Shown here: positions 1-64,000 of the stretch, piece by piece
Layout of the letters: the number at the start of each line of letters is the position of its first letter
How positions within the stretch are numbered: the stretch's first letter is position 1
Assembly (NCBI GenBank): GCA_951406725.2
Contig: OX597818.1
Location: forward strand, 78,430,001 to 78,494,000
Direction of reading: 5' to 3'
Length of the DNA: 64,000 bases
From: Octopus vulgaris
Lineage: Eukaryota
Made by a program: the position numbers and the translations under genes
Notes under the pieces: generated by a model
Seen by the model: only the letters and a program-made list of their open reading frames with translations
Databases searched by the model: none
What the model was told of the DNA's origin: nothing

Positions 1-290
1 TTTAAGCTCCGAATTTAAAGACGGACAAAATGCTGCAAAATACTTTGCAGCATTTTGTCCGGCGTGCTAACGGTTCTGCTGGCTAGCCGCCTTTAAAGGT
101 TTCTAATTTAGGTACAGCGCTCTTGAATAGTGGGGTTAAGTCAATACCATCGACTTCAGTACCTTGCATGTGCTGTATTTGATCGACGTTAGAAGGAAGA
201 AAGACAAAGTTGACTTCGGATGGAATTTGAACTGTAAAGACCAGGAACGGAAACCGTAAGGTATTTTGTCCGACTCTTTGACGATTCTTC
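1..290 (-). mobile_element. Degenerate SINE fragments (family A, tRNA-derived head)
   Basis: Matches the family at 9397-9795, 38345-38520 and 46570-46770 (ggcgtgctaacg..tctgc..gccgcct; aaagttgacttcgg..ggaatttgaact). Confidence 0.65.
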
Positions 291-373
291 CAGATGATAA
301 TGAAGTAATAATTGGTATGATGTGTAACATAAGTGCATGGCCTGAAAATTTTGATGGGACACTGAGGAAAGTA

Positions 374-837
374 CCGTAAATCTTCAAGTACAGTCCACCC
401 TTGAGTATAATACGCAGGGGATTTTTAGGGGGCTGTACCTCTGAAAAACCTAAACCTTGTGTACAATACGCACTCCTTCTCTAACTTGAATAGTGCGTAA
501 TTAAGCCAACAGCTGTTATATAGGAATATAAATATGTTTCCAAATTGTTTTTTGTTACATGTTATTCTGTGTTCTGACTACTTTTATTTTAATAAATGTT
601 GCTTACTGCAAGTTATGGATGATTCTTTTATGACTTCATTACTTTCAGGCTTACCTTAAGGTATTTTCGCGCCCGACATCACAAAATGCCTCTGAATAAA
701 CATTGCCGGACAGCAAATAGAGATTCTGACATTTCTAAGAAAATATTTTTCATTTTTAACCTCTTATATAGTACGCACTAGGTATTTTGACCTTGAAATT
801 TTGGGGGGAAATGCGGATTATACTCCAGGATTTACGG
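374..837. mobile_element. MITE, Tc1/mariner/pogo-type non-autonomous element with TA TSD
   Basis: Imperfect TIRs CCGTAAATCTTCAAGTACAGTCCAC and GCGGATTATACTCCAGGATTTACGG, flanked by TA at 372-373 and 838-839. The flanks rejoin into a family-A SINE remnant. Confidence 0.75.
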
Positions 838-993
838 TAGTCAATTAAATTAACCCAGGTTTAACTGGTACTCTATTTAATCAACACCCAGAGCGACGAA
901 AGGCAAAGTTGATCATTGCGGGATTTGAAAAAGAGACTAACTAAATACTACAAGAGGTATTTTGTCTAATTTTATGCAACGCGTTCTGCCAAT

Positions 994-1064
994 ACGACGA
1001 CGACGATGACGATGACAATGACGATGACGATGACGATGACGATGATGATGATGATGATGATGAC

Positions 1065-1095
<31 letters not shown>

Positions 1096-1260
1096 ACGAT
1101 GATGATGAAGACGAGAAGGACGACGTTGACGACGACAAAAATGACGCAGCGGGGTCCATGATGATGATTCCGACGTTGTTGATTGATATTGACAACGAAG
1201 ACTATAATGATAATGATGATGACAATTATGACGACGACGACGACGATGATCACGATGATA
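994..1260. repeat. (GAT/GAC)n trinucleotide microsatellite
   Basis: Direct reading; explains the poly-I/V and poly-D ORFs. Confidence 0.95.
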
Positions 1261-1388
1261 TTTTTGATTCCTGTTTCTTTCAAATGTTTGACTACTTGAA
1301 CTTACTCGACCACAGTGGAGTAGATATGAGCAATATTAGCAGGTGGTCATTTGATGAATAAGGATATTCAAAAACTTAGAAGAGCAAC

Positions 1389-1750
<362 letters not shown>

Positions 1751-2447
1751 GAATAAAGTTTTATTTTCTATGACGATTGATTTCTTTATCAGTAAACAGG
1801 ATAAAAAGAAAACTACCGAATTAATATTTCCTTTTTGTCTTATTCTATTTTATTTCTTTTTGTTTGTTTATCAAAGGGATCTGTTTTTTAAACTGAGAAG
1901 TTTAAATGATTCCAGCTGGAAGATTTTTCAGTGCACGTGTAACGATGGTTTAAGATAAGCACTATCTTTCTGTTAGCAAACAACAGGTTCTGATAAGCTA
2001 GGGAGGTCATAACGTAACATCACAAAAACCTATTGGTTTAATATTATTTGCTAATTGTTCTATTATTGCCACCAGTGTTTGTAAAAAAAAATAATGAAAG
2101 AATGAATGTTTCTGCGAGTAACCACAAAAAAACACTCGACTCAAGAACATACATCGATTTTCATCTTATTATTCAACCGAATAAATTTTTCATGGGATAG
2201 AGATGCGCAGTTATTAAATTAAAAAAGTATCTATGTGTCCGGGAATCTGAGCCCCCAAAAGGCATCGAGCATGATTATTTTGTATAAATTTAGATTAAAC
2301 TAAAGCAGGAGTTTTTCATTAACAACTACTGTTGAAATATAGAAGGGTGAATTAAGAAATAGCAAGAATTTCATTACATACCTTTTAGATTTGAAAGGAA
2401 TAGGTAAATGTATCATACACTGATTTTCACTAGCTAATACTGCACAT

Positions 2448-2966
2448 TGTAGAGGCGTGTGCTTAGTGGTTAGGGTGTTGAACTCATGATCGTAAGGTTG
2501 TGGTTTCGATTCCTGGACCGGGTGATGCGTTGTGTTCTTGAGCAAAACACTTCATTTTCACGTTGCTCCAGTCCACTCAGCCGGCAAAAAATGAGTAACC
2601 CTGCGACGGACCGGCGTCCCGTCCTGATGGGGAATTTCTACGCCACTGAAACCGGGAAACTGGCCCTTATGAGACTGGCATGGCTTGAGAAGGAACATTT
2701 TTGGTGGAGGCGCTTGGCTTAGTGATTAGGGTGTCAGCATCATGATCATAAAATTGTGGTTTCGATTCAAGGACCGGGCGACCCGTTGTGTTCTTGAGCA
2801 AAACACTTCGTTTCACGTTGCTCCAGTCCACTCAGCTGGCAAAAATGAGTAATCCTGCGACGGACCGGCGTCTCGTCCAGGTGGGGAACACATACGTCAT
2901 AGAAACCGGGAAACTGGGCCCATGAGCCTGGCTAGGCATTAAAAGGGCGCATTATTATTTTTTTAT
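2448..2966 (+). mobile_element. Head-to-tail pair of family-B SINEs within one 13-bp TSD
   Basis: Two copies with A-box (tggcttagtgg/gattagg) and B-box (gtttcgattc) plus core ttgtgttcttgagcaaaacactt. TSD TAATACTGCACAT at 2435-2447 and 2967-2979. Confidence 0.85.
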
Positions 2967-3069
2967 TAATACTGCACATAGATAAGTTAGCATAAACATG
3001 ATTTCATTCTAGATACCACTGTTTAATTATAAAGATGGCACTAAGAATTTTTTTAGCTGCCATTCAGAT

Positions 3070-3273
3070 GTAAGGGGTGCAGCCATGCTGGAGCATCGCC
3101 TTGGTGAACTTTAGTCGAACGACCTATTTTTAAAGTCTGATACTTATTCCATCGGTCTCTTTTGCCAAGTCGCTACGTTACGTAGATGTAAACACACCAA
3201 CACCGATTATGAAGCGGAGAACAAACACAAACACAAAGATACACACTCACATAGATGTATACACACAGACTCA

Positions 3274-3308
<35 letters not shown>

Positions 3309-3309
3309 T

Positions 3310-3340
<31 letters not shown>

Positions 3341-3925
3341 ACACACACACATATACTTTTATTCTTGCTTTTATTCTTTTACTTGCTTCAGTCATTTGAC
3401 TGTGGCCATGCTGGAGCACCGCCTTGAAGAATTGTAGTTGAACAAGCCTAGTATTTATGCTATCGTTCCCTTGGCCTAACCACTATGTTACGGAAACATA
3501 ACCATAACAACACCGGTTGTCAAGTGGTGATCGGGGGACAAATACAGACAGAAAGACATACAAACACACACACTAGTATATACATATATGTACACATATA
3601 CAACAGGCTTCTTTCAGTTTCCGTCTACCAAATCCACTCACAAAGCTTTGATCGGCCCGAGGCTATAGTAGAACACACTTGCCCAAGGTGTCACAGTGGG
3701 ACTGAACCCGGAGCCTTGTGGTTGAGAATCAAGCTTCTTACCACACAGTCACACCTGCGATTGTATATGACGGGCTTCTTTCGATTTCCCTCGACCAAAT
3801 CCACTCACAACCCATTGATCGACTCAAGGCTATATAAAATACTTGCCCGAGGCCCCATGTAGTGAGACTGAACCTGGAACTATGTGGTTGGGAAGGAAAC
3901 TTCTTACCTTACAGCCACACCAGCG
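3070..3925 (-). mobile_element. Cluster of family-D SINE fragments
   Basis: Reverse complement of 53911-54310 (gccatgctggagcaccgcc; acacttgcccaaggtg; cttaccacacagcc), with internal CA/CT tracts. Confidence 0.8.
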
Positions 3926-4346
3926 CATATAACTATTACTGTTTAAATATAAACGAATAAGAAGGGTACCAGGTATTTGACTAGTATTTCAGATTTAAGG
4001 AATAGACAGAGGTAGCAGACAGGGATTTCACAAGCTAGTAATATTTTTATATATAAAGAGAGTTAGAATAAGAGGGCACCGAAGATTTCATTAGCTACCA
4101 TTTAGTAAAGTGCATTTAACAACGATCACATATCTTATAACTGAAAGGTAAACAGGGTAGACACCATTACTGTGTTACTCGAGACTCGTAGCAACTGTAT
4201 AAATAAAATGTATAAATGACTTGCTCTGGATGTGTGTTTGAGATCAATTTTATTACATCATCGATTGCTCATTATTGAAACGGGGATCATAACCACAATA
4301 CTTTAGATCATAGTCGTGCTCTGTTAGGGTTTACTAGAGACTGAAT

Positions 4347-4382
<36 letters not shown>

Positions 4383-4419
4383 CGCACACACATTTCTCTG
4401 TGTGCGCATATATATATCA

Positions 4420-4705
4420 CCGTGATCACCGTGACCGGTGATGTTGCTACACATCGCTGGTTACAATGCGCTTCGCATTATTTTAGCCTTCAAATGACAC
4501 CACCCCGCTTGCTAAGCGAGCAGGCCAACAGAAGAAAGAGTGAGAGAAAGTTGTGGTGAAAAAGTACAGCAGGGATCGCCACCAACCCCTGCCGGAGCCT
4601 CGTGGAGCTTTAGGTATTTTCGCTCAATAAATACTCACAACGCCCGGTCTGGGAATCGAAACCGCAAGTCCGCGGCCCTAACCACTGGGCCATTGCGCCT
4701 CCACG
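4420..4705 (-). mobile_element. Family-C SINE
   Basis: Minus-strand head ggaggcgcaatggcccagtggttaggg..gtttcgattcccagaccgggcg; near-identical body at 43797-44095. Confidence 0.85.
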
Positions 4706-4746
4706 CATATATATATATATATATTAAATTGGGGAAGGCCGGTTTA

Positions 4747-4809
4747 TGGGATTACCTTAGGTTTCCCCTCCATAAAGTGTTTAGCTTTATGGCATATCGT
4801 CAGATCCCA
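4747..4809 (-). ncRNA. Type I hammerhead ribozyme motif (PLE-associated)
   Basis: Minus strand: UGGGAU CUGACGA uaug-CCAUAAAG-cuaaaca-CUUUAUGG-aggg GAAAC CUAAG GUA AUCCCA. Perfect 6-bp stem I, 8-bp upper stem II with a mismatched base, stem III ACC/GGU. Confidence 0.75.
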
Positions 4810-4984
4810 GAACCTGTTGGCCCAAGGCCTCTTTAAAATAAGGGGGAAATGCCTCACCACCAACTCCAGCGACACCAGCATAAATAATCCCAGCTTCAAT
4901 AACAACGATGACGGCGGCAGCAACAACAGCGAAACCAGAAGATACAGACGCAGCGCCGACAACACCCGCGCACAGATATACATG

Positions 4985-5500
4985 GCTGATTTCTGTTTCT
5001 AGTGTATGGAGGATGGTTGGGGGTGGTTTGTGGGTTGTTCGGTTTTTCTTTTTTATTTCTTGTTATTTTCTTTAGAAAGGGATTATCTGTACCCAATTCA
5101 TTTTTGAAAATTGACGCATATCTTTGGAAGAAATCGTTGCTTTTTTCCAGCGTAGGAGAGAATTTCTTTCTTCCTTTTCACAGATTTCTTTCCAATGATT
5201 TATGGTATTTTCGAGGGGTTGTCCCTCGGTTCATTTCTGTATTTCACTATGCATCTCCTCGTCGATGTTTTAATATTTTTCCTCGTTAGTGGAGGCCCTA
5301 AGTTTTAGTAATTCTATCTCTGATTTTAAATTGAATAGAGCTGACCTTTCCCTAATAGTTCTCTGTCCGTCAGGTTCGTTGGGTATTATTTTGATCTGGA
5401 ATTTGCGTGGGAGGATAATTGGTGTTGAGTTCATCCATCCCTCGTATACAACTGCTTTGTTGGAATTTTTTATCATATTCCAGAAGGCGAGTTTTCTATT
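4985..5500 (-). pseudogene. Probable N-terminal fragment of a Penelope-like ORF, inverted relative to the adjacent 3' fragment
   Basis: ORF 5270..5521 (PRKFQIKIIPNE..RERSALFNLKSEIELLKLR) continues with frameshifts into a basic N/P-rich tract and abuts the plus-strand PLE piece at about 5500. PLE assignment is inference from context. Confidence 0.45.
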
Positions 5501-6642
5501 GTGCAAGAAGGATATGCACAATAGTGTCGGAACAAAATACCAGGAACTTTAGACTACAAGAACTCAAAAACACCCTAATTGACAGACACTACCCAGCTCA
5601 ACTCATAGAGGATGGGATCAGACGTGCAACAGAAATCGACATAGAAACTTTGAGAAAAGTTCAACACAACACACCTTCCCCGAAAATACTGCCTTACATA
5701 ACCACATACAACCCCAGAAACAAAGAAGCCTTCACCATCATCACCCAGAATTTACCAATACTTCATAAGGACCCCAAATTAAAGGAAATTCTAAACATAC
5801 ATAAAATCATTAAAAGCTACAAACAACCTAAATCACTTAAAAAGATTCTCACAAAGGCAAAATTGTTTTCTGAAATTACGGATGCAAAAGTAAACAAATG
5901 TGGTAGACCAAACTGCGCAACATGCCCAAACCTTCTAGAAGGATCAGAATTCCTTTTCAAAGAGGGACAAAAATTCAAGATCAGATCTAATTTTACTTGT
6001 GCTTCTAAAAACATAATTTATGTCATAAGGTGCTCGGGCTGCCACCAAAACTACGTGGGGTCCACGGGACTATCACTCAGACATAGATGCACTCTGCATC
6101 GACAACAGATTGCATTCCCAGAATACAGAATGATACCCTTTAGTGAGCATATTGAGAAATGCGCAAAGCACTACTACCACAATTTTTAATCTTTCCATTC
6201 TATCAATGTGCTATTGGAACACCAATACAAATTAGATTAAACAAGGAAACATTCTTCATTGAAAAATATAAGCCCAAACTTAACCATTCTAACATTCTTA
6301 TACAGAGAAACTCACCCCATTAAATAAAGGGAAAAGAAATATAAAGCGATTATCTCCCTTACACCGGAAGAAATCACTTATTACCTCCCCTTACCTGGAA
6401 CTCTTCTTTACACTTCATAACGAAATCATAACACAATGTTTTGAGAAATTTGAAAAGTTAACACGAAACCGGTAATTTCTTCAAAAAGTATGTCACTGTA
6501 TGAAAAAAATTTATAACATTCTTCTGACATAATGACTCAAATATATATTTTTTAACCTTCTAAAACAAGCCTTCTGTAGTTTTTTCACTCTTTACTATTT
6601 TCTATATATCCAACAAAGTGCTTTCACACACCAACTTTCTCA

Positions 6643-6645
<3 letters not shown>
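5500..6645 (+). mobile_element. Penelope-like element 3' part: RT thumb, Cys-rich linker, GIY-YIG endonuclease and pLTR (Neptune-like)
   Basis: ARRICTIVS..RHYP..LPYITTYNPRN; KCGRPNCATC; NFTCASKNIIYVIRCSGCHQNYVGST..RCTLH..SEHIEKC. Frameshift near 6175; homologous to 18793-19620; ends in (TA)n. Confidence 0.9.
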
Positions 6646-6683
<38 letters not shown>

Positions 6684-6689
6684 TCTTTA

Positions 6690-6910
6690 CTCTTTACTCC
6701 TTTACTGTTTTACTTGTTTCAGTCATTTGACCGTGGCCATACTGGAGCACCGCCTTTAGTCGAGCAAATAGACCTCAGTACTTATACTTTGTAAGCCTAG
6801 TACTTATTCTATCGGTCTCTTTTGCCGAACCGCTATGTTACGGGGACGTAAACACACCAGCATCGGTTGTCAAGCGATGTTGGGAGGACAAACACAGACA
6901 CACAAACACA
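6690..6910 (-). mobile_element. Family-D SINE 3' half
   Basis: tacttgtttcagtcatttgac..ggagcaccgcc..tttgccgaaccgcta, as in the other family-D copies. Confidence 0.85.
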
Positions 6911-6919
6911 TACTTTATC

Positions 6920-9900
6920 CTCAAAAATTGGAATTTTGGATTTGACCGAATAAGATGATGTGGATGATCGGAGCAGCGGTGGAGATAAATGTGGGATGAG
7001 TGGATTTGCAAAATAATTCTGTCACTATTCTGCCTCTAGAAAACTTGACTTTTGTGTCCATAAATTCAATGCTAGTTTTTGAAATACTAGACGTAAATTT
7101 TATGTTGGACTTAAAGCCATAGTTTCTAGCATAACAGTCACAGAAATGCAAGAAGTCCATTAAACTATCCTGTGATCATTCCCAGACAAAAAATACGTCA
7201 TCAATGAACCGTAACCAGAGTATTGGTTCATGACCATGAAGGGGTTTGAATGTCTTCAGTAGCTGCATCTTGAATTTCGTCATGAAGATATTAGCGAAAT
7301 TAACTGCCATGGGGTGTCCACGGCGCAACCCTTTGTCTGGTGGTAAAATCTTTGTCTAAACTTCATTGTGTTACTTTCTAACACAAACCTCAATAATCTA
7401 CAGAGAAAATTTGATGGAATACTTTTGTTTGACCGCTTTTCGAAGGCATCCATACATACTTCTACCCCTTCATTGTGGTTAATATTGGGATATAATGAAG
7501 AAATATCAATGGTTTCCAAAAATACAGTTCTTAATACGGCCTCGGGGCTTAAAAAAGTTGCTTTTAGATACAAATTAAAGGTATCTCGAATTTAGGAACT
7601 TGATTGTTTTGCGACGGGGAGTAGAAAGCCATGCAGCCATTCCGAAATTTTTGCCGTGCAACATCCATATCTGCTGCAAATTGGGCGCATTGGAGGAAAT
7701 CTTTCGAACTTTTTGTGCATTTTAGGGAGACCATAAAATACAGGTGTCCTTTCTGACCGTAAAATCCTAGTTTCGGCCTTATTAACGAAATTGTTTTCTC
7801 CCATTTCCAGAATTATTTTGTCAAGTTCCTCTCTGTAATTGAGGTTTGAATCAACAGGTAATTCTTCATATGAAGTTTTGTCATTTAAAACTTCTTCACA
7901 AGCCGAAATATACTCACATTTGTCCATAATTACGATAGCGCCTCCCTTATCCGCCATTTTAATAACATTAGAATCTTTATTAGCTAGACGTCGGAGTGCG
8001 TAACGTTGGGAGTTTGTGAGGTTATTCCAGGACTTCTTTCTACTTGATTAAGGCTTTCTATAATGCCTGTCTGACAAGATTCAAGAAATTCCAGTAGTGC
8101 TTGTGAACGTCTATCCCGAACTTTATCTGGATACCAATTGGGATTGTTTTCAATCCAGTTACGCCAGATTCTATCATCGTTTTTATTTTCAGTAAGCATG
8201 GGGTTTTCTGACTCCTCGTTATCAGTTTTTTTCAAAAAAATATTCTTTCAGCTTGTGAAGTCGGACAAACTGAAATAGCCCTTGAGCTAGTTTAGTCTTG
8301 TCGAAATTCTTAGTGCTTGGACAAAAACTCAGTCCAAGCTCCATGACTGAGACATCGTCGGGCACAAGTTTTAGTTTAGATAAATTTATGACCGACTTAT
8401 TCTCTAGTGTGATGGTTTTTCTCGGGCAAGTGGTTTTCAGAGTGTTACTCTCATTAGATTTCTGACTACGTTTTGGGCTTTGCTCAAAATCTTCACTTAA
8501 AACACGAAACCTACTGGGTGATAAAATTTGTTCTGAATTTTCATGTGAGAAGCTATAATTTTTAGTCGTCTTTCTAGGGGTAATCCATTTCTGGGTGGGC
8601 GATAGAAAGTGAGTGACTTCTGTGGTTTTTGTAGACATTTGGAAAACCTTTACTTTCGGGAAAGGAACAAATTTATTGTTTTTGAGGCAAAATCTTAAAT
8701 GTGCTCGCATTTTTGACTGATCAAATAAAAACTTCTCTGGAGCGTTTCCAATGACTAGTTCAAATGCATACGCCAGGGCAAAAGGCCACAATTATATGTG
8801 CCAACTTGGGGATTAATTATATGAACTTGTTGAATTGTAGGAACAATGTTTGTTTGTGGTGAATACAATGTTGTTATTTGTGCCATTAGTTCCTGCGAAA
8901 CTGGTAAGTTCAAACTGTCATAAATATAAACATCTCCGAAAAAATTAGTTGACAAAACAAAATGATTGTTCCTAGTGTGATGAATGAACAGTTTGCGGTG
9001 TGGATGAGAAATTCTGTGTGAGAAAAGAATGGTTGGTTGTATTGGAATTTCTAGAAAATTTTCCGCTGCGATTTTCAACCCGGCGTCAATGAGTTTATCA
9101 CATAACATTTGTCCTGAAAGTAAAAACGACTTCTCATATTTCAAAGCAAATTTTCTCAACCGAAATGTTCCCTTGTCCACTGGCTCAGGGAAATGGGAAA
9201 TCAGCTTCTTTTCTTTCTTTTTTTTTTTATCTTCGAGGCCGAAATTTCCTTTTTTTTCAAAGTTCGTCAAACAGTTGTACAAAAAGTTCAAACGATTTTT
9301 AGAACATACCTTTTTAAGGACGCTCGAAATCTCCTTAATGTCTGCACCAAGCAGTATTAATTTTGAACGATAGTGATAAATAATAGCTTCCATTATATTT
9401 CTTTATTGCCCACAAGGGGCTAAACATAGAAGGGACAAACAAGGACAGACAAAGGGATTAAGTCGATTACATCTACTCCAGTGTGTAACTGGTACTTATT
9501 TAATCGACCTCGAAAGGATGAAAGGCAAAGTCGACCTCGGCGGAATTTGAACTCAGAACGTAGCGGCAGACGAAATGCCAATTTCTTTACTACCCACAAG
9601 GGGCTAAACACAGAGAGGACAAACAAGGACAGACAAAGGGATTAAGTCGATTACATCTACTCCAGTGTGTAACTGGTACTTATTTAATCGACCTCGAAAG
9701 GATGAAAGGCAAAGTCGACCTCGGCGGAATTTGAACTCAGAACGTAGCGGCAGACGAAATATCGCTAAGTATTTCGCCCGGCGTGCTAACGATTCAGCTT
9801 CCATTATGTTAAATGAATTGCTCTCACCAATTAATTTAAACTTTTGAAGCAATGAATTGTCAAGCTTTGATGCACAGATTGGTATATTTGATGTAAGACC

Positions 9901-10233
9901 ATCCGGTATAACTTTTTCTTGTTTGCATGTTTCCAGAAATGATAGATGGCTCTTGACTTTAGCACGAAAACGATTAAGTTTTTTCACAGATAGAAATGTC
10001 GATTTCTCAATTTCTGATTCATATTTGAATGGTACAAATTCCATTGGCCCAGGATTGGGTTCAACGCTGGGGTCTAGCGAAACTAACAGGGCTAACAAGC
10101 CAACTGTAAGAGGGAAAAAAATGCAAAAGCTATAATTTACATTACGATTTTCCTTAGACACCCGGCTGCTTTGGTAACTTCCAGAATTTCTATATGATCC
10201 AATTCTTATTCTGTGTACCATAAAATCAATCAT
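6920..10233 (-). mobile_element. Penelope-like retroelement (frameshifted, 3'-truncated) encoding 2A-like peptide, Ulp1/C48-like protease and PLE RT
   Basis: RT motifs in order: VINLS..ELGLSFCP, ADKGGAIVIMD, PVFYGLPKMHK, PMRPICS, IDISSLYPNI, FYHQTKGCA, WLRFIDDVFF, IEFMD. Upstream: HLSFLETC..VIPDGL, DPSVEPNPGP (10045-10074), and protease motifs NHFV/YDSL/PQVG/NCG (8657-9117). No GIY-YIG because the copy is truncated at 6920. Confidence 0.88.
9397..9795 (-). mobile_element. Family-A SINE with internal tandem duplication (about 184 bp), inserted in the PLE ORF
   Basis: 12-bp TSD AGCTTCCATTAT at 9385-9396 and 9796-9807. Removing the insert restores the frame ..SFNIMEA|IIYHYRSK.. Confidence 0.92.
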
Positions 10234-10289
10234 CTCAATCTACTTTTAAATTATATATTTTCAAATTAATTTTCGTTAAATTACTCTGA

Positions 10290-11459
10290 CTTTATATATC
10301 ATTTTAAAGCCCGTTTTTCGCTCTATCTAATAGGTCATTTTTTCCGGAACGTTGAATACAACATGGACAAAAAGCAAATTCGCATAATTTTCTTATTCCA
10401 GTTCAAGCTAGGTCGAAAAGCTGCTAAAACAGCTCGCGATATCAACGATGTGTTTGGCCCAGGAACCACTAATGAACGTACAGCACAATGGTGGCTCAAG
10501 AAATTTCGTAGCTGTGACGAGAGTCTTGAAGACGATAAGCGTAGTGGTCGGCCATCGGATGTTAACAACTATCAACTAAGAGCCTTAGTTGAAGCCAATC
10601 CACGCCCAACTGTTCGAGAGCTTGCTTCTGAATTAGACGTAACGTATACGACAATTTCCAACCACTTGAAAGAGACTGGAAAAACAAAAATACTTGAGAA
10701 ATAGGTGCCGGACGAATTGAACGACAACCCAAAAAAAAAACGCCATTTTGAAGTGTCGTCTTCCCTTATTTTACGCAACAAGAACGACCCGTTTCTCGAC
10801 CGGATTGTGACGTGCGATGAAAAGTAGATTCTTTACGACAACCGGCGACGTTCAGCTCAGTGGTTGGACGCCGACGAAGCTCCACGGCACTTCCCGAAGC
10901 CAAAGTTGCATCAGATGAATGTCATGGTGATTGTTTGGTGATCTGTGGCAGGTCTCATCCATAACAGCTTTTTGGATCCAGGCGAAACCATTACGGCGGA
11001 GGAGTACTGTCAGCAAATGAATGAAATGCATAAGAAACTCCAACAACAGCCAGCATTGGTCACTAGAAAAGGACCAATTCTTCTCCACGATAACGCTCGG
11101 TCGCACGTCGCACAACTGACCCTGTAGAAGTTGAACGAATTGGGCTACGAAACTCTACCTCATTCGCCATACTCACCAGACCTCTCATCTACCGACTTCC
11201 ACTTCTTCAAGCATCTCGACGGCTTCTTGCGTGAGAAATGCTTCAAAAACCAAGTCGATGCCAAACACGGGTTCAACGACTTCATCGCCAACAGAATGCA
11301 GGATTTTTACGCTACAGGCACAAATAAACTTGTTTCGCATTGGCAAAAATATGTCAGTTCTGACAGTGTTAATTTCGACTAATAAAATTTTGTTTGAGCC
11401 GAGATATGTGCATCTGAATTGAAAGGTTAAAAACCACCAGAACTTTCTTGACAACTTAA
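10290..11459 (+). mobile_element. Mariner transposon fossil (DD34D, Hsmar1/cecropia-like); transposase pseudogene 10363-11382
   Basis: MDKKQIRIIFLFQFKLGRKAA..NERTAQWW..RSGRPS; IVTCDEK*ILYDN; LLHDNARSH; YSPDLSSTDFHFFK, with several stops. Right end aactttcttgacaacttaa+TA; left TIR not seen. Confidence 0.93.
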
Positions 11460-11461
11460 TA

Positions 11462-13125
11462 GTTTCTTGAAGGTAGGCATTGATCTTGGAATGCTATGAT
11501 AAACTGTTCTGTTTCTGATTTTAAGCCAGAAGACACTAACCATTGATGGGTAAGGGCTTTGTTAACATTGGCATTATAAGCTTTCTTTTGGGTATTTACC
11601 ATTAAGAGGTTTTTCTTGTCATTTATCAGTAAGAATATCTATGGCAGCAATTTTAGCACAGGTTTTCATACGCATAGTTTTTTCTGTGCTTGTTTCAATT
11701 ATGTCTAATTCTGGGATTTGTTATATTTGGAATTCACTTAGATATTCTTTTACCTGCTTTGTTACTGAGTATGATGATTTCTTGTTTTCATGCTTTAAGA
11801 CAAGTTTTAACATCCAGTCATCAGAGTTTATCAGGTAGGTGTTGAGGCCAATTGTGGAAATCTTCATTGTTAATTCCAGTTGTAAAAGTCCACGGCCTCC
11901 CTCTTTTCTTGGCAGATAAAGTCGTTCTGTATCTGCCTTAGGGTGGTGCATTCTATGCATTGTCAACAATTTTCATAATTTTTTGTCAAGATGATATATT
12001 TCAGTAATTGACCAGTTAATAATATTGAAACTGTAAGTCACGACTGGTATGGCTAAAATATTGATCCCTTCGATCCTGTTTCTTGCATTCAGCTCTGTCT
12101 TGAGTATTGCCCTTACCCTGCATTAACATTCTCTTCTGATCCTTTCCTTCATCATTGAATGTTTGATTCTATCACCTTTAAATACCCCTAGGTATTTGTA
12201 GCTCTCCGCTGGTTCTAATTCCTTTATGACATTCTTCTGGTCAAGATTAACGTTGGATGTTTCTGTCATTTTGTATTTGATAAAAGTAGCTTTTGCACAT
12301 TTATCGAGGCCAAATTGCATCCTGATGTCATCACTGAATTGTTTAACAATTGCTAGTAAGCCCTGTAGTTGTTGGTCATTTTTTGCAAAGAGCTTTAATA
12401 TCATCCTTGTGAAAGAGATGATTTATATTTACCAAACATTTTATAGCCATATTGTACATCATCGAGCAATTCCGAGAGAGGTATTAATGCTAGACAAAAG
12501 AGGAGTGGTGACAGAGAGTCCCATTGGAAAATTCCATATGAAATTTCTTACATCTCCAACATTGACAAGATCTATTGTCACTCGTAGAGTTATTGTCTAC
12601 CCAGGCTATCGACAAGTTTTTGTGTCGTTTATGACAATCTTCCAAGATCATCTTATTGATGAGTAGCTGATCTTTACAGCCATAGGATCCATGTTTACAT
12701 CTTTTTTGCTCATTAGGTAATATGCCACTTTTTATTAAAAAAATATAGGCATATTCAGTCAAGAATATGTTGTTAAGCAGGTTATGGGTCTATAATTTTT
12801 TGGTTTATTTGTCTCTTCATTTTTTGGAAGTAGGAATGTAACACAATTAACTAGCCAAGAGGGAATCATACTAGGTTGTTGCAAAACATTGTTGTAGTTT
12901 TGTTAGCAGTTCATGACACTCTGGGAAGGCATTCAGCCAGAAGTTAGGAATGTTATCCTTTCCTAGAAACTTCCATTTGCTTGACTTTCTGAGAGTAGAT
13001 CTTATATCCTCTACCTTGATACTCTCCCACTTTTGCTCTTCTAAGGAGTCTAAGTCGGTAGATATTTTTATTGTGTTCTGCCCAAATTTTATTCCAAAAT
13101 TTTTGCACTTCTTTTTACTTTTTCT
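11462..13125 (-). mobile_element. R4/Dong-clade non-LTR retrotransposon RT relic
   Basis: KDNIPNFWL; [20 protein letters not shown]; LSIAWVD; [16 protein letters not shown]; DDIKLFAK; FGLDKCAK; YKYLG; HHPKADTERLYLPRKEGGRGL. Confidence 0.88.
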
Positions 13126-13144
13126 ATTTATTATTATTATTGTT

Positions 13145-13212
<68 letters not shown>

Positions 13213-13329
13213 CATTATTATGGCCGCCATACTTTAAAGTCACGGAAATTTGAAGCTCCGTAAGTTGAAATAGTGTTTGTAATCTTTTTGGCCATCTAAA
13301 GCCCCGTGTCTTCATTTTATTGTTACCAT

Positions 13330-15064
13330 TGCATTTATGAGATCGTCTAGACTGCGCCGATAGTATTTTTGTTTAGAAATAGCCCCTGTTTTGCAGGGGG
13401 TGCTCATCAATACTTTTCTAATCCTAACAACTTTCGGAAAAAGCTAATACTTTGCTATTCATTTAAAGATGGCTGATAAAGAAGCCATCATAACCTTCGA
13501 CGCGTTCCTTGTGGGAGAAGAATGAGAACAAAGACGTAGCGTGGCCTACACTTAATGACGCCACCGAGGCGAATTCTGTTTCGTCTCTAAGCAACGTCAA
13601 AACTATCGGCGACAACAACAACAGCAGTAGCAGCAGTGACAACAACAACAACAACGACGACGACTTTATCAACTACAGCAACAACTATATCAACAACAGC
13701 AACAACGATACTAACAAAGAAAAATTTAGAAACGTGAATATCACCACTTCCACCGCCTCCGCTGCAAAGCAGGTTTCTTTTGCGATTGCGGCGAGAAATT
13801 TGGAAGAGTTCCGCATAGATGAAGAAGAATTGAAAATGGCCAGGAAAACTGTATTAAGGAAAGGGAGAAGGGTAGCTCTAAACCATCCATCCAACTCCCT
13901 CTGCGTAGCGGCTTAGGCATGCCATGATTTTGATGCGCAGACACGCACTCAGGTTGTGCCACCTGCACCGATTTCAAGAAGGTGAACGTGTGTGAGCTGT
14001 TTTTGAGACATGCTTTTCCGCAGCTCGTCTCCTTGACGGAGCTGCAGTCTTGGGTAAAGGATAGAGCGACACTGGGCACCTGGTACCTAGAATATTGTCA
14101 GACGCTCACTGCCTTTTACAAGTCGGGAAATAGGATCGGTGGATGTTCCACTTTAACTAAATACAGAGGATTAGTAACGGGGAAGTGCGACGACTTCCTA
14201 GGCGTCGACGAAGACGAACTCGCAAGTCTATTCCGGAGGACTTTCAAGTCGGTGACTACTATAGATAAATTCCAGTTATCTTGAGCCTGACAGTGCTACC
14301 GGGGAGCGCTACCGGTTCGAGATAAACTCTAGATGCACGGATGTGGTGTCAGTCGCGGTTGTCTGAGGTGCTCGCAGAGCGACGAAACCGTTCTGCATGC
14401 ACTCGTTTAGTGTCCGAGATTTGCTGACTTGTGGAGTTATGTCGAACAGCTGCTGTCGCGTGTGGGACAGACCCGTCTGTCGTTCGAACCCATAGTGATC
14501 ATTGTCCTGCCGCCTTCCTTTAATCGGGCTGGCAAGGTAGTTTTCCTTTGTCTGGTGGATGTGACGAAAGAAGCTGTCTGGCAGACGATGTTGGAAGGAA
14601 TGAGGAGAGATATTCTTCTCTGGTAAAGCTCTAATCGAATTTTTCAAGTTTCAATTGAAAAGAAAAGTGAGGGTCGAGGGGGAGGTGCTGCCCTCGAGTG
14701 AGTTTATGATTAGTTGAGTGAAAGTTGTGAAAATGGCAAGAGTGGATGGTACCGCTCTCAATGTAAACCTGTGAGTCGGTGGAAAAGAGTTGGAGAGGGC
14801 GCTCGTTCTTGGTATTCAGGGTGATCTTGGATGATGAGGTTCCTCGATTATCCCTAGAGGTCCTCCTGTATCGGGAGGGCTCTACCACAATCAATTGTTT
14901 TTTCCTCTTCTTCTAATACCATATACTATGTATACCTTCCTTCTTTTAGTGTATACCGTGTATACTTGTTTTTTTATTTATCATTCCAGCATGTGTAAAC
15001 ACCAACACTTTACGTCTGACTGTATTGCACCCCTCATCCTTCACCCCGATGACAAATAAAAGAA

Positions 15065-15065
<1 letters not shown>
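13330..15065 (+). mobile_element. Tx1/L1-clade LINE derivative (start of ORF1 joined to ORF2 C-terminus), (ATT)n tail
   Basis: ORF1-like KQVSFAIAA..EEELK; ALPVRDKL; knuckle CLRC..DETVLHALV*C..LWSYV. Ends aataaaagaaatc(att)n; related to 59740-62340. Confidence 0.75.
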
Positions 15066-15142
<77 letters not shown>

Positions 15143-15564
15143 GTTATTATTGAGTGAGAGAGCAGTGCATGCCATCAAAGTGACACTGAGGTACAAATAT
15201 ACGAAGCCCATTATACCCATCATGATTACTCGTCTGATTGTTCCTGGTGTGATGAATGAACATGCATCACATGCATCACAATCATATGTGCGCGACATGG
15301 TGATATAATATCAAGATAAACAGGTCATGAGCTTGCAGGTGGAGCCCAGTTAGAATTTTCTTTAGGTTGAGTAGCCCATCCCGCTCAAAAGATCCCTGAA
15401 TAAGGGTTGTTTAAGGATATTGAACGAAACACCCATATTTCCAAAGGTGAAGTATCCAAACCCCAAAGAATCCCTCTCAACACATAGTTATGATGCTCCC
15501 CAACTACTTCTGCTTGAGATCAGAGATGCACATATCGTCAGCCACTAAGTGACATGCTCAACTG

Positions 15565-15638
<74 letters not shown>

Positions 15639-15649
15639 CATCATCATTG

Positions 15650-15703
<54 letters not shown>

Positions 15704-15705
15704 CC

Positions 15706-15788
<83 letters not shown>

Positions 15789-15790
15789 GC
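15066..15790. repeat. (ATT)n and (ATT)(CAT)(CAC)n arrays enclosing an unclassified segment of about 410 bp (15151-15564)
   Basis: Arrays read directly. The enclosed segment has no credible ORF and is probably an interspersed repeat (inference). Confidence 0.7.
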
Positions 15791-16238
15791 TACAATATAG
15801 AAAAATAGCTTCTGATAAAAACAACAGGTAAATGAATAGTTTTGAAATGAAACAGGTAAGACATGTAGGTTCTCCACCCTGGATAACATGTCAGATGTTG
15901 ACAGGTGACATTATCAAAATATCTACAGCTGAATAAAGAACGAGTGTGTAATACGAAGTGATTTTTCTTACACACGTAAAACAAAAACAGAAACTATATA
16001 CTTTCACACAGCCATGGTATCACGCCCCATTAACCGCTAGTCAAATATCGTGTTCATAAAGTTATATGTTTGTGCGTGTGTATGTGTGTGTGTGTGTGCA
16101 AAAATTGATGCACATACATACATACACATGCATACATATATGCGTGTGTGTGTGTATATATACATACACACACATATACACATACATACATAAACACACA
16201 AACATATATATACACACATATCCTTGGTGCATTTATAT

Positions 16239-16272
<34 letters not shown>

Positions 16273-16284
16273 GTATACATGTAT

Positions 16285-16720
16285 ATATATAAAACTGAGA
16301 ATGTGTGTCTGTCTGTCTGTCTGTGAATCCCTAAAACCTGAGAACTACACAACCAATTTCATTCAAATTTTACACATGCCTTACTTAGGGTCCATGTAGT
16401 GTCATAGGCAAAAAAATTTAACTTCTTGCCTAGGGCGAGCCCACAGCAATATCCTATCTTCTCCACTATTTCAGTATTACGTGTCAAAAGTAAAAGAAAA
16501 ACTTCTCTCTATTGTAATGTCAGATACTTTCACTTTAATACTGAAACTATTAATTAAAGTGAAACTATTATATAAGAGGAATGAACCAATAACAGTGGAT
16601 ATCCATTTTGCAAGAAGAAGATCCTCTATGGTCTTATATGCTACACCACTGGTTTTAAATTCATACTAATCAAATTTATATTCAATTTTTCACCCTTATT
16701 ATTTTAAATTTAAATTTACA
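16285..16720 (+). mobile_element. Non-autonomous Helitron-like 5' fragment
   Basis: tatatataaaa..(gtct)n..actacacaaccaatttcattcaaattttacaca; the same layout occurs reversed at 57000-57382. Confidence 0.5.
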
Positions 16721-16790
16721 TGTATCTATATATAGATAGATGAATACATATAGATGTATATATATATATATATATAGATGTGTGTATATG

Positions 16791-16823
<33 letters not shown>

Positions 16824-17051
16824 GTATATATATATATATATGGATATATATATATACATGTATATATATAGATGTATATGTATACATGTATATGTATAGA
16901 TATATTTCTATAGATATAAATGTATATGTATACATGTATGTGTAGATTATATATATATATATAGATCTACATGTAATATGTACACATATATATACACATA
17001 TATACATGCATACACACATATACACCTACCCCCCACACATACACACATACA

Positions 17052-17360
17052 TAGGTGAAGGTGTGGCTGTGTGGTAACAAACTTGGTTCCAAAACACATG
17101 GTCCTCAGTTCAGTCCCACTGTGTGGTAACTTGGCATGTGTCTTCTGCTATAACCTCAGACCAACCAAAGCCTTGTCAGTGTATTTTCTAGACAGAAACT
17201 GATAGAAATCAATTGTATATATATGTATATATGCAAGTCTATGTATGTGTCTTTGTGTTTCTCCCTCATCACCGCTTCACAACTGGTGTTCGTTTATTTA
17301 CATCCCCATAACTTACTGGTTTCACAAGAAGAAACGGATAGAAAGGGTAACAGGCTTATC
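17052..17360 (+). mobile_element. Family-D SINE (degenerate)
   Basis: gtgtggctgtgtggtaa..gttcagtcccactg..ttggcatgtgtcttctgctata..accaaagccttgt. Confidence 0.75.
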
Positions 17361-17471
17361 AAAATAAAAAAAATCACTAGGCAGTGTCTCATATCTCTCT
17401 CTCTCTCACTCCTCCTCATCTCTCTCTCAGCCGCTTGTCTTCCTCTATCTCTCTCTCAGCCGCTTGTCTTC

Positions 17472-17499
<28 letters not shown>

Positions 17500-17507
<8 letters not shown>

Positions 17508-17990
17508 TCCTCATCTTTCTCACTGCCAGCCAACTACTTCCTTTTTACATGCGGCCTCCAAACTGTAAACACACTTTTTCCCTTGCGCTCGCCAGAATCT
17601 TCGTCTAAGCCAGAAAAAGACCTTTTTCGTTTGTTTTCTTATTTATTACTGTCCAACCTTCGAAACACGCTGGAGTTGAACTAGGGACAGCTGATGAAGG
17701 GAATTTTTCCTTGTGCAGTTTGTCTTGTACTCTGTTTTTCTGTTGTAAAAAAATGGTTTGTTCCATGCTTGTTTTTCCGTTTTCGTTTCTCGTTGAGTTC
17801 TACGTCTATTTGTGGTGTCCTGTACTCACGTATATATATTTATATATGCATGTATATATACATGTAGATGTAGGTACGTACATATATGTATGTATTTATG
17901 CATATATTTTATTTATTACACTATTGTATGACTGAGCGCCCTCGCGTCGATTCGATTCGATTCGTTCGTTTCGTTCCGTTCTTCTTCTCC
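17500..17990 (+). repeat. Unclassified interspersed repeat (second partial copy at about 48990-49230)
   Basis: Shared ggacagctgatgaagggaat..ttcctt / ggacaactgacgaaggggaatattcctt, gttttcgtttctc and tgtcctgtac. Confidence 0.6.
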
Positions 17991-18025
17991 AAGTACTGTT
18001 ATATATATATATATATATATGTATG

Positions 18026-18359
18026 TGAAGGCGCATGGCTCAGTGGTTAGAGCGTCGAGCTTACGATCGTGAGGTTGTGAGCTCGAATCCCGGACCGGGC
18101 TGCGTGTTGTGTTCTTGAGCAAGACACTTTATTTCACGTTGCTCCAGTTCACTCAGCTGTAGAAATGAGTTGCGACGTCACAGGTGCCAAGCTGTATCGA
18201 CCTTTGTCTTTCCCTTGGATAACACTGGTGGCGTGGAGAGGGGAGGCCGGTATGCATGGGCGACTACTGGTCTTCCATAAAACAACCTTGCCCAGACTTG
18301 TGCCTCAGAGGGTAACTCTCTAGGTGCAAACCCATGGTCACTCATGACCGAAGTGGGGT

Positions 18360-18360
<1 letters not shown>
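18026..18360 (+). mobile_element. Family-B SINE inserted in (TA)n
   Basis: ggcgcatggctcagtggttag..tcgaatccc..ttgtgttcttgagcaagacacttt; tail gcgacgtcacaggtgccaagc..catgaccgaag. Confidence 0.88.
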
Positions 18361-18423
<63 letters not shown>

Positions 18424-18427
<4 letters not shown>

Positions 18428-21015
18428 GAAATATGTTACAAAAAGAAATATAAAATACACGTGGAAATGTAAGGGTAAAATATGAAAAATCAACGAAAAT
18501 GCACATTGTAAATAAAAAAAAAGGCTTTTTATGACAGGTAACGACAAATATATACATTTAGATGGACTGAGGTAGTAATAAAAGTCATAAAAGTCATTAT
18601 TATGAGATGATTATAAGATGATGATAAAGTCAGAAAACAAAGCGAAAACACCGGCTAATACACGGTGTCAGGTCTAATAGTTCTTGAGAAAAAAGATTAT
18701 TTGTAAGGGAGGTAAGTAGTTCTGGATTATTTGTAAGGCGGGTATGTAGTTCTGGATTTAGAGATCTGAGTGGTGTAGGAAGTGTATAGGGGTTAGTGGT
18801 GTTCTTTATTGAGTTGTGTGTTCATATTTAATTGGGGGAGATATTTATTGATGAAAAATGCCTCTTTATTCAACCTTTGTTGAATTGTGGTGTTCTGTGA
18901 ACATTGATAGAAGGGGAAGATTTGGAAATTGGGGTTAAGATTTCTGGCACACCTTTCTATGTGTTCACTCACCTTTAACTGTCTGTATTGTGGGTGGCGC
19001 ATTTGCTCTTTGTGAATGGTGGTTCTTTGACGGAGTGAAATTCCTGTTTGTCCAATATAGAGTTTACCACATCTTATGCATGTCATGACATAGATTACAT
19101 TTACTGAGGCGCAGGTGAAATTTGATTTGATCTTAAATATTTCTCCTTGTTTGAAGTGAAATTCTGAACCCTCCAGAAGGTGGGGGCATGTTCCACAGTT
19201 AGTACATCCACATTATTTCACTTTTGGCTCTGTTGTTAGTGGATACAGTCTTGCGCTGGTTAATATTTTTTCGCTGACTTCGATTGCTTTTTGCTTTTTA
19301 TAATTTTGTATGAGCTTAAAATTTCGTTCATTGTTTTGTCTGCTGTGAGGATGGGAAGATTTTGGGTGATGATGTTAAAGGCTTCATTGTTTCTAGGGTT
19401 ATGTGTGGAAATGTACGGGAGTATTTTTAAGTCTTGTTTAGTATTTCGGCTAGCTTTCCTTAACATTTGTATATCTATTTCCTTAGCTCTTTTGATGCCT
19501 TCATTTATTAATGAGATTGGGTAATGTCTTTTAGTTAGTGTAGATCTAAGTTCAAGGAGTCTTTGTTCTCGAGTATATGTATCATAAACTATGGTGCAGA
19601 TTCTTTTCGCTAGGTTAAAGGGTATGTTGATTTTTATGTGTTTGGGGTGGCAGGAGTTAAATAATAGGTATTGTTTTTAGAATCTGTGGGTTTATAAAAG
19701 ATGTCTGTTTCTATGTGGTTGTTAACTATTCTAATTAAGATGTCTAGAAAAGGGAGTTGTTTACTGTTGTGTTCCATAGTGAATTGTATATTGCTGTGTA
19801 TGTTGTTGAGCATTCTTTTGAAATCAAGGAGTTTATCCATGCTGTCTTTCCAAAGTATGAAGCAATCATTCAAATATCTCTTCCAGTTCTCCTTTAAGTA
19901 GCAATTAAAAGAGGCGCCATATTTTTCTAGTGATGATTTGTATAACTTGAGTTCGAGGTAACCCATTACAAGGTTTGCAATCACTGGAGCAGCTCTGGTT
20001 CCCACTGAAATTCCATATTTTTGTCGATAGTAAGTTGTATCGAACATGAAATGATTGTTCAGCAGGATGAATTTCAGTGCTTCAATTATAAAACTGTGGT
20101 TAATACGTCCTGGGATCTCTTCTGGGTATTTTTCTAGCCAGAATGTGATTGCTTCTATACCATAGTCGTGTGGGATATTGGTGTATAGATTCACCACATC
20201 GAAAGATACCAGCTGGGTTCCGTCCTTTACTGTCTTCGGGAGATGGTTCAGCATGTCTAGGTCATCCCTGATAAAGCTTTTCACATATTTTAAAAGAGGT
20301 TTGAGTAATATGTCGAGGAAGTTGCTCAAACGGTGGGTTTCACAAGAAGGGCCAGCTATGATGGGTCTCAGCTTGAGGTCAGTAGGGGGAGGGACATTAA
20401 TGCTTGGGTTGTAGAGACTTTGCAGGCTTCACAAATGTGTGGATTTTTATGTATTTTGGGTAATCCGTAGACTAGGACTGTGTTTAAAATTGGATAAATA
20501 GTCTATTTCATGTGTAGTGAGACCCTTTCCATGAATTTGGAGTAAGGAGGATAAGTTTTTCAGTGTTTTCTGTGGGTTGTAATATGTTAATTTTTCATAG
20601 TAAGTATTATTTTCCAACATGGAAAGTATTAGATTTTTGTAGTACTCTGTATCCATCACAACTACCGCACTTCCTTTGTCGGCTTCTTTAATGATGAGGT
20701 TTATGTCATTTTTTTTAGCTCGACAAGGTCTTTCCATTCATTTAAATTAAGGTTGGATTTAATATGTTGTTTTGGAAGGGTATTGTAAGGAAAACAAGTT
20801 ATGTGATCACAAAAAACATCAAGTGCTTTATTTCTGCCTTTTGCAGGACGGTATTCCCTTTTGTTTTTCACTATTGAATCATCTTCGCTGGTGTAGTTGT
20901 GAAGTGCTTCTGTGAGGCGTAATTTTCGGCAGAAGTCCATAGTATTGTCCTTTATTTCATTTGGGTTCGAACTGCGGGGGGTAGGGGTAAATTTTAAACC
21001 TCTTGCTAGGATTTT
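18424..21015 (-). mobile_element. Penelope-like element (Neptune-like): near-complete RT plus GIY-YIG, frameshifted and 5'-truncated
   Basis: GLKFTPTP; IIKEADKGSAVVVMD; LRPIIAGP; SFDVVNLYTNIP; YRQKYGISVGT; WKRYLNDCF; LPFLD; CGCTNCGTC; VIYVMTCIRCGKLYIGQTG. Bounded by (TA)n and (TG)n. Confidence 0.93.
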
Positions 21016-21034
21016 GGTTTGTGTGTGTGTGTGT

Positions 21035-21092
<58 letters not shown>

Positions 21093-21719
21093 GGTTTCAG
21101 GCCTACTTTATGCCTCCTTTTTTTCAGGAACAGTTTGATATTGGTGAACTGTAAACGGTGTTGGAGAGCATAACGATTAACGGTGTAATGGGTAAAACGT
21201 TAGCTGACATGGAAGAATGGAAGCCTTCTGAATATTGGAAAATAGATACCTGTATCATAGTGATTCGCTCCGGGTGTCAAAATGTTGACATCATAACTGC
21301 TTCTCAATGCTCTCTGAACACTAAAGGCTGTAAGACGTGACATGGACAGCTTCAAAGGAGATTGCGATGCTGTGGCCAGAAAGAAGAAAGACAGCAGGCG
21401 TTCGAACTGCGTCTATACGACGGCATTCATCCTACATCTTTTAACAGGGCCATAGGCTCGATTCAGATGGCTCTGTGAAGCTACTGAAGACTGTGGTCAA
21501 TCTTTGGCTAGAGAGGGTTTTTGCTGGAAGGCTTCCAGTCCTTCATGTCCGCTAACTTTTTCTCAACTGTAGCCGTTGACTGTTCACCAATACATCAAAC
21601 TGTTCCTAAAAGAAGAGACATAACATATTTTCCAATTTAGCCCAAACACTGTCTATATACGTACATACACATATATGTGTGTGTATATTTACGATAGTTA
21701 CGTACGTAGGAAAAACAGT

Positions 21720-22525
21720 AAAATGTGACAACCGATGCAGACTTTGTGGAGTTAACGCTTAAGATATCACCCACATCATAAGCAGTTGTCCGAAAATGTC
21801 ATCACGGTGTTATCTACCGATGAGACATGATGTTATCGCTCGGATAATCTATAATGAAATCCATCGGATGGATAACCCCGAGGACAAATAAATAAGACCC
21901 CACTGTATGATAGAAGTCATAGCCACTCACAATAGAAAGCAGTGCTGGTGAAACGTCCAAGTGAAGACCTCAATAAAATGTTAGCACAACAGACCTGATA
22001 TAATGATTTGGGATAGAGAAAACAAAATGTGCACAGTTGTAGAAAGTAGCTGCCCAGCGGATGTTGACATAAAGCTGAAGATCAGTGAAAAAGAGAATAT
22101 CTATGCTGAACTACTGAGAAATCTGAAGTTACTCTATCCAGATTACAAGTTCAGGTTTATACCTGTATTCATTGGGGCACTGAGATATGTAACACATTAT
22201 CTAAATACCAATCTTGAGAAATTAGGCTTCTCAAAACCAGAAAGGAGAAAGTTAATTCGAAGACTGCGGATCCAGTCCATCACTGGAACTATAAAAATCT
22301 CTAAAACTTTCCAGAAGTTTATCATTTAAATATGTATGAGCATTGCATGTCTAGATATGAAACTATATGCGAATACATACAAATCTGCACAATTAAATAC
22401 ATACATAGACACAAAAATACTCTGTTGTTGATGTTGAAATTCCAATGAAGGAGCCTTGGATCTAGGTTAGAAACCAGCTCTTTCTCTATTGGCCAGAAAT
22501 ATTGAAATAAAACTGAATAAGGACA
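21720..22525 (+). mobile_element. R4/Dong-clade LINE 3' end: CCHC knuckle and restriction-like endonuclease, (TACA)n tail
   Basis: CRLC..DITHIISSC..RHD; HNRPDIMIWD..VVESSCP..EKENIY; IPVFIGAL. Confidence 0.88.
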
Positions 22526-22559
22526 AATACATACATACATACATACATACATACATACA

Positions 22560-22589
<30 letters not shown>

Positions 22590-22591
<2 letters not shown>

Positions 22592-23595
22592 AATGGAGTT
22601 TAATGCAGGTATAATTCAAATACTTTTACTTCCGACACATGTTTCGAATATTTTACTGATATTATTCAAAAGAATAAATGGTATAAAACAATGCAATCTT
22701 CTCTTCAGGGAAGTGAAGAAATGAAACTCGTCAATAAGACATTTTAACAGAAAATGATGGATACGTATAGTGATTTACTGAACGCTATTGATATTGTTTG
22801 AAAAACGTTATATGATATAACGTCAGAAGTAGCCCATAGAAAGAGAAGGGATATGTTTAGTGAATGTTAAATATAAAAAAAATTAATGTTTAAATTATAT
22901 ATAATGATAGAGATTACTTATATGAATTAAAGGTGTGCTTTTGCCAATGTTTACATCGGTATGCACGCTCTATAACCGTGTTTACTAGGGGATTTTTAGA
23001 AAAAATGATGAAAAATAGTTCAGAATTACAGAGAAGACAGAATTCCTTGCCTTTGTCATAAGGTATCGAGAATGAGAGAATAAACCATTCTAAATTAAAT
23101 TGTTCATTGTGGTCTTTTAGATCCCAAATTAATTTACTGAACTATTACGTTTATTCCTATCCCTAAATGTTGAGTAATGGATAGAAATTCTTTAAGATAA
23201 CTCTAGCGACGTGCTTCCAATGTAAAATCGTACTTTGTTACGAGCACTGATTATATACTGGTATATAGAATTTTTAATTTTAGAGTTACTTGACATAAAC
23301 TTAATTCTGTTAGAATTGACTTCAGATACAATAACCTTGTTATTTAATATCTCTAGAGGGATAGATAGTATTAGCTAAATTAATGTTAGTATTAGTAAAT
23401 GTATTAATATTTAGCAGTTTGTTATTATGTAAAGAGATAATTTGTAAGAGATTTTTGTGCTGGAAAAACCAATCCTAACCGTATGTGAATTGATAAAAGA
23501 GTAATACCTAGAATTCTTTGGAAAATTCCCAACAATAGCTTGACGAAATAGCAGTGGGAGATTAGATTAAATTTTTTCCGTGTTTATTGTTAACA
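22590..23595 (-). mobile_element. Degenerate PLE 3' end (GIY-YIG) with hammerhead-bearing pLTR
   Basis: Minus-strand remnants FPKNSRYYSFINSHTVRIGFS..HNNKLL; IYQY..FYIGST; IWDLKD; CLLCNSE..CKH. A different PLE lineage from 18424-21015. Confidence 0.75.
22628..22714 (-). ncRNA. Minimal type I hammerhead ribozyme
   Basis: ACUUCC CUGAAGA [GAAGAUU...AAUAUUC long stem II] GAAAC AUGU GUC GGAAGU. Perfect 6-bp stem I and palindromic ACAUGU in stem III. Confidence 0.85.
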
Positions 23596-24366
23596 AAAGA
23601 AAAATACACTCATCTATGTATACACACACACACACATATATATGTACAAATGTATACATGTGTGTGTGTGTGAATGTATGTGTGTGGATGTATGTACTTG
23701 TGTATTTATGAATATATGTATATTTATGCATGCAAAAATTCCAAAAGTTGGAATTGATGTACTAAAAGTTTTACTTTTGAAACTAGATATAGATTTACTT
23801 TTGTGTTTTCTCATGAAGGATTGTTTCGAGTTTTGAAAACAATCCTGATGCATTCCGTTCTTCTTTCTTACCTTTTTCCAACTCAGAAATAACTACTTAC
23901 TTTATAATGTTACCTTGGCGGTAACTTCAATGTACACAGCATTGGAACAACCGTGGACGTCCTAAGCAAAAGAAGTAACCTAGCTATTATCAAACATCCA
24001 ACAACTAGAAAGCATTCGGACATGACGATGTCCACAAGTTCTGTTTTGAAAAAAATACTTAACGTAAACACATGACGTGCGAGCAAAAAAGCTTAATAAG
24101 ATGCGACGGTGCGAGAGGCGATAGCTGACTGCTGCACTGAAGGGAGAACCCCTCAAATGTAAAGATACCACAAACCCACAAAATTGGAGAGCCATAATAT
24201 ATACTCCTGCAACTTACAAAGCCTTTACCGTAATAGTATCTCAGAGAATAAAGATCAAGAAAAAAACGATCTACTTCCAGTAGAAGGATGCTATAAAGGA
24301 TCATATGACAGTAAAGATAAATTTACTGTTAGAAAGAGGACAGATTGAAATTAGTGTGTAATGTAT

Positions 24367-24650
24367 TCGCATGGCTCAGTGGTTAGAGTGTCGGACTCAC
24401 AATCATGAGGTAGTGATTTCGTTCACGGACCGGGCCCTATGTTGTGTTTTTGAGCAAGACACTTTATTTCCCGTTGCTCCAAGTCACTCAGCTGTAAAAA
24501 TGAGTTGCGACGTCACTGGTGCCAAGCTGTATCGGCCTTTACCTTTCCCTTAGATAAGATTAGCGGCGTGGAAAGGGGAGGCTAGTATGCATGGGGGACT
24601 GCTTGTTTTCCATAAGCAAGAATGCCTGAACTTGATCCTTGGAGGGAAAA
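24367..24650 (+). mobile_element. Family-B SINE
   Basis: Same head, core and tail as 18026-18360; inverted twin at 26440-26761. Confidence 0.85.
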
Positions 24651-24654
24651 GCGA

Positions 24655-26060
24655 TAACCGAAGATAGTTGAGAGAAAATGAAGGGGCTGAACATAGCATG
24701 GATTCACTACCTGAAGGCATATGATAGTATTACTTACATATGGATCCTGGCAACCCGAGCCATGAATAAGGTAGCACCGTTATTATGAAAATACATGAAA
24801 CATATCATGAGTAAATGGCAAAGTTTTCCTTTGCAGTTACAGACAAGAGAGAATTGTAAAAACTAAACCTATCTCCATTAGGGAAGGAATATTCCAAGGA
24901 AATTCCCTCTCACCACTGTTTTTTTTTTCTGTCTAGTGTGTCAATGTCTTTGACTGACAAGTTAAAGAGAATTGGATATGGATACAACTGCTATAGAAAA
25001 ACAATGAACCATCTTTTGTATATGGATCATCTCAAACTGTATTTTAAGTTAAACATTACGCCAGACGCTACACTGATTTCCCGAAGAAATCGATATTATA
25101 TTCGGCTTCGAAAAATTCGCCAAAGCAACCTTGAAGAGAAGAAAATTCATTAAGACTTCAAATATAATCCTAGATAAGGACACCGAGATAAGAGACTTAG
25201 ATCAAATCCAGACATACAAATACGATGATTTAGACAGTATACGAAATACACAAACGAAAGGGAAAGATTAGGAAAGAATATTATAGACGTATTACATTAA
25301 TACTTGAAACAGAGCTAAATGCAAATAAGATAGGAGACATCAACAGTGCAACGATCTCATTAATAATAATTTACAGTCTTAATTTTGTCTATTGGACGTT
25401 AAACAAATAAGATAGACTAGACAGGAAAAGAGGTAGTGACTGCATTTAGAATACACCATCCAAAATCTGGCACTGAAAGACTATATTTACAACGTATACA
25501 ATGCGGTAGGGATCTAATACAACTACACAGCTGTCACAAAATATCCACAGTAAAACTACAAAACTATGTAGTGCAGAATCATGAAAAATCAAAACAAATA
25601 GCAACTAAGTATGAACAAAGCAAAAGACTGTTTCTGGTCAAGAAAGCCAACAAATACAAAACAGTTACTACAATCACAAATAACTATGAAGAAAATGGAG
25701 AAACAACAACAAATCGTAATATCTAAAAGAAAATTGGGACCACAGAATGCCATAAGGAAAGCCCTTAAATATCCAGTTCCAAGAAAAGCTGAACAGAAAT
25801 CCCATGGTGGAGGAGAGCAGGAATCAAAGTAGAGGTTTCTTGATTGAGGCACAAGGCCTCACTAAAAGTCACCAAAAGCATATGCTGAAGTATAACAATT
25901 AATTGAAACATAGGTACATAATATGCGAAGATAAGAAACAAAACTAATTACCTTTACCTGTCCAATCCTGACTTATCCAAGAAAGAACACATCCACATAT
26001 ACGACAGGGTTGGGACAACATGCACTAGAAGTTGTGTCGCATAATCAAATACTAACAGAA
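24655..26060 (+). mobile_element. Highly degenerate R4/Dong LINE RT region
   Basis: LNIAWIHYLKAYDSI; GIFQG; NHLLYMDHLKLY; HHPKSGTERLYLQR. Confidence 0.78.
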
Positions 26061-26439
26061 AAGTGATGGTACGGGAAAAGAAGTGTTTTACTCAAGAACA
26101 CTGCCTGGTCCAAGAATCGAAACTGCAATCTTTCGATCGTGTGACACCCTGACCACTAAGCTACGCATTCACCTTCCCTTTACAAGTTGCTTGCAATTCA
26201 GAATGAAGAAACTTGAAAGACAGACTGCCCTCGCTGCAGAGAACAAACCACTACTTCTCTAAGGTTAACGTCATTTATCAACCAATTAATCTGTTTAATT
26301 TCATAGACCAGGTTTCTCAAAATTTACTTAATTTCAATTAACAGATTTCAAAATTCTAAAAATAACATACACTTTATAACTAAGATATTATTTTCGCTAA
26401 TTTTCACTGAACGTGTTTTAATTAAAAAGGGCAAAGACT

Positions 26440-26761
26440 CTCCTTCGGTCATGAATGGCCAAGGAATGCACTTGGAAAGTCCCCCTCCAAGGGTCAAGTT
26501 CAGGCATTGTTGCTTATGGAAAACAAGCAGTCTCCCATGCATACTAGCCTCCCCTTTCCACCCCGCTAATCTTATCTAAGGGGAAGGTAAAGGCCGATAC
26601 AGCTTGGCACCAGTGACGTCGCAACTCATTTCTACAGCTGAGTGACCTGGAGCAACGTGAAATAAAGTGTCTTGCTCAAGAACACAACATAGAGCCCAGT
26701 CCGGGAACGAAATCACTACCTCATGATTGTGAGTCCGACACTCTAACCACTGAGCCATGCG
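26440..26761 (-). mobile_element. Family-B SINE
   Basis: Reverse complement of 24367-24650, including its private variants. Confidence 0.85.
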
Positions 26762-27599
26762 AACACATTACATAATAATATGTCCTCTTCCTAACAGCAG
26801 TAAATTCACTTTATTCTCGCTGCATGAAAACTGCAGCAATTTAATATTCATAGCACAATAAATTCATTCTCATGATCAATTTTTACATAACCTACTTCAA
26901 TACTGAATTCACACATTAGTTATATTTACATATTACTGTAGCTTTTTATGAATTAAATAGATTAATAGAAAGAAATATTGGTTGTAACTGCTTAGATGTA
27001 TTGCAGAACTTTGAATGTATGCGCGCGTGTGTGTGTGTGGGTGTGTGTTTGTAAATGTGACTCATAATGAGGTTTAGTCTTTGTTATACAATGATGCACA
27101 AGCAGAAAATATTTCAGAGGAATGGCACTTGTTTACAAAATAGCTTGAGGAGTTATTGACCACTTTTGTATATAGCTATTATTGTTGTTGGGTCGCTGCG
27201 GTCAGTTTTACTTGAGATGTTTCTTATACAATGGTGCTTCGGCAAGTTATTTCAGGTGAATGACATCCATTCTCAAGATTAGTTAATGTGTTGTTTTTGT
27301 TATTAGGGTATAGCTGTAATAATAATTTTTTTTTTTTACTTGAGAAGATTAGTGTTTCGATCTGTAACTGGATACATATGACCAACTCATTGCCACTGAG
27401 GACTGTGAATATACAAGACGTCAATTCGATTCGAGCTTTAGTGTTCAAAGACTAGTGTTGGAATGACATTCTTGCAATGGTCTTCATCTTCCATTTTGTG
27501 CTGTCTGTTGACTATGTTTTTGATACTAGAACTGGCGTTAAGGCAGCAGAATCGTTTCTACTATCCGGGTAAAATGCTTCCCAACCACACAGTTCACCG

Positions 27600-27860
27600 A
27601 AATAGAACAAAGTTCTCAATCTTAATATTAGATTTTAATGCAAGAGTATGGGGAAACCAACAAACCTAAGATTTAGTGACCTGAAATCACGGGTAATCGA
27701 AAATTAAAACAATGACTTCCAAATGATTTCTGTGCGTGCAGAACACAAAATCACGATTTCCAACATCTTACATTAGAAGAAATAACCAGTTGGATGAATC
27801 TCAGGTCCAAATACTGGCATCTTATTGATCTAATCCTGATCAAGCTGGGAGATTTCACAG
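27600..27860 (+). pseudogene. RTE-type APE endonuclease fragment
   Basis: ILILDFNARV; SWMNLRSKYWHLIDLIL, resembling the WxHPRSKHWHLIDY motif. Confidence 0.6.
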
Positions 27861-28243
27861 AGCTTTCGCTCATCCATCAATGGTATTGAAATCTGGGATG
27901 GAGTGAGAGTTGCCCTCTGTAGACTTCTAAACGATTGAAAACTTATAGACTTGACCAGACAATCGTATAACACTGTTACAAGTGAGGTAGGTAAGACCCA
28001 GAAGTGTATCTGTTAAGACGCTTAAAAGGCGAGCAAGCAGAAAATTTAGGGCGTCGGACAAAATGTTTAACGGTATTTCTTCCGGCATTTTACGTTCTGA
28101 ATTCAAACACCACCCTGTGTCAAAACTAGATAGAATTAATAATTTCGATCAGGGTGAACAGTGCAACTTCCATCTGCAAGCAAGCTTCAAAAGAAATGCA
28201 GGGCATAACCTCAGGCCTTATTATAATTATATATTTCTCAAAG

Positions 28244-28622
28244 GAGGAGGCTCAATGGCCCAGTGGTTAGGGCAGCGGACTCGCGGTCATAGGATCGCGG
28301 TTTCGATTCCCAGACCGGGCGTTGTGAGTGTTTATTGAGCGAAAACACCTAAAACTCCACGAGGCTCCGGCAGAGATGGTGGTGATCCCTGCTGTACTCT
28401 TTCACCACAACTTTCTCTCACTCTTACTTCCTGTTTCTGTTGTACTTGTATTTCAAAAGGCCAGCCTTGTCACTCTCTGTGTCACGTTGAATATCCCCGA
28501 GGACTACGTTAAGGGTACACGTGTCTGTGGAGTGCTCAGCCACTTACACGTTAATTTCACGAGCAGGCTGTTCAGTTGATCGGATCAACCGGAACCCTCG
28601 CCGTCGTAACCGACGGAGTGCT
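28244..28622 (+). mobile_element. Family-C SINE
   Basis: Head atggcccagtggttagggcagcggactcgcgg..gtttcgattccc; tail ccttgtcactctctgtgtcacgttgaat..cgtaaccgacggagtgc. Confidence 0.88.
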
Positions 28623-29614
28623 TCCTATTTGCCAAAGGATTTCACTTTAAACAGGAAACTTTTGTGAAATGTTTTCAGCGAGTTTGGCCACCTACCTGGA
28701 TTCTTGGATCTCCTTTGCTAATTTTGCAAGGAAATAATAGCCAGAATTGTTGTTGGGGGTACGAGAACAGTTCGGTTTCAAACGTTAAGTCAAACACGGC
28801 GTGTACTATTCTGTTACTTAAAGGTAACAGAAAAAGAAATGGCAAGGTCACCACTAACCTCAGATTTGATCATTATGTTCATGTATCTTATACTTTTGAA
28901 GTTATATAGACCGTCGTCTATATGTTGCTGCAGAATATGAGAACATAGACCCAGTAGTTGTCATTCAAAAACCTGAGGTCATACGCCAGTGTCATATTAT
29001 TCCACTCTGCCTCCTTCTTTCTCAGTTAAATAGAAACACAATGCTGTGATCATTTGATCCACATGTTTTGATATTATCATTTCCAATGAGTGCATGGTGA
29101 AGGAGGAAATTTAAAACTGCCCTAGACAATACTCTGCATGCTTCAGATGGCCCAGAAGCAGAGTTCTTGTCAATAAACAGCTGAGTCACCGTGCCAAATT
29201 TTTGCCTGAACAGGCAGTCTTAATCTTTACTTTCTAAAACTGAAGACATACTTAAGCACTGTCTTCAATGGATTTAGTGGATGCCAGCCCCTCAATACTT
29301 GGTCTGATTTTGCTTGTTATATACCATGTATGTGTGTGTGTATGTATATGTATATACACACGTACATACATATAAACATACAGAGTGAGGGATTCCGAGT
29401 GGGAAAGAAGGTTCACAATATACGCGAAAATATGAAAATAGAAGGCAAATTAAAAACAACTTATTGATACTTTCGACGCTCAGTGAGGTGATCAAGAAAA
29501 TGAAAGTGTGTTTGGCGGTTCGAATTTTGCTCTCTTTTTACAGAAAACAGAAGACGAAGACAAGTGAAGAAACAACAAGCAGGTGTATTAATTTAACACT
29601 CGGGAAGAAGAATG

Positions 29615-29653
29615 TCCTTGATGTTTCGAGCCTACCCCCTTCGACAGAAAGGA
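29615..29653 (-). ncRNA. Variant/degenerate minimal hammerhead motif in a pLTR-like repeat (about 29380-29720)
   Basis: UCCUUU CUGUCGA A gggggUAGGcuc GAAAC AUC AAGGA. Stem I is present, but the core (CUGUCGA) and stem III are non-canonical. Confidence 0.45.
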
Positions 29654-29865
29654 TTGAGAGAGAAAAAGCGGAGAAGAAAAAAAGAGAAAATGGAATGAGA
29701 AAAAATGTGTAGGGATTAACAGTTCAACATAAAATACATACATACATGTATACAAATGTATGTATACATATATGCATAAATATGTCTATATATATATATG
29801 TGGACTCTGGAAAAAGTATAAGTATTTGTGAAGGAAATCTAATTCTCGCCGACAACTATGATTGT

Positions 29866-29910
29866 CACACGCTGACGAGAGGTCAATACCTCGAAACTCG
29901 AGTCCGTGTG
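29866..29910 (+). ncRNA. Intact minimal type I hammerhead ribozyme; predicted cleavage 3' of C29904
   Basis: CACACG CUGACGA GAGGU caau ACCUC GAAAC UCGA GUC CGUGUG. All core nucleotides present, perfect stems I and II, palindromic ACUCGAGU. Confidence 0.93.
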
Positions 29911-30169
29911 TATCATAAGTTGAAGACGGAAGGATGACTGAAATACTGACAGGACACAGAAAGTGTGTCTATGGCCAGCTGGAGGAGTGTCCTCCTGGGG
30001 CTAAAAACTACAGTAGCATCCACCCTTAGGGGTTAGCCATATTGAAATGGCAAAAATACGTCACGAGTTACCGCTACTGTATATAACTCACTTTGATATT
30101 TATCATTGTTTGATTTCACTTTTCAATATCAGCGACAGTGGACGTGAAGACGCCGACAACTATGATTGT

Positions 30170-30213
30170 CACACGCTGACGAGAGGTCAATACCTCGAAA
30201 CTCGAGCCGTGTG
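30170..30213 (+). ncRNA. Second hammerhead copy with a 1-nt deletion in the cleavage triplet (GUC->GC)
   Basis: Identical to 29866-29910 except gaaactcgag-ccgtgtg. Confidence 0.8.
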
Positions 30214-30367
30214 TATCAAAAGACGGGAAGGATGACTTCCTTTGCAAATACTGACAGGACACAGAAAGTGTGTCTATGGCCAGCTGGAGGAGTGTGTCCT
30301 CCTGGGGATAAAAACTACAGTAGCATCCACCCTTAGGGGTTAGCCATATTGAAATGGCAAAAATACG

Positions 30368-30424
<57 letters not shown>

Positions 30425-30479
30425 TATATGCATATATGTATACACACATATATATATTTGTGTGTGTGTGTCTATAGAT

Positions 30480-30535
<56 letters not shown>

Positions 30536-30539
30536 GTGT

Positions 30540-30885
30540 GGAGGTGCAATGGCCCAGTGGAGGTTAGAGCAGCGGACTTGCGGTTTCGATTCCCAGACCG
30601 GGCGTTGTGATTGTTTATTGACCGAAAACACCTAAAGCTCTACGAGGCTCCAGCAGGGGGGGGGGGGCAACCCTGCAGTACTCTTTCATCACATCTTTCT
30701 CTAACTCTTTCTTTCTGTTTTTGTTGTACCTATATTTCAAAGGGCCAGCCTTGTCACACTCTGTGTCACGTTGAATCTCTCCGAGAACTACGTTAAGGGT
30801 TAACGTGTCTGTAGAGTGCTCAGTCACTTGTACGTTAATTTCTCGAGTAGGCTGTTCCGTTGATCGGATCAACGACGGAGTGCCA
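30540..30885 (+). mobile_element. Family-C SINE
   Basis: Collinear with 28244-28622. Confidence 0.85.
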
Positions 30886-30919
30886 CGAAATATATATATA
30901 TTTCTATGTATGAATGAGC

Positions 30920-33900
30920 TACTCCGTGTCGGACACCGGAATGATATTTGATTACTTTATAGAGCGTTTGGGTGTCGGTTCGGTGTTTAGCACGGGATAC
31001 CTTACCTCATGGGTAGGTAGATGGCCTTTAACCCTCGTTGGTAATCTACCTAGGAGAAGGAAATCTCCAAAATAAAATCTGATGCCTTGGAATTACCTGG
31101 TTTTGTAAATGTTCATGTCACACCGGTGAAAGTCTTCTTGAGATAGGTGGGGGTAGTGTAGTACAAGCTACACCCACTGAAAATTATTCATCTGGACAGG
31201 TACTTTTTGTACATGTGCAGATGAATAATCATTGAATTGGTTGGCAGAAGCCTAAAAATGCACTTGTAACTTACTCTAAAATGTCTCAAACAGATTCGGT
31301 AAATGGCAAAAAAGGCTTGGGAACGTCAGAAGAACAGGTCTAGCTCAGCAGGTGTCCCAGTGTGTCACAAGCGGGGCCCGATCATTACATTGCCACTGTA
31401 GTCAAACAATCTTCAAGAAGGAATAAAAATATACACCCACTGAATTTTGGCTGTTGGAATGTGCACAAACTCCTAGATAATTTTAACATGAGGCCAGAAA
31501 GGCGTACTGCACTTATTGCATGTGAGCTTGCAAAATATTCCCGTGATATAGTTGCGCTCTTTGAAACTCGTCTTTCAGGTGAAGGTCTAATAAATGAACC
31601 TACTTATGGATATACTATCATCTGGAGAGGCGTACCTGAAGGTCAGCGTGGAGAATCTGGTGCTGGATTTGCTCTCTAGAATTCATTAGTATTCTCTATT
31701 GCAGAATTTCCTAGTGGTGTATCTGAACGAACCATGTCATGCCATATAAAACTGACAAAAGGTAAGTTTATTACCGTTGTCAGTATTTATGCACCAACAA
31801 TGTCTCAAGCTGATGAAACTGTTGAACAGTTTTATGACAATCTTGCACAATCATTGAGGAAACTACCAATTTATGACAAGCTGGTCATATTGGAAAATTT
31901 CAACGCAGGAGTTGGAAATGACTACGTTTCATGGCCTGTTTTAGGCTGACATGGGATTGGAAAATGTAATAAAAATGGAGTAGCTCTTTTGACGTTTTGT
32001 ACTGAGAATAGTCTGGTTGTCACCAACAGTCTATTTAAGCAGAAAAAAATGTAAACCAACTGGATACACCCGAGATCTAAGGACTAGGGTCTTATAGATT
32101 ATATTTTGATCAGAAAGCGTGATATGAAAGATGTTTCTAGTGCTAGAGCCTTGAAAGGAGCAGAGTGCTGAACTGACCATCGCCTAAGTCGATAGTCTGT
32201 TCCTAAGGTACACAATTACCAAGCAACTTGCAAAGATTCCACGATGCTATAGAAAGTATCAATCTTGACCCGAACAATCTATGGGAAGATTTCAAAACAA
32301 AAGTATTTCAGGCAATAAGTTCGTCAGTGTGATTTAAATTGCGTAAGTCATGTGACTTGATTTCAGACAAATTAGCAGAAATTCATGATCTACTTTTAGA
32401 AAAACAAAACTTAGGCAATACCCTTCTTTCTTAGTCCTTGAACCCCAAATCAAACGAAGTTTACAGAAAGCTGAAATTGAAAGTGCAGACTCTTCTAAGG
32501 AAAACTAAACAGGAATGGAAGAATGTTAGAGCAAAAGGGGCACAAGAAGTAGCTGACAGAAATGACGCCAAGAGTTTGTACGCTTATGTTAAGGGGGTAT
32601 ATGGCCCAAAATCTTCAATAGCTCCAATAAGGACAGCAAATGGACATTTGCTTCTGGCTGACATCTCTTCTATTCATAAGTGCTAAGTAGAACATTTTTC
32701 TGCACTTTTGAATAGACCATCATCTGCTGACATGGTGATAGAAAAAATTGAACACCTTCCAACTCTAAATGACATTTATTTAGCTGTGAATAAGCTGAAT
32801 AACAATAAGTCTCCAGGGTCTGATGGAATCTGTGCAGAGGTCTTGAAATATGGGGGTGACAAAATTTTGAACTCATAAATATACTAATTTGTCACTGTTG
32901 GAGAACTGAGAAAGTGCTTCAAGATTGGATCGATGCCATTTTAGTCCTCTTGTATAAATCAGGGCCAAAGTATCTGTGTGGTGATTTTCGTGGGATTTCG
33001 CTTTTGTCTGTAGTTGGAAAAGTACTTGCCCGCATTCTGTTAGAACGTTTAAATACCTTCATAGTTCCAAATTTGGTGTCTTAATCTCTGTGGTTTACGC
33101 TCCTCCAGTGGCACAGTTGATTGTAGCTTTACTACCAGATAATTTCAGGAAAAGTGCATTGAACAGAGCCCTATACCATTGCTTTGTTGATTTGTACAAA
33201 GCATTCGATATTGTTAATCGAAATGCTCTGTGGCTAATTCTAAAGAAAATAGGTTGTCCAGAAAAAATTTATAAATATGATCAGGGCTTTGCATCAAGAT
33301 ATGAAAGCTAGAGTTAATTTTGGTGGTAGGCTCTCTGAATCTTTTGCCGTGGAAAAGGGAGTAAAACAAGGAGACCTTGATGCATCAACCCTCTTTGCAA
33401 TATACTTTGCTGTTGTGCTGTCACACGCTTTTCAAAACTCCGAGGAGGGTATTTACATAAAATATCGAACAACAGGGAATGTTTGTAATCCGACCAGACT
33501 GAAATTCAAAATGAAGGTTTTTTACTTCACTCAATAGGGAACTTTTATATGCTGACGATTGCGATCTAATCAGTCATTCTGAAATAGGTCTGCAATCTCT
33601 TCTTCTGTCTGGATTTAACTCAGCTTGTGATGATTTTGGCTTGACCATAAACTTGAAAAGGACAGTCGTAATGTATCAACCTGCATGTGGTGCTCTTTGG
33701 AACCCCACTCCAAATTTTTTGTTAAGGTTAAGTTACTTGAGGTTATTGATTCTTTCTTCTACCTTGGAAACTCTGTACAAAATGATGAAAATTTGGACAC
33801 AGAAACACATCTGCGAATTCAAAGGGCAGAACAAGCATTTGATGGTTTGGAGTCATGCGTTTGGCGTCAACGACATATAAATAACAACACAAAATTGGCT

Positions 33901-34940
33901 CTTTACAAATCTTTTGTCGTACCATCCCTGTTGTATTCTTCTGAAACATGGACATCTTATGGAAGATATTTCAAATTGTTAGAACAATTCTACTAAAAAT
34001 GCCTTCCTCGCATTTTAAACATTAAATGGAGTTCTTTTACTTTAAATACAAATGTCCTTGCGTCTCCAGGCATCACTTCAATTAAAGCAATGATTTTAAA
34101 AAACCAAATGAGATGATCTGGCCATATTGTTCGAACAGCGGATGAATACGTTCATCCGCACACCCAAACAATTGTTTTATGGTGAGCTTGCAGAGGGGAA
34201 ACGCTATCGGTGTAAACCTAAAAAGAGGCTTTAGGACGGCATAAGAACTGCCATAAAGTCACTTGGAATGGATCTAGAGGACATAGAAACCCTTGTTTCG
34301 GATCGAGCTGGATGGCGAAGAAAAGTGTGGAGTGGAACGAAAGCGTTTGAAGAGGCCAGAATAACGCATGCAAGACTAAAGATAGATTTAAAGATGAATG
34401 TTACGATCGAGAAGGTAAATCACAATGGCCTTTTCGTGTGCAGTTTGTGACCACACCTTTCTTTTGTTGGGCTCAGATTACATTTGCGGACCCATGAAAA
34501 AGGAACCTCCACTAACTATTCTGCGTTTTTGTCTGTGCACACCTTTGAATGACATGTATGCCGTAAGGTCTGCAAATCTAACGGAGGTCTCAAAAGATAT
34601 TTTTAGATCCACAAAGATTAAAACTTAGCTGCAGCTCCTGGTGGTCCAAATAGGATATGCAAACTATGTGGATGTCTTTTCAATATATTGTCTGGTTTTA
34701 AAAGCCACGTCAGACGCCATGATGGTTCTAAGGTGCAGGTACAGGAAATAGCCAGACTCTGCATAAGGACACAGACACCAGCACACAGACACCCACACAT
34801 ACACATATATATGACTTAAAATTAGCAAAGCGAAAGCTCCATCGATGGCTTCATGTTTGAACATTAAAAGACAGCTTTTTATGAATGCAGAGAAGGCAGT
34901 TACATACTCAGGATGAGTAAGGAGAAGCCTCATCGACGAT
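30920..34940 (+). mobile_element. Near full-length RTE-clade LINE fossil (APE, RT, C-terminal C2H2 fingers)
   Basis: GCWNVH..RPERRTALIACELAKY..ALFETR; SIYAPT; NFNA; TDHR; KSPGSDG; FRGISLLSVVGK; FVDLYKAFD; GVKQGD; LLYADD; FFYLG; LLYSSETW; many stops and frameshifts. Confidence 0.93.
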
Positions 34941-35996
34941 GTTCCAGGTTATACGGAGCTAGTCATTTCGATGGTTCCGATATCACCAGATAAATAGAGA
35001 CAACGAAATGGAACTTTCTCTGACCTTGGATCTGAAGACATGTATATGCTGATTGAGCCTGCCCTTGAAGTAATTGATGGTGAATCCCTTGTTGTTTCTC
35101 GAGATATCATTATGTGGAGTGAGCATCATCTGACAGACTCCTGCATAGAAAAGTAAATTGATTTTGACAGTTGTATGTACGCGTTTAAGATATATTATAC
35201 GGAGATATACAGAATTTTTTTTTGTTGTAACGTGCGATGTTAGACATCATACTGTCTTGACAAGAGTAACTAACCATATCATTATACACATTAAGATGCT
35301 TGTAGGTATTTATGTGAACTTGTAGAAAGTTGTATTATTAAAGATAGAATAGTTCGTAAAGTAATCTAAATAGAACGAAGGGTTGAACCCAAAATTATTC
35401 TCTACTTACTGAACTCCCTAGGAGTGATATAGACGATACTCTGTATCCACTAAATTCTCATGAATATTATTTCTCGCCAATGCCTTTTGGTAATTGGTAT
35501 AGTGCTGTCAAAGATAACCTGAACAGTTCTAACTTTTGACAGGTATTAAGGTTCCAGTTATAGAACTACCCTTATAAGGCGGAATACTTAATGGAGAGGC
35601 CATATATGCGTAATCATAAGAATTCCAGTCAGCTCACTGTTAAAATCAAAGTCGAAATACACACACACACACACACACAGAGGCAAAAACATACACCCAA
35701 AATATATTTTCTTGGCTTCGCGAGAGAAGATTTATAAAAGAGGATTTCTATGTGTTGCAAGTTTGGTGATGCCTGGAGAATTCAATTCGTAACAAACATT
35801 CAATGAAGCTGGATGGGAAGGTGACCCATGTCAAGGTTGGTTGTAGTGTCCTTCTTTTTCCTCCATTTTGTCTAGTCAGCAAAGAAGGTCCTGCGGGTAT
35901 CATCAAAGAAGGTTGTTACCTGGAGAACATAGATATGTGTGTGTGTGTGTGTGTACATATGTATGCATGTATGTACACACACACACACACATACAC

Positions 35997-36086
<90 letters not shown>

Positions 36087-36119
36087 CCTGGCTTTATATA
36101 TATATACACACATATCGCG

Positions 36120-36293
36120 AAAGGCCTGGTTGGAGGCCCGAACTTCCGAGTTCTTTTACAAGGCTTAGAAATTCTGAACGACCGATGGAATAAGTGTGTG
36201 AATCTGAGAGAGGAATATGTTGAATAAAACCATAATTAACCGATTCTCCTGTTTTCTTTTACCTAAAGCCAGGAACTTTTCAGTACCTCCTTG
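36120..36293 (+). mobile_element. Mariner 3' fragment with right TIR
   Basis: [28 protein letters not shown], followed by ggaacttttcagtacctccttg+TA. Confidence 0.75.
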
Positions 36294-36804
36294 TATAATA
36301 TATATATATATTTAAGTGACATGCCTACTTATTCCTTATTCATTCAATCCACACATGCTTTTTTACATGTGGAAAAATTACCTAAAACTTTCGTTAGCTG
36401 AACATCAGTGCAAACCGGATCGTGGTAAATTAAACATGATTTTTTTTCTTTTCCTACAAAATCTAATTTAGCTGCAATGCACAGAAAAGGGCATACACTG
36501 AAATCATTTTCTATACAAAAGATTCGAAGAGACATGTGTTTCCTTTTTCTTTTCTTTTGTAAACTTGTGTTATATGCATCAAACTTATTTTATGAATACG
36601 TACAACAATATGTTTTCAGTTAAACTATAGTACGAAAACATTTATCGTGTGAAAGTATTTTTATTTTTATTTTCATGCATATGAATGCAAAGAATAAATC
36701 TATTTACCCCTTATGTTAAAATTGTTTTTATTGGACAAAAAATATATAAAAATTTGATCTCACTTTCAACCTTCTCTCAATATGTATTGCACACATACAT
36801 ACGA

Positions 36805-36860
<56 letters not shown>

Positions 36861-38344
36861 ATATACACACGTATAGATGCATTCAGAAAGCAGATCTATG
36901 GGATAGATGTCAGAGAAAGTAGGAAGAAAAAGGAGAAAAAAGTGAAGTAGAGAAAGAAGACACAAAGAAAGTGCAGAGAAAGGAATACGAAAAAATAGAA
37001 AGGAGATTATATGTGATAAGCATTGACGTTGAGAATTAGGAGAGAGAGAGAGAGAGATTTACGTATTCAGTTCATTTTCAGTTGTTTGTGAAATCAATTG
37101 TATGCATGCATATGTGTGTATATATATATATACATATGTATATATAAATACATATATATAGATATAGATATATATACACACATATGTATATATATACATA
37201 TATATATATATACACACATATATATATATACACACATATATATATATACACACACATATATATACGCATATATATTTATACATGCACAATATATACTATA
37301 CATTACATATACATACACACACATATATACATGTGTGTGTATGTATGTATGAATGTGTGTATACATAGAGATATATTCATGTGTGTGTGTGTGTGTGTGT
37401 GTATGAATGCATACCTATATATTCATGTATATATTGGTTTTAGATCTTGACACGAGGCCAGCAATTTCGGCAGAGGGACTAAGTTGATTAGATCAACCCC
37501 TAGTACTTATTTTTATCGATCTTGAAAGGATTATTCGTAGCAGATTTCTAATGTTGCTCACGGAAAACTAATTGCACAAGGAATCCAAAAACATATTTCC
37601 ATTCAGTCTTCAAAAACCAAATTCTTCCTCTCAGTATGACTAAGACGTGCTTATGGACGAAACAGCATATTTAAACTTTGATGATAAAAGGTTCTTTGTA
37701 ATCATAAAGCCACATAATTTTCACCTATATTCACAATTGATATTTGCAGGTTTTTCCCACAGACTGCTACTTAAAAGTTAAACCAGACCTTGATGTAGAA
37801 AAACAAGCCTGACGAGTAATACCAGTGTTGAATTTAAAAAAGGATTGCCTTGATAGCAACAATTAATCGGGTGTTGTTTGAGGGACTTCAAGGATTGAGA
37901 ATAAAGTCTTACAAATTATTGTAGTCTTCACTTGAACAATTTCATATGTAAAATATATGTTCATATTATCAAATCTAAATAAAGAAATCATTTCTTTAAA
38001 AGGCCTTAGAAGATAAAAATAACAAAGAGATCTGTAAACCGAATTATAAAGATGAAAGGCGATTGTATTTTAAAATATCTAATGCACAAAAGAGTTTGTT
38101 TTCAGTTTTCTGGGCTTAAAAATGCATTTCTGCAGAGTTAAATTCAGGTACGTTTACGTAGAAATGAAAAATGAATGTAATTGATAGAGAAAAAATAGTA
38201 TGTTGTAGATTTTATACGTATTCAAATTTTACCAAAATGGTATGCTGTAGAGATTTTATACGTGTTCGAATTTTACCAAACCTGAAGCGAGTTAATATTT
38301 CAGAAAACTGCCCGCCGATGCAATTGTATAATCCTTTCTACTAT

Positions 38345-38520
38345 AGGCACAAGGCCTGAAATTTTGGGGGAGGGGCACTAGTCGATTACATCGACCTCAG
38401 TACGTAACTGGTACTTAATTTATCGATCCCGAAAGGATGGAAGGCAATGTCGACCATGGCGGCATTTGAACTAAGAATGTGAAGACAGATGAAATACCAC
38501 TAAGCATTTCGCTCGGCAAT
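38345..38520 (-). mobile_element. Family-A SINE
   Basis: agtcgattacatcgacc..aactggtactt..gaaaggatggaaggcaa.gtcgacc. Confidence 0.8.
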
Positions 38521-38815
38521 TTGATGCAATTGTAAAATAAAAGAAAAATACCACAGTTGCGAAGGGTTTCTCTGCGTCTGAAATTACGTTGTAAAGTGAA
38601 GGAAATTTTGCAAAGGAAAGATCTATATATCACAATAATTCTGTGCGTATTGTTATTTATCTCTACTCAGTCCTTGTAGAGCTAATCCGATGTATAGTAC
38701 AAGAAAGTCAGTGATGTACTAATCTAGCTGAACACCACACTCCAATACGCCATCCTTTAAGAAATTATGAGAAAAGAAGCAATACAGTACACTTTTCTTT
38801 TACATTTGCAGTTTG

Positions 38816-39387
38816 TGAAGGCGCGTTGCTTGGTGGTTAAAGTATCCGGCTCACGATCTTATGATCGTCAGTTCGATTTCCGGCAGTGCGTTGGGTATTT
38901 GAGCAAGGCACGTTATTTCGCGTTGTCCCAGTCACTCATAAATAAATAAATGCGCCCTTTTAAAGCCTAGCTCATGGGCCTGGTTTCCCGGTTTCTATGG
39001 CTATGTGTTCCCCAGCTGGTCCATCGCAGCGTTACTCATTTTTGCCAGCTGAGTGGACTGGAGCATCGTGAAATGAAGTGTTTTGCTCAAGAACACAACG
39101 CGTCGCCCGGTCCAGGAATCGAAACCACAATCTTACGATCATGATGTTGACACCCAAACCACTAAGCAACGCGCCTCCACCCCAGTCCACTCAGCTACCA
39201 AAAATGAGTTGTGCCTATAGTTCAATGTGTCATCCATGTCCCATTCTGTGTCACGTTGAATCTTCCTGAGAACTACATTAAGGGTGCCTGTGTCTATGGA
39301 GTGCTCAACCACTTGCACGTTAATTTCACGAGCAGGCCATTCCGTTGACCAGATCAACTGAAACACTTGTCGTAACCGACGGAGTGC
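38816..39387. mobile_element. Nested family-B SINEs (a minus copy at about 38951-39180 inside a plus copy)
   Basis: The plus head at 38816-38935 stops at cccagtcactca and resumes at 39181 with cccagtccactcagct; the insert is the reverse complement of 2706-2950. Confidence 0.75.
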
Positions 39388-39589
39388 TAGTTTTTGTAGT
39401 TAGTGAACGTAGCACAAGTGTATGGAATGAACTTAATCGAAGCAAAAAGGCTATTGATGCATATATGTGCGTTTAGACTTTGTCGGGACTGACATAGCCG
39501 TGAGGATCTAAAAGAACCATCATCATTTGTAAAGTGGAGGTGAGGTAAAACACAGACACACACACACACACGTACATACACACATTCTT

Positions 39590-39796
39590 TCATTCTTTTA
39601 CTTGTTTCAGTCATCTGACTGCGGTCATACTGGGGCACTACCTTAAAGGGTGTTAGTCGAAGAAATCGCCCCCAGGACTTATTCTTTGTAAGCCTAGGTA
39701 CTTATTCTCTATTCTCTATTGCCGAACCGCTAAGTTACGGGACATAAACACACCAGCATCAGTTGTCAAGCGATGGCGGTGGACAGACACACACAC

Positions 39797-39860
<64 letters not shown>

Positions 39861-40155
39861 CATGACAGGCTTCTTCCAGTTTACATCTACCAAATCAACT
39901 CACAAGGCTTTGGTCGACCCGAGGCTATAGTAGAAGACACGCAAGGTACCACACAGAGGGTCTGAACCCGGAACCATTTGGTTGGGAGTAAGCTTCTTAC
40001 CACACACCTACGTCTGTCCCTGAAGCTTCTTTCAGTTTCCGTCTACCAGATTCATTCACAAGGTTTTGGTTGGGCTGGATATATTGTAGAAACACTTGCC
40101 CAAGGTGCCATGCATTGGTGATAAAGTCAGAATCATGTAGGTGGGAGGCAAACTT
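39590..40155 (-). mobile_element. Family-D SINEs (the second is interrupted by the TIR element at 40156)
   Basis: Reverse complement of 53911-54310; the head resumes at about 41171-41195. Confidence 0.8.
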
Positions 40156-41164
40156 GGGATCTTTTTCTTTTCATGGGCAGCTCGATTAATTAATTTTCTT
40201 TAACTAAACACTTTCAAACTTCGGACACTAGTAGAATGTGTCATATAAAACATCTTTAACTCTTAACGTTGTTGAGAAAAGTTTCTATTTTCGAATTTAT
40301 TTCGTGTTAAAATTCTCGTATTTCGGTAATTTCAACCAATCAATGACGTGTATTCAGCTGAATAAAATTACTGCCGTTGTTTGTCAACATCAACTATCGG
40401 CGGTATATATTTCGTTTGTCACTGTTATTTATGACATCATTCGTGCGTTTGTATTGGTTTTAGCTTTAGGGTTTTAAGGTTAAGGTTAGGGTTTAAGGGT
40501 TAGGGTTAGGGTAAGGGTTTTAGGGTTAGGGTTGGAGTTTTAGGGTTATGGTTAGGGTTTTAGGGTTAGAGTTAGGCGTTTAAGGTTAGGGTTAGGGTTA
40601 AGGTTGGGGTTTTAGGGTTAGGGTTACGGAAAAATGGAAAAATGAAGAAATTGGAACGGGGAGGAGGAGGGGTGCCAAAAATGTTCAAAATACCGATTTT
40701 TGGCAATTTTCCGGAATCTCCGTATGCAAAAAGCTGGGTTTTTGGCAAAAAAAATAATGATACATTTAAAAAAAACAATAATTTACGAGAAAATAGGTGC
40801 GGGTGACAGGAGGAAGTCTTTCCGAAAATAGTGGCTGAAAAACAGGAAAAAAAAAACTAAAAGCAGTAGAAATGCACGAACGATTATGGTAGTGTCATGA
40901 AGTAAACATGCTTCAGATACACTCGTTTAGTCATACGAACGTAACTGAGTTGAAATATGTCATAAATAACAGTGACAAACGAAATATACACTGCCGAAAT
41001 ACGACAACTTTAACACGAAATAACTTCGTAAATAGAAACTTTTCTCAACAACGCTAAGAGTAAAAGATGTTCTATATGACACATTCTACCAGTATACGAA
41101 GTTTCAAAGTGTTTACTTACAGAAAATTCATTAATCGTGTTGCCCATGAAAAGGAAAAGTTCCC
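40156..41164. mobile_element. Non-autonomous TIR element with TIRs of about 290 bp, 6-bp TSD and an internal (TTAGGG)-like tract
   Basis: Ends GGGATCTTTTTCTTTTCATGGGCA and TGCCCATGAAAAGGAAAAGTTCCC. TSD AAACTT at 40150-40155 and 41165-41170; TTAGGG variants at about 40465-40625. Confidence 0.88.
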
Positions 41165-41207
41165 AAACTTGTAACCACAAAGCTACGTCTGCGTCTACGT
41201 ATGTATG

Positions 41208-41293
<86 letters not shown>

Positions 41294-41344
41294 CGCGCGA
41301 GTGTGTGTGTGTGTGATTACACATATATGTAAACACATACAGAA

Positions 41345-41585
<241 letters not shown>

Positions 41586-43199
41586 TATTTCATTGCGCGC
41601 GTGTGATTCAGCAAGGAAATTGTTGGTTCGACGAAGAAAATTGGTGTGAGGAACAAAAATATCTCATTGTGGTTCGTATTCCACCCGAGTTGATCTGACT
41701 CTCTTGTCACGCTTGCAGTTAGAAATGCGATGATCGCAATGATTAGACTATTGTGAACTTTGAACAAATGACGCTGTCGTTAATAAATTCATGACATAAA
41801 ACGAAGATAAAGATAATTCCCTGGTTTGTATATTCAATCAAATAAATTATTTTGTAGAGACATTTGCTTTGTGTATTGTTAAAATGGATCAATATTAAGT
41901 ATTTATGTCAAGGCAGTGCAAACAAATGCGGGAAAACAAAAAAATAACAAAAAGCAACTAAAAATCCGAGACTTACCCAAAGTTTTCAAGCGTCACTAGG
42001 GCGATAAGTCACTAGGGTGATATGTCACTAAGTGATAAATAAAAGTCATTTACGAGCCGATTCGTTCACTGAGGTCATGGTGTTAGTTTCATATAAATGT
42101 TTTTAATCCCTAATTCATCAGCTTATGGATCATTCTCTTTTCTTGTGAGACAAACTCTTTTAGGAGGGAGGTCATTCAGATTTGTTAATTTTAAATGAAT
42201 AATCTTTCATCCTAGATAGCGTCCTTCCTGTTTGCCCCAAGGTTTTTCTTCCTTGTTTTCTATATGTAATATAGATATAAGATATTAATATATATGTCTG
42301 GTGCTTTCATTCGACTTTTGCACGTGACATAAACCTAGTAAAATTCCGAACGATGAACCTGAAGAAACATTAGAGAGTCAGATGAAATGTTTCGCGCAAA
42401 TTGTTCAGATCCCACTGCTGTCACGTTCGCCTTTCATACTTCCGGGGTCGAAAAGCTAGAGTAGCAGTCAATTTGCTCTTTCGAACCCTAGGATGTCTAA
42501 GTTCGATTATCCAGTTTGAATGGCATATAAGTGATCGAAATCACAGTCTTAGATTTTAAAAGTTTTAATCGAGCAGGAAGGCAGTACTTATGACCCTTTT
42601 CAGAGCCTCAGAGGCTAGTGGGACAGGGAATATGAAGAATCCTCAAACCAGAGTCCTGGTTTGAAAATACTTTGAGCTGACTTCTCCAAAGGTATTCAAC
42701 GTGCCGGGTAGTGGTATTAAACCAGGTGATGGGTTAGGTCTACCACGCAAGTAGGTCTTGAACCCAGAATGCAAAGATCCGGAGCAAATAAAGGCGGGCA
42801 CCTGGTCCTAGAACACATAAATTAGGCAATTCTTTGTAGATACTTTAATAGACAACATTAAGGAACAAAGGACTGCTATTCGAAAATGGAAGAGTGTTTA
42901 ACCATATCTCAAATTTCAGTTATCTTTTCAGTTCTGCTGAGAATAGATTCAGTTACTTAAAAATACCTGCAAAATTTACACTAAAAATTTCAGTGGTTTT
43001 TTTAGAAATTTTTGTTTACAACATCCACTTGGTTAATTACATAATTTATATTTTCCATCAAAGTGCAACAGCGTCATCTAGAACTCATAACACCGATTAC
43101 CCAGTTTCCATAGCGAATAAGTGACCTAGATGGCGACAATCCCCTTCAACGGGACACCTGCCCCTTACGATCTCTTTCGAACAGGCAAGTATAATTTAA

Positions 43200-43615
43200 A
43201 AGAATTCTCCCCTAAATAGTATTGCATTCAGAGCCTTAAAAGCCTTCTTTGTCATAGGAGATACATTAATTTCTTTGTTTGTATATACTTCACAGATCAG
43301 CATCCACTATTGGAGCAAGGAGTCCAGATATAACCGCATAGTAGAAAAAAAGAAACATTGTACCATGTGATAAAAGAGTGGATATCAAAGAAATTAAGGA
43401 CATTAAAGAATATTGGGGCCTAGCTGGAGAGACGAAGAGATTGTGGAAAGACAAAGGTGACAATTGTTCCTGTACTAATTAGTGCACTCGGCACAACTTA
43501 CTAACTGCTACCTAAGAGTTGAAGTATAATAGAACTAAGACTCACATTGCCGAGTAGCAGAAAAATTCCACCCTGTATTCTGCAAGAATCTTAAAAATGA
43601 TTCTTGAGATTTCAC
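43200..43615 (+). mobile_element. Degenerate R4/Dong LINE 3' (RLE) fragment
   Basis: SPDIT; KVTIVPVLISALGT; STLYSARILKMIL. Confidence 0.55.
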
Positions 43616-43756
43616 GAGACTTGTTACCTCCAGATCTCAAGCTATATCTGAAGGAATTTTTATATTCCGAAATATTATATCAGACTATTAATAATTAAAT
43701 TATAGACAGTTATTATAGTCCACTCTGTATTGTTGTGTCATTCAAGCACGTTATAG

Positions 43757-44549
<793 letters not shown>

Positions 44550-44922
44550 GGAGGCGCAATATATATTATGGAGTCTGCTTAATTATCTGCAACAGTGATT
44601 CTAATCCGGGGTCCAGATGGCCTTTGAGGATACACATAATATTTTGGGAGGCTCCACATAGCAAAATAGTAAACTGGGGATCCACAATAGTATTTTAAGG
44701 GCTCCTGAAAATATCTTTTCTTTAGATGTATGTATTGGTATGTTTTGCAAGAAACATCTAGGCTGCGAGGTTTCTTTCTCTCATATTTTACGTAGTTCAT
44801 CCAATACATGTTAACGCGTGAGAAACACAATGGAAATGTTGGAAGAAGTTCCTATAAAGTGAAGCACTTTACAGTACCAGTTTCTTCCAATCTTGTTTTC
44901 CTCTTCAATATGACCTCCAGTT

Positions 44923-45000
44923 TTTTAAGTCTAATGTACATCGTCACCTTTTAAGTCTAATGTACATCGTCACCTTTTAAGTCTAATGTACATCGTCATC
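44923..45000. repeat. 3 x 26-bp tandem repeat TTTTAAGTCTAATGTACATCGTCACC
   Basis: Direct reading; ACATCGTCA recurs after the following SINE at 45321. Confidence 0.9.
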
Positions 45001-45006
45001 GTGACG

Positions 45007-45320
45007 TGAAGGTGCGTGGCTTAGTGGTTAGGGCACTCAGCTCACGATTGTAAGGTCGTGAGTTCGATTCCCGGCGACGCGTTGTGTCCTTGAGCTTCAG
45101 TCCACTCAGCTGGCAAAAATGAGTTGTATCTGTATTTCGAAGAGCCGGCCTTATCACACTTTATGTCACGCTGAATCTCCCTGAGAACTACGCTAGGGGT
45201 ACTCGTGTCTGTGGATTGCTCAGTCACTTGCACGTTAATTTCATGAGCAGGCTGTTCCGTTGATCGTATCAGCTGGGACCCTCGTCGTCGTAACCGACGG
45301 AGTGCTCCTAAAAAAAAAAA
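45007..45320 (+). mobile_element. Family-B SINE with the 'cgtaaccgacggagtgc' tail and poly(A)
   Basis: Head tggcttagtggttaggg..gagttcgattccc; tail shared with family-C copies. Confidence 0.85.
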
Positions 45321-46032
45321 ACATCGTCACCTATTGATTTCTGTCGTGCATCCATTTTATTATAGTAGTTCTTACATTTCAGTGGTCTAAAGGATCTTGT
45401 AACGAGCGAATGCTTTAAAAAATAGTGTGTGTGTTTCTCTCTTTGTATCTGTGATTGCCCCCCCCCCCCCCTACCACTGAATAACAGGTGTTGGTTTGCT
45501 TACGTCCTCTTGACTTAGTCTGTTCGGTAAAAAAGGAACCGATAGAATAAGCACCAGGGCTTAAGAAAAAAAGTGCTGAGGTCGATTCATTCGACTAAAA
45601 GTTCTTCAAGGCAATATATGTATAGAAAGAGAAAGAGGGGAGGGAGAGAGCGAGAAGGAGAGAGAGGGAGATAGGAGAAAAGAGAGAGGGCTAGCAAGAG
45701 CTAATGAGAGTCACTTGATCAAGTAGAAACAGTGGCTTAATCTTTCTGAAATTTCATCTTACTGACTTAAAAAACAAAAGAAATATTAGATAACGGAGTC
45801 CTACATAACCTATAAAAAGGGCAAGGTCATTGCTGAATATCTTTCCTTAAAGGCTTACTTAATCAAGAATAACAAGGAATTAACACTTGCAGCTACAGAC
45901 AATAACAAACATATATCTTTACAGAGTTACATACGGCTATCGTTCTATATTTTACTTCTCTTTCACACATATGAATATTCACATACTCTCTCTTTCTCTC
46001 TCTCTCTCTCTCTCGCTCTCGCTCTCCACAGC

Positions 46033-46090
<58 letters not shown>

Positions 46091-46216
46091 TACACACGCG
46101 TACTATATTTTCCTTCTCTCTCACACACATGAATATTCACGGGATCGTCTATTCTGCGGCATTAAATCCGAACATCAAATTGTTTTCATGTGCTTCAAAA
46201 CTTGTCTTTGGCATCT

Positions 46217-46289
<73 letters not shown>

Positions 46290-46569
46290 TGCATACATTA
46301 CTGACTTTTCTGATGACTAATACTATACACTCAGTTTGTAATACATTTTTCTATTTCTACGAGTTAATCAGAGGTAATTGAACGTTTTAATTGCTAATTC
46401 TTAATTACTGGGACATTTGCTTTCGCTGATCATTTGACACATATACTAACACATACACACAGACGAAAATAGACACATGTATGTATGTGTGTGTTAATTT
46501 AAAATATATATATAGAGAGAAGTTATGACAATGTTTGCTATGATGTTCATTTATAATGGTTTGGAAGTT

Positions 46570-46770
46570 TGGCACAAGACCAACAAGTTCGGGGGTGGGT
46601 GTAGGTCCATTACATCGACCCCAGTGCTCAACTAGTACTTATTTTATCGACCCCAAAGGATGGAAGGCAAAAACGACTTTGGCGGAATTTGAAATCAGAA
46701 CGTAAAGACGAAGGAAATGGTGCTAAACATTTTGTCCCTCGTGCTAACGATTCTGCCAGCTCGCCGCCTC
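46570..46770 (-). mobile_element. Family-A SINE (full head)
   Basis: Minus strand starts aggcggcgagctggcagaatcgttagcacg. Confidence 0.85.
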
Positions 46771-47023
46771 GGACGTCCAGTTATAATAAACATTATTTTA
46801 CAAATCTGATAGGTTCCACTATAATTTTGTAGAGTACAAATTTATTATTCTTCAACAAGAATATTATTGACAGTGACATCGAAGATTCGGCCACTTATGC
46901 ATTGAAGTTAATCTTGGCTTTATATTGTCTCTTTTGAGTTCTAATCTTCTTTGGGTATGTGGATTTGAGTGGAGTGGTCATTAGGTTGTATGGAGAGATG
47001 TTTTAGAGAAATGGGGTTTTTTT

Positions 47024-47874
47024 ATCTTTTCCTTTTGATCGGCACATGTCAACACAATTTCTAGTTAACTAAACACTTTTAAACTTCGTATACTGGTAGA
47101 ATGTGTTTATAAAATATCATTTTTTCTTGGCTTTATTGAGAAAATCCTATATGTTGTAACATATTTCCACTTTAATTTCAAGCATTTCGTCAGTTTTAAC
47201 CAATCACTGACCTTCATTTCGGCTGAAAACATTCCTTGCTGTATGAATATGTCCCTCGTTTAAGAAACAGATTGGGTTTATTTACATTTGCGAAGAAAAA
47301 AGATATCCTTTCCCCTCCCCTAACCTAACCCTAATCCTAACCCTAACCCTAACCCTAACCCTAACTCTAACCCTAAATCTAAAATAGTTTGAAATGCAAT
47401 AGATCGATACTAGGGTTATAATTATGGGTGACATTTTCATTTGACACCGCTAGAAATAATCTCATTTTCCGTAGCGGTGTCGTATGAAATTGTCATCCAT
47501 AATTATAACCCTAGTATCGATCTATTGCATTTCAATCTATTTTAGAGTTAGGGTTAGAGTTAGGGTTAGGGTTAGGGGTGGGGAAAGGATATATTTTTTT
47601 CTTCGCAAATGTAAATAAACCCAATCTGTTTCTTAAACGAGGGACATATTTATACAGCAAGGAATGTTTTCAGCCGAAATGGAGGTCAGTGATTGGTTAA
47701 AATTGACGAAATGCTTGAAATTAAAGTGGAAATATGTTACAACATATAGAATTTTCTCAATAAAGCCAAGAAAAATGATGTTTTATAAAACACATTCTAC
47801 CAGTATACGAAGTTTAAAAGTGTTTAGTAAACTAGAAATTGTGTTGACATGTGCCGTTCAAAAGGAAAAGATCC
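47024..47874. mobile_element. Near-perfect palindromic (foldback) TIR element of about 850 bp with telomeric repeats
   Basis: Arms of about 400-430 bp with centre near 47455-47470. (CCCTAA)n at about 47320-47380 is mirrored by (TTAGGG)n at about 47545-47577; termini are related to 40156-41164. Confidence 0.9.
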
Positions 47875-48121
47875 TGTTTTTAAAATCAAAATTGACAATA
47901 TAAAGCTCAAAAGTTCAAGGTTTAGTGCATAACATAAGGCTATGATAGAAGACGCATGTCCAAGGTGCCATGCAGTGGGACTGAACCCAAAACCATACAG
48001 TTGGGAAGTAAGCTTCTTACTACACAGCCAATACCTGTAAATGCCTGTAAATATTTGTGTGTGTGGGAGTGTGTATGTGCATGGGAATGTATGTGTGTGC
48101 TTATATATGTGTGTGTGTGTG

Positions 48122-48159
<38 letters not shown>

Positions 48160-48160
<1 letters not shown>

Positions 48161-48670
48161 GTCCAAGTCTCACTTCCATACAGTAGAGTGCTAAGTACAC
48201 ATGCCTGGTAAATCTTCATTTTTGTGATCTTGGTCAGCTTAATGTTGTCCCATGCCCGTTTTGAGAGTAGGCCATCACAGCAGCTGTCTTGCCAATGCGT
48301 ATATTGACCTCAGCATCAAAAGATAGGCTGTAGATGACGGTAGAGCCAAGATAGGTAAACGTCTCCACCTCCTGTAGTCTGTGGTCTCCAATATGTATGT
48401 TTGGGATGTCCGATATAGCCTGACCCATGATGTTGGTCTTCTTGCTCAAAACATGCTTGCTCAAAACAGTTGATGAGCCTTTGTCAATTCAAGGTACGCT
48501 TTCAGTTTCATCCCATTGGGGGAACAGAATGCGTACCAATCCGTCTGGATTACAGTATGGCCGAAAATGGGCATTTGATGAGAGAACACAACACCTTAAT
48601 TCATACACTACAACTGATCACGATATCAGGGACGATAAAAATCTGCATGACCTTCATAAGATTTAAAGAA
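48160..48670 (-). mobile_element. RTE-clade LINE RT fragment
   Basis: KKTNIMGQ..LQEVETFTYLGST..DAEVNIRIGKTA; YQACVLSTLLYGSETW. Confidence 0.82.
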
Positions 48671-48840
48671 TGATGGACAAACCAAGATGCTGGTCAAATT
48701 AAAAAGTGAAACAAACAAGTATACATGCATACATACACACATCGATCGATCGATCCATCCATCTATCCTGTATTTAATTAATTAATAAAAATGGAGAGTT
48801 GAAAGTTAATAATTATTTATTAATAAATTGGTAACTCTTA

Positions 48841-48939
48841 CTTCCTACAGCTGTTTCCATTTGTGCTCATTAGATAATTACAAATTTATGCTTTAAATTT
48901 ACATTTACAAGTTATGAGCAAAATATCATCAGGGGAAAA
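48841..48939 (-). ncRNA. Minimal type I hammerhead ribozyme (solo pLTR fragment)
   Basis: UUUUCCC CUGAUGA [UAUUUUGCUCAU...AUGAGCACAAAUG] GAAAC AGCU GUA GGAAG. Palindromic ACAGCUGU; stem I has one extra C; the flank resembles 22590-22630. Confidence 0.82.
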
Positions 48940-49254
48940 TGATATACATTAAAAGATTACATGTTAACCTCTCTTTGCAGCATAAAGAATATTCCTGGAC
49001 AACTGACGAAGGGGAATATTCCTTATGTTGCATGTCTCGTTTCTCTGGGTTTTTTTCGTTGTTCGAAAAAAGTTCGTTTTCTATGATTTTGTTTTTATGT
49101 TTTCGTTTCTCATTGTATTCAACGTTTTTTTGATGTCCTGTACCCATATATGCATGTATATATACATGTAGGTATGTACATATATCTATGTATATATGCA
49201 TATATTTATATACTATTTATATTATATATATATATGTATACACACACACACACA

Positions 49255-51650
49255 CTAGTAATGCATCCTTGCGTTGCCCGGGTGTTATGACCTACAGCCA
49301 TATTGTATTATTTGTTTCTTTCTTATAGGAAGAATCGGCACATGAGAAGTGTGAAGCAAACAACTCTTGTTTATAAACATGTTTTTCGGTCATTTTGTGA
49401 TGAATAATGCGGAAAGTGTTGACACCAAAATCATGTAGAGTGGCAGCTTAGATTAGAATGAAATCCTAAGATTGCCTCCAAAATGACCTAGACTTACGGA
49501 TGTAAAGAATTGGGTGGCGTATGAGGACGTAGAGGTATCCGTATTGCAGAAAGTAAGATACATTGAAAGAAAGCTGCTTCATTGTGAAAAGCACCATTTC
49601 TATAATGTTTGGACAGACTGTACACTTCAACATACGTTAAGTGAAGCCGACAATGCCCCTGGGTAAACTATGTTTTGCGTAAGTCCAGTGTTGGTTGAAT
49701 AAATATACAAGTCATCTGTACTGCTAACTCGAGAGCATACGACATATAGTTGTCCATGAGATGAGCAGGGTATTTGTAAATTGAGACCCACAATTTTTAA
49801 AATCTGACCCTGGGTTTTCTTGATTGTCATAGCGAAACACAATCGTACTGGGAACTGGAGGCGCTTGAATTGAAATAGCACATTTAAGAGAATAAGGGTC
49901 ATGCGTGGAATGTATGCGATTTCTCTTCAGTGGCAGCCAGCAATAATGGTTGCTTCTAGGATATGACTTATCATTGTAGTTACAGTCAATCTTGTACCAT
50001 TGAATAGTCGTGGTGGTTTTTCGAAATTCCTCAAGAGCATGATAGGTGCACCTTTCTCTAGGAACGACTTATGAGGTGGCAGTTTTGTGGGTTGTCGGGA
50101 GTTGAGAAATTCAACTGGATACTGAAGTGCGGCATGTTCATCGATGGTAGTACCAATGGAGACAAACATTAAAGCATCTCCAGGTAGACTGTGGAGGAGT
50201 TCATGTTTTAATTTATCAAAGTTTTCATTCCAAGGTACTAAAATAGGTCTCTCTGCGAACCATGCTATATTTTTGAAGTTGTCGTGCAATGTGAGAAATG
50301 CCTTTTCTTTAAGCTCGGTCAAAGTAGACACCATGTGCCCACGTTGCAGAACATACTGTTGCAGGGTGTTATTCAACGTAAGGTATCATTTCCAATTTGT
50401 AGAAGTTGATGAGAGAATTCCTCAGCCAGGAGTCGTTGCAGAGATGAGTTCGCATATTCTTGCTTAATGAAAGCTAACGAACAAACTTCCACAGAGATGA
50501 AGACTTCAGACACGCATAAATCTCGTCAGCTCGCGAACCCCATGGTATGACTGGTAATATTTGACGGAAATATCCTGCGAGGACAACAGTTATGCCCCAC
50601 CCCATTATGGCAGTATTGATTCTAATATCCCTTAGTGACCTATCTAGGGCTTCTAGTGCACCACGGTGTGCCATTGGACATTCATCCCAGACAATAAGTG
50701 TAGTTTGGAGTAGCACTTCCGCCGTCGATGATCGTTTTGAAATATTGTACATTTGGGCATCGCTGAAGTGAGTTTTCTTGAGAACGAATAGAGGCAGTTT
50801 TCTTTGCAGCCCTTGTCTGTGGAGATAAATTAGAATGTCCTCGTTTTGGTGACATGGCTGAAAAAAAGCGTACGATTAAGAAACTTATAAGATGGAAGAC
50901 ATAGCAACTTGAAGTTGTGCATTGTATAATTTCATTTTTTTAGTAACGAATGAAGAGATGTGGAAAAATCCATATGTCAATTTGTATACCGTTATTATGA
51001 GAAGAAGCCGTAAATTCTGAATGATTTGGCTGTTCTGTGTTGATAAGCGTAATGTATTCTGTCAACTGATATATAGTGGAGTGGATTACTGGAGTAATGG
51101 AAGTTATTGTTTGTCCAGAAGTGAAGCGTTGGGGAGGTACAATTTGCATGAAAGTGATTTATGTTCTTAAGAAGGATCATAAACTATGTACTGTTTCATC
51201 GAATAAAAAGGGGTTAATATAATTTTGCCCAGAAATCACGTTTTCAGAATTATAATTTCTCCCCTCCCCACCGAAATTTCCTAATTTTTAACTGTTTTTC
51301 GAATGTTGTTTTTTATCCACGTGGAATAATACAGAGATTACGAATGTGGGAAATATAATTTGCTTTTGAAAGCTTAATTTTTCTGAAAGAAATACTGAAT
51401 GCTACTTCCACCACGTCTGTCACCCAACAGCTATCTGATTGCGAAATGTTTTCCCCCACCATAGTTCCGGACACCATTAATGAACGCATTTGCATACAGC
51501 CAACCAGATATCACTTTGACCTTGTCAAGTTAGCAAACACATTCTACCAAGTAACCTCAAGACTAAGGACGGTGTCGACCGATCGCCAAGTTATGCCTGA
51601 TTTTAGACGACAAGTAATTACATAGATTTGTATCTATACTTATTATCGGA
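49255..51650 (-). mobile_element. Helitron, internally deleted, with PIF1-family helicase pseudogene (about 49627-50760)
   Basis: LIVWDECPMAHR..LDRSLRDIR; LAGYFRQILPVIP; YPVEFLNS; GAPIMLLRN..NGTRL; FKRLQFPVRLCFAMTIKKTQGQ..HGQLYVVCSRV. 3' end CTAG|T at 49255 after a GC-rich remnant hairpin; candidate 5' A|TC at 51650 is less certain. Confidence 0.88.
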
Positions 51651-52881
51651 TTTTGTTAGGGTCCCACATGGTAAAGATGTGAATGGGGAAATGTGGGTAG
51701 AGGGTGATGTGCTAGCAACCCTCTCCCCTTACTGTTTTAGAAAGTAAACAACAACACAACTACGCATAGACAGCCATGGTTGAAAGAAGAGCAAGAACAC
51801 AAGCATTAACAAAAGAATAAAGAAGTATAGTCATTCCTTATCCAAGTGACCTTATCTTATTGCTCATCACTTGTTATGCGCTCATAAATTAGTTTGATAG
51901 TTGAGCTCTGATTGGTTGTATGCAAATGAGTTCATAACTGAGGTCCGGAACTCTCGTAGGAAAAAAAATTTCGTTACCCGCTTTCGGGAGAAAGGCAAAT
52001 CTCCTGCATGTAAAACACAGGAATGTGAGTAAATTGAGGAAAGAAATAATGGGTGAGTTAATCAAATGTCATCTCGGACATGCTAGAAACAACAGGTAAA
52101 GTACAGGATTTCTGAGATAACTTCCTTGTAAGTTTAAATAGAAGATCAGGTTTTGAAATATGCTCATCACAAACAGGAATGAGAGAATATGAAAAATTAA
52201 TTTCCATAGGATTTGAGCTGTAATTTAGTGCAAACCAAAAAAATAACATAATTCATACAGAACTTTAACTGTGTGTGTATGCCAAAGGAAGTTATTTTTG
52301 CATACCTTCCTTAATTCCAAAAGAAGGAAATGTTATGAAGTTGTAACATGTTGACAGCATAAGGTCTCCGTACATTATAATGAGAAATTGAAAGAGAGAG
52401 ATAATGCCTAATTTTACGCACGCGTGAAACATGGAACGAAAGTGAAAATGTGCGGCCCGATCTTGTTTCTGGAATTCTCAGCATCTCCTTCTCTCCCACT
52501 TTCCCCCTCTCTTTGTGTCGGCTTTCTTTCACCTCACCTTTAGAACATACATACAGTATCAACTTTCTGTCGGCTTTCTTTCACTTTCAGCTATAGAACA
52601 TACATAGGGTATGAAACATCAGCATTTCTCTCTCATACGCTATCCCTATTTTTCATCTTTTACTATAGAAACTTGTTCTCTGTCTCTGTTTCTTTCTCTT
52701 GTCTCTCTATCTTTTTCTCATTCTGTGTTTCTCTAGCTCATTCCGTAAAAAAATTATTTGTTTATACTTTGAAGAGAGCAGAAATTGAAAGAAAAGAAAA
52801 AGCGAAAAGAGGAGAAAGAGCAGAAAGTGAAGGAGATGAGAAAATGAAAGATGTATGTACGTATGTGTGCGTGCGTGTGTG

Positions 52882-52968
<87 letters not shown>

Positions 52969-53509
52969 CAGTTCGCAACATTACTAAATGGCCAAGAAGC
53001 CTGCAGCGTAACTGCGAGTCTTGGGTTCGGCTTCATTGCATGGCAGCCTGTGCAAATGTAATATTCAATATTCTTGAGCTGACCCATATCTCTTGAGTGA
53101 AACTGGGTCAATGAAAACTGTACAGAAACACGCCGGATGGAGTGCAGCGGTAATTCAGTGGTGCAGCTTTGTCACATACTGTATCATGCTGACTCGGCCT
53201 TAGAATTACCATTATGGATTATAAACAAATACCAAAGAATTGAAAGTTGTCTGCAGCAAATGATATTTTGAGCAATTACAAATATAATATAAACAAATTA
53301 TACACCCACAAAGCCATATTTCGGTGAATATGGCCTTGTCAAAGTTCATATAAATTACAATACCTTTAGGAACTTTTCCGAATCTTATTAGATACGCATT
53401 TGCTGGATTATAGACAGTGAAAGAAGGGTGAGGTTGAAAAATTACGAATATGGAGCTACGAAACAACATCGTGCAAAATAGATGAGATTTGAACGTGACT
53501 TCATCCATT

Positions 53510-53560
53510 GACCGGCAGTTTCGAATAGACCGGCAGTTTCGAACTGACCGGCAGTTTCGA
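53510..53560. repeat. 3 x 18-bp tandem repeat GACCGGCAGTTTCGA(ata/act)
   Basis: Direct reading; lies in a CpG-rich patch at about 53440-53715. Confidence 0.85.
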
Positions 53561-53835
53561 CAGTCAGTACGATGAGCAATTGGCTGTTTAGAAGAGTTTG
53601 TGTACGAAAGTGAAACGGCAACGGTGCGAAACGCAAATTAATTATTTACGACATGGACGTTGAAGCATAAATTAACATGAATTTTACTAAAGCCGTTTTC
53701 GTCGAAATATCGTTTTTCAGGATAAATAATAATCTACAATAAATTGTTTAATTTAAAAGTATTTCATTCCAGACAGCTTCCTACTGATTAATATTTATGT
53801 GAATGGGTGTGTCTGAGTGAGTGCACATACATACA

Positions 53836-53910
<75 letters not shown>

Positions 53911-53913
<3 letters not shown>

Positions 53914-54310
53914 AGTGGCTGTGTGGTAAGTAGCTTGTTTACCAATCACATGGTTCCGGGTTCACTGCGTGGCACCTTGGGCAAGTGTCTTCTACTATGG
54001 CCTCGGGCCGACCAAAGCCTTGTGAGTGGATTTGGCAGACGGAAACTGAAAAGAAGCCCATCGTATATATGTATATATATATATATATATATATGCGTGT
54101 GTGTGTTTGTGTGTCTGTGTTTGTCCCCCTAGCATTGCTTGACAACCGATGCTGGTGTGTTTATGTCCCCGTTATTTAGCGGTTCGGCAAAAGAGACCGA
54201 TAGCATAAGTACTGGGCTTACAAAAGAATAAGTCCCGGGGTCGAGTTGCTCGATTAAAGGCGGTGCTCCAGCATGGCCGCTGTCAAATGACTGAAACAAG
54301 TAAAAGAGTA
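53911..54310 (+). mobile_element. Family-D SINE, full length, with internal (TA)(TG) tract
   Basis: aggagtggctgtgtggtaag..ggcaccttgggcaagtgtcttctac..gcggttcggcaaaagagaccgatag..atgactgaaacaagtaaaaga. Confidence 0.88.
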
Positions 54311-54340
54311 TATATATATATATACATATATATATGTATG

Positions 54341-54390
<50 letters not shown>

Positions 54391-54527
54391 TCCGCACCAA
54401 CGCACGGTTGCAACACTATATGGTTGTACCTCCAACCGTGCTGTTTTACTGCTGTGATTTTTGCTACTAAGGTATCGGTTAAACTTTTGATTAATCTACT
54501 ACAAGATTATTCATCTTTCTATTTCAC

Positions 54528-54577
<50 letters not shown>

Positions 54578-54604
54578 TATATATATATATATAATATATA
54601 TATT

Positions 54605-55816
54605 CAGATATGACAAAAGTAAATAGACACCCTCATAATCATTAAAATTTATTGAAATCTTAAATTATACATTCTAATGTGAATATCTAATATTTAGTAG
54701 ACATGCTTTTTGCTTTTTCCAATGCAAGGATCCTATAAGGCATGCTGCCGATCAGATGATGAATATTCTCTTGGGGAATTTCTTGCCAAGTTTCATGCAG
54801 TAACCTCAAAATATCTGGCTTTGAGGAAGCTTTCTTGTTCTTTTTACGCAGTGTCCTATCCATTATGCCCCAGAAGTATTCAACAGAGTTCATATCTGGT
54901 GACTAGCTTGTCCTTGAAAGTTTTTTAATGCCATTCTTTTCCAACTAATCTTGGGTCTTTTTAGCCGTGTGTCAAGAAGCCTCATCTTCCATAGATAAAG
55001 AGTCTTCTTTAATCATTTCACCATTGGAGAAGATTGGAAGGAGTCCTTTCTGCAATAAGGACACATATTTATCTGAATTTATGTTTCCATCACACTCCAC
55101 CAACTCTGATTGACCATTACTCCAAATTGCTCCCCAGACCATCACAGAATAGCTGCCTTGTTTCAATGTTGGCAACAATCTTTTCAAGTCAAATTCTTGA
55201 TTACAGAGTCTCCAGACCAATATTTGACCACTGACAGAAAATACAGCAAATCTGGACTCATTAGAGAATATGATAGTGTCCCAAAATGCTAGCGACTACT
55301 CCATCACCTCACTCACCCTAATGTTTTCTCCACTTGATATTGGCTGGTTGAATTGGCTTCCTTCTTGCTGCTCTGTCATAGTAGCCAAGTTTGTGGAGAT
55401 ACCTGACAGCTGTTCTGAGACTGACATCAGCTTGTTCTGCTATGTTAGAGGCCTTGCAATGAGGATTATCCTTCACAAAGCAAAGGGTCCTGTCCGAAGG
55501 CCCTGGTCAACCTGGGAAAGGTGATGTAAACTCCTTCCTCTCTCTGGTGGATTGCACAATTACCCTATTAACTGTAGAAAGCGGGTTCCCAAGATTTTCT
55601 GCAATTTTACGCTAAGTCCACTTTCAGACTGAGCCACAATACGCATCTTTGAAATCTGAATAGGTCCAAGGCTTCTTTTGTACGTGACATGATTAAACAG
55701 TCACGTATAGAACTTGAAACATAAAAATGTCCCTGATTAAAAAATATAAACCTTTCCAAGTTAAAATAAGAATAATACAATGTTTATGGGGTTTTTATTT
55801 ACTTCTATCATGTGTG
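54605..55816 (-). mobile_element. Tc1-family transposon fossil (DD34E)
   Basis: Imperfect TIRs CAGATATGACAAAAGTAAATAGACACCC and GGGGTTTTTATTTACTTCTATCATGTGTG. Motifs ILFSNESRF; VMVWGAI; MEDEAS*H; SPDMNSVEYFW; LIGSMPYRI. Confidence 0.88.
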
Positions 55817-56569
55817 TATATATATGTGTATATATATATCTTTATGTAGATATATGTATACATATATATGTGTGTGTGTCTGTACATATTTACTCACACA
55901 CATACACACACATATATGTATATATATATATATGTGTGTGTATATATATATATATTAACAAATATGCGCATGTGTATATATACATATACTGGTGTGTGAG
56001 ATGAAGGGGACAGTCACCTCAGGCTCAAATAAGGAACCCCAAACAATCCTGATTGAGAAAGCAAATATTCTTCGTACCACCATTGGGGTACATATTCAGA
56101 ACAGTTGATTTGCCAAGGCAACTTTTATTATTCTCACTCGCTTTTCCTCAAATTACCCTCTCTACTTCCATATTACCAGCAGAAAGACCATCCTGCGGCC
56201 AGATTCCCTATTTATGCATTGTTTCTGATATATTACGTCTAATTTTCTTTTGAAGCCTTTATTCGTTTAATAGTACTCACTTGATTGGTAAATTTAAGGT
56301 ATAATTACAGAAATGCACCCTGCCGAATTTGTTTCCTTATATATTTTTATGGAAAAATAGATTCTTTTTATTTCTACAAATAATTTCCATGTGGTGTGGA
56401 TTACAATTATCTCGGGGTTTGTGATGAAATTTTTGGAGTGGAATTTCGGAGAATTCACACGCTGGGGTTGTATTTCCCCATGGCTTTCAGAAAAATTAGT
56501 ATTTTTAAATGAAATTTCCACAAATAACTTTCAGATGATTTTAATGACAGAGATTAGCGACACTCTCTC

Positions 56570-56865
56570 GGTTACGACGACGAGGATTCCAGCCGACCTG
56601 ATCAACGGATCAGCCTGCTCGTGAAATTAATGTGCAAATGGCTGAACACTCCACACTGCCTTTAATATAGTTCTCGGTAGGATTTAGCATGTGACAAGGC
56701 TAGCGCTTTGAATTACAGGCAAAACTCATTTTTACCAGGTAAGTGGACTAGAACAACATGAAATAAAGTATCTTTCTCAAGAGCACAACGCACAACCGGG
56801 AATCGAACTCTCAGCCTCACAGCCTTGCGCCGAATACCCTAAACACTAAGCCACGTACCTTCACA
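56570..56865 (-). mobile_element. Family-B SINE (degenerate)
   Basis: Reverse complement of the 45007-45320 type. Confidence 0.75.
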
Positions 56866-56999
56866 GATTTAGATTGAAATGATATAGAAATTTAATGTGG
56901 AAAGAAATGGTGAGAAATGGATATTTTTAGCTGATAAGGCCCTATAAATTTGAAACATGTCCACTAATCTCACTGGTTATCTTCTATATTTATTCAAAG

Positions 57000-57382
57000 A
57001 GAGAGAAGGAAAGAGAGAGAGAAAGAAAGAGAGAGAGAGACTGAATGAAACAGACATAGATTTAAAGAGAGGAACTGCAGAGGGTGAGGGAGAATATGTG
57101 TAGGCAAGAGAAACAGAGAATGAGAAAAAGAAAGCGAAGAGAGAAATAAGTAGAGAGAATCGGTTGAAAATTGCAGAAGTCGAAGAGAGAGAATTGGTTG
57201 AAAACTGCAGTTTTTAGAGAAAAACCCATGTGAAAGAACTTTTCCGGCTCTCTCAGTGCTTGACTATCCTTGGCACATAAGTAATATTATGTAAAGTTTG
57301 GTGAAAATCGGTTGAAAACTGTAGAAATGCATACGTACTACACACACACACACACACACATCCTTTGTTTTATATATATAGA
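57000..57382 (-). mobile_element. Non-autonomous Helitron-like element 5' part
   Basis: Minus strand a|TCtatatatataaaa..(tg)n..tcaaccgattttcaccaaactttaca; internal repeats of aatcggttgaaaactg. Confidence 0.55.
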
Positions 57383-57885
57383 TAGGATAATCAGTTGGCA
57401 CAATCGTTAGAGAGGTGGACAATGCACTGTAGTATTTATACTATCTCTTTGCTTTCTAAGATCAAATCTCTCCCCACCAATGTTCACTTTGCCTTTCAGC
57501 ATTTTGAGATTGATAAAATAAAGTACAAGCTCGAGACGATTCATCTCATTCTCTTTATTCTTTCTTCTTTTCTCTTTCAAAATTGGCTGCGTTATTTTTT
57601 TAGATGAATGTGGAGAACAACCGTATCACTTTCCTTCAAGATCACCATTTTCAATCTATCACAATTGAAGAATATGAACCTCGATGATTTGTCATTAGCA
57701 TGTAATATAATTATGATGTTGTGAACGAGAGATACTGCGGTATGCGTATCCTGCATGCGTAAAAGTCATACTGAGCATTTTCCCTTGGTCATATTGCTAT
57801 GGATGAAGAATGTCTATTCTCTTTCTCTCTCTGTCTCTGGCTCTTTTTCAGTGTTTATATATCTCTCTCTCTCTTCTTTTTTCTC

Positions 57886-57923
<38 letters not shown>

Positions 57924-57980
57924 TTTTTTTTCTCTCTCTCTCTTTCTTTCTCTCTCTCTCTCTCGCTCTTTCTTTCTCTT

Positions 57981-58048
<68 letters not shown>

Positions 58049-58329
58049 ACACCCACTCTTACTCATCCACTCTTTCCCGTCATGTGCCATTCCTTCGAGC
58101 CAAGATATGAAGATTCTAAATTATCGTTTTATGTTTTAAATATCCTTCGAAACAGTTTATATTTATTATCTCCATGGGTAATCTTGATAATCTCAGTTTA
58201 TCAAAATTTTTCAGCTCACTTCGTTCCATATGTGAAACTACAACTTATCGCTTGGTATTTCACTACCACTTATAGCTTGGGTTTTCATTGTTTTATGTCC
58301 ATTCCTATCTATCAGTAGACATCAGGTTT

Positions 58330-58536
58330 TGTGCAGTTCTATATTTAAGAGATGGGGAATTATGTACATTATATACATTATTTACATTTCACGGATATTT
58401 ATCCACATCTTGTTTGTTGTTAACATAACGTTTCAGCTCATGTACCCTCCAGCGTTCATCAGGTGTCTTGGGAAATTTCGAACCTGGGTTCTCATTCCTA
58501 AGGGATTTTTGGATGTTGGTGTTGTTGTTGTTGTTG

Positions 58537-58605
<69 letters not shown>

Positions 58606-58676
58606 TCACTGCCTGGAATCGAACGCGGAATCTTGGGGTTAGTAGCCCGCGCTCTTAACCACTACTCTACAAGCCC
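58330..58676 (-). mobile_element. tRNA-headed SINE-like element with internal (AAT/AAC)n and a degenerate hammerhead (58422-58467)
   Basis: Minus: gtagtggttaagagcg (A box)..gttcgattcc (B box), (aat)n(aac)n, then GACAC CUGAUGA acgcuggaggguacaugagcu GAAAC GUU AUGUU. Confidence 0.65.
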
Positions 58677-59259
58677 GTGGTTTTGTATTTTCTATTACTA
58701 TCTATCCTATCATTAGACATGAGCTAACGTACCTATGTGAAGGCTCGTGACCTAGTAAGGATGTTGCGCTCAGGAACATAAGATCGTGGTTTCGATTCTT
58801 GGACCAGGTGGTACGTGTTCTTGGGCTCCAGTCTACTCATATTGTTCGGCTCTACTCAATTATAAATAAGTTCCAGCCATAGCTGGGAAGTTGACCCTAC
58901 GACGAACATACGTCCCATCTAGGATGTGTGGTGTTGTAATCTCAGCCCCATATACGCCGTAGAAACCGAGTTAAGCTCCAACCTTATGAGCCCTAAGACT
59001 TATGACTGACCTAAATTGTAAGGGACCAGTAACATACTGGTACCTTACTAATTTTATTTTTATTGTCGACGTATCTACGAAATTCTCCTTGAACCTTTCA
59101 TCCTTTTGGGGTCGATGAAATTAAGTTGGGAACTAGGACGATGAATTGGCGGAATTGGTGAACAAAAAAAAATGTTTAGCATTATTTATGGTGACCGGTT
59201 TTACGTTCTTAGTTCCGATGTCAGTGATATGAACTTACCTGTATCTAAATGACAATAGT

Positions 59260-59570
59260 GTGGAGACACATGGCCTAGTGGTCAGAGCAGCGGACTCGCG
59301 GTCGAAGGATCGCGGGTTCGAATCTCAGACCGGGCGATGTATGTGTTTATGAGCGAAAACACCTAAGCTCCACGTGGCTCCGGCAGAAGGTAATGCCGAA
59401 CTTCTGCTTACTCTTTCGCCACAACTATCTCTCACTCTTCCTCCTGCATCTTGCAGCTCACCTGCGACGGACCGGCGTCCCGTTCAGGTGGGGAACCTAT
59501 ACGCTAAGGAAGCCAGGAAACCGGCCCTTATGAGCCAGGCGTGGATCGAGAAGGAACAAAGAAGAAACAA
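59260..59570 (+). mobile_element. Family-C-headed SINE with the 'cctgcgacggaccggcgtcccg' tail
   Basis: Head atggcctagtggtcagagcagcggactcgcgg..ggttcgaatc; flanking duplication AAATGACAATA. Confidence 0.82.
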
Positions 59571-59739
59571 ATGACAATATAGTGTCTTCTGCAAAGGCGG
59601 CGAGCTAGCAAAATCATTAGTACGCTTTGTCCCCCAGTTTTGGGGGACAGGTCAATTGAGTTTGTTTTTTAATCATAGTTCTAAATTTTTACCCCACCAT
59701 CATGGAGAAAATACAACAAAATACGGTGACGTTCATATG

Positions 59740-62580
<2,841 letters not shown>

Positions 62581-62632
62581 GATTGAGGTAACTCTTCCCG
62601 AAGGTATACACAAGCAAAACAAAAAAAAAGAG

Positions 62633-62801
62633 TGCCATTGTTATCAAGTGAACGATATTTCGGCATCTAGTGTGCCTTCCACAGGTTCAAAAAATAAACT
62701 TGTCAATATTACCAAAAATGAAGTAGATTGACAAGTTTATTTTTTGAACCTGTGGAAAACTCGCTAGATGCCGAAATATCGTTCACTTGATAACAATGGC
62801 A
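62633..62801. repeat. Inverted repeat with arms of about 75 bp and a 19-bp spacer
   Basis: TGCCATTGTTATCAAGTGAACGATATTTCGGCATCTAG..TTGTCAAT and ATTGACAA..CTAGATGCCGAAATATCGTTCACTTGATAACAATGGCA. Confidence 0.9.
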
Positions 62802-62869
62802 ATCTTTTTATTTATTTTTTTTTTTGCTATTATTATCATTATTATTATTTGAAAACTGTTGTATATTCC

Positions 62870-63700
62870 TTTAGTTAGAGGGTGTTGTCTTGAGCTTTGC
62901 TGTCAAGATGTTTTCTCAAAACACAAAAAAAATCTTTCTTAGATACCTTGCAGAATACAGAATGGCATATTTCTGCTCGTCGACAATTCATGCCATAGTT
63001 CCAAAATCCTTCAACATTTTAGGTTGTTAAAAGTACACTAATTACCACGGAACAATTGTCTTCCACAATCTCATCTCTTTGGCAAGGTCTTGATATTTCT
63101 CACTTTTCTTTATTTATTTGGTATCCTGTGTTATCATATGGCATTGCAAAATATACGATCTTACACTGTTAGTATTCTTTTAATTCTCTACAGTCATATC
63201 TGTCGCTATTGCTTCAATATTACGCTCAGTGTTTAAGAAGAAATCTCATCTCATAAAATTCTGTAATTATTATTTACCACCACATACTCCAGCTCGTATT
63301 CATACCACTTTTCTGTCACATTGAATCCATACATTCGGCTTACATCCCGACACAGTCATAGCAGCGTTTACTACATTCAGTTCAGACGTGGTTCATACTT
63401 TCGTCTCTTTTTCCACACATTTTGTGTTTGCTCTCTGGCTGAGTTTTAGCAATCTTTGCCTTTATCAAATTCGTGCCCATACTTTTTTTCCTAATGGCTA
63501 TTATTATTATTTTTATTGTTCATATACGCACACACAGATTAGACTGTTAGAAAAGAAAAATTCCTAACATCGGGCTACAAGTAACCTTTGATGCCAAGAA
63601 CCCTCCAAAGTATCCTTGCTGCCCCTAATAACACTATTTTCTAGAGCTATACTAGACTGGTTTTATGCCTATTTCCTCTATCCGTCTGTTCAAATCTTTA
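62870..63700 (-). mobile_element. Degenerate R4/Dong LINE 3' fragment
   Basis: KSEKYQDLAKEMRLW; QKYAILYSARYL. Confidence 0.6.
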
Positions 63701-64000
63701 GGAATTTTTGTTTACGTTATTGTTGCTTTGTTTTATACGAGCGGTAACAGCAAGTCGGACGTTTTACTATGGGTGTTATTCGTAATTTGCAATGATACAG
63801 TATATGTGAAAGAGCTAAAATTTGAGAACTAAGATTTTATTAAGTGTATGATATTTCTGTTTTGATAGAGTTTCATGAATTATCAGGTGTTTTCAAATTT
63901 ACTTTGCTTTTTTTATGATGTGGGTAGTAAAATACTTTGTGGTTGTGACGCTTTGGGAGCTTCCTAGTATTTGGCCATAGTGTTTAGGAGCGCATTTTCG

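Follow-up and report, generated by a model that had tools for sequence, protein, structure and literature searches.

A dead Penelope-like element of Octopus vulgaris and the conserved, putative Ulp1-like cysteine protease of its lineage

A stretch of 64,000 nucleotides of the Octopus vulgaris genome (contig OX597818.1, positions 78,430,001–78,494,000; hereafter the window) carries a degraded Penelope-like element (PLE) in which a Ulp1-like cysteine protease appears to be encoded. PLEs, which form the sister group to telomerase reverse transcriptase (RT), have to our knowledge been described as RT plus GIY-YIG endonuclease only. This raises the question of whether the protease belongs to the element and, if so, what it could do there. 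In our best explanation, to which we give a probability of roughly 0.55, the locus holds a copy, now dead, from an old Penelope lineage whose conserved CE-clan domain was likely captured once and is a putative deconjugase of ubiquitin-like modifiers (Ubl) working in cis.

The remnant at 6914–10265 on the minus strand is a decayed copy of one PLE, and this span is common to other genomic copies at 75–93% identity. The start of its ORF is kept (ATG at 10231–10233), and the leader (10045–10233) aligns to residue 1 of the proteins P0007 and P0010. The N-terminal helical domain, seen in the ORF translation, follows in two parts (9796–10044, with the motif HLSFLETC..VIPDGL at about 9895–9948, and 9136–9396), separated by a tandem SINE-like insertion at 9397–9795 that interrupts the ORF. 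The insertion is a pair of 180-nt units that are 97% alike, and it was not present at the corresponding site in L031, L033, L036–L039 and L048. A preliminary description of the window had recognized it but extended it to 9807; positions 9796–9807 are one half of the 12-bp target duplication, the other being 9385–9396. Next come the CE-clan (C48/Ulp1-like) protease domain (8655–9135), a low-complexity linker (8400–8654) in which the two short motifs W.TP.K and [NS]RF..L are conserved, the PLE pre-RT region (VINLS..GLSFCP, 8050–8399), and the RT with the start of the thumb (6914–8047), which has the motifs ADKGG, YGLPKMHK, RPICS and RFIDD and is 42–65% identical to segments of P0265 and P0010.

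The damage comprises a frameshift just past the catalytic cysteine, near 8780–8785, frame changes near 8230 and 8045–8075 in the pre-RT region, and in the RT two stops (7592–7594 and 7176–7178) and frame changes near 7320 and 7000. Of the frameshifts proposed earlier, those near 8785 (now 8780) and 8230 were found again, the one near 8030 was relocated to 8045–8075, and the one near 7580 proved to be the in-frame stop near 7590. The copy loses its 3′ end at a SINE-like repeat with (TA)n (6560–6913, the lower bound set by eye), and the matches of other copies to the window end at 6902–6914. Most of the thumb, the GIY-YIG domain and the 3′-UTR are missing; since the copy ends near 6914, its endonuclease is gone. 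A plus-strand GIY-YIG ORF at 5419–6186 was considered as this endonuclease and rejected, as at the DNA level it matched none of 20 family loci and was 23% identical to P0265 compared with 35% to the sister-type P0231; we assign it, on sequence, to another family.

The motifs quoted in the preliminary description were all recovered on the minus strand where it had placed them. ORF 8755–9402 reads SGQMLCDKLID..HHTRNNHFVLS..VYIYDSL..NPQVGTYNCG, and ORF 8222–8791 reads FALAYA..FDQSKMRAHLRFCL..PFP and runs stop-free into VINLS..GLSFCP. All four catalytic codons are intact in the window (His 8962–8964, Asp 8917–8919, Gln 8806–8808 and Cys 8788–8790), and the frameshift after NCG is private to this copy, with L002, L006, L007, L014, L019, L023 and others being in one frame there. 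Pfam analysis of the window's own fragments gave neither a C48 nor an RVT match, and the C48 assignment therefore rests on the family. Among eight in-frame genomic copies, one reached Peptidase_C48 at E=0.0019, below the cut-off, and in the ESM Atlas the clusters ranked first (0.96) were C48-bearing, with C48 on 17–39% of their members. A profile of 14 copies retrieved 315 proteins at E≤0.001, and homologues were taken from the best 150 of these; 40 of the 99 aligned homologues matched Peptidase_C48 at E≤0.01, and P0054, P0015, P0061 and P0316 passed the Pfam cut-off, with P0002 and the window pieces below it. When the longer proteins were searched with L006 by a word-seeded method, P0001 was the sole match. 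The 14-copy alignment gave no match in a PDB sequence search; with the homologue profile, the top 19 of 26 matches were CE-clan proteins, and the His, Asp, Gln and Cys sites lined up with the Ulp1/SENP residues.

An initial structure model, made from 14 near-identical copies, had a pLDDT of 35 and was discarded. P0002 shares about 74% identity with the family row P0001; it is the Octopus bimaculoides UniRef entry A0A0L8FR10, automatically named ‘Ubiquitin-like protease family profile domain-containing protein’, and its AlphaFold model had a pLDDT of 89.7. Foldseek matched this model to SENP5, SENP1 and Ulp1. With VIA-align, SENP3, SENP5, SENP8, NopD and SENP1 scored Z 13.0–13.8, and SENP3, SENP5, SENP8/NEDD8, NopD, SENP1, XopD and OtDUB were tied within Z 12.5–13.8. 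All 29 rows with Z≥8 were CE-clan or related proteases, including viral CE-clan proteases at Z 10–11 and YopJ-type folds at Z 9–10, and the next row stood at Z 5.5. Compared with cellular SENP/Ulp1/SENP8 and with viral CE-clan processing proteases, the domain has the same H-D-Q-C order and fold (Z 10–14, rmsd 2.5–3.6 Å across about 140–146 residues), but the identity is 13–21% and the PLE domain is compact, at about 165 residues. Taken together, the profiles, the modelled fold and the automatic UniRef name identify a predicted C48/CE-clan cysteine protease, which bears out the His-Asp-Gln-Cys protease of the preliminary description at the level of the family homologues, although the window pieces by themselves give no Pfam match.

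In SENP/Ulp1, two tryptophan residues clamp the di-glycine tail, forming a di-glycine tunnel. At the corresponding positions, aligned via the PDB search, the basal group of the PLE domains has tryptophan in 5/6 and 7/7 proteins, whereas the derived subgroup holding the window copy has none at one site (0/34; glutamate or glutamine instead) and phenylalanine or tyrosine at the other (35/36). The series runs from W/W in the basal group through mostly non-W/W to non-W/F in the group of the window copy, as exemplified by P0216 with W/W, P0212 with x/W and P0007 with E/F. As the clamp is changed, the specificity of this subgroup may have drifted.

As had been proposed, the PLE ORF contains the protease, which stands after the HLSFLETC domain and ahead of the pre-RT motif; other genomic copies, long ORFs and RT trees identify the protease as a family trait and not a single nested insertion. 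A protease query of the genome gave 120 match rows, some of which were one place in different frames. Among the best 29 other loci, 21 had the pre-RT region or RT downstream and six more had other element parts, leaving two with the protease alone by this test of downstream parts. Seventeen of 20 longer loci were continuous from RT through protease and the other three were 5′-truncated; none joined the N-terminal domain to RT without the protease, in a set picked with a protease-containing query. The GIY-YIG domain with CCHH, absent from the window copy, is present in L031, in other copies and in the long ORFs. No intact ORF was present in the 50 loci examined. Single-copy variants were near neutral (N/S 0.71–1.07), whereas for shared variants a bare comparison of ratios gave 0.24–0.66 in the domains against 0.81 in the linker, and the catalytic codons survive in 27/34, 26/33, 31/37 and 33/34 copies. 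The family is dead in this genome, as far as sampled.

In L031 the 3′-end repeat immediately precedes the ATG as a pseudo-LTR; in L037 an inverted copy of 437 nt is 99.3% identical, and L033, L039 and L046 are similar. The 3′ ends of other copies are, by eye, flanked by microsatellites. A variant minimal hammerhead motif gave 12 matches in 9/20 loci against one match in 20 shuffle rounds, with a descriptor composed after the motif had been seen; its extra base before helix II and its palindromic helix III are features given in the accessible part of PMC4209133. Rfam on eight loci yielded no hammerhead, returning below-threshold, microsatellite-driven miRNA matches only, and a scan for canonical CTGANGA did not pick up the variant. 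With its PLE-type RT, pre-RT and DKG motifs, GIY-YIG domain, pseudo-LTRs and 5′ truncation, the family is a C-terminal EN+ PLE. The 2A-like leader considered below and the hammerhead-bearing pseudo-LTR were absent from the preliminary description.

The same layout is found outside this genome. A single ORF encodes, in order, the leader, helical domain, protease, linker, RT and GIY-YIG, and the whole of it is kept in ORFs of 1.2–1.55 kaa from public assemblies. The anticipated protease–RT–GIY-YIG continuity is present in these long ORFs, and P0007, P0026 and P0137 pass the RVT_1 and GIY-YIG cut-offs. Nineteen long ORFs share 30–75% full-length identity (median 36%), with conservation of 0.58 in the protease, 0.61 in the RT and 0.31 in the linker, where W419 and N440 are conserved against that mean. 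From an RT-only search the best 120 of 847 matches were taken, and at least 37 of the 111 that were new carry the protease. H/D/Q/C is kept in 45/45 RT-linked domains covering the four sites, among the matches listed.

In an RT tree (FastTree, 125 rows; this and the protease tree are unrooted, and no named Neptune reference is among the rows), all 49 protease-bearing rows and two fragments from the element's own genome lay to the same side of a branch supported at 99, and IQ-TREE on 50 chosen rows gave the same split (100/99). The protease side also holds 26 short and three long ORFs without the domain; the latter (P0169, P0172 and P0180) start within sequence resembling the linker, and a clear alignment to a protease-bearing relative was obtained for P0169 only. 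Across the branch, neither protease nor leader was found in any of the 45 rows of sister PLEs. The profile of the N-terminal helical domain matched 15 of 24 long protease-less sisters, lying within 40 residues of the pre-RT motif in 12 of the 15 (this profile comparison used 50 training rows, including one non-PLE, P0125). Because the sister N-terminal domain often adjoins the pre-RT motif, protease and linker give the appearance of an insertion at this junction, and gain rather than loss is suggested by the described PLEs, which are without the domain.

The protease and RT trees of 38 proteins were correlated (r=0.85, reached in 0/2000 permutations), and 7/7 strong protease splits were recovered in the RT tree. 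In the protease tree the PLE side was supported at 84, with P0137 among the non-PLE domains. The nearest non-PLE relatives found are C48+PHD proteins, whereas the PLE clade is without the PHD finger. In P0319 the C48+PHD module stands behind an integrase-type SH3/GPY region, which is the layout of Ginger1-9_HM, aligned with Mutator domains in the accessible part of PMC2836005. These comparisons make it likely that a Ulp1 module of transposon type was captured once, long ago. The source of the module would be the Ulp1(+PHD) pool of DNA transposons, e.g. Ginger1 and Mutator, and its point of entry the junction of helical domain and pre-RT motif.

The lineage is probably Neptune-like. As in the Neptune and Nematis C-terminal EN+ PLEs, in the part of PMC8557442 available, a single ORF encodes RT and then GIY-YIG with CCHH, and pseudo-LTRs, a minimal hammerhead and microsatellite-flanked ends are shared; the likeness to the Neptune rows in its supplement was judged by eye. 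A CxxC linker is present in the window family, in 31/62 clade members and in 37/38 sisters; compared with the CX2-5CxxC zinc-finger linker of Neptune, a motif common to Nematis too, the spacing in the window family is longer. Unlike Neptune and Nematis, the present lineage has about 300–500 extra N-terminal residues (2A-like leader, C48 protease and low-complexity linker), and most of one protease-clade subgroup has lost the linker zinc finger.

The PLE protease adds to the cases of a passenger that turns up repeatedly in transposons. The preliminary description had listed DNA transposons only as carriers of Ulp1-like domains, which was too narrow: the non-LTR retrotransposons NeSL and Utopia-1_TSP encode a Ulp1-like cysteine protease N-terminal to RT in a single ORF, although these are nematode elements with an R2-group RT, a restriction-like endonuclease and site-specific targets, and not PLEs (PMC4640811, in the part available). 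Excerpts of the respective papers describe Ulp1(+PHD) modules in Ginger1 and Mutator (PMC2836005), a C48 domain in CryptonF/S (PMC3212892) and Ulp1-like domains in Polintons (PMC10175614). Ginger1, Mutator and Crypton are alike in having a transposon-borne C48, but are DNA transposons in which, according to those excerpts, the domain is C-terminal or has an ORF to itself, and the PLE version is without PHD. Within PLEs, Chlamys-1_cBra has a weak Josephin-like motif, and with Dualen it offers a cysteine-protease-like passenger in a PLE ORF; that passenger, however, is of another protease family, C-terminal and weakly homologous, in an N-terminal-EN clade of a green alga (PMC8557442, in part). 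It is the sole protease-like motif named, for one Chlamys family, in the accessible text of this main PLE survey, and the strings DCGLF, DCGVF, Ulp and C48 are absent from its supplement. The literature compared also includes parts of PMC6431247, PMC13269885 and 10.64898/2026.07.22.740005. No C48 domain or 2A-like leader in a PLE was found in the full-text literature as far as accessible, a scope outside which Repbase, Dfam, subscription journals and bioRxiv supplements lie; in our estimate there is roughly a one-in-four chance that the domain has already been noted in a Repbase entry. The Ulp1-like protease is real and lineage-wide, and apparently undescribed in PLEs. It defines, as an added enzyme, a deep and diverse PLE lineage that is represented in public data by dozens of long natural ORFs, and a single-ORF retroelement with close protease-less sisters provides a clean comparison for transposon-borne Ubl proteases, whose role in Ginger1, Mutator, Crypton, NeSL and Utopia is a proposal in the literature available.

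What could the protease do? We consider it slightly better than an even bet that the putative enzyme works in cis, either on the ribonucleoprotein or where the element inserts, removing a ubiquitin-like modifier. Being tethered to the RT-endonuclease on the RNA of the element itself, it would strip SUMO, ubiquitin or NEDD8 off the element's protein or off repair or chromatin proteins at the insertion site, and removal of the tag would protect the complex or ease integration. In other respects the element would move as a canonical EN+ PLE, with a pseudo-LTR, a minimal hammerhead and GIY-YIG-primed reverse transcription. A similar role was proposed for transposon Ulp1 and OTU domains by Bao et al. 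(PMC2836005, in part). A plain deSUMOylase is argued against by the fold comparison, which ties SUMO, NEDD8 and ubiquitin enzymes, and by the changed tryptophan pair of the clamp.

The N-terminal and C-terminal ends of the ORF bear on another possibility, that of processing. The leader comprises a MIDF..HRIRIG.Y motif, a hydrophobic stretch and a 2A-like DPSVEPNPGP (NPGP at 10045–10056), and [NH]PGP occurs in 15/19 scored leaders. It resembles the 2A-like StopGo leaders described for APE-type non-LTR elements (10.64898/2026.06.17.732966 and PMC12338488, each in part), in which a hydrophobic stretch and then ExNPGP stand near the ORF start; unlike there, the canonical core D[VI]ExNPGP was found in 0/19 leaders, and skipping is putative here. 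The word ‘Penelope’ does not occur in the accessible part of 10.64898/2026.06.17.732966. Towards the other end, Gly-Gly stands 5–12 residues upstream of the GIY motif, often as I-x-G-G, in 42/62 protease-clade proteins and in 0/38 sisters.

The adenovirus protease cleaves by the rule (M/I/L)xGG, and the CE-clan proteases of adenovirus, poxvirus and ASFV process polyproteins. The Gly-Gly distribution resembles this rule and, with the shared fold of the viral enzymes (Z 10–11) and the altered tryptophan clamp, points to a protease that mainly cuts the element's own polyprotein, most plausibly after the Gly-Gly before GIY-YIG. We nevertheless regard such self-processing as unlikely, if the least so of the alternatives, because the Gly-Gly is absent in 20/62 clade members, including P0017, P0157 and P0174, which keep HDQC, and because in groups with the linker zinc finger it directly precedes a conserved cysteine and so is likely within a folded unit. 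Moreover, no conserved Gly-Gly is present between protease and RT in the 19 long ORFs, sister PLEs function without processing, and the Gly-Gly and the protease arose on the same branch and so are not independent evidence.

Somewhat less probable still is trans-acting anti-silencing, in which the enzyme would remove SUMO from piRNA/SetDB1 silencing complexes on element loci. SUMO and Su(var)2-10 are necessary for silencing guided by piRNAs in Drosophila (10.1101/533091, in part) and SENP3/5 are among the top structural matches; against this, the domain, a fusion with RT-EN, is without a partner that reads chromatin, as it lacks the PHD finger found in its relatives, and SUMO specificity is not favoured over NEDD8 or ubiquitin. 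A virus-style polyprotein that combines the two, with the 2A-like leader released in the course of translation and the protease both cutting after the Gly-Gly and stripping SUMO from silencing factors of the host, we hold to be improbable; if true, this would be the first retroelement related to telomerase to encode an enzyme of its own for processing and counter-defence. We are more doubtful again of a domain with some other activity, on a non-Ubl host protein or in acyl transfer of the YopJ kind: the altered di-glycine clamp and weak Acetyltransf_14 matches in 7/99 homologues are consistent with it, but the Asp and the oxyanion Gln are invariant and C48-like, and YopJ-type folds scored below the SENPs. 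We find it scarcely credible that the protease is a single nested fragment or rides along inertly, for although the window copy and all 50 loci are broken and single-copy variants are near neutral, its position is identical across dozens of copies and also in long ORFs as divergent as the above median, HDQC is invariant and the protease tree agrees with the RT tree.

The preferred reading, an element-borne putative deconjugase acting in cis, also touches on gene annotation: at least one ‘host Ulp protease’ entry, A0A0L8FR10 of O. bimaculoides, is a fragment of this element, which matters for SENP gene counts in invertebrates.

The protein encoded by the protease-bearing Penelope-like element (PLE) of the window (positions 6914-10265, minus strand) begins with a leader, at 10045-10233 on the minus strand, which combines the motif M-DL..YR.RIG with a hydrophobic segment and with ExNPGP, a 2A-like sequence of non-canonical form. 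This leader occurs solely within the protease clade, the side of the RT tree that carries the protease, and in one subgroup of this clade a D.RS.KNRQR motif stands in its place. Between the protease and the RT, the linker keeps two short patterns lineage-wide, one of the form W.[TP]P.[KR] and one of the form N[RK]F..L (about 8490-8590, minus strand), its remaining sequence varying freely. Ahead of the C-terminal GIY-YIG endonuclease domain, a zinc-finger linker of the CxxC type, along with the cysteine that partners it, was retained in the family of the window PLE and in the homologous protein P0176, but both were jointly lost in most members of the P0007-type subgroup.

The protease of another homologue, P0074 (neighbours P0047, P0053 and P0089), nests within the PLE protease group. 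The stretch following it in P0074 resembles by eye, in its motifs, the start of an APE endonuclease; Pfam gave no match for this stretch. The protease module may here have been handed over to a LINE.

Within the pseudo-LTR of family copies, a variant minimal hammerhead was predicted at L031 (5920-6150, minus strand), L037 (1993, minus strand) and further loci, with a TTGACAA or TCGACAA core, an extra base preceding helix II and a palindromic helix III; Rfam did not pick up this variant. Several copies (L040, L042 and L043, on contigs C16 and C25) share an identical 5' truncation point at query position 370 and have flanks 90-93% alike, and therefore reflect segmental or nested duplication rather than independent insertions.

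At the expected pseudo-LTR position of the window PLE, a Mariner/Mos1-type transposase remnant with an HTH_48 domain (10270-11450, plus strand) adjoins the start of the element, followed by an RTE-like LINE remnant recognized by eye (about 11456-12800, minus strand). A second PLE, of the protease-less sister type (5270-6186), has its thumb and GIY-YIG at 5419-6186 on the plus strand and a probable N-terminal part at 5270-5548 on the minus strand, an inverted arrangement. A third PLE remnant (18960-21015, minus strand) retains pre-RT, RT and GIY-YIG regions, and no protease was matched in it by the queries used. Finally, a Pif1 helicase 2B fragment (49930-50385, minus strand) probably derives from a Helitron.

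Follow-up and report, generated by a model that had tools for sequence, protein, structure and literature searches.

A 2A-like "StopGo" motif follows a hydrophobic leader at the start of the ORF of a Penelope-like element (PLE) in the genome of Octopus vulgaris. The locus raises the question of whether this motif is a translational signal of the element, and to what use it would be put, or the remnant of a canonical 2A peptide. The window, that is the whole 64,000-nucleotide stretch of DNA analysed here, contains a copy of the element on its minus strand.

The leader and its motif in the window

The minus-strand frame that opens with the ATG at 10233 translates as MIDFMVHRIRIGSYRNSGSYQSSRVSKENRNVNYSFCIFFPLTVGLLALLVSLDPSVEPNPGPMEF. 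The 62-residue leader of this PLE ORF terminates in LLVSLDPSVEPNPG|P and the predicted skip site (G|P) lies between positions 10048 and 10047. An earlier reading made from the sequence alone (the sequence-only reading) had placed the motif at 10045-10074 behind a leader of about 62 aa, and both values are exact in this translation. The features of the copy are listed below (coordinates, strand, description, and evidence in brackets).

6907..10265, minus strand: whole decayed PLE copy (comparison with other genomic copies)
10192..10233, minus strand: start Met and motif M-x-D-x-x-x-[YH]-R-x-R-I-G-x-[FY], residues 1-14 (kept in 29 of 33 rows)
10075..10131, minus strand: hydrophobic helix of residues 35-53, its end 9 residues ahead of G|P (hydropathy, family pattern, model of P0189)
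10045..10074, minus strand: DP-type 2A-like motif DPSVEPNPG|P, residues D54-P63 (translation, pattern count, alignments)
9797..10047, minus strand: start of the PLE N-terminal helical domain, SHLSFLETC...IPDGL (alignments, model of P0189)
9397..9796, no strand assigned: tandem SINE-like insertion breaking the ORF (11-bp target site duplication GCTTCCATTAT at 9386-9396 and 9797-9807)
8700..9140, minus strand: Ulp1/SENP-like cysteine protease domain, bounds approximate (35% to P0043, E 2e-30)
6907..8187, minus strand: PLE reverse transcriptase (RT) with DKG motif, carrying stops and frameshifts and cut before the endonuclease (tblastn with P0043 and P0018, RT tree)

The DNA pattern for [VI]ExNPGP is matched once in the window against 0.01 matches expected (100 shuffles). 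The core found, SVEPNPGP, falls outside the 2A/StopGo core definition (D/G/C/N)(V/I)ExNPGP. The sequence-only reading had noted Ser in place of the consensus Asp, with an Asp two residues earlier. Both residues are present, but what it took for a departure from consensus is a signature of the clade (see below) and not decay.

State of the window copy and of its family

The window copy is dead and truncated. Its 5′ boundary lies near 10265, so it lacks the 5′ UTR that other copies have. The SINE insertion is not found in other copies of the family; after it, frameshifts and stops interrupt the ORF, and the copy breaks off within the RT/thumb region near 6910, without the endonuclease. Any function belongs to the ancestor of this copy and to its relatives. 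Just upstream of the PLE lies a decayed mariner-type transposase (Mos1 HTH, PF17906; window 10363-11390, plus strand). A second, distant decayed PLE with RT and endonuclease (EN) matches occupies window 18877-21015 (minus strand), near which no NPGP motif was found in the window translation.

A search of the 2.8-Gb genome with the 5′ region gave 508 candidates, 40 scored, 43 matches and 30 fetched loci; two near-duplicates (L006, L012) were dropped and 28 genomic copies analysed. These copies are 81-93% identical over the 5′ region. DPSVEPNPGP is exact in 10 of the 28 and the form DP[SR][VI]EPNPGP is found in 13, a conservation across family copies on which the sequence-only reading had made its proposal depend. 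The family residue is kept at each motif position by 22-26 of 27-28 copies. Taken alone, a motif shared among genomic copies tells only of inheritance from a master. The sequence variants themselves show that coding selection acted in the past of the family: those common to at least four copies have a dN/dS of 0.37 (19 N, 14 S) versus 1.12 for private ones (232 N, 56 S), with a Fisher p of 0.006 over codons 1-146. The test limited to codons 1-63 is not significant (p 0.10).

Scoring of 150 genomic matches to the protease region revealed no intact copy. Inspection identified a C-terminal GIY-YIG region in copies L002, L005 and L008, and the pseudo-LTR (pLTR) arrangements typical of PLEs occur in L008 (tandem) and in L002, L005 and L015 (inverted). 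In four copies (L007, L017, L018, L025) the match stops at window 9974-9975 (AAAAAACTTAA) and a pLTR start follows directly, which would make them short units with the whole leader and the 2A-like motif but without the enzyme. The 5′ UTR of other copies also carries, about 100 nt upstream of the ATG, a hammerhead-like motif with an odd core (CTCGACAAA...GAAATATC; L002 1380-1425, L016, L021, L010 and others), which the window copy does not have; the Rfam hammerhead gave no match in 6 loci.

Conservation of the motif in related PLE proteins

A query with the protease region retrieved two proteins with RT and GIY-YIG. P0001 as query gave 913 matches, of which 120 were listed, and a profile search added its best 150. 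Among 303 proteins, 44 members of 90% clusters and 19 protease-bearing proteins without an N-domain match (mostly N-truncated) were left out, as was P0036, which starts inside the N-domain. The resulting set holds 31 relatives with N-domain, Ulp1/SENP-like protease and upstream sequence.

(N/H)PGP stands directly before the N-domain in 25 of the 31 relatives. The motif seen by the sequence-only reading is real, and its conservation reaches well past the window family. The form D-P-[S/G/A/R]-[I/V]-E-x-[N/H]-P-G-P (hereafter the DP form) is present in 21 of the 31, including P0173, a near-duplicate of P0018; the other proteins among the 25 have ILICIELNPGP (two), GNIERNPGP (one) or GSIHPNPGP (one). 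DxRSxKNxQR-like motifs replace NPGP in the remaining six, which keep the leader with its hydrophobic stretch, so that skipping appears dispensable in the clade. The carriers of DxRSxKNxQR are P0001, P0003, P0016, P0203, P0210 and P0218; its D and N are six apart, in the 2A register.

The 21 DP rows, of which 20 are relatives and one is the window, all have D, P, E, P and G unchanged. At p12, the "Asp" position, Ser occurs most often (S 11, G 6, A 2, R 2), and p16 is N in 20 rows and H in one. Free variation is seen at the x position and in the residue behind Pro, as is usual in 2A peptides. The 15 full-length DP-type members have 37-57% protein identity. Several substitutions within the clade match known functional 2A variants: N16H (P0042), E14H (P0035), G at p12 (6 of 21 rows), C at p12 (P0043, P0170) and G11-N12 (P0041). 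The pattern [VI][EH]x[NH]PGP has 42 matches in the 233,028 residues of the fetched proteins, all within the first 170 residues, and in most members the motif lies 54-74 aa from the start. Canonical GDVExNPGP was found in 2 of 40 protease-less PLEs with N-domain, many of which have no sequence upstream of that domain. When the 146-aa N-terminus of the window was compared to longer proteins, 0 of 377 candidates passed. A query of the ESM Atlas with the P0032 leader gave no usable match, a result that speaks neither for novelty nor for absence.

The trees are quick IQ-TREE runs (LG+G4) supported by SH-aLRT only, with no bootstrap and no named reference PLEs. The RT tree (42 rows) has a protease-bearing group (98), a DP-containing group that includes the window (99) and an NPGP-less group (100); two G-type members branch outside the DP and NPGP-less groups and the chosen outgroup is not a clean clade. 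The tree of N-domain plus protease (31 rows) unites the six NPGP-less proteins in one clade (98 SH-aLRT). The two CIELNPGP proteins, P0043 and P0170, lie within the DP clade (99) on different branches, one of them as sister of the window element. At this site the DP form would thus alternate with a core type of known activity. The ILICIELNPGP 11-mer identical in both proteins suggests convergence or leader exchange. As judged from alignments and trees, the DP form is a distinct, non-canonical 2A-like signal of a protease-bearing PLE clade and not a decayed canonical 2A.

Hydrophobicity and topology of the leader

The window leader reaches a KD19 of 2.32, with flanks of +2/-3. This value supports a stretch hydrophobic enough for a membrane segment, in agreement with the signal/TM-like stretch seen by the sequence-only reading. 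KD19 is at least 1.6 in 17 of 19 DP leaders (P0022 and P0166, with short called starts, were left out) while the best downstream hydropathy window stays below 1.6 in 11 of 12 proteins. The hydrophobic pattern of the family is F-23 L-22 G-18 L-17. An AlphaFold model of P0189 (mean pLDDT 82, pTM 0.51) folds residues 35-56 as a helix and the motif as a loop, followed by the helical N-domain and the protease. Hydropathy, the alignment and this model place in the leader the 2A feature of a hydrophobic helix at about -19 to -10 followed by a loop. The ribosome exit tunnel accommodates ~30-40 residues. The hydrophobic segment ends ~10 residues before G|P and would still be in the tunnel at the pause.

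Charges that flank a hydrophobic segment predict its membrane topology (the positive-inside rule), and our topology prediction is a charge rule of thumb based on hydropathy and flank charge. All 19 DP leaders have a neutral or negative C-flank and all 6 NPGP-less ones a positive C-flank; since flank and motif coincide, this contrast is circular in part. The median difference between C- and N-flank charge is -4 in DP members. Read-through in these members is predicted to put RT/EN on the luminal side, a sink rather than a second working form, which goes against a useful role for the membrane-targeted read-through form of the sequence-only reading. In the NPGP-less clade, with its basic C-flank, the enzyme could stay cytosolic and tethered.

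Element class and protease

The element is Penelope-like, as the sequence-only reading had it: it has a PLE-type RT with DKG, and its family has a GIY-YIG region and partial-tandem or inverted copies. RVT_1 and the C-terminal GIY-YIG (PF01541) are found in the relatives, the latter being lost from the window copy. With regard to the CX2-5CxxC linker of the Neptune clade, a CxxCxxC is present in P0001 and is not conserved across the 20-member alignment. Between protease and RT, at about 8590-8540 in the window and likewise in relatives, short W..P.K and NRF.pL motifs are conserved in a linker that otherwise varies.

The residues of the window protease are His 8964, Asp 8919, Gln 8808 and Cys 8790, and a frameshift follows closely on the Cys motif; the four residues (H, D, Q, C) do not vary among 28 rows. 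PF02902 is recognized in P0001 (22.5 bits, cutoff 20.7) and gave no match in 6 other members. Pfam returned nothing useful for five window fragments, and a PDB sequence search with query A2 gave one weak match, to a Ulp1-like protease (E 0.015). A Foldseek search with the P0189 model has SENP5 (E 5.6e-05), SENP3, Ulp1 and SENP1 as best matches, at E ~6e-05 to 2e-04, and the adenovirus protease only at rank 49. The clan CE fold and the His-Asp-Gln-Cys set are those of Ulp1/SENP (C48) proteases, and by its modelled fold the enzyme looks like a SUMO-type isopeptidase. No conserved Gly-Gly cut site was seen in the linkers of the 20 full-length members aligned. The enzyme would more probably counter SUMO/ubiquitin-type control than process a polyprotein, and neither the best fold matches nor the linkers speak for the virus-like polyprotein put forward by the sequence-only reading. 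P0067, a PLE outside the protease clade, has an N-terminus that by eye resembles an OTU-type protease (GDGNC...HY).

Known 2A activities and the DP form

The 2A core has been widened to (D/G/C/N)(V/I)ExNPGP (Li 2026, PMC12846837). According to the accessible part of that study, C/N/H variants in their native context have 95% or more activity and rare T/V12, H14 and H16 variants ~90% or more; S12 is not among the enriched variants reported there. In F2A/P2A no D12 substitution lies above the activity threshold and most G11 changes abolish activity, as stated in the accessible text of bioRxiv 2026.09.24.754024, where high activity is given for 139 of the 1,969 Class X peptides, which are non-canonical, and for 43 of the 580 2As from retroelements. 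The DP form is two changes away from (G/H)D(I/V)ExNPGP and is for this reason outside the Class X search of that work. Asp-Pro at p10-p11 does not figure in the upstream classes (motifs 1-6, A, B, X) described in the available portions of these sources.

Four S12 strings were compared with the results of a screen (bioRxiv 2026.06.17.732966 / PMC13405545), in whose accessible files three peptides were found. By machine classification, the one with a core identical to that of the window (LLLLSGSVEPNPGP) is non-skipping with reduced protein, another shows fall-off only and the third skips with reduced protein. A CIELNPGP peptide is classed in the same source as skipping with reduced protein. PSVE, PSIE, PGIE and PGVE have 0 matches in the results file available for this screen. 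Six DP strings gave no motif match in the accessible supplements of Li 2026, Rao 2025 (PMC12338488) and the PMC13405545 screen, where positive controls were matched. Four DPAVE matches occur in the Li 2026 supplement, and the two displayed lie downstream of another motif. StopGo activity is favoured because related branches use cores shown to skip (CIELNPGP, GNIERNPGP), and some form of it is probable in the clade.

Proposed mode of action

Our main reading, to which we give a probability of roughly 0.6, is that StopGo release of the leader gates the output of free enzyme, fall-off and read-through being unproductive. Translating ribosomes would halt at NPG|P and let the leader of 62 residues go. 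The hydrophobic helix (-28 to -10), then presumably still inside the exit tunnel, would aid the stall, the invariant Asp-Pro at -9/-8 taking the role of the usual Gly-Asp. Restarting ribosomes would synthesize a Pro-started, leader-free N-domain-Ulp1-RT-GIY-YIG protein able to enter the nucleus; those that drop off or read through would give no working enzyme, the exposed signal-anchor being predicted to direct it to the ER lumen. The leader would act as a gate that throttles RT/endonuclease output. Down-regulation by 2A was proposed for APE-type elements in the accessible text of Luke et al. (2013, PMC3894237).

The motif might instead only stall ribosomes and lower output without productive restart, in which case full-length enzyme would come solely from read-through and retain its leader. 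Reduced protein was indeed the outcome for most tested retrotransposon 2A-like peptides (70% of ORF1p and 59% of ORF2p cases), the same core is non-skipping and reduced in the one context mentioned above, and 5 Leu of the window peptide fall within -19..-10, the range associated with reduction. However, none of the 21 rows departs from the terminal G-P, the Leu count in this range is just 0-3 for most DP relatives, and a retained leader with an acidic C-flank is predicted to misdirect RT to the lumen, which makes productive skipping preferable and a pure stall unlikely. Dual targeting, where partial skipping would give both the free enzyme and a functional membrane-anchored form (e.g., at the ER or nuclear envelope) and NPGP-less relatives would have fixed the anchored form, is rather improbable. 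The confinement of strong hydropathy to the leader would agree with it, as would the NPGP-less clade, which keeps the stretch with a basic C-flank in 6 of 6 proteins that favours a cytosolic RT. Two members (P0039, P0169) have a second hydrophobic segment, and a precedent exists in sea-urchin NLR 2A signals (PMC4981915, accessible text). Yet the charge bias of DP leaders predicts a luminal C-terminus, where RT/EN cannot act, and a hydrophobic helix is in any case usual in eukaryotic 2As.

It is highly improbable that the motif is a proteolytic site, cut in a virus-like polyprotein by the protease of the element or by a host signal/intramembrane peptidase. The same ORF does encode a cysteine protease with an intact His-Asp-Gln-Cys set, and D and N stay in register in DxRSxKNxQR, the replacement motif, but 2A-like motifs are also found in protease-less PLEs (P0095, P0237), the variation of the motif tracks StopGo rules, and the ranking of SUMO proteases above the adenovirus enzyme and the linkers without conserved Gly-Gly point the same way. 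That the motif is a chance or decayed relic, with the true start at Met64 after NPGP, is barely credible. Met64 has a good Kozak-like context (GGGCCAATGG), that of Met1 being weaker, and it is kept in 25 of 27 copies. A Met after NPGP occurs nevertheless in only 1 of 21 DP rows, the window's own, and the motif is invariant across the identity range of the full-length members. The N-terminal motif is conserved in 29 of 33 rows and the alignment of P0043 to the window begins at residue 1 (E 3.8e-20 over 1-168), so Met64 is not the start used by the clade. These comparisons largely refute the relic for the clade, and with it the start immediately after NPGP that the sequence-only reading had named as fatal to its proposal. 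Leaky scanning to Met64 in the family of the window is possible.

Relation to known systems

Gating by the leader would bring the element close to APE-type elements, in which ExNPGP also lies ~40-80 aa into a single RT ORF (40-80 aa from the start for APE-type 2As in the accessible text of PMC3708506), after a hydrophobic tract, and is proposed to limit enzyme output. The present element differs from them in being a GIY-YIG PLE with an Ulp1-like protease and in its predicted signal, D-P-[SGAR]-[IV]-E-x-NPGP instead of GD[VI]ExNPGP. The DP form shares with the StopGo classes of recent surveys (PMC12846837, PMC12338488, bioRxiv 2026.09.24.754024) the conservation of E14, N/H16 and PGP and a class-specific upstream signature; p12 tolerates change in native context in those peptides. 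Asp10-Pro11 sets it apart from the classes described in their accessible text. The dual-function 2A signals of sea-urchin NLR proteins (Roulston 2016, PMC4981915, as far as accessible) likewise combine a hydrophobic segment and a 2A in one N-terminal leader. Skipping would decide between cytosol and ER in both cases, the targeting being here only predicted, but the sea-urchin 2A is a 26-aa N-terminal signal whereas our leader has 62 aa and its hydrophobic part at 35-53.

The N-domain, RT with DKG, C-terminal GIY-YIG and tandem or inverted copies are those of Neptune-like C-terminal-EN PLEs (Craig 2021, PMC8557442). The leader with its 2A-like motif and the Ulp1-like protease distinguish the present element from those in the accessible text of that study, where the sole mention of a protease is a Josephin-like motif in Chlamys-1_cBra. 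An Ulp1-like cysteine protease N-terminal to RT is known from the retrotransposon ORF of NeSL and Utopia-1_TSP (PMC4640811); these are nematode elements with a restriction-like endonuclease, for which no 2A is noted in the accessible part of the source. No report of a 2A or Ulp1 in PLEs, or of the DP form, was found in the literature outside subscription journals and Repbase, and the word "Penelope" has 0 occurrences in the main text of the 2A papers searched. The "telomerase-like" elements with Class A 2As in the available text of bioRxiv 2026.09.24.754024 may be PLEs.

If true, our main reading would extend 2A to a retroelement class for which no published case was found. The comparisons also point to a PLE clade with an Ulp1-like protease. 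It would provide a new StopGo solution, with Asp-Pro for Gly-Asp and Ser where substitutions kill F2A/P2A, that bears on the current structural model for ribosome jamming by nascent chains. Standard motif searches miss the DP form. DP, C-type, G-type and NPGP-less leaders on one tree would make a natural experiment on the role of 2A in retrotransposons (release, throttling or targeting). A wider scheme, drawn from sequence comparison, can be advanced only tentatively. An active "DP" StopGo class would switch a membrane anchor in a new PLE clade, skipping freeing the SUMO-protease-RT-endonuclease; the basic DxRSxKNxQR of the sub-clade would either flip the anchor, giving a membrane-tethered enzyme, or be a novel arrest/release peptide; and the leader (M..YRxRIGxF - TM - 2A) would be a cassette for translational control, mobile and common to LINEs and host immune genes as well.

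N-terminal motifs similar to that of the window ORF head 2A-bearing proteins of sponge, sea urchin, clam and tick (7 rows in the accessible supplement 4 of PMC13405545). These are host and ORF1 proteins, and from the start motif they have in common the leader looks like a shared cassette.
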